Source: a virus (taxonomy: Duplodnaviria; Caudoviricetes). Taken from it: a DNA stretch of 24,013 nt. Made by a program: the position numbers and the translations under genes. Where the stretch lies: IMG/VR virus record IMGVR_UViG_3300005254_000063, positions 1-24,013 of that record. One strand, 5' to 3'. Positions 1-24,013 of this stretch are shown here, in pieces; position 1 is the first letter of the stretch; each line of letters begins with the position of its first letter. The notes under the pieces were generated by a model that saw only the letters and a list, made by a program, of their open reading frames with translations, was not told the origin of the DNA and did no database searches.

Positions 1-34
1 CAGATAAGAAAGCGCCATTGGAAGGGGTGAGAAC

Positions 35-859
35 TTGAACATAGCCAGAGTTTTCCCGAGATTGACTAATGCGACACCCCGGGATGAATATACCTTTTTC
101 GATGCCCCGGGTATGTTTCTGCCGCCTATTGACGAGGTCCATATTTCAGTTGTTTTTACTTACGACATCAACGAGGTCGAGCGATTGGTAAAGCAATGGG
201 AGCATGTGGCCCCCGTTAAAATTGGCGGCCCGGCATATGACGCCCCGGGCGGTGAGTTTATACCCGGTAGGTATCTAAAAAAAGGTTATGTCATTACCTC
301 CAGGGGCTGCCCAAATAAATGCTGGTTCTGCCGGGTGCCCATCCGGGAGGGTGGGGCGATCCGAGAACTGGAGATTAAAGAGGGTAACAATATCCTTGAC
401 GATAACCTTTTGGCCTGCAGTGAACCCCATATCCGGAAAGTATTCACCATGCTGAAGCGTCAGAAATACGGCAGACCAATGTTTACCGGAGGCTTGGAAG
501 CGGCCAGGCTAAAGGATTGGCATGTCGAGTTATTGCGATCTGTCCGGCCAAAAGAAATGTTTTTCGCCTACGATACCCCGGATGATTATGAGCCTCTTGT
601 CGAGGCCGGGAAAAAACTCCTAAAGGTAGGGTTTACAACGGCATCGCATACTTTGCGGGCTTATGTCCTAATTGGACATCCGAAAGACACGTTCGAAAAG
701 GCGGAAGTCCGATTGACACAAACAATCAAGGCTGGGTTTTTGCCCATGGCCATGCTGTACCGGGACCAAGGAGGAGAAAGAGACTTGGAATGGGCAAGGT
801 TTCAAAGGTTCTGGGCGCGGCCAGCAACGGTAAACCTGAAAATTAAGCAGTTGGCCTGA
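35..859 (+). CDS. Radical SAM protein
   Basis: TSRGCPNKCWFC is the CxxxCxxC [4Fe-4S] motif, followed by a DDNL segment and AYVLIG; RBS-like AAGGGGTGA precedes the TTG start. Confidence 0.88.
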   Translation: MNIARVFPRLTNATPRDEYTFFDAPGMFLPPIDEVHISVVFTYDINEVERLVKQWEHVAPVKIGGPAYDAPGGEFIPGRYLKKGYVITSRGCPNKCWFCRVPIREGGAIRELEIKEGNNILDDNLLACSEPHIRKVFTMLKRQKYGRPMFTGGLEAARLKDWHVELLRSVRPKEMFFAYDTPDDYEPLVEAGKKLLKVGFTTASHTLRAYVLIGHPKDTFEKAEVRLTQTIKAGFLPMAMLYRDQGGERDLEWARFQRFWARPATVNLKIKQLA

Positions 860-971
860 TGCATATTCCAGATAACAAACGGCTACAGTATAGCGAAAAT
901 AGCAGCCCTCAGACGGGCGCTGCCATTGATTGAACAAGAAAACGATAAGTAACTAATTTTCGCCGGGCTTA

Positions 972-1068
972 CCTGGGACCGATCATTCCGGGGACAAGCG
1001 GACCTGGCCGTGCCCGGCCAGTTTCCAGGGGAGGCGCCTCCAACCACACCAAAACCAGGAGGTTGGAG
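972..1068 (+). promoter_or_regulatory. Structured 5' leader of the recombinase gene with an RBS-overlapping stem
   Basis: Pairings: CCTGGGA 972-978 / TTCCAGG 1023-1029; CTGGCCG 1004-1010 / CGGCCAG 1015-1021; CTCCAACC 1038-1045 / GGTTGGAG 1061-1068, which overlaps SD AGGAGG 1057-1062. Confidence 0.4.
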
Positions 1069-1073
1069 AAGAC

Positions 1074-2057
1074 ATGGATACGATTCTAAACCAGTTAACA
1101 AGCGCAATTGCAGAGCTTTGTCCCAGCGTAGACCAAATGCAGGCCCGTATCAAAATGGCGGGCGTCCTGGCCGCCTATGACATTAAGCCAGCGCAGCTAC
1201 CCGGCATCCACCCGGATATCAGAGAAAAAATCAAGCTTTTCTTGGCGGCTAAAAAACTGGAAGGTTTAAGTCCCCTTACAACATTACCCGGCTACGAAAT
1301 CGAACTGCGAATTTTTGCCGAGTCAATCAATAAACCGGTGGAGCAGATAACCACTGCAGATCTGCGGATGTTTCTTGGCAAGTTCAACCATTTAAGATTG
1401 AGTTCATTATCTAAACGACTATCGGTCCTGAAAAGTTTCTTCGGATGGCTCACCGAGGAAGAGATAATCCCACGGGATCCGGCCCGGCGGATTAAACCGC
1501 CAAAAACAGAGCAGCACTTACCCAAGGCCTTGGCCGTAGAAGAACTTGAAATGATACGTGAGTTTTGTAAAACACCACGGGAACGGGCGCTAATAGAGGC
1601 GTTTTATGCCACCGGTTGCCGGCTTTCGGAGGTTCAAGGGCTAGATCGTAAGGACATTGACTGGCAGCGTAACAGTGTCAAGGTTTTCGGTAAAGGGTCA
1701 AAGGAACGTGAAGTATACTTCAGTTGGAAGGCTATCTATCATCTGAAAAAATATCTGGCCGCCCGAAAGGACGCCCACCCGGCACTATTCGTGACTGAGC
1801 GACAACCGATACGCAGGCTAAGCAAAAGAGGGATTCAAAGGGCGATAAAAATAATTGCCGACCGGTCAGGTATCGGTAAAAGCATTTCACCGCATTGGCT
1901 TCGGCACACCTTTGCTACCCTGACTTTGAATAACGGGGCGGATTTAGTGGCCGTGCAAAGCTTACTGGGCCATGCTAATCCCAGTACCACGCAAATTTAT
2001 GCAAGACTGTCCAGCAGTCGGCGCCGGGAGCAATATCAAAAATATCTCGTGCAGTAA
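1074..2057 (+). CDS. Tyrosine recombinase/integrase (XerC/D-like, with N-terminal SAM-like core-binding domain)
   Basis: Catalytic residues present: TGCRLSE (R), GKGSKER (K), HWLRHTFAT (HxxR), LGHANPSTTQIY (H, Y); AGGAGG RBS. Confidence 0.93.
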   Translation: MDTILNQLTSAIAELCPSVDQMQARIKMAGVLAAYDIKPAQLPGIHPDIREKIKLFLAAKKLEGLSPLTTLPGYEIELRIFAESINKPVEQITTADLRMFLGKFNHLRLSSLSKRLSVLKSFFGWLTEEEIIPRDPARRIKPPKTEQHLPKALAVEELEMIREFCKTPRERALIEAFYATGCRLSEVQGLDRKDIDWQRNSVKVFGKGSKEREVYFSWKAIYHLKKYLAARKDAHPALFVTERQPIRRLSKRGIQRAIKIIADRSGIGKSISPHWLRHTFATLTLNNGADLVAVQSLLGHANPSTTQIYARLSSSRRREQYQKYLVQ

Positions 2058-2084
2058 AGAACAGATAGGGGGTTGTAATTCGGG

Positions 2085-2273
2085 GTGGGTCCAAAAGTGA
2101 CGGAACAACTTGCAGCAGAACTGAGTCAGCATGCGGAAGAAATTAACCAGGTGGAATTCGGGGAGATCATATTCAAAGTTCAGAACGGGCGATTGGTTCA
2201 CTGGGACGTGAGAAAAACATTCAAAGCGGTGGGGGCTGACCCGAAAAACGGGAGGTCTGGGCGTAAAGCTTAG
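2085..2273 (+). CDS. Small DUF2292/YezD-like protein
   Basis: Core INQVEFGEIIFKVQNGRLVHWD resembles the DUF2292 pattern (FG.i.i.vqdG.v); typical position upstream of a phage late regulator. Confidence 0.6.
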   Translation: MGPKVTEQLAAELSQHAEEINQVEFGEIIFKVQNGRLVHWDVRKTFKAVGADPKNGRSGRKA

Positions 2274-2288
2274 GCCTCCCTCATTTTT
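2250..2288 (+). terminator. Intrinsic terminator upstream of the sigma-like gene, overlapped by an alternative hairpin
   Basis: 13-bp stem GGGAGGTCTGGGC (2250-2262) / GCTTAGGCCTCCC (2268-2280) with 3 G-U pairs, followed by TCATTTTT; CCCG-AAAAA-CGGG (2240-2252) overlaps the left arm. Confidence 0.65.
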
Positions 2289-2306
2289 ATCAAGGGGGTG
2301 GCGTGG

Positions 2307-2780
2307 GTGAAAAAGTTGATAATGGAGTACAAGCAGTCATTACGGGATTTACATAAAGGAAAGGTAAAACCGTTATATTTGCATAGTATGATATCAGATA
2401 CCCAGTGGGCGATATCGTACATGGAAACCGGACAAATACCCGGGACTAAGTGGTCCGTGGCCCGGTGGTCAAAAGAGGACCGGGAAGTGCTCTTCGACCC
2501 GCATGTTATGGATAAATGCTTTAACCTGCCCGCCGGCCCTGACGAGGTCAGCGAAAACGTGAGAAAAACCGTTGAACAACTGCTTTTAACCCTTGCCCCG
2601 CGGGAACGGCAAGCATTTGTACTGGTCCACGCCCAGGGCTTCAGCTACCAGGAAGCCGCCGATTATATGGCCATCTCCAAAGGAAACGTATACAACCTGA
2701 TCCGCCGGGCGGATAAAAAATTTGAACGGCTGCGCGGGGTTGTAGGACGAAAGCAAGTTAAGGGTGAAGGGATCTCTTAA
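2307..2780 (+). CDS. Sigma-70 region-4 family phage transcription factor (Xpf-like positive late regulator)
   Basis: C-terminal LAPRERQAFVLVHAQGFSYQEAADYMAISKGNVYNLIRRA is a sigma region-4 HTH; located just before the packaging module. GTG 2307 is better spaced from SD AAGGGGGTG than the ORF-track start at 2298. Confidence 0.85.
   Translation: MKKLIMEYKQSLRDLHKGKVKPLYLHSMISDTQWAISYMETGQIPGTKWSVARWSKEDREVLFDPHVMDKCFNLPAGPDEVSENVRKTVEQLLLTLAPRERQAFVLVHAQGFSYQEAADYMAISKGNVYNLIRRADKKFERLRGVVGRKQVKGEGIS
2740..2772 (+). repeat. 33-bp direct repeat, copy 1 (candidate phage-sigma late promoter)
   Basis: TTGTAGGACGAAAGCAAGTTAAGGGTGAAGGGA; 29/33 identical to 3580-3612. Confidence 0.85.
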
Positions 2781-2793
2781 TTAAGAAGCTTTA

Positions 2794-2849
2794 AAGAGCA
2801 GGCCTGATAATCACCGGCGCCGGCCGGGGAGGAAGCAAGGCCTGCTTTT
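2794..2849 (+). terminator. Long-loop stem followed by a short U tract (terminator/attenuator-like)
   Basis: AGCAGGCCT 2797-2805 is the perfect reverse complement of AGGCCTGCT 2838-2846 and extends into TTT; the enclosed 32 nt are GC-rich (CCGGCGCCGGCCGG). Confidence 0.45.
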
Positions 2850-2882
2850 GTATACCCAATTTAACACACGAGGAGTGATGAT

Positions 2883-3431
2883 ATGAATTTTGTGGAGCCC
2901 ATCCGGCAGCAGGGCCTTATCCATGACATTGCCGCCCATCTTAAAAGGAGAAGCGAGAGAGATTATATCATGTTCCTGATCGGCGTCTATACCGGGTTAC
3001 GAATATCCGATATCCTCAAACTGAAAGTCAGGGACGTAAGAAACAAAAACTATATTATCCTTAGAGAGCAGAAAACCGGCAAGCAGCAAACGCTTGAAAT
3101 TAATCCGTACCTAAAACGGGAGCTGGCCAAGTACATCATAAATAAAGATGATGATGAGTACCTTATCAAATCCCGGCAGAACCTGGACAAACCTTTAACG
3201 AGGGTCCAAGCATATAGGATACTCAAAGGGGCAGCTAAGCACTTCAGGCTTCAGTCAATCGGCTGCCATACCCTGCGTAAGACATTCGGGTATCACTTCT
3301 ACCAGCAATATAAGGACGTGGTGACCCTGCAGCAGATCTTGAACCACAGCCATCCAAGTGTCACTCTTCGGTACATCGGCATTGAACAGGAGACCAAGAA
3401 CACTGCCATCAGAAAGCTCAAACTTTTTTAA
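2883..3431 (+). CDS. Small tyrosine recombinase (catalytic domain only; resolvase-like family of Firmicutes phage late regions)
   Basis: TGLRISDIL, EQKTGK, HTLRKTFG, LNHSHPSVTLRY catalytic motifs; 182 aa; GAGGAG RBS. Confidence 0.92.
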   Translation: MNFVEPIRQQGLIHDIAAHLKRRSERDYIMFLIGVYTGLRISDILKLKVRDVRNKNYIILREQKTGKQQTLEINPYLKRELAKYIINKDDDEYLIKSRQNLDKPLTRVQAYRILKGAAKHFRLQSIGCHTLRKTFGYHFYQQYKDVVTLQQILNHSHPSVTLRYIGIEQETKNTAIRKLKLF

Positions 3432-3441
3432 AAAACTTGGT

Positions 3442-3560
3442 TGAGTAACATATTGAGCCAACGTTACATTAAATTTTTTGAAATGTATTTAAGCCCAATA
3501 TTTTGAAGTGCTCCCGGGTATTTTTTGAGTGTAACACAATGTACTGATATGTATCACTCA
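3442..3560. repeat. Imperfect inverted repeat downstream of the small recombinase (candidate recombination site)
   Basis: Left arm TGAGTAACATAT...GTTACATT (3442-3470) resembles the reverse complement of 3527-3560 (TGAGTGATACATAT...GTTACACTC); AT-rich spacer between them. Confidence 0.45.
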
Positions 3561-3579
3561 CATAGAAATATATGGGAAC

Positions 3580-3612
3580 TTGTAGGACGGAAGCAAGCTA
3601 AGGGTAGAGGGA
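3580..3612 (+). promoter_or_regulatory. 33-bp direct repeat, copy 2; candidate late promoter of the morphogenesis operon
   Basis: TTGTAGGACGGAAGCAAGCTAAGGGTAGAGGGA, exactly 840 bp after copy 1 and immediately upstream of the RBS of the first late gene. Confidence 0.6.
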
Positions 3613-3630
3613 CATTTACGGAGGGCAAAA

Positions 3631-3864
3631 ATGGATTACACGTGGTTGATTACGGCGGCCTCGATCATGGGCGTGGTGGCGAACATATATAAGAAGCCCT
3701 GGTGCTTTGCGATATGGACGTGCACCAACATATCATGGCTGTTGATTGACTTCGCGGCCGGGCTTTATGCCCAGGCTTTTCTGTTTGCGTTGTATATCGT
3801 TTTATCCATCTGGGGTCTGGTGCAGTGGAGGATGGATGAAAGGAAAAATGTAACGACTGGATAG
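3631..3864 (+). CDS. Half-size PnuC (nicotinamide riboside transporter)-like membrane protein, 3 TM helices
   Basis: 77 aa, hydrophobic; W.F.IW..TN..W...........LF.LY...SIWG..QW pattern resembles the C-terminal three-helix bundle of PnuC; GGAGGG RBS. Confidence 0.7.
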   Translation: MDYTWLITAASIMGVVANIYKKPWCFAIWTCTNISWLLIDFAAGLYAQAFLFALYIVLSIWGLVQWRMDERKNVTTG

Positions 3865-3868
3865 ATTT

Positions 3869-3916
3869 GGGTCCTTTCGGCGGCCGGGGAGCGTTGCGGT
3901 TCTAGCGAGTCCCGAA
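3869..3916 (+). other. Putative lambda-type cos site (cosQ plus cosN)
   Basis: GGGTCCT (3869-3875) equals lambda cosQ, then 23 nt ending GTTGCG (lambda: 23 nt ending GTTACG), then GTTCTAGCGAGT; directly upstream of a Nu1-like gene. Confidence 0.7.
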
Positions 3917-3977
3917 ATTTGTCCAGGTATGAAAATTTTTTAACTGGTATTTTCTTTCCAAGTAACAGGTGGGTATT

Positions 3978-4535
3978 ATGCCAAAAGATGTAAAGGATGA
4001 TATTTCGGATTTAATCGTGACCACTGACGTAATGGCCGGTATTTTGGGCTTTACCCGTCAAAGGGTAAACCAGCTGGCCAAGGAAGGCGTCCTGGAGAAA
4101 AAAGCCCCGGGGCGCTTTTATTTGATGCATAACATTAAAAAGTATATTGAGTTTATACGCCTTGGGTCGACCGAAGATGAAGATGATGCCGCAACATATT
4201 ATTGGGAAGAAAAGGGCATCCACGAAAGAGCAAAACGGGAGATTTCTGAACTGAAACTGGCGGTGCTGAAAAACAGGCTCCATGATGCCGCCGATATTGA
4301 GATGGTGATAACGGGCATGCTGGTGACCTTTCGGAGCCGGATGCTGGGCATGCCGGCCAAGCTAGCGCCGCTGCTTATCGGACAAACCAACCAGGCAGAA
4401 GTGCAAACCATCCTGGACAAAGAAGTCCGGGAGGCCCTGACCGAGCTTTCTGAATATGATCCGGCGATGTTCGCCGGAGGCGGTGAACTGGTAGATGAAG
4501 AAGAAGACGAGGAATTTATTTCAGAGAATCCTTAA
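3978..4535 (+). CDS. terS: Terminase small subunit (lambda Nu1-like)
   Basis: N-terminal winged HTH (VMAGILGFTRQRVNQLAKEG), coiled coil ERAKREISELKLA, overlaps the large-subunit gene; ATG 3978 preferred over GTG 3969 from SD spacing. Confidence 0.88.
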   Translation: MPKDVKDDISDLIVTTDVMAGILGFTRQRVNQLAKEGVLEKKAPGRFYLMHNIKKYIEFIRLGSTEDEDDAATYYWEEKGIHERAKREISELKLAVLKNRLHDAADIEMVITGMLVTFRSRMLGMPAKLAPLLIGQTNQAEVQTILDKEVREALTELSEYDPAMFAGGGELVDEEEDEEFISENP

Positions 4536-6375
4536 AACCTTAGCCCCGCCGCCGAAGCTGACCGTCAGCCAGTGGGCGGACAGTAGACGTAAACTTTCCG
4601 CCGAAAACTCGGCGGAGCCCGGCCAGTGGCGTACGGACCGGGCTCCGTACCAGCGGGAGATTATGGATTGCGTTACGGATCCGCAGGTAGAAAAGGTCGT
4701 TATAAAAGCCAGCAGCCAAACGGGGAAAAGCGAGATAGTAAACAATGTCATCGGCTATTACATTGATATTGACCCCGGGCCGCTGCTGATGATTCAGCCG
4801 ACGATTGAAATTGCCCAGGATTATTCCAAACGGCGGATTACGCCGATGGTTAAGGATACTGAAGTGCTGGCGGCGAAGGTGGCCGACAGCAAGACAAGGG
4901 ACCTGAACAACACTATCCTGATGAAGGTATTTCCCGGCGGTTTCCTGGCGATGGCCGGAGCCAACAGCCCGGCCGGCCTGGCCAGCCGGCCGATTAAGGT
5001 TTTACTTTGCGACGAGGTGGACAGGTATCCCGAGAGTGCCGGCGGCGAAGGTGACCCGATTGCCCTTGGTGAAAAGCGGACTATAACCTTTTGGAACCGG
5101 AAAAAGATATTCGCGTCCACCCCCACGGACAAGGACGTTTCCAGAATTGACACCGAATACGAGCTGGGCACCCAGGAAGAATGGCGGGTGAAGTGCCCCG
5201 GGTGCGGTAAACACCATTTTATCGTGCTCCGGGATATCCAGTTTAAATATGATAAGCATGAGCAAAACAAAAAGTTTGTCTACGTTGTCCATGAGGTCAG
5301 GTGGCGCTGTCCGGATTGTTTGAACGAGTACGATGAGTACACCATGAAAAGGCAGCCGGCGGCCTGGTTTGCCAATAATCCGGCGGCCCTGGAAAACGGT
5401 ATCCGCAGCTTTCGGCTTAATTCCTTTGTGTCACCGTGGTATAGTTGGAAACGCATTGTGCAGGAGTTTCTGGAAAGCAAGAACGATCCGGAACTGTTTA
5501 AGGTTTTCGTTAACACGGTGCTGGGTGAATCGTGGGAAGAGCGCGGCGAAATTGATGATGAATCTATCCTTTTGGACCGGCGCGAAGAATACGAAGCGGA
5601 GCTCCCCGATGGGGTACTGATTCTCACCTTGGCGGCGGACACCCAAGACGACCGGCTTGAATATGAGGTTATTGGTTGGGGCCACGGGGAAGAGTCGTGG
5701 GGCATAGAAAAGGGGGTTATCTGGGGGAAGCCGGATGATAAGAGTACCTGGCAGTTGCTCGATGATAAGCTTGATAAAACGTGGCACTTTGCCGACGGTA
5801 TCGGTCTGGTGGTTGCCTGCGCCTGCATCGACAGCGGCGGCCACTTTACTGAGAATGTCTATCAGTATTGTGGTAGCCGGTTGAATAAACGGGTATTTGC
5901 CATAAAAGGCGAGGGCGGCTCCGGTATTCCTCTGGTGTATAAGATCAGCCGGAATAATAAGTATAAGCTGCCCTTGATATTGTTAGGCGTGGACAGCGGC
6001 AAAACGTCTATCATGCAGCGGTTAAAGATAAAACAGCCGGGTATAAAATACTGTCATTTCCCGGTCCAGGAAGAGCGCGGTTATGACCAGATGTATTTTA
6101 AAGGGTTGATTTCAGAGAAACAGGTAATCCGGAAGGTGAAGGGCCAGGCGGTTAAGGTCTGGGAGAATATCGCCAAAGATAAAAGAAACGAGCCGTTAGA
6201 CCTCCGGGTATACAATCTCGCGGCCTTGCAACTGATGAAGCCTAATTTCGACGCCCTTGAAAAACGGCTGAAAGAAATTACATCGGGATCGGTTGCCGTC
6301 TCCGGAAGCAGTTCAAAACTCAAAGCGGGACAGACTCAACAAAAGTACGGTTGCGTTAAAAAGTCAGCCGTTTAA
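4495..6375 (+). CDS. terL: Terminase large subunit (lambda GpA family)
   Basis: LTVSQWAD...PGQW..DRAPYQ N-terminus, Walker A SSQTGKS, Walker B LLCDEVD, STPT motif, CxxC pairs, nuclease motifs ADTQ/IDSGG/RNEPLD. Confidence 0.96.
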   Translation: MKKKTRNLFQRILKTLAPPPKLTVSQWADSRRKLSAENSAEPGQWRTDRAPYQREIMDCVTDPQVEKVVIKASSQTGKSEIVNNVIGYYIDIDPGPLLMIQPTIEIAQDYSKRRITPMVKDTEVLAAKVADSKTRDLNNTILMKVFPGGFLAMAGANSPAGLASRPIKVLLCDEVDRYPESAGGEGDPIALGEKRTITFWNRKKIFASTPTDKDVSRIDTEYELGTQEEWRVKCPGCGKHHFIVLRDIQFKYDKHEQNKKFVYVVHEVRWRCPDCLNEYDEYTMKRQPAAWFANNPAALENGIRSFRLNSFVSPWYSWKRIVQEFLESKNDPELFKVFVNTVLGESWEERGEIDDESILLDRREEYEAELPDGVLILTLAADTQDDRLEYEVIGWGHGEESWGIEKGVIWGKPDDKSTWQLLDDKLDKTWHFADGIGLVVACACIDSGGHFTENVYQYCGSRLNKRVFAIKGEGGSGIPLVYKISRNNKYKLPLILLGVDSGKTSIMQRLKIKQPGIKYCHFPVQEERGYDQMYFKGLISEKQVIRKVKGQAVKVWENIAKDKRNEPLDLRVYNLAALQLMKPNFDALEKRLKEITSGSVAVSGSSSKLKAGQTQQKYGCVKKSAV

Positions 6376-6392
6376 GGGGGTGATCCTGGTAA

Positions 6393-6629
6393 GTGTCCAC
6401 TGATAGACTTCAAAAAGCAAAGGACCGGCTAAACGCATATTACGAAGCCGAGCTTGCTATCCTGGCTGGTCAGGAGTACCGTATCGGTACCCGGACGCTG
6501 CGCCGGGCGAATCTGCAGGAAATAAGATCCGCTATAAATGAACTGGAAAAACTGGTCAAACAGTTAGAGGACCAGGCAAGCGGCATTACCACAACCCGGG
6601 CCCGCCGGGTAGTGATAAGGGATATATAA
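6393..6629 (+). CDS. Head-to-tail joining protein (gpW/DUF6148-like)
   Basis: YYEAELAILAGQEYRIGTRTLRRANL pattern; between terminase and portal as in lambda. Confidence 0.8.
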   Translation: MSTDRLQKAKDRLNAYYEAELAILAGQEYRIGTRTLRRANLQEIRSAINELEKLVKQLEDQASGITTTRARRVVIRDI

Positions 6630-6641
6630 GGCGGTGGTCGT

Positions 6642-8726
6642 TTGAATATAGTAGATAAGGCAATAGCGTTTTTTAGCCCGGAAAAAGTGTTGAAGCGCCA
6701 GGCCGCCCGCCGGGCGCTGCAGTTTCTGAACACCGGGTATTCTGAGTCCGGGGCTTCCAGTAAAAAAAAGTCCGTGAAGGGATGGAGGGCCAAGTCCAGC
6801 AGCCCTCAGGCGGACATTGACGCAAACCTGGATACCCTGCGGCAAAGGTCCAGGGACCTGTTTATGAGCGGTGCCATTGGGCGATCGGCCATCGTTACCC
6901 CGAGGACCAATGTAATCGGCCCCGGCTTAAAGCTGAAAAGCAGGATTGATTACAAGTATCTGGGTCTTACCCGGGAGCAGGCGGACCAGTGGGAAAGGAA
7001 TACTGAGCGCGAGTTTTCAATATGGGCGGAGAGCCGGTTCTGTGACACGCTGCGCCTGAACAATTTTTACGAGCTTCAATCAATCCTGTTCATTTCGTAC
7101 CTGCTGAACGGCGATGGCTGGTCGCTGATAAAGCAGGCCGACCCGGAATCGTTTTTCCCTTACAGCCTGCGCCTGCACCTTATCGAGGCAGACCGGGTAA
7201 GTACACCAAAGGAGAGCGGCGCCGGTCTTTTTTCCGCTTCGGCCACGCTGGGCAAAAATCCCGAGAACGGTAACCGGATTTATAACGGGGTTGAAGTTGA
7301 CGGATCCGGGGCGGTGGTTGCTTATTGGATATCCAACGGGTACCCCGGGGATCCGGTCAACCCTACGGGGATGATGAAGTGGCAGCGGGTGGAAGCTTTC
7401 GGCGTCCGTACCGGCCGGCCAAACGTGCTGCAAATCATGGAGGCCGAGCGTTGCGAGCAGTACCGTGGTGTTCCGTTTTTGGCGCCGGTATTGGAAGCGG
7501 TTAAGCAAATCAGCAGGTATACCGAAGCCGAACTGATGGCGGCCATTATCACCGGCTTTTTTACGGTGTTTATTAAAGAGAGCCAGAGCCAGACAGTGGA
7601 TTTCCCTCTTATTGAGGCCATCCCGGGAGAGGAAAAAGTTGACCTGGATCCCAACGCCTTTGAGCTGGGTGCCGGGACCATCAATACTCTGCCGCCGGGG
7701 TATGACGTTTCCATGGCCGACCCTAACCGGCCGTCCTCTAATTTTGACGCCTTTGTGACGGTTCTGGCCAGGCATATTGGCGCGGCACTGGAGATGCCGT
7801 ATGAACTATTGTTGAAGAGTTTTACCGCCAGCTATTCAGCCAGCAGGGCGGCGCTGCTGGAAGCATGGAAGTCATTCCGGATGCGCCGGACCTGGTTTGC
7901 CAGTGATTTCTGCCAGCCGGTATATGAGCTATGGCTTGATGAAGCAATTGCCCGGGGGGTTGTTACCGCACCAGGTTACTTTAACAGCCCGGCGACGGCC
8001 AAGGCCTGGAGCAAGGCGGAATGGCACGGGCCCGCACCGGGACAGATTGACCCTGTTAAAGAAGTTAAGGCAGCCCAGATGCGGGTTGACAGCGGCTTTT
8101 CCACCCGGGAGCGTGAAACCATAGAGATTACCGGCGGGGACTTCGATAAGAACATTGAGCAGTTACAGCGAGAAAACGAGCTGATGAAACAGGCCGGATT
8201 ATTAGAGGCTACAAGTGGGGGTGAAAGCGACCGCCATCCTGTAATACCGACAGGCCTTCGGTTGTTACCGCAACCACCGCGAAATAGCAAAATCATTAAA
8301 CCATCTGGCAAGAAAAACGAAGACAAGCTACCCGAGGTCAAACAAGTGATTAAAACCCTATCTAAAGAGGACAAGGCCGAGCTCGGCCCACGGTACTTCT
8401 ACGACGACTCGCAATATCGTTACATCGTTGAAAGAGATGACAAACCAGTTGGATTCATTGAAAACCGTGCCACTGGCAAAAAGGGACACTTTAACCTTGC
8501 TGTTGACCCTGACTATAGAGGCCAAGGGATAGCCGACGAGATGGTTGACCAAGCCATTACTGATGTTCCAGTGGAGATGTCGAACCTTGAAAAAATTCTA
8601 TGGATTACATCTGAGGGTAACGAAGCATCAAGGAAATTAGCTGAAAAGCACGGTTTTGAGCTGACATCTGAAGAAGATGGCGAGGTTAGGTACACATACT
8701 GGCTGAATGGGGGCGGTGGCGAGTGA
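6642..8726 (+). CDS. Lambda-family portal protein with C-terminal GNAT acetyltransferase domain
   Basis: Portal motifs LRQRSRDL, LHLIEAD, QYRGVPFLAP, SYSASRAALLE, IDPVKE (aa 1 to about 529); aa 530-694 contain GNAT motifs AVDPDYRGQGIA and NEASRKLAEKHGF. Confidence 0.95.
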   Translation: MNIVDKAIAFFSPEKVLKRQAARRALQFLNTGYSESGASSKKKSVKGWRAKSSSPQADIDANLDTLRQRSRDLFMSGAIGRSAIVTPRTNVIGPGLKLKSRIDYKYLGLTREQADQWERNTEREFSIWAESRFCDTLRLNNFYELQSILFISYLLNGDGWSLIKQADPESFFPYSLRLHLIEADRVSTPKESGAGLFSASATLGKNPENGNRIYNGVEVDGSGAVVAYWISNGYPGDPVNPTGMMKWQRVEAFGVRTGRPNVLQIMEAERCEQYRGVPFLAPVLEAVKQISRYTEAELMAAIITGFFTVFIKESQSQTVDFPLIEAIPGEEKVDLDPNAFELGAGTINTLPPGYDVSMADPNRPSSNFDAFVTVLARHIGAALEMPYELLLKSFTASYSASRAALLEAWKSFRMRRTWFASDFCQPVYELWLDEAIARGVVTAPGYFNSPATAKAWSKAEWHGPAPGQIDPVKEVKAAQMRVDSGFSTRERETIEITGGDFDKNIEQLQRENELMKQAGLLEATSGGESDRHPVIPTGLRLLPQPPRNSKIIKPSGKKNEDKLPEVKQVIKTLSKEDKAELGPRYFYDDSQYRYIVERDDKPVGFIENRATGKKGHFNLAVDPDYRGQGIADEMVDQAITDVPVEMSNLEKILWITSEGNEASRKLAEKHGFELTSEEDGEVRYTYWLNGGGGE

Positions 8727-9898
8727 AGTTCTGGAATTTTATTAAAAACGAAGCGAACCCCGAAGAGGTTGAACTGCGTATTGAAGGCCATATTGTTGAC
8801 GATGAAAACGCATGGCTGTATGAATGGTTTGATATTCCGGCCGCATCTCCTAACGCTTTCAGAACCGAGTTGGCGCAGTATGCCGGCAAGAATATAACAG
8901 TCTGGATTGATAGTTACGGTGGCAGTGTATTTGCCGCAGCGGGCATTTATACCGCGCTGATGGAACATAAGAAAAGCGGCGCCAGAATTACGACCAAAGT
9001 AGACAGTAAGGCAATGAGCGCGGCTACGGTTCCGTTTATGGCCGGTGATGGAAGATTAATGAGCCCGCCGGCAATATTCATGATCCATAACCCACTTGTT
9101 GAAGTCTATGGTTACGCTTCGGAGCTCAGGAAGGCCGCCGATTACCTTGACGTTGTCAAGGAGACTATCATCAGCGCTTACCAAATGGGGACCGGTCGTT
9201 CCGCGGCAAAGATTTCGGCAATGATGGACGATGAAACCTATATGAGCGCCAAAACAGCCGTGAAGGAAGGTTTTGCAACCGGCATTCTTTATGCTGACAC
9301 CAATATTCAGCCTGTGGAAAATTCTTTCATGTTCAGTCATGCCGCGATACAAAATAGTTTTTCGGCATCAACGAGAAGTATTATCAATCAGCTCAAAGAG
9401 CTTGGTATGGCTGGCCCAGCAGGCGCCGGCTTAAATATACCAAATAAACAGGAACCGGCCGCAACGCCGCAGCCTGTAAATAATTCCAAGGAGGATGAGA
9501 CAGTGGAAATCAAAAACGCGGATGAGCTGAGACAGTATTTCCCTGATCTGGTCGCCCAGGTTGAAGCAGCGGCCAAGGATGAGGGGGCGAAAACCGAGAG
9601 GCAGCGCATCCAGGCCATCGACGAGATCGGGGCCGCTATCACTCCCGATCTTGCCAACAAGGCCAAGTACGAGGAGCCTATGACTGCCGAACAACTGGCC
9701 TTCCAGGCGCTCAAAGCCGATGCGGCCAAGGGTACCCAGTACCTGGCCCAGATCCAGCAGGACAGCCAGGATTCCGGCGCCAACAACGTGGTCGGTCAGC
9801 CCCAGGCGGAACCTGCCAAGGGAAAGGATACGAAGGCGGAAAAGGAAGCGGCCGCGCAGTCCATTGCGGACTTCGCCAACAAGAGGAGGGATAAGTAA
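8723..9898 (+). CDS. ClpP-type head maturation protease with C-terminal scaffold domain
   Basis: IDSYGGSVF, AMSAAT (catalytic Ser), FMIHNP (His), ETYMSA..AVKEGFA; helical ERQRIQAID C-terminal part. Confidence 0.93.
   Translation: MKFWNFIKNEANPEEVELRIEGHIVDDENAWLYEWFDIPAASPNAFRTELAQYAGKNITVWIDSYGGSVFAAAGIYTALMEHKKSGARITTKVDSKAMSAATVPFMAGDGRLMSPPAIFMIHNPLVEVYGYASELRKAADYLDVVKETIISAYQMGTGRSAAKISAMMDDETYMSAKTAVKEGFATGILYADTNIQPVENSFMFSHAAIQNSFSASTRSIINQLKELGMAGPAGAGLNIPNKQEPAATPQPVNNSKEDETVEIKNADELRQYFPDLVAQVEAAAKDEGAKTERQRIQAIDEIGAAITPDLANKAKYEEPMTAEQLAFQALKADAAKGTQYLAQIQQDSQDSGANNVVGQPQAEPAKGKDTKAEKEAAAQSIADFANKRRDK
9503..9898 (+). CDS. Nested in-frame scaffolding protein (lambda Nu3 analogue), 131 aa
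   Basis: Perfect SD AAGGAGG at 9488-9494, 8 nt before an in-frame GTG (codon 261) that follows a Pro/Gln/Ala linker. Confidence 0.7.
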   Translation: MEIKNADELRQYFPDLVAQVEAAAKDEGAKTERQRIQAIDEIGAAITPDLANKAKYEEPMTAEQLAFQALKADAAKGTQYLAQIQQDSQDSGANNVVGQPQAEPAKGKDTKAEKEAAAQSIADFANKRRDK

Positions 9899-10551
9899 TG
9901 GGAGACCTGTACTACAACCTGGATTCCTTTACCCCGGACAACCTGATCGCCGGTAACGAGTTCCCGCTACTGACCAAAGCGGTGACCCTGCAGGGCGCCC
10001 AGGGCGTGGTCAAGCGCGGCACGGTTCTTGGTGAAATCACCAAGGCCATTGGAAACCCGGTTGCTGATGCCGGCAATACGGGAGATGGCACCGTTACGGA
10101 TGTTTCGCTTGGCAGTGCAGCCAAGTTGGGCACCTATATCCTGGAGTGTATCACGGCAGCTGCGAACGGTGGTACTTTCAAAGTACTCGACCCGGACGGC
10201 GTGCGCCTGGATGATGCTGATGTGGGGGCAGTTTACACTGGGGCAATTAATTTTACAATTAATGACGGCGCAACCGATTTTGCTGTGGGTGATAAGTTCA
10301 CCATCGAAGTGACTGAGGGCAGCGGCAAGTATAAAGTTGTTAACTCGGCCAACGTGGATGGCAGCCAGGAAGCGGATTGCATCCTGGTGGCCGACATAGA
10401 CACCACGGACGGGGATATTGTAGCCGAAGCGTACCGAAGCGGCCACTTCAATCGTAAGGCGCTTATCTTCGGCGGCGGAGACACTGCGGCCAACCATGAA
10501 GAAAAGCTCAGGGAACTGGGTATTCACCTGAGCGATAACATTCCGTACTAA
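9898..10551 (+). CDS. Head decoration protein (lambda gpD-like) with internal beta-rich insertion
   Basis: PDNLIAG, KRGTVLG, GSQEADCIL, AYRSGHFNRKAL, LRELGI motifs; located between protease and capsid genes. Confidence 0.88.
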   Translation: MGDLYYNLDSFTPDNLIAGNEFPLLTKAVTLQGAQGVVKRGTVLGEITKAIGNPVADAGNTGDGTVTDVSLGSAAKLGTYILECITAAANGGTFKVLDPDGVRLDDADVGAVYTGAINFTINDGATDFAVGDKFTIEVTEGSGKYKVVNSANVDGSQEADCILVADIDTTDGDIVAEAYRSGHFNRKALIFGGGDTAANHEEKLRELGIHLSDNIPY

Positions 10552-10565
10552 GGAGGTAGGGTGAA

Positions 10566-11615
10566 TTGTCTATCAACATCTATGAAACCAGGACCATGAT
10601 GCAGGCCATCGATAAGATGAAGCCTGTGCGAACCTTCCTCCGGGATACTTTTTTCCCGGGCATTGAGACGTTCCCCACTGAAAAGATTGACGTTGACTTC
10701 CGTAAAGGCAAGCGTAAAATGGCTCCGTTTGTGGCCCGTAACAGCGGCGGCATTACCATGGACCGGCAGGGCTTCCAGACCAACACCTGGGAGACACCGT
10801 ATATTGCACCCCAGCGGGCACTGACTAAGAACGACCTCACCAATCGAATGATGGGTGAGAACGTATACAGCACCCGCACTCCGGAACAGCGGGCCATGGA
10901 ATTGCTGGCCAGGGACCTGATCGAGTTGGATGACATGATTGCCCGTCGGGAAGAATGGTTCTGCCGGCAGGTACTGCTTTACGGCCTAGTCACCATCAAG
11001 GGCTGGATTGACAAGTTTGGCTCTGACTACGTGGAGGACACCGTTAACTACCAGTTCACCAACAAGGAAACCCTGGCCGGGGCGGACGCCTGGACCGAGG
11101 CCACCAGCAAAAAGTACGAGGACCTCAAAGGGGCCCGCCTGCAAGTGATCCAGAAGAGTGGCCAGAATCCGAACATCGCCATCCTGGCCAACAACGTGGT
11201 GGACCTGTTCATCAACGATGCCAACATCCAAAAGCTTTTGGATATCCGGAACCTGACCATCGGTACCGTCCAGCCCAGTGTTCAGGCTGAAGGTGTTACC
11301 TACATCGGTACCCTAACTAGCCTGGGCCTGGAGCTTTACAGCTATGATGAGTGGTTTCTGGATGATGATGGCGTGGAATATCCCATGATTCCAGACAACT
11401 ACGTGGTTGTTGGCCGGGCCAACCTGGGTACCAGGCTATACGGCGCTGTAACGCAGCTTGAAGAAAGCGACGGGGAATTCCACACTTATGAAGGTACCCG
11501 TATCCCGAAGGTGTGGAAAGATGTTAACAATGACACCAAGATGATTCGCGTTGCCTCCCGGCCGCTGCCCAAGCCTGAAGACGTGGACGCCTGGTATACG
11601 TTGGTAGTGGCGTAG
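10566..11615 (+). CDS. Major capsid protein (lambda gpE family)
   Basis: FLRDTFF, RKMAPFV, RREEWFCRQVL..G, YGAVTQ, SRPLP motifs; 349 aa; AAGGAGG RBS before TTG. Confidence 0.95.
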   Translation: MSINIYETRTMMQAIDKMKPVRTFLRDTFFPGIETFPTEKIDVDFRKGKRKMAPFVARNSGGITMDRQGFQTNTWETPYIAPQRALTKNDLTNRMMGENVYSTRTPEQRAMELLARDLIELDDMIARREEWFCRQVLLYGLVTIKGWIDKFGSDYVEDTVNYQFTNKETLAGADAWTEATSKKYEDLKGARLQVIQKSGQNPNIAILANNVVDLFINDANIQKLLDIRNLTIGTVQPSVQAEGVTYIGTLTSLGLELYSYDEWFLDDDGVEYPMIPDNYVVVGRANLGTRLYGAVTQLEESDGEFHTYEGTRIPKVWKDVNNDTKMIRVASRPLPKPEDVDAWYTLVVA

Positions 11616-11623
11616 GTGATATC

Positions 11624-12031
11624 ATGGCTATTATCGTAAAACGTTTCCGCGTGCGGCGTAACGGCAAAGTGTACGGCCCCGGCCAGATGGCCGGCCAGGT
11701 AATAACGGGCTTTTCGAAAGAAGAAGAGGCCCGTTTGATTGCCGAATCCAACGGGAGCATAGAAAAGTATGTCCCGCCCAAAATTGAAGAACTGCCGGAG
11801 GACGACAATAAAAAACCGGAGGGCGGAGAATCGGGAAAATCGGAAAATGAAACCGGTACTGAAACTGGTGCTGAATCAAACAGAGATTCAGAGCCCGATG
11901 CAGAACCCGCCGAAGATCCCAGCACTGAATCTGACCCCGAGAGTGAAAACATTGCCGCGGTGGACCCTGATGACCTGATTAAACCTGGAGGTATGACCGG
12001 CCAGAAAAACAATAAAAAGCGGGGGCGTTAA
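11624..12031 (+). CDS. Phage protein in the lambda gpFI position; small folded N-domain plus acidic low-complexity tail
   Basis: Directly follows the capsid gene; E/S/D/P/T-rich C-terminal half; AGGTGA RBS. Confidence 0.6.
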   Translation: MAIIVKRFRVRRNGKVYGPGQMAGQVITGFSKEEEARLIAESNGSIEKYVPPKIEELPEDDNKKPEGGESGKSENETGTETGAESNRDSEPDAEPAEDPSTESDPESENIAAVDPDDLIKPGGMTGQKNNKKRGR

Positions 12032-12034
12032 TTT

Positions 12035-12364
12035 ATGTCCCCGCTTAAAGATTACATGGTTTCGGACCTGGACACGTTCTTCAATCAGGATGAATTTGCC
12101 AACCTTCACGATATCGAAGGTCAACAGATGCCGGCGGTGATTGATTTTGACCTTTTGAAAGAGAGGCCGCGAACCACCGAGCGCAACCCGTACGCAGACG
12201 GTGTATATGTTTCGGAAACCATGCTGTTTGTACGTAAGTCCGACCTTGGGTACAAACCGGTCATTGGCCAGCACCTGCGCCTGGACGGGGAACTGTACCT
12301 GGTTACCGACTGTGCTGAAAATACCGGCGTACTTGAAATCACCCTGGAGGTGAACCGGGCATGA
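12035..12364 (+). CDS. Head closure/head-tail joining protein (gpFII-like)
   Basis: DLDTFFNQDEFANLHDIEG...P.IGQ.L.LDG..Y.V...GVL.I.L pattern; synteny. Confidence 0.75.
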   Translation: MSPLKDYMVSDLDTFFNQDEFANLHDIEGQQMPAVIDFDLLKERPRTTERNPYADGVYVSETMLFVRKSDLGYKPVIGQHLRLDGELYLVTDCAENTGVLEITLEVNRA

Positions 12365-12918
12365 TTGAGCTGACCGCGGAGCAGATAAGAAGGGCTCAGA
12401 GCTACCTGGGCCACATCCCGGGGGCAGTGCCCAGGGCCTTGGTGGGCGCAATAAACCGGGCCGCCGAATCCACCAGGACGGAAGCCTCGCGTAAGGTCAG
12501 GGAGATATACTACGTTAAGCACAAGGATATTATTTCTACCATCAAGATTAAGAAGGCCAGCCCGGAGAATCTGATGGCAACGGTCACTTCATCCGGCAAC
12601 CTGCTGCCGCTGGCAAAATTCAGGGTAACACCGCAGCGGCCGCAGCCAAGAAGGAAAAGCCCGGTTGTGATCCGTGTCAAGCGCGGCGCGGAGGGCGGCT
12701 CAGTTAAAAACGTATTTGTAGCCCGGATGAGAAGCGGTCATATAGGTGTGTTTGGGCGCGTCGGCAAATCCCGGCTGCCGATTCAGGAAAAGTACGGCCC
12801 TTCAATACCTCAGATGCTAGGTAATCCAACCGTGTCTGTTTGGATTGAAGAAAAAGCCGTCGAGCGCTTGGAACAGCGTCTTGACCATGAGATTAGCCGC
12901 ATACTGGGAGGTAAGTAA
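12361..12918 (+). CDS. Minor tail/neck protein Z (gpZ-like)
   Basis: Basic protein with AINRAA, FVARMRSGHIGVF.R.GKSRLPI...YGPSIPQM motifs; synteny. Confidence 0.82.
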   Translation: MIELTAEQIRRAQSYLGHIPGAVPRALVGAINRAAESTRTEASRKVREIYYVKHKDIISTIKIKKASPENLMATVTSSGNLLPLAKFRVTPQRPQPRRKSPVVIRVKRGAEGGSVKNVFVARMRSGHIGVFGRVGKSRLPIQEKYGPSIPQMLGNPTVSVWIEEKAVERLEQRLDHEISRILGGK

Positions 12919-13394
12919 TGACACTCATTGTTTTGGTTGACGAGCTGGTCAAGTTCATAGGGACGGTAGTTGCCGAATTTGAGCTCCAGTCAAACGTACC
13001 GGAAGTGAAAAAGGCTCCTCAGATCGTGCCCGGCTGGCTGAAGGAAAAGAAACCCGGGCAACAGCAGGACCCCCCGGACTTTCCCTACGTCATTGTCCGG
13101 TACCTTGAGGACACGGGAAACAATGATGGCGATATGGCCACTGTTCGGATTATCGCGGGTACTTACAGTGAGGATGTTCAGGACGGATGGCGGGACTGTA
13201 TGAATGTTCTTACCCGGATTAAGGAGGCCCTGCTTAAACAGCGTTTTGTGGGTAAGGCCTTTCGGGTGGAATACCCCATCAAGACCGAACTGCCCGAGGA
13301 ACAGCCGTACCCGGAATGGGTGGCGTTCATGACCCTTAATATATCAATCCCCTCCGTCCAGGAGGAAGGAGGCTACTTTGATGCCATCGAGTAA
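12918..13394 (+). CDS. Putative tail terminator protein
   Basis: DFPYVIVR and QPYPEW motifs; position between gpZ and sheath. Confidence 0.6.
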   Translation: MTLIVLVDELVKFIGTVVAEFELQSNVPEVKKAPQIVPGWLKEKKPGQQQDPPDFPYVIVRYLEDTGNNDGDMATVRIIAGTYSEDVQDGWRDCMNVLTRIKEALLKQRFVGKAFRVEYPIKTELPEEQPYPEWVAFMTLNISIPSVQEEGGYFDAIE

Positions 13395-13671
13395 AAAAAA
13401 GGCAGCACCTGACAAAAAGCAGGTGTCGCTTATTTACTGCGGCCCGAGCCTGCTGCGGGGGATATTGTACCAGTACCACGTGTCCCGTGGCGGCCTGCCC
13501 AAACATCTTGAAGCGTACTTTGAAAAGTGCCCAGCCATCAAGCGCCTGTTTGTGCCGGTGGAAAAACTGAACAGCACCGTACAGGCAATAAAAAGACCGG
13601 GCACTGCCGAAAGCGTGTGGTACAAGCAGGTATTGCAATACATTCAGGACATTCAGGGAGGTGCTAAATAG
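13381..13671 (+). CDS. Hypothetical phage protein preceding the sheath gene
   Basis: IYCGPSL...LFVPVEKL; GGAGG RBS at 13368-13372; overlaps neighbouring genes. Confidence 0.7.
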   Translation: MPSSKKKAAPDKKQVSLIYCGPSLLRGILYQYHVSRGGLPKHLEAYFEKCPAIKRLFVPVEKLNSTVQAIKRPGTAESVWYKQVLQYIQDIQGGAK

Positions 13672-15137
13672 TGCCCTACAAGCACGGTGTTTATATATCC
13701 GAGGTCCCTACCTCGGTGGCCTCACCCGTCCGGGTGACCGCCGGCCTGCCGGTGGTAGTGGGGACGGCCCCGATTAACCTGGCTGATATCCAGGAATACG
13801 TGAATAAACCCCTTTTGGCTTACACCTACCAGGAGGCAGTCAAGGCCCTGGGCTACTCCACAGACTGGGCCGGCTATACCCTTTGCGAGTTTATCAAGTC
13901 ACATTACCAGCAGTACAGTATGGCCCCGGTGGTATTTATCAACGTCCTGGACCCGGTCACACACAAGGCAAGCGTGGCCGCTGAGGCGGTTACGCTCGAC
14001 GCGAACGACCAGGTCGTTCTGGCCAACAAGGGCGTTTTGTTGTCGTCCGTGGTGGTGAAGTCCTCCGACGGTTTGACCACGTATGTGCTGGATACTGATT
14101 ACACGCTCGCGTTTGACGACAGCGGAAATGCTGTAATCACAAGGTTTGATTCCGGAAGTATTCTTGCAGGCGCCGATTTACAAGTTGATTATGATCACCT
14201 TGACCCGTCAACTGTAACGGCAAATGACATCATCGGCGGCGTGGATGCAACTACCGGGGCATATACCGGCCTTGAGCTGGTGAACAAGGTGTTCCCGCTG
14301 TTCCGCCTGGTGCCCGGTCAGATCCTGGCCCCGGGGTGGAGCCACGACCCCACTGTGGCTGCTGTCATGGTGGCCAAGGCCGGGGCGATCAATAACCTGT
14401 TCAAGGCCATGGCCATAACCGATGCGGATTCTTCTGCCGCCGGCGCGGACCTCTATACAGAGGTGCCGGGCTGGAAAAACGATAACGATTACGTGGATTC
14501 TCAGCAAGTGGTGTGTTGGCCGAAAGTCAAGCTGGGGGATGACGTGTATCACCTCTCCACCCAGTTCGCTGGCCTGGCTTGCAAGACCGACGGGGATAAC
14601 GATGATATTCCTTACGTCAGTCCGTCGAACAAGAACCTGCAAGCCGCCGGTGCTGTGGTCGAGGGTGGCAGCGAAGTTACCTTAAGCCCGGACCAGGCTG
14701 CTTACCTGAATGGCGAGGGCATTGTCACTGCTATAAATTTTATTGGCGGCTGGAAACTGTGGGGCAACCGGACCGGGGCTTACCCGTCGAACACAGACGT
14801 CAAGGATACCTTTATCCCGGTGCGCCGGATGTTCAACTGGGTGGGTAACACGATTATCCTGACCTACTGGGAAAAGGTTGATGATCCTACCAACAAGCGC
14901 CTCATTGACACTGTGGTGGACAGTCTCAATATCTGGCTGAACGGTTTGACGGCTCGGGGGGCGCTACTTGGCGGCCGGGTAGAGTTCATCCAGGATGAGA
15001 ACCCGACCACCGATCTGCTGAATGGAATCGTGCGGTTCCATGTGTACCTGGCGCCGCCGATGCCCGCGGAGGATATGGAATTTGTTCTGGAGTTCGACGT
15101 CAATTACCTCAGCGCTCTGTTTGCTGAGGCTGCGTAA
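13671..15137 (+). CDS. Contractile tail sheath protein
   Basis: YKHGVY, VVGTAP, ILAPGWS, YVSPSNK, YLNGEGIVT, LWGNRT, PVRRMF, NPTTDLLNG motifs. Confidence 0.95.
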   Translation: MPYKHGVYISEVPTSVASPVRVTAGLPVVVGTAPINLADIQEYVNKPLLAYTYQEAVKALGYSTDWAGYTLCEFIKSHYQQYSMAPVVFINVLDPVTHKASVAAEAVTLDANDQVVLANKGVLLSSVVVKSSDGLTTYVLDTDYTLAFDDSGNAVITRFDSGSILAGADLQVDYDHLDPSTVTANDIIGGVDATTGAYTGLELVNKVFPLFRLVPGQILAPGWSHDPTVAAVMVAKAGAINNLFKAMAITDADSSAAGADLYTEVPGWKNDNDYVDSQQVVCWPKVKLGDDVYHLSTQFAGLACKTDGDNDDIPYVSPSNKNLQAAGAVVEGGSEVTLSPDQAAYLNGEGIVTAINFIGGWKLWGNRTGAYPSNTDVKDTFIPVRRMFNWVGNTIILTYWEKVDDPTNKRLIDTVVDSLNIWLNGLTARGALLGGRVEFIQDENPTTDLLNGIVRFHVYLAPPMPAEDMEFVLEFDVNYLSALFAEAA

Positions 15138-15153
15138 TGGGAGGTGAAAGTAA

Positions 15154-15681
15154 GTGTCTGTAAATGTGGTACCGGAAAGGCTGACGGCGTTTCGCGTGTA
15201 TCTTGAAGGTTCGACGGACCTTAAAGGCGTGGCCGACCTGCAATTGCCGTCTCTGGAGGCTATGACCGAGACCGTCAGGGGCGCCGGGATTGCCGGTGAA
15301 TACGAGTCTCCCACTTTGGGGCATTTCGGCAGTATGAAGCTGGGCCTTAACTGGCGGACCGTTTCCAAGGATATGGTCCGGTTGATGCGTCAGAAGGCGC
15401 TGCGGCTTGACTGCAGGGGGGCCTTTCAGGAGTATGACGCCGGCGCCGGTGAGTATGTTATCCGGCAGACCCGGGTAGTCGTCCAGGGTCCGCCCACCAA
15501 GGGGGATCCCGGTAAGTTCGAAACCGGCGCCCCCTCCGACGGGTCCAGCGAGATAGAGGTCCTTTACCTCAAGATTGACATTGACCGCCGGACCGTGGTC
15601 GAGCTTGATAAACTTAATTATAAGTGCGTGATTGACGGGGTGGATTACCTGGCTGACGTAAGAAGCGCCCTGGGGCTATAA
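15154..15681 (+). CDS. Major tail tube protein (P2 FII family)
   Basis: GAGIAGE...PTLGHFGSM and ELDKLN....IDGVDYLADVRSALG motifs; follows the sheath gene. Confidence 0.93.
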   Translation: MSVNVVPERLTAFRVYLEGSTDLKGVADLQLPSLEAMTETVRGAGIAGEYESPTLGHFGSMKLGLNWRTVSKDMVRLMRQKALRLDCRGAFQEYDAGAGEYVIRQTRVVVQGPPTKGDPGKFETGAPSDGSSEIEVLYLKIDIDRRTVVELDKLNYKCVIDGVDYLADVRSALGL

Positions 15682-15684
15682 TAT

Positions 15685-15728
15685 AAGACCTGCTGCAATA
15701 ATAACGCGGCAGGTCTTGGTTTTACTTT
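15685..15728 (+). terminator. Hairpin/intrinsic terminator after the tail tube gene
   Basis: AAGACCTGCTGC (15685-15696) pairs with GCGGCAGGTCTT (15706-15717; one G-U), followed by GGTTTTACTTT. Confidence 0.65.
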
Positions 15729-15743
15729 AAGGGGGACGATTAA

Positions 15744-16022
15744 ATGGATCCTATTAAGCTTTCAAAGCCGTATTCGTACGACGGCAAAGACTACGAGGAG
15801 ATTAACCTTGACTTTGATATTTTAACCGGTAATGACCTGATTAAAGCTGAAGCCGAGGCGCGGATTATCGGCGGTCCGATGCCGGTACCGGAACTATCTA
15901 AACAGTACCAGGCTGTAATAGCGGCCAAAGCGGCCCGGGTGCACGTTGATATGATTACGGGGTTGCCGGCCAAGGATTTTTCCAAAATAACTGTGATGGT
16001 GCAAGATTTTTTGTTCGAATAG
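15744..16022 (+). CDS. Tail assembly chaperone (P2 gpE / Mu gp41-like)
   Basis: IKLSKPY.YDGK....I.LDF..LTG.D...L.AKDF pattern; between tube and tape measure genes. Confidence 0.88.
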   Translation: MDPIKLSKPYSYDGKDYEEINLDFDILTGNDLIKAEAEARIIGGPMPVPELSKQYQAVIAAKAARVHVDMITGLPAKDFSKITVMVQDFLFE

Positions 16023-16186
16023 GCATTAACAATCCCGGAGCATTCCGGTGGTTGTTAATGGAAAACTGTCTCAGGTTGTCGGGTTTTTCTCATACGCCGG
16101 TTTCCTACTGGTTGGAGATGCCTGTAACTAAACTGGAAGACTGGCTGCGGGTGGCGGTGAGCATGAAGAAAAAGGAGGTGAGCTAA
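15744..16186 (+). CDS. Extended tail chaperone (gpE+E'-like, about 147 aa) made by -1 programmed ribosomal frameshift
   Basis: TTTTTTG at 16007-16013; the -1 frame is open to TAA 16184-16186 (FVRIGINNPGAFRWLLMENCLRLSGFSHTPVSYWLEMPVTKLEDWLRVAVSMKKKEVS) and fills the gap to the tape measure gene. Confidence 0.8.
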
Positions 16187-16189
16187 GAC

Positions 16190-18304
16190 ATGGCCCGCAA
16201 GACATACGAAATAGCGTTTGAGTTGGCCGGTAAGATTGGCTCTTCCTTTAGTGGTATGTTCACTTCGGCCAGTAACCGCCTGGCTCAGGTTAATCGTCAG
16301 ATATCCACCCTGCAGCGGGAAACCAAAACCCTGGACCGGTCACTTAAAGACGGGAAAATTACGGCTGAAGAGTACGCCCGGGCTTATGCCAAAGTTGAAA
16401 ACCAACTTAAACAGGCTGAACAGGCCCAGCAAAGATTTACCCGGGCAGCCAAGGCCGAGCAGTTGGCGCAGAAATCCGATCAATTCCGCGGGCAGATGCA
16501 GGGCGCCATGATGGGGGCAGCCGGCGCGGCCGTGGCCATAGGCGCTCCGGTTTATGCCGCCATGCAGTTTGAATCCTCCATGGCTGATGTGCGCAAGGTG
16601 GTTGACTTCGATACTCCTCAGCAATTTAAGGCTATGGAGAAAGATATCCTGTCCCTATCAAAAAGGATTCCCATGGCTGCCGAAGGCCTGGCGCAGATTG
16701 TTGCTTCGGGTGGCCAGGCCGGCCTGGCCCGGGAGGAGCTACTTGCCTATGCCGAGGCGGCGGCCAAGATGGGTGTGGCCTTCGATATTACTGCCGAAGA
16801 AGCTGGCCAAACCATGGCCCAGTGGCGCAGCGCGTTCAAGATGAACCAGGAGCAGGTCAACGTCCTGGCTGACCAGATAAATTATCTGGGTAACACCACC
16901 GCAGCTTCGGCGCCCAAAATTTCGGATGTTGTGCGGCGCATCGGTCCCCTGGGTGAAGTGGGCGGTGCGGCGGCCAACCAGATCGCTGCCATGGGTGCCA
17001 CTATGGTGGGCGCTGGTGTGGGCGAAGAAATAGCGGCAACGGGAATTAAAAATTTAATCCTTTCTCTAACTGCCGGTGAGGCGGCAACAAAAAAACAAGC
17101 TGAAGCACTTCAAATGCTTGGCATGGATGCCGAGCAAATGGCGTCTATGATGCAAAAGGACGCCCAGGGCGCTATCATGTCGGTGTTTGCCGCTTTGCAA
17201 AAACTACCCAAGGAAAAGCAGGCTTCGGTACTCTCCGAGCTTTTTGGCAAAGAGTCCATCGGCGCCATTGCTCCGCTTTTAACCAACCTGGATGCGCTGG
17301 AAACTAACCTGCGAAATGTAGCCGATACGACTAAATATGCCGGCAGCATGGAGAAAGAGTTTGAAGCAAGGTCCGCCACTACCGCCAATAATCTGCAACT
17401 GCTCCAAAATAACGTCAAGGCTCTGGGTATATCCATAGGAAACATACTATTACCGGCAGTAAATAAAGGGGCGGAAAAGCTTGTGGCAATTGCGGAGAAG
17501 GTCGAGGCGTTTACCCAAAAGCATCCCACGTTAACAAAGGCGCTGATACTAGGGGCTGCTGCTTTGACTATTTTTACTTTCGGTGTTGCAGGTCTTGGAC
17601 TTGCTTTCAGCCTTGTGGTCAGCCCGTTGGCGAGATTCTATGCTTGGGCAACAAAAATATCATTGAGTAGTAAAGTGGCGGCGGTAGGGACAAAGGCATG
17701 GGCTGCAGCTCAGCGGCTCTTGAACATCGCTATGAGCATGAACCCGATAATGAGAGTTGTGTTGCTTATCGGTGGACTTATATTTATAGGCAAAAAACTT
17801 TATGATAATTTTGAATCCATTAGAAACATTGTGGACGGTGTTTGGGCGGCATTTAAGGAAAAGTTCCCAAGTGCAGCTAAGTTTGTTGAAGGCGTTTTTC
17901 AAAAAGTCGGTAAGTTATGGGACAAGCTAAAAGGCTTTTGGAGATGGCTTGGGGGCAAAGGCGACAGCGGTGGTTCTTCTAGTACATCATCCAATGCCGG
18001 CAATCTGCGTGCATTGGATCGCTACGCCACCGGCGGGTTTGCTAGTCGCCCGTCTATATTCGGTGATGCCGGCCTTGAGGCGGCGATCCCCATCGACGGG
18101 TCAGCCAGGTCTCGCAGTATCTGGGAGCGGGCCGGGGAATTAAGTGGCTTTATCAGCGGCGACAGCATTACTTACGCTCCGGTTATCCACGCCCCGGGCG
18201 GGGATCCTGGAGTAATAAAGCAGGTACTTAAAGAATCACGTGATGATTTCTTTGATAAATATCAAGCGATGAAACATCAGCAAAGGCGGTTAGCTTATGC
18301 CTAA
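16190..18304 (+). CDS. Tail tape measure protein (TP901-family core)
   Basis: FESSMADVRKVVDF, LFGKESIG, GSMEKEF..RSATTAN motifs; Ala-rich helical protein with a hydrophobic C-terminal third. Confidence 0.94.
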   Translation: MARKTYEIAFELAGKIGSSFSGMFTSASNRLAQVNRQISTLQRETKTLDRSLKDGKITAEEYARAYAKVENQLKQAEQAQQRFTRAAKAEQLAQKSDQFRGQMQGAMMGAAGAAVAIGAPVYAAMQFESSMADVRKVVDFDTPQQFKAMEKDILSLSKRIPMAAEGLAQIVASGGQAGLAREELLAYAEAAAKMGVAFDITAEEAGQTMAQWRSAFKMNQEQVNVLADQINYLGNTTAASAPKISDVVRRIGPLGEVGGAAANQIAAMGATMVGAGVGEEIAATGIKNLILSLTAGEAATKKQAEALQMLGMDAEQMASMMQKDAQGAIMSVFAALQKLPKEKQASVLSELFGKESIGAIAPLLTNLDALETNLRNVADTTKYAGSMEKEFEARSATTANNLQLLQNNVKALGISIGNILLPAVNKGAEKLVAIAEKVEAFTQKHPTLTKALILGAAALTIFTFGVAGLGLAFSLVVSPLARFYAWATKISLSSKVAAVGTKAWAAAQRLLNIAMSMNPIMRVVLLIGGLIFIGKKLYDNFESIRNIVDGVWAAFKEKFPSAAKFVEGVFQKVGKLWDKLKGFWRWLGGKGDSGGSSSTSSNAGNLRALDRYATGGFASRPSIFGDAGLEAAIPIDGSARSRSIWERAGELSGFISGDSITYAPVIHAPGGDPGVIKQVLKESRDDFFDKYQAMKHQQRRLAYA

Positions 18305-18509
18305 GACATATACCACCATTCAGGGCGACATGTGGGACGGCATTGCCAAGAGGACTCTGGGTAGTGAGTATTACATGAGCGAACTCATAGACGCCAACCC
18401 GGAGCACCGGGAAACGGTGATATTTCCGGCTGGTGTCCATCTGGTCATTCCGGAAGTACCGACCCCGGTACCGGAGCTGCTGCCTCCCTGGAAGCGGAGT
18501 GATAGCTGA
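18297..18509 (+). CDS. Tail protein X (P2 gpX, LysM-like)
   Basis: YTTIQGDMWDGIA...LG.E......IDANP....IFPAGV.L.IP...LPPWK. Confidence 0.9.
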   Translation: MPKTYTTIQGDMWDGIAKRTLGSEYYMSELIDANPEHRETVIFPAGVHLVIPEVPTPVPELLPPWKRSDS

Positions 18510-19525
18510 TGGAGGCCAGGCGTGCGTACCTGACGCTTGTGTACGACAACGTTGATATTTCTGCTGACTTGCAGCCGCATTTGGTCAGTTGGACATATAC
18601 CGATAACCTGAGCGGCCAGGCGGACGACCTGCAGGTTACCCTGGAGGATAAGGCGCAGCTTTGGGTAAACGATTGGATGCCGGACAAGGGAGCGATTTTA
18701 AAAGCGAAAATAACCCAGTTGCACAAAAAATGGTCCGAGGAAATAAGCGAGATGAGCCCGGGTCTGTTTGAGATTGACGAAATTGAAAGCAGTTACCCGC
18801 CGTCCGTGGTAATTATCAAGGGTCTATCTATTCCAGAGTCCTCTTCCTTGCGAGGGGAAAGTAAAAACAAGGCCTGGGAGAAAACAAAGCTCTCTGTGAT
18901 TGCCGCCGACATTACCAAAAAAGCCGGGCTCAAGCTGTTTTACGATACAGCTGATGATCCCGATTATGACCGGGTGGAGCAAACGGAAGAATCCGACCTG
19001 GTGTTTTTGATGCGGCTGTGTAATGACGCCGGCCTTTGCCTGAAGGCAACAGATGCCCAGATAGCAATTTTTGATGAACAAAAGTACGAAAAGCAGGAGC
19101 CGTTTACCAGGGTCCAAAAAGGAGAGGCCTACCTGAAAAGTTACCGGTTCAGGACAACGTTGAATGGCCTGTATAAGTCCTGCCGGGTGGAGTACCACGA
19201 CGCGAACAAAAAGCAGACTATTAAGTACACCTTCACTCCGCCAAACCCACCGGCAACCGGGCGGGTTCTGGTGGTTAACGAGCGCGTAGCCTCAGTAAAG
19301 GAAGCGGAACGGCTGGCTAGGAAACGACTGCGCCAGGAGAACAAGAACGCGATTACTGCGTCCATGACCCTGATGGGTGACGTCCGGTTCCTGGCCGGCT
19401 TAACTGTAAGGATGGTCGATTTCGGTGTCTTTGACGGCAATTACATAATTACACAGGTGACCCATAGCCAGCAGAGCGGATATGAAACCGGCATCGAACT
19501 GCGCCAATGTCTGGAGGGGTATTGA
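18509..19525 (+). CDS. Baseplate hub / late control D protein (P2 gpD-like)
   Basis: YTDNLSGQADDLQVTLED, EQTEESDLVFL.RL, FDGNYII..VTH motifs. Confidence 0.9.
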   Translation: MEARRAYLTLVYDNVDISADLQPHLVSWTYTDNLSGQADDLQVTLEDKAQLWVNDWMPDKGAILKAKITQLHKKWSEEISEMSPGLFEIDEIESSYPPSVVIIKGLSIPESSSLRGESKNKAWEKTKLSVIAADITKKAGLKLFYDTADDPDYDRVEQTEESDLVFLMRLCNDAGLCLKATDAQIAIFDEQKYEKQEPFTRVQKGEAYLKSYRFRTTLNGLYKSCRVEYHDANKKQTIKYTFTPPNPPATGRVLVVNERVASVKEAERLARKRLRQENKNAITASMTLMGDVRFLAGLTVRMVDFGVFDGNYIITQVTHSQQSGYETGIELRQCLEGY

Positions 19526-20019
19526 TGGATCCAATTCTAAAAAACCTGATCAGGGTCGGTCGGGTGTCCTCCGTTGACCCAACTGCCTGTACCGCCCGAG
19601 TGGCATTTGAGGACCAGGCGAACCTGGTTTCTTATAAGCTGCCGGTGTTAGTCAGGGGATCCCTGCAGAATAAAGATTACTGGTTGCCGGATCCTGGGGA
19701 ACAGGTTTTGTGTTTATTTTTGCCTTCCGGGAATGCTCAGGGGTTTATTATCGGGTCTTTATACTCTAACCAGGACAAACCCCCTATGGGCAGTCAAAAT
19801 AAACGGTATATCAATTTTTCGGATGGTACAACTATTGAATATGATCGGGCTACTCACACGCTTATGATAGATGCCAAGGGGCCTATAAATATTATCGCCG
19901 CAAGTAATGTTTTGGTAACCGGAGACGTAATTGCCGATGGGGTTAGTCTGAAAACTCACGTGCACAGCGGTGTTACTGCTGGAGACAGCGACACCGGGCC
20001 GCCGGCAGGGGGTGCGTAA
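19525..20019 (+). CDS. Baseplate assembly protein V (central spike)
   Basis: NLIRVGRVSSVD, PDPGEQV, FSDGTTIEYD, SLKTHVHSGV (HxH metal-binding tip); ATG 19525 overlaps the gpD stop, with GGAGG RBS. Confidence 0.92.
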   Translation: MDPILKNLIRVGRVSSVDPTACTARVAFEDQANLVSYKLPVLVRGSLQNKDYWLPDPGEQVLCLFLPSGNAQGFIIGSLYSNQDKPPMGSQNKRYINFSDGTTIEYDRATHTLMIDAKGPINIIAASNVLVTGDVIADGVSLKTHVHSGVTAGDSDTGPPAGGA

Positions 20020-20020
20020 A

Positions 20021-20460
20021 ATGGGGTAATCGGCAGCTTTGGGGAAGTGGTTTTTGAAGTGTCTTCCAGCAGGGTGCGAACTTTTGATAACTTTTCCCGC
20101 AGCGGCTCCGGTCGCTGGGCAGTTCATGAGATTATCGGTCAAAAACCGTTATCCGAGTTTGTCGGCCCGGGGCAGGAAGGAATAAGTTTCTCCATCCGGT
20201 TGGACGCAAACTTAGGCGTTAATCCAGAAAGGGAGCTGCAAAAACTAAGGGCGATGCGTGATTCCGGGGAAGTGGCGGTGCTGATAATCGGCGGGCAACC
20301 GGTTACGGATAATTTCTTTGCTCTGGAATCGTTGAGTGAACAGCAAAAGGTATTCAGCGGGTCGGGTGTATTGATAGTCGCTAACGCTGACCTGACGCTG
20401 AAAGAATATCCGGTTGAGAGGTGGGTCTGGTGGCTGAATACTCTGTCGCAGCAGATTTAA
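20021..20460 (+). CDS. Tail protein, P2 gpU family; 5' end appears frameshifted by one missing G
   Basis: IGSFGEVVFEVS...RWAVHEIIGQKP.SEFVGP...LTLKEY motifs; the SD-associated ATG 20021 reads ATG GGG TAA, out of frame with the body (ORF track starts at GTG 20047). Confidence 0.82.
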
Positions 20461-20747
20461 CCCGGATTGACTTTGCCGCCACGGGGGTGGCCGAGGTTCT
20501 GCAAAACGTGCGCATGATTCTGGCCACGCCGCAGTTTTCATGTCCGCTGGACCGTGATTTTGGCTGGGACCCCAATGTTGACGCGCCCATAAACCTGGTT
20601 CAGGCCAAGCTGACCGCCCGTATTGTAGCCGCCATCCGGAGGTATGAGCCCCGGGCCCAGGTGGTAAGTGTCACTTTTCAGGGTGACGGCCAGCAGGGCG
20701 TCTTAAAGCCGATAGTGAAGGTGAGGGTTGACGATGACGCGGTTTAA
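20430..20747 (+). CDS. Baseplate wedge protein (gpW/gp25 family)
   Basis: EVLQNVRMILATP..SCPLDRDFG and AIRRYEPRA motifs; GTG 20430 fits SD GAGGTG. Confidence 0.9.
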   Translation: MAEYSVAADLTRIDFAATGVAEVLQNVRMILATPQFSCPLDRDFGWDPNVDAPINLVQAKLTARIVAAIRRYEPRAQVVSVTFQGDGQQGVLKPIVKVRVDDDAV

Positions 20748-21846
20748 TCTGCCGGATATAACTTTTGCGGAAAAGTCCGTACAAGAAATAGAAACGGAAA
20801 TTATGAACGCTTACGAGGAATCCGCCGGGTACCGGCTGGCGGCGGCCGACCCGCGCTGCAAATTTTTGCAGGCCATTGCCAAAATCATTGCCGTGCAGCG
20901 GTCACTCATCGACTTCGCGGCCAAGCAGAACCTCCTGGCTTACTCCACCGGTGATTACCTGGACCACATCGGGGCTTTCAGCAGCACGGAACGGCTACAG
21001 CCCACCTACGCTACAACCACTGAAAGATTTAACCTTTCCACGGCGTTTGACCAGACAATTCCAGCCGGTACCCGGGTGACTGCCAGCGATAACGTGTTTT
21101 TTGCCACCACCAAGGACGTCGCCGTCCAGGGCGGCCAGACGTACGTTGACGTGGAGGTTCAGTGCACCGAGCCCGGCACAATCGGAAACGGGTATCTGCC
21201 CGGGGAAATCAACACTCTGGTGGACCCCATCCAGTGGGTGCAGTCGGTTGAGAACATCACCGAAAGTGAGGGCGGCGCCGACCTGGAAGAGGATGACCAG
21301 TATGCCGAGCGCATTCAACAGGCCCCCGAAAGCTACTCCACCGCTGGACCTGACGGTGCGTATAAATACTGGGCCAGGACAGCTAGCCAGTCAATCATTG
21401 ATGTTTCGGTGCGCAGCCCTTCCGCCGGCACGGTGGAGATTTGGCCCCTGCTTGAAGACGGTGAAATACCCGGGCAGGAAATCCTGGACGCCGTGCTGGC
21501 GGTGTGCAACGACAAGAAGATCAGGCCACTGACGGACCAAGTGCAGGTGCTGGCCCCGGAACAGGTGAGCTATGATATTACGCTCACATATTACATCCGG
21601 ACTGAGGACAGCAGCCTTGAATCGAGCATTCAGGAGAAGGTCAACCAGGCCGTGGAGGATTACAAGCTGTGGCAAAAGTCCAAACTGGGGCGGGACATTG
21701 ACCCGTCCGAACTCATCACCCGGGTGAAAAACGCCGGCGCCAAGCGGGTGGCCGTCACCGCGCCGGCATACCAGCAAGTTGAATCCTACCAGGTGGCCGT
21801 GGAGAACCTGGTGACGGTCACTTACGGAGGGCTGGAAGATGATTAA
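20734..21846 (+). CDS. Baseplate J/gp47 family protein
   Basis: QNLLAYSTGDYLDHIG, GNGYLPGEI, GGADLEEDD...ERI..APES.STAGP.GAY, IRPLTD motifs. Confidence 0.94.
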   Translation: MTRFNLPDITFAEKSVQEIETEIMNAYEESAGYRLAAADPRCKFLQAIAKIIAVQRSLIDFAAKQNLLAYSTGDYLDHIGAFSSTERLQPTYATTTERFNLSTAFDQTIPAGTRVTASDNVFFATTKDVAVQGGQTYVDVEVQCTEPGTIGNGYLPGEINTLVDPIQWVQSVENITESEGGADLEEDDQYAERIQQAPESYSTAGPDGAYKYWARTASQSIIDVSVRSPSAGTVEIWPLLEDGEIPGQEILDAVLAVCNDKKIRPLTDQVQVLAPEQVSYDITLTYYIRTEDSSLESSIQEKVNQAVEDYKLWQKSKLGRDIDPSELITRVKNAGAKRVAVTAPAYQQVESYQVAVENLVTVTYGGLEDD

Positions 21847-22402
21847 TATATACAACATTGATTTGCTGGACATCCTTCCGGAAAGCTTGAAGCAAGACCC
21901 CCAGATACAAGCCATGTGCGCGGCCATAACGCTGCAACTGCAGGCGGTTTCCAACGCGATAATCGAATGCATTCTACTGCCGAGGATTGACGAACTCCCC
22001 GGGGAAGTGCTGGACCTTCTGGCCTGGCGCTTTCACGTGGATTTTTACGATGCTTCCTACCCGGTGGAAACTAAAAGGCAGCTCGTCAAAAACTCCCTTG
22101 CTTGGCACATGCGCAAAGGAACACCCTCGGCGGTGGAGAAACTGATTACCGCTATTTTTGGTGATGGAGAAGTCCAAGAGTGGTTTGAATACGGAGGACA
22201 GCCATACCATTTTAAGGTTCTAACAAGTAATAATGCGGCAATAACTACAGACGTGCAGCGCTTTGAACGAGCCGTGCAATCCGTAAAAAACACGCGGTCC
22301 GTGCTTGAAGCAGTGGAAATAACTGCGACCGATGAACTTAATTTATATTTTGGAGATATAGTCCACATAGCTGATTATCAAGAGATTAGGCAGGTGGTTT
22401 AA
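21839..22402 (+). CDS. Tail protein I (P2 gpI family)
   Basis: LDLLAWRFHVD, HMRKGTPSAV, EWFEYGGQPYHF, VKNTRS motifs. Confidence 0.92.
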   Translation: MINIYNIDLLDILPESLKQDPQIQAMCAAITLQLQAVSNAIIECILLPRIDELPGEVLDLLAWRFHVDFYDASYPVETKRQLVKNSLAWHMRKGTPSAVEKLITAIFGDGEVQEWFEYGGQPYHFKVLTSNNAAITTDVQRFERAVQSVKNTRSVLEAVEITATDELNLYFGDIVHIADYQEIRQVV

Positions 22403-23644
22403 TTGGGTGCTTTCGGAGGCCTTATCCTGACAAATAAGGGCAGAAACTTGCAAGCTAAAGCGCAAGCCGGCACACAGCTGAATTTTACAAAAATTAAAAT
22501 AGGTGATGGGAGTCTCAGTGGACAAAGCATTGCTGATTTAACCGATTTGATTAGCATAAAAAAAGAATTAAACATATTGAGTCTTGAAACAATGACGGGA
22601 GGTAAGGCGAAGCTTCGCAGTTACTTCTCTAATGCAGACATTGAGACGGGTTTTTATTGGCGGGAACTAGGAGTCTTTGCCCAGGATCCCCAAGAGGGTG
22701 AAATACTCTATTGCTATGGAAATGCCGGTGCTAATGCTGAGTATATACCAGCTGGCGGCGGCCCTGACGTTGTGGAAAGGTATATTAATGTTATTACTCT
22801 TGTTGGGGATGCTTCCAATATATCCGCGACGTTGGGATCAGAAATCTATGTTACTCAGGCTGAGTTTGATTCTCATGCAAGTCGTCATGCCTCAGCTGGG
22901 GATGATCCTATCGCTCCGGTCGACATAGGAGCAGAAACACCGGCAGAAGCTCAGGCGAAAGCCGATGCTGCAGCCGCTGCCGGGGTAGCCGCAGCCGCAG
23001 CTGTGCAAGCTGATGTTGATGAACATAAGGCCGAAACCATACAACAGGGCGCACACGGCGGTTTGCCTGCTCACAAATCCACTCACGCTTCCGGGGGGAC
23101 AGATGCTCTTACCCCGGCGGATGTGGGGGCGGTCAACAAGGCCGGGGACACGATGACGGGGAACCTAACCATTGCCCCAGCTGGTAACGCTAGCATTGAA
23201 CTTGGCCGGACTGATGGCGTTGCCTCAACTCCTTTCATTGACTTACATTCTGGAGCTACTGCTGTAGACTATGATTCGAGAATTTTAGCCTCTGGAGGAA
23301 CGGGGGCTAACGCAGGTGGTACGCTTAATATATTAGCGGCTACATTGCAGAACAACGGCAACAAAGTCTGGCACGCGGGCAACGATGGTGCAGGTAGTGG
23401 GCTGGATGCGGATTTGCTGGATGGTTTTCATGCAGGTACTGCTGCTAATAATGTACTGAAACTGGATGCTAGTGGTTTAGTACCTTTAGCTAATATACCT
23501 GCTACTTTGACTGGTAAAAACGCTGACCAAGTAGACGGCTTACATGTAACAGGTTCAGGTACTCCTGGGTTGCGGAAGATAACGGTTTCTACTGCCGCAC
23601 CTTCTGGCGGGGTTGATGGCGATGTGTGGCTTCAGTATGCGTAG
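22403..23644 (+). CDS. Tail fibre protein
   Basis: N-terminal LTNKGRNL...FTKIKIGDG...GFYWRELGVFAQDP baseplate-anchor domain; fibre motifs VNKAGDTMTGNL, VWHAGNDGAGSGLDADLLDG; C-terminal APSGGVDGDVWLQY. Confidence 0.92.
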   Translation: MGAFGGLILTNKGRNLQAKAQAGTQLNFTKIKIGDGSLSGQSIADLTDLISIKKELNILSLETMTGGKAKLRSYFSNADIETGFYWRELGVFAQDPQEGEILYCYGNAGANAEYIPAGGGPDVVERYINVITLVGDASNISATLGSEIYVTQAEFDSHASRHASAGDDPIAPVDIGAETPAEAQAKADAAAAAGVAAAAAVQADVDEHKAETIQQGAHGGLPAHKSTHASGGTDALTPADVGAVNKAGDTMTGNLTIAPAGNASIELGRTDGVASTPFIDLHSGATAVDYDSRILASGGTGANAGGTLNILAATLQNNGNKVWHAGNDGAGSGLDADLLDGFHAGTAANNVLKLDASGLVPLANIPATLTGKNADQVDGLHVTGSGTPGLRKITVSTAAPSGGVDGDVWLQYA

Positions 23645-23656
23645 GTGGTGGTTAGT

Positions 23657-24013
23657 ATGCCAGTTTGGATAAATGTATCTGGAACGTGGAAGAAGACAAC
23701 AATGTCTAGTGTCAACGTGGGTGGAGTATGGAAGCAGGCTGTAGCACTCTATGTTAATGTGGGTGGGGTATGGAAAAAGACTTGGGCTCCTGAGAGGTGG
23801 ACTGCCAAAGCATCTATGCCCACAGCGAGGTACGGCCTTGCCGCAGCCGCACCAGGTAACGGGAAGTTGTATGCGGTAGGGGGGTACAACAGCAGCTACC
23901 TTGCCACCAACGAAGAATACGACCCATCTACCAACACCTGGACGACGAAAATAGCCATGCCCACAGGGAGGTATTATCTTGCCGCAGCCGCACCAGGTAA
24001 CGGGAAGTTGTAT
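23657..24013 (+). CDS. Kelch-repeat protein, putative receptor-binding adhesin (5' partial, runs off the window)
   Basis: Manual translation: three N-terminal NV.G.WK repeats, then WTAKASMPTARYGLAAAAPGNGKLYAVGGYNSSYLATNEEYDPSTNTW (GG, Y, W Kelch signature) and the start of a second repeat; not in the ORF track because no stop lies in the window. Confidence 0.88.
   Translation, partial: MPVWINVSGTWKKTTMSSVNVGGVWKQAVALYVNVGGVWKKTWAPERWTAKASMPTARYGLAAAAPGNGKLYAVGGYNSSYLATNEEYDPSTNTWTTKIAMPTGRYYLAAAAPGNGKLY
23816..24013 (+). repeat. Near-identical 141-nt-period tandem repeat (Kelch blades)
   Basis: 23816-23872 vs 23957-24013: 52/57 identical, last 36 nt identical including all wobble positions. 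Confidence 0.9.

Follow-up and report, generated by a model that had tools for sequence, protein, structure and literature searches.

A lambda-type phage portal protein fused to a mobile GNAT acetyltransferase domain, a candidate head cargo that recurs on unrelated head proteins

In the present study, we analyzed a virus record of 24 kb (the whole of which is hereafter called the window) that carries, by profile scan, a lambda-type head module and a contractile-tail module, and we found that its portal gene is fused to an acetyltransferase domain of the GNAT superfamily. The portal-GNAT fusion is real and selected. As an explanation, we tentatively favor, at a probability somewhat short of even, that the lambda-type portal joined to this mobile domain is built into the head with the domain on the portal's inner end, that the domain would then be cut free by the prohead protease, and that the freed domain would be injected and, soon after infection begins, acetylate a conserved protein of the host. 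The benefit may be a head start in host takeover or the blunting of a defense ahead of phage gene expression. The analogies behind the proposed injection and protein target are T4 Alt, phiKMV Rac, and the polyvalent proteins.

The fusion ORF lies at positions 6642..8726 on the plus strand, begins with a TTG start, and encodes 694 aa without an internal stop; its stop codon overlaps the GTG start of the following ClpP gene. The portal part (aa 1-527, 6642..8222, plus strand) is covered by phrog_21 over its entire length, matches PF05136 at aa 43-416 (E 5e-96) and TIGR01539 at aa 47-522, above its cut-off, and resembles lambda gpB (8k38, E 1.5e-36). Its scores (322 vs. 32.9 bits for PF05136 and 224 vs. 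172.7 bits for TIGR01539) place it in the lambda family of portals, with which the gene order also fits. A Pro/Lys-rich linker (aa 528-560, 8223..8321, plus strand) leads into the GNAT domain (aa 561-689, 8322..8708, plus strand), which is matched by PF00583 at aa 585-672 (E 2e-13) and the boundaries of which were set from a 37-row family alignment. The read-through ORF that had been claimed from the letters of the DNA was therefore borne out by the profile matches and the lack of a stop, while its borders required correction: the portal ends at approximately aa 522-527, not at 529, and the fold begins at nt 8322 instead of 8229.

An assembly chimera or a chance read-through without a selected function would also produce such an ORF, and we consider this extremely improbable. 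Two observations fit an artefact, namely that the window DNA was found in a single sequencing run and that GC3 is 0.65 in the portal and 0.47 in the extension (p 6e-5); in a control, 19 of 140 windows, mostly tail fibre, were as low as the extension. Against an artefact, the junction is crossed by a Logan contig that spans 7000-9500 unbroken (0 differences, 0 gaps, no joints, depth 15.7), the run of which is possibly the source sample and which counts as a second assembly, not as a second sample. The stop or frameshift near 8230 for which a check had been proposed is not seen in this contig, and there is no artefact as far as contigs show. The 694-aa protein is also present in two collections, one of them a JGI record, and L020 is a 100% copy. 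An assembly artefact was rejected on the basis of the two collections and the clean contig. Approximately 30 independent fusions, including those of lambda portals in L003, L007/P0005, and P0013, and strong purifying selection on the domain likewise argue against it.

The fusion is preceded on the same strand by a lambda gpA-type large terminase (4495..6375; PF05876, PF20454) and a gpW-like head-tail adaptor (6393..6629; phrog_118 E 7.5e-20, DUF6148), which is the sole small ORF adjoining it, and is followed, also on the plus strand, by a ClpP-type prohead protease with a scaffold tail (8723..9898; PF00574, phrog_94, NF045542 above cut-off) and by a head decoration protein and a lambda gpE-type major capsid protein (9898..11615; PF02924, PF03864). 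Within the fusion gene, the search for an internal promoter gave a single site, which is on the reverse strand and no better than expected by chance. No RNA datasets with the window DNA were listed, which is silent on expression.

Regarding the carriers of the domain, a search with aa 555-694 against proteins of 381-1215 aa matched head proteins in 15/15 cases: three lambda portals including the query, nine HK97 portals, one of which has MuF after the GNAT, one Mu portal, and two ClpP proteases. Further carriers came from locus scans and from a profile search across 1.84 billion proteins: XkdF and other head proteases with the domain fused at the N-terminus (P0031, P0038, P0029); L017, in which GNAT is joined to MuF; P0028, the second Mu portal; and P0106, with the order Mu portal-GNAT-MuF. 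The 37 family rows were chosen by hand from the 15 domain-search matches, five of the six matches of another search, 10 mostly single-GNAT profile matches, and seven further loci, with large multi-GNAT proteins omitted. A portal, head protease, or MuF was recognized as the carrier by profile in 26 rows and by inspection in four more, and the remainder comprised one cut-off ORF in portal position and six short or other sequences; a tail or major capsid protein was the carrier in 0/37 rows. P0022, which resembles a fragment of an L003-type fusion, was left out of the stand-alone genes, and P0023 and P0026 are without gene context. The domain search advised by the sequence-only reading has thus revealed further fusions to lambda, HK97, and Mu portals, and the proposal of a virion cargo is backed further by the repeated attachment of one domain to unrelated head proteins, a recurrence that, as far as sequences can indicate, supports a cargo much more strongly than the evidence first offered for it.

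Annotation pipelines call the fused genes just 'portal' (P0006, P0014), and with such labels cargo is easily missed. The only named host of the family is a Syntrophomonadaceae MAG, with P0014 being labelled Sediminibacterium by its source; among genomes of that order (n=125), the domain was found in one, the already known phage-like contig, and a scan of the genomes of one species gave one locus. Cultured phages yielded three weak generic GNAT matches only (24-32% identity), plasmids no family match at 1e-8, PADLOC no match, and the ESM Atlas generic GNAT clusters only. More distant relatives are phage-like proteins of 500-2000 aa with phosphoesterase, NUDIX, endonuclease, SET, MazF-like, and RNA polymerase domains. 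The 144 distant matches included 97 longer than 300 aa, and many of the 92 that were scanned against PHROGs had phosphoesterase, NUDIX, endonuclease, helicase, MazF-like, or RNA polymerase domains, a mix that appears polyvalent-like. A count of T4-like xxE leaders over the 144 gave no informative signal.

The domain appears to be mobile among these carriers. The closest GNAT is 90% identical and sits on an HK97 portal (P0002), the portal part of which is dissimilar to that of the window (E 0.22). The nearest portal (L033, 82%) is without the domain and the linker, ends at approximately aa 532, and runs straight into ClpP, which means that the window has approximately 490 extra bases at that junction. 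The domain was present in 0/53 sibling-portal loci, a count not to be read as a frequency, as two of these loci break off ahead of the stop codon and the GNAT-bearing L003 and L007 escaped the pattern scan. In a quickly built tree of 38 distinct portals, from which fragments and the most distant rows were dropped, the four GNAT-bearing lambda portals need four changes. Since DNA similarity to L001, L002, and L003 continues into ClpP, some transfers probably involved a block of GNAT and ClpP and not only the domain; the resolution of the GNAT tree is low (2/34 branches starred), and the order of transfers is not recoverable from it. Over 21 pairs, pS was 0.60-0.96, near saturation, and pN 0.05-0.18, and the high identity of the domain may consequently be attributed to constraint, not to a recent jump. 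On these comparisons, the domain is one that has been gained repeatedly and is strongly constrained. Such very slow change is unusual for an arms-race effector and counts against the explanation that we favor.

The AF2 model of the GNAT domain has a pLDDT of 94, and the domain shows the features of the GNAT superfamily, namely the GNAT fold, an R-x-x-G-x-A motif A, and the motif B Asn. Both motifs quoted in the sequence-only reading are present. Motif A, AVDPDYRGQGIA (aa 620-631, 8499..8534, plus strand), is predicted to bind acetyl-CoA and retains R626 in 37/37 and G629 in 36/37 rows; the acetyl-CoA site looks intact, as had been claimed. Motif B, NEASRKLAEKHGF (aa 660-672, 8619..8657, plus strand), has N660 in 37/37, S663 in 36/37, and A667 in 34/37 rows, and Tyr at 667 in none. 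The family signature LGPRYFYDDSQYR (aa 581-593, 8382..8420, plus strand), a presumed acceptor-side loop, has G582 and R584 in 37/37 and Y587 and R593 in 36/37 rows. The invariant residues G582, R584, E607, R626, N660, and F672 hint at an enzyme that is active and has a single, fixed acceptor. The domain represents a separate GNAT family of phages that is strongly conserved.

Ranking by full structural alignment placed protein and peptide acetyltransferases first: PAT 3f8k was the best whole-domain match (VIA Z 16.6, rmsd 1.8, 118 aligned), with which PA4794 is tied (Z 16.3), followed by S. lividans Pat (15.5) and RimI (15.0), and the SpeG-type 5ix3 scored 13.5. The Foldseek TM-score was 0.81 to PAT and mostly 0.60-0.64, with one of 0.72, to SpeG, whereas Foldseek E-values and sequence searches placed the SpeG polyamine acetyltransferases first. 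The substrate cannot be read from a shared fold. Sulfolobus PAT, the S. lividans Pat GNAT, and RimI resemble the domain as its best whole-domain fold matches (Z 15-16.6) and differ from it in their identity of 12-25% and in the LGPRYFYDDxQYR loop and Ser-type motif B, which are particular to the family.

The same loading and injection may serve a different target, polyamines or another small amine, with the effect of lowering free spermidine or putrescine within the first minutes after infection; we regard this as distinctly unlikely. SpeG is the best PDB sequence match (E 2e-11 with the profile, the similarity reaching upstream of motif A) and also leads in NCBIfam and Foldseek E-value, a small-molecule substrate would fit the strong conservation, and the window's domain is acidic, with a net charge of -9. 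Across the family, however, the net charge varies from -11 to +13, the TM-scores to SpeG are below that to PAT, and 12 copies or fewer could, we infer, hardly drain a millimolar pool. The window's domain is also approximately 40 aa shorter than SpeG, the alignments begin only at approximately SpeG residue 40, and the SpeG equivalog NF011709 gave 36 bits against a cut-off of 218. In these alignments, the motif-B Tyr of SpeG, which we take to be the general acid of that enzyme, corresponds to Ala667. SpeG membership was rejected because the score is far below the cut-off and this Tyr is missing. The motif-B Tyr is described as the general acid in GNATs, and Ser-type GNATs (RimL, MccE, PA3944) as having Ser at the catalytic position instead (PMC8072286); the correspondence of the conserved Ser663 to PA3944 S148 was drawn from the motif, not from superposition. 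SpeG itself is reported to form a dodecamer (PMC8076852). An allosteric loop that responds to polyamines is a further trait of that enzyme. Seven phage-encoded SATs have been described as active, with early spermidine depletion proposed to act against CRISPR and restriction (PMC9992855), and polyamine build-up has been found to inhibit phage replication in Pseudomonas (PMC9992862). These SATs are described as separate proteins, and the available part of that account makes no mention of a portal or capsid (PMC9992855). Modification of DNA by the domain is the least supported activity.

With regard to its location, the crown is the C-terminal, innermost domain of the portal (PMC4493910), and GFP placed on the C-terminus of the T4 portal lies in the prohead interior, in heads in which 4-6 of the subunits were replaced (PMC10893049). 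By this geometry, the domain is likely inside the head on the portal's inner end, which agrees with the interior position given by the sequence-only reading; its number of up to 12 copies per head stands as a ceiling only, engineered T4 portals having taken 4-6 fused subunits (PMC10893049).

Because the portal stays in the head, delivery would need cleavage. Short, recurring motifs have been shown to be the sites at which the prohead protease of SPN3US cuts the portal and internal proteins (PMC10052503). We drew motifs from scaffolds and pro-regions without a view of the linkers and then tested them on 21 flanks. An LSE scaffold repeat (6 copies, p 3e-9) occurred on both sides of the domain in L017 (1/1 vs. 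0/20), a GEM scaffold repeat (10 copies) after the domain in 2/2 carriers, P0035 being one of them, vs. 0/19, and an S78-class motif in 2/4 vs. 1/17 (p 0.08), while a thrice-repeated F[AQS]E flanks the domain in P0106. The GEM repeat may simply be the carrier's native N-terminal site. In ClpP heads, 8/11 flanks vs. 2/10 had an Asn no more than 3 aa from the domain (p 0.02), a post hoc, non-independent count that includes five related linkers; no dominant trimer was found in ClpP or XkdF pro-regions, and the Asn sites of the ClpP scaffold show poor conservation across 39 sibling proteases. In the ClpP carriers, the domain is inserted ahead of the C-terminal tail, which is retained and presumably binds the capsid; the tail of P0011 resembles those of plain ClpPs in L002 and L009.

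In the window's phage, the portal has at Asn30 (6729..6731, plus strand) a presumed N-terminal maturation site, which is N in 25/28 non-gap alignment rows and aligns with lambda gpB residue 21 (G32 with residue 23); we assume that lambda gpB is cleaved near residue 21. The linker offers candidate protease sites after PRN (before S) and after KKN (before E), with N548 or N559 as the expected cut residue, which are without a hydrophobic residue three places upstream (P3), the commonest feature at other presumed sites. The scaffold repeats that flank the domain in several phages suggest release by the prohead protease. Such release is plausible for the family and uncertain for the window's phage, as the flanking motifs come mostly from other phages, and release by the window's own ClpP, the candidate releasing enzyme, is weakly indicated, given the poor fit of the linker.

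These weak release signals also bear on another reading, in which the domain is not delivered and acts in the producer cell or the prohead, with the fusion supplying only late expression and position. We consider this possible but unlikely. There, the domain might acetylate, for example, proteins of the head, N-termini freshly exposed by cleavage, or, close to the packaging channel, polyamines. In favor of this reading, ejection does not include the portal, the producer cytoplasm is the only place that offers acetyl-CoA, a fusion to the protease itself would put the domain at fresh cut sites, and the fold neighbors include the N-terminal acetyltransferases RimI, Ard1, and NatA as well as proteins named 'internal virion protein A'. 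On the other hand, a domain missing from all 53 sister-portal loci is no core assembly factor, one that works with lambda, HK97, and Mu heads alike is unlikely to have a phage-specific substrate, its relatives sit among host-directed enzymes, and the motif found on either side of it is the scaffold repeat in L017 and F[AQS]E in P0106. The reading that we prefer, of a domain loaded into the head, released, and injected, may extend to the family, which would then be one plug-in cargo that unrelated phages graft on head-interior proteins, be it one of three portal types, one of several prohead proteases, or MuF, beside a cutting site of their own maturation protease, and inject to acetylate one conserved host target and so disarm the cell ahead of any phage gene expression; we hold this broader form to be doubtful.

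A third reading is that of a toxin, either of the polymorphic MuF type or a GNAT toxin of a toxin-antitoxin pair acting by tRNA acetylation, that harms the recipient or competitors, and this is highly improbable. GNAT toxin-antitoxin pairs of the AtaT/TacT type have an adjacent antitoxin gene. The absence of one, already asserted in the sequence-only reading, was confirmed here: the small ORF upstream is the gpW-like adaptor, and no immunity ORF lies directly downstream, where ClpP overlaps the stop. In 15/16 loci, the next head gene is 37 nt or less away, leaving no room for an immunity ORF; the exception is L017, in which the gap holds an 87-aa reverse-strand ORF. P0014, L017, and P0106 carry MuF together with the domain, and head modules are described as encoding MuF toxins at the same place (PMC5576092). 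The window protein, in contrast, has no PF04233 match (present in its relatives P0014 and L017), 89% of MuF toxins are reported to have an immunity ORF (PMC5576092), and the low pN shows that the domain is not polymorphic. No toxin-antitoxin toxin structure was among the Foldseek and structural matches listed. Identity as a MuF toxin or a toxin-antitoxin toxin was rejected on the lack of a MuF domain, an immunity ORF, and an antitoxin.

Portals belong to the core structural proteins and have seldom been regarded as carriers, and the recurrence of the domain on lambda, HK97, and Mu portals and head proteases points to selection for a head-interior position whatever the carrier. If the favored explanation is true, acetylation would join the modifications that phages deliver at the moment of infection. 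In the broader form, the family would amount to an acetyltransferase effector delivered by virions and would reveal a natural rule by which phage heads are loaded with proteins. That a scaffold repeat marks the release site is a testable rule, which could be used to predict head-loaded proteins and to design them in laboratory phages. The domain is well folded and comprises 129 aa, and its host target would be findable by acetylome analysis.

Among known systems, the closest in architecture are the PBECR, 2H, and InPase domains fused to portals, for which packaging and injection were predicted (Iyer et al., 2017, PMC5512222). They similarly place an enzyme domain on a portal within a head module; the portal fusions named there are not GNATs, and the available part of that report describes neither ClpP or XkdF fusions nor hopping among three portal families (PMC5512222). 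Its polyvalent proteins include two GNAT families, RimI-like (PMC5512222), of which family 1 has the exemplar BAR32501.1, with an ART neighbor (PMC5512222), and the family 2 exemplar, Alice gp113, did not match the profile (hhalign probability of 0.9% in a comparison of one sequence with a shallow profile). Unlike the polyvalent proteins, the window protein is one enzyme domain on a structural carrier, whereas its distant relatives do fit that pattern. MuF polymorphic toxins share with it a cargo enzyme on a minor head protein beside the portal in Firmicutes-type temperate phages (PMC5576092, PMC3482391) and differ in that the window fusion is without a MuF domain or immunity ORF and its domain is conserved, not polymorphic; the words 'GNAT' and 'acetyltransferase' are absent from the available portions of Jamet et al. 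(2017, PMC5576092) and Zhang et al. (2012, PMC3482391). In a search of mainly open literature, no report of a portal-GNAT or protease-GNAT fusion was found, and the supplements of Iyer et al. (2017) may list such fusions. T4 Alt is a packaged and injected ADP-ribosyltransferase that modifies host RNA polymerase (PMC5512222, PMC7824862) and, unlike the window protein, is neither a GNAT nor fused to a portal. The phiKMV-like Rac, compared here by its description, is a GNAT that modifies host RNA polymerase and is not described as virion cargo in the available part of that source, in which jumbo-phage GNATs also appear (PMC7824862). Portal-borne cargo is thus already in print, and the initial idea is less unprecedented than the sequence-only reading implied; what appear to be new are the acetyltransferase family, which was profile-compared with Alice gp113 only, its hopping among unrelated head proteins, and the lead offered by the protease motifs.

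Regarding the genes around the head module, those for two tyrosine recombinases (window positions 1074-2057 and 2883-3431), one of which consists of the catalytic domain only, a radical-SAM protein (35-859), and a small PnuC-like membrane protein of the NMN transporter family (3631-3864) directly precede the terminase genes. The head decoration protein encoded at 9898-10551 is 217 aa long versus a profile of 116 positions and hence contains an internal insertion of approximately 85-100 aa, which is also present in L003 and L007, two of the loci with independent lambda-portal fusions. In one relative, an HNH endonuclease gene (L006:3473-4267) lies between the portal and ClpP-GNAT genes.

L020, a copy of the window's phage, and L021, from an HK97-type phage with a 90%-identical GNAT domain, have an identical assembly prefix in their names, and the DNA of the two phages is 88% identical at window positions 3434-3839; therefore, they may exchange genes within one community. 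The GNAT family also includes a stand-alone member with a short N-terminal leader (L029:4193-4669), the gene for which is on the strand opposite to that of its neighbours, on an AT-rich contig that looks as if it comes from a large phage.

Among the 144 distant GNAT relatives, a DUF6582-like motif was found in 25, and seven others had a DUF7211-like motif and three an H-D-x-x-G-R-F motif. Such motifs, seen in P0034, P0036, P0040, P0042, P0046, and others, may serve to direct multi-enzyme phage proteins to the capsid. Related GNAT domains are joined in one chain to an RNA polymerase beta-like domain in P0161 and P0145, and to a SET domain in P0039 and P0056.

The scaffold regions of the GNAT-MuF locus L017 (1645-3129) and of P0035, P0043, and P0029 contain strong short repeats, namely, LSE in six copies, GEM in ten copies in two proteins, and xEA/xES, each of which may represent the cut site of the respective phage's protease. 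The Mu-type protease of L017 has a ChaB domain at its N-terminus.

In the lambda-type portals of the window's clade, the motif [FVI][LIM]N|[STA]GY is common to 25 of the 28 aligned rows (Asn codon at window positions 6729-6731), and this conservation hints that the ClpP-type protease of these phages cuts after Asn, a specificity for which a single literature search on this point found no published account. The portal motif aligns with residue 21/22 of lambda gpB.
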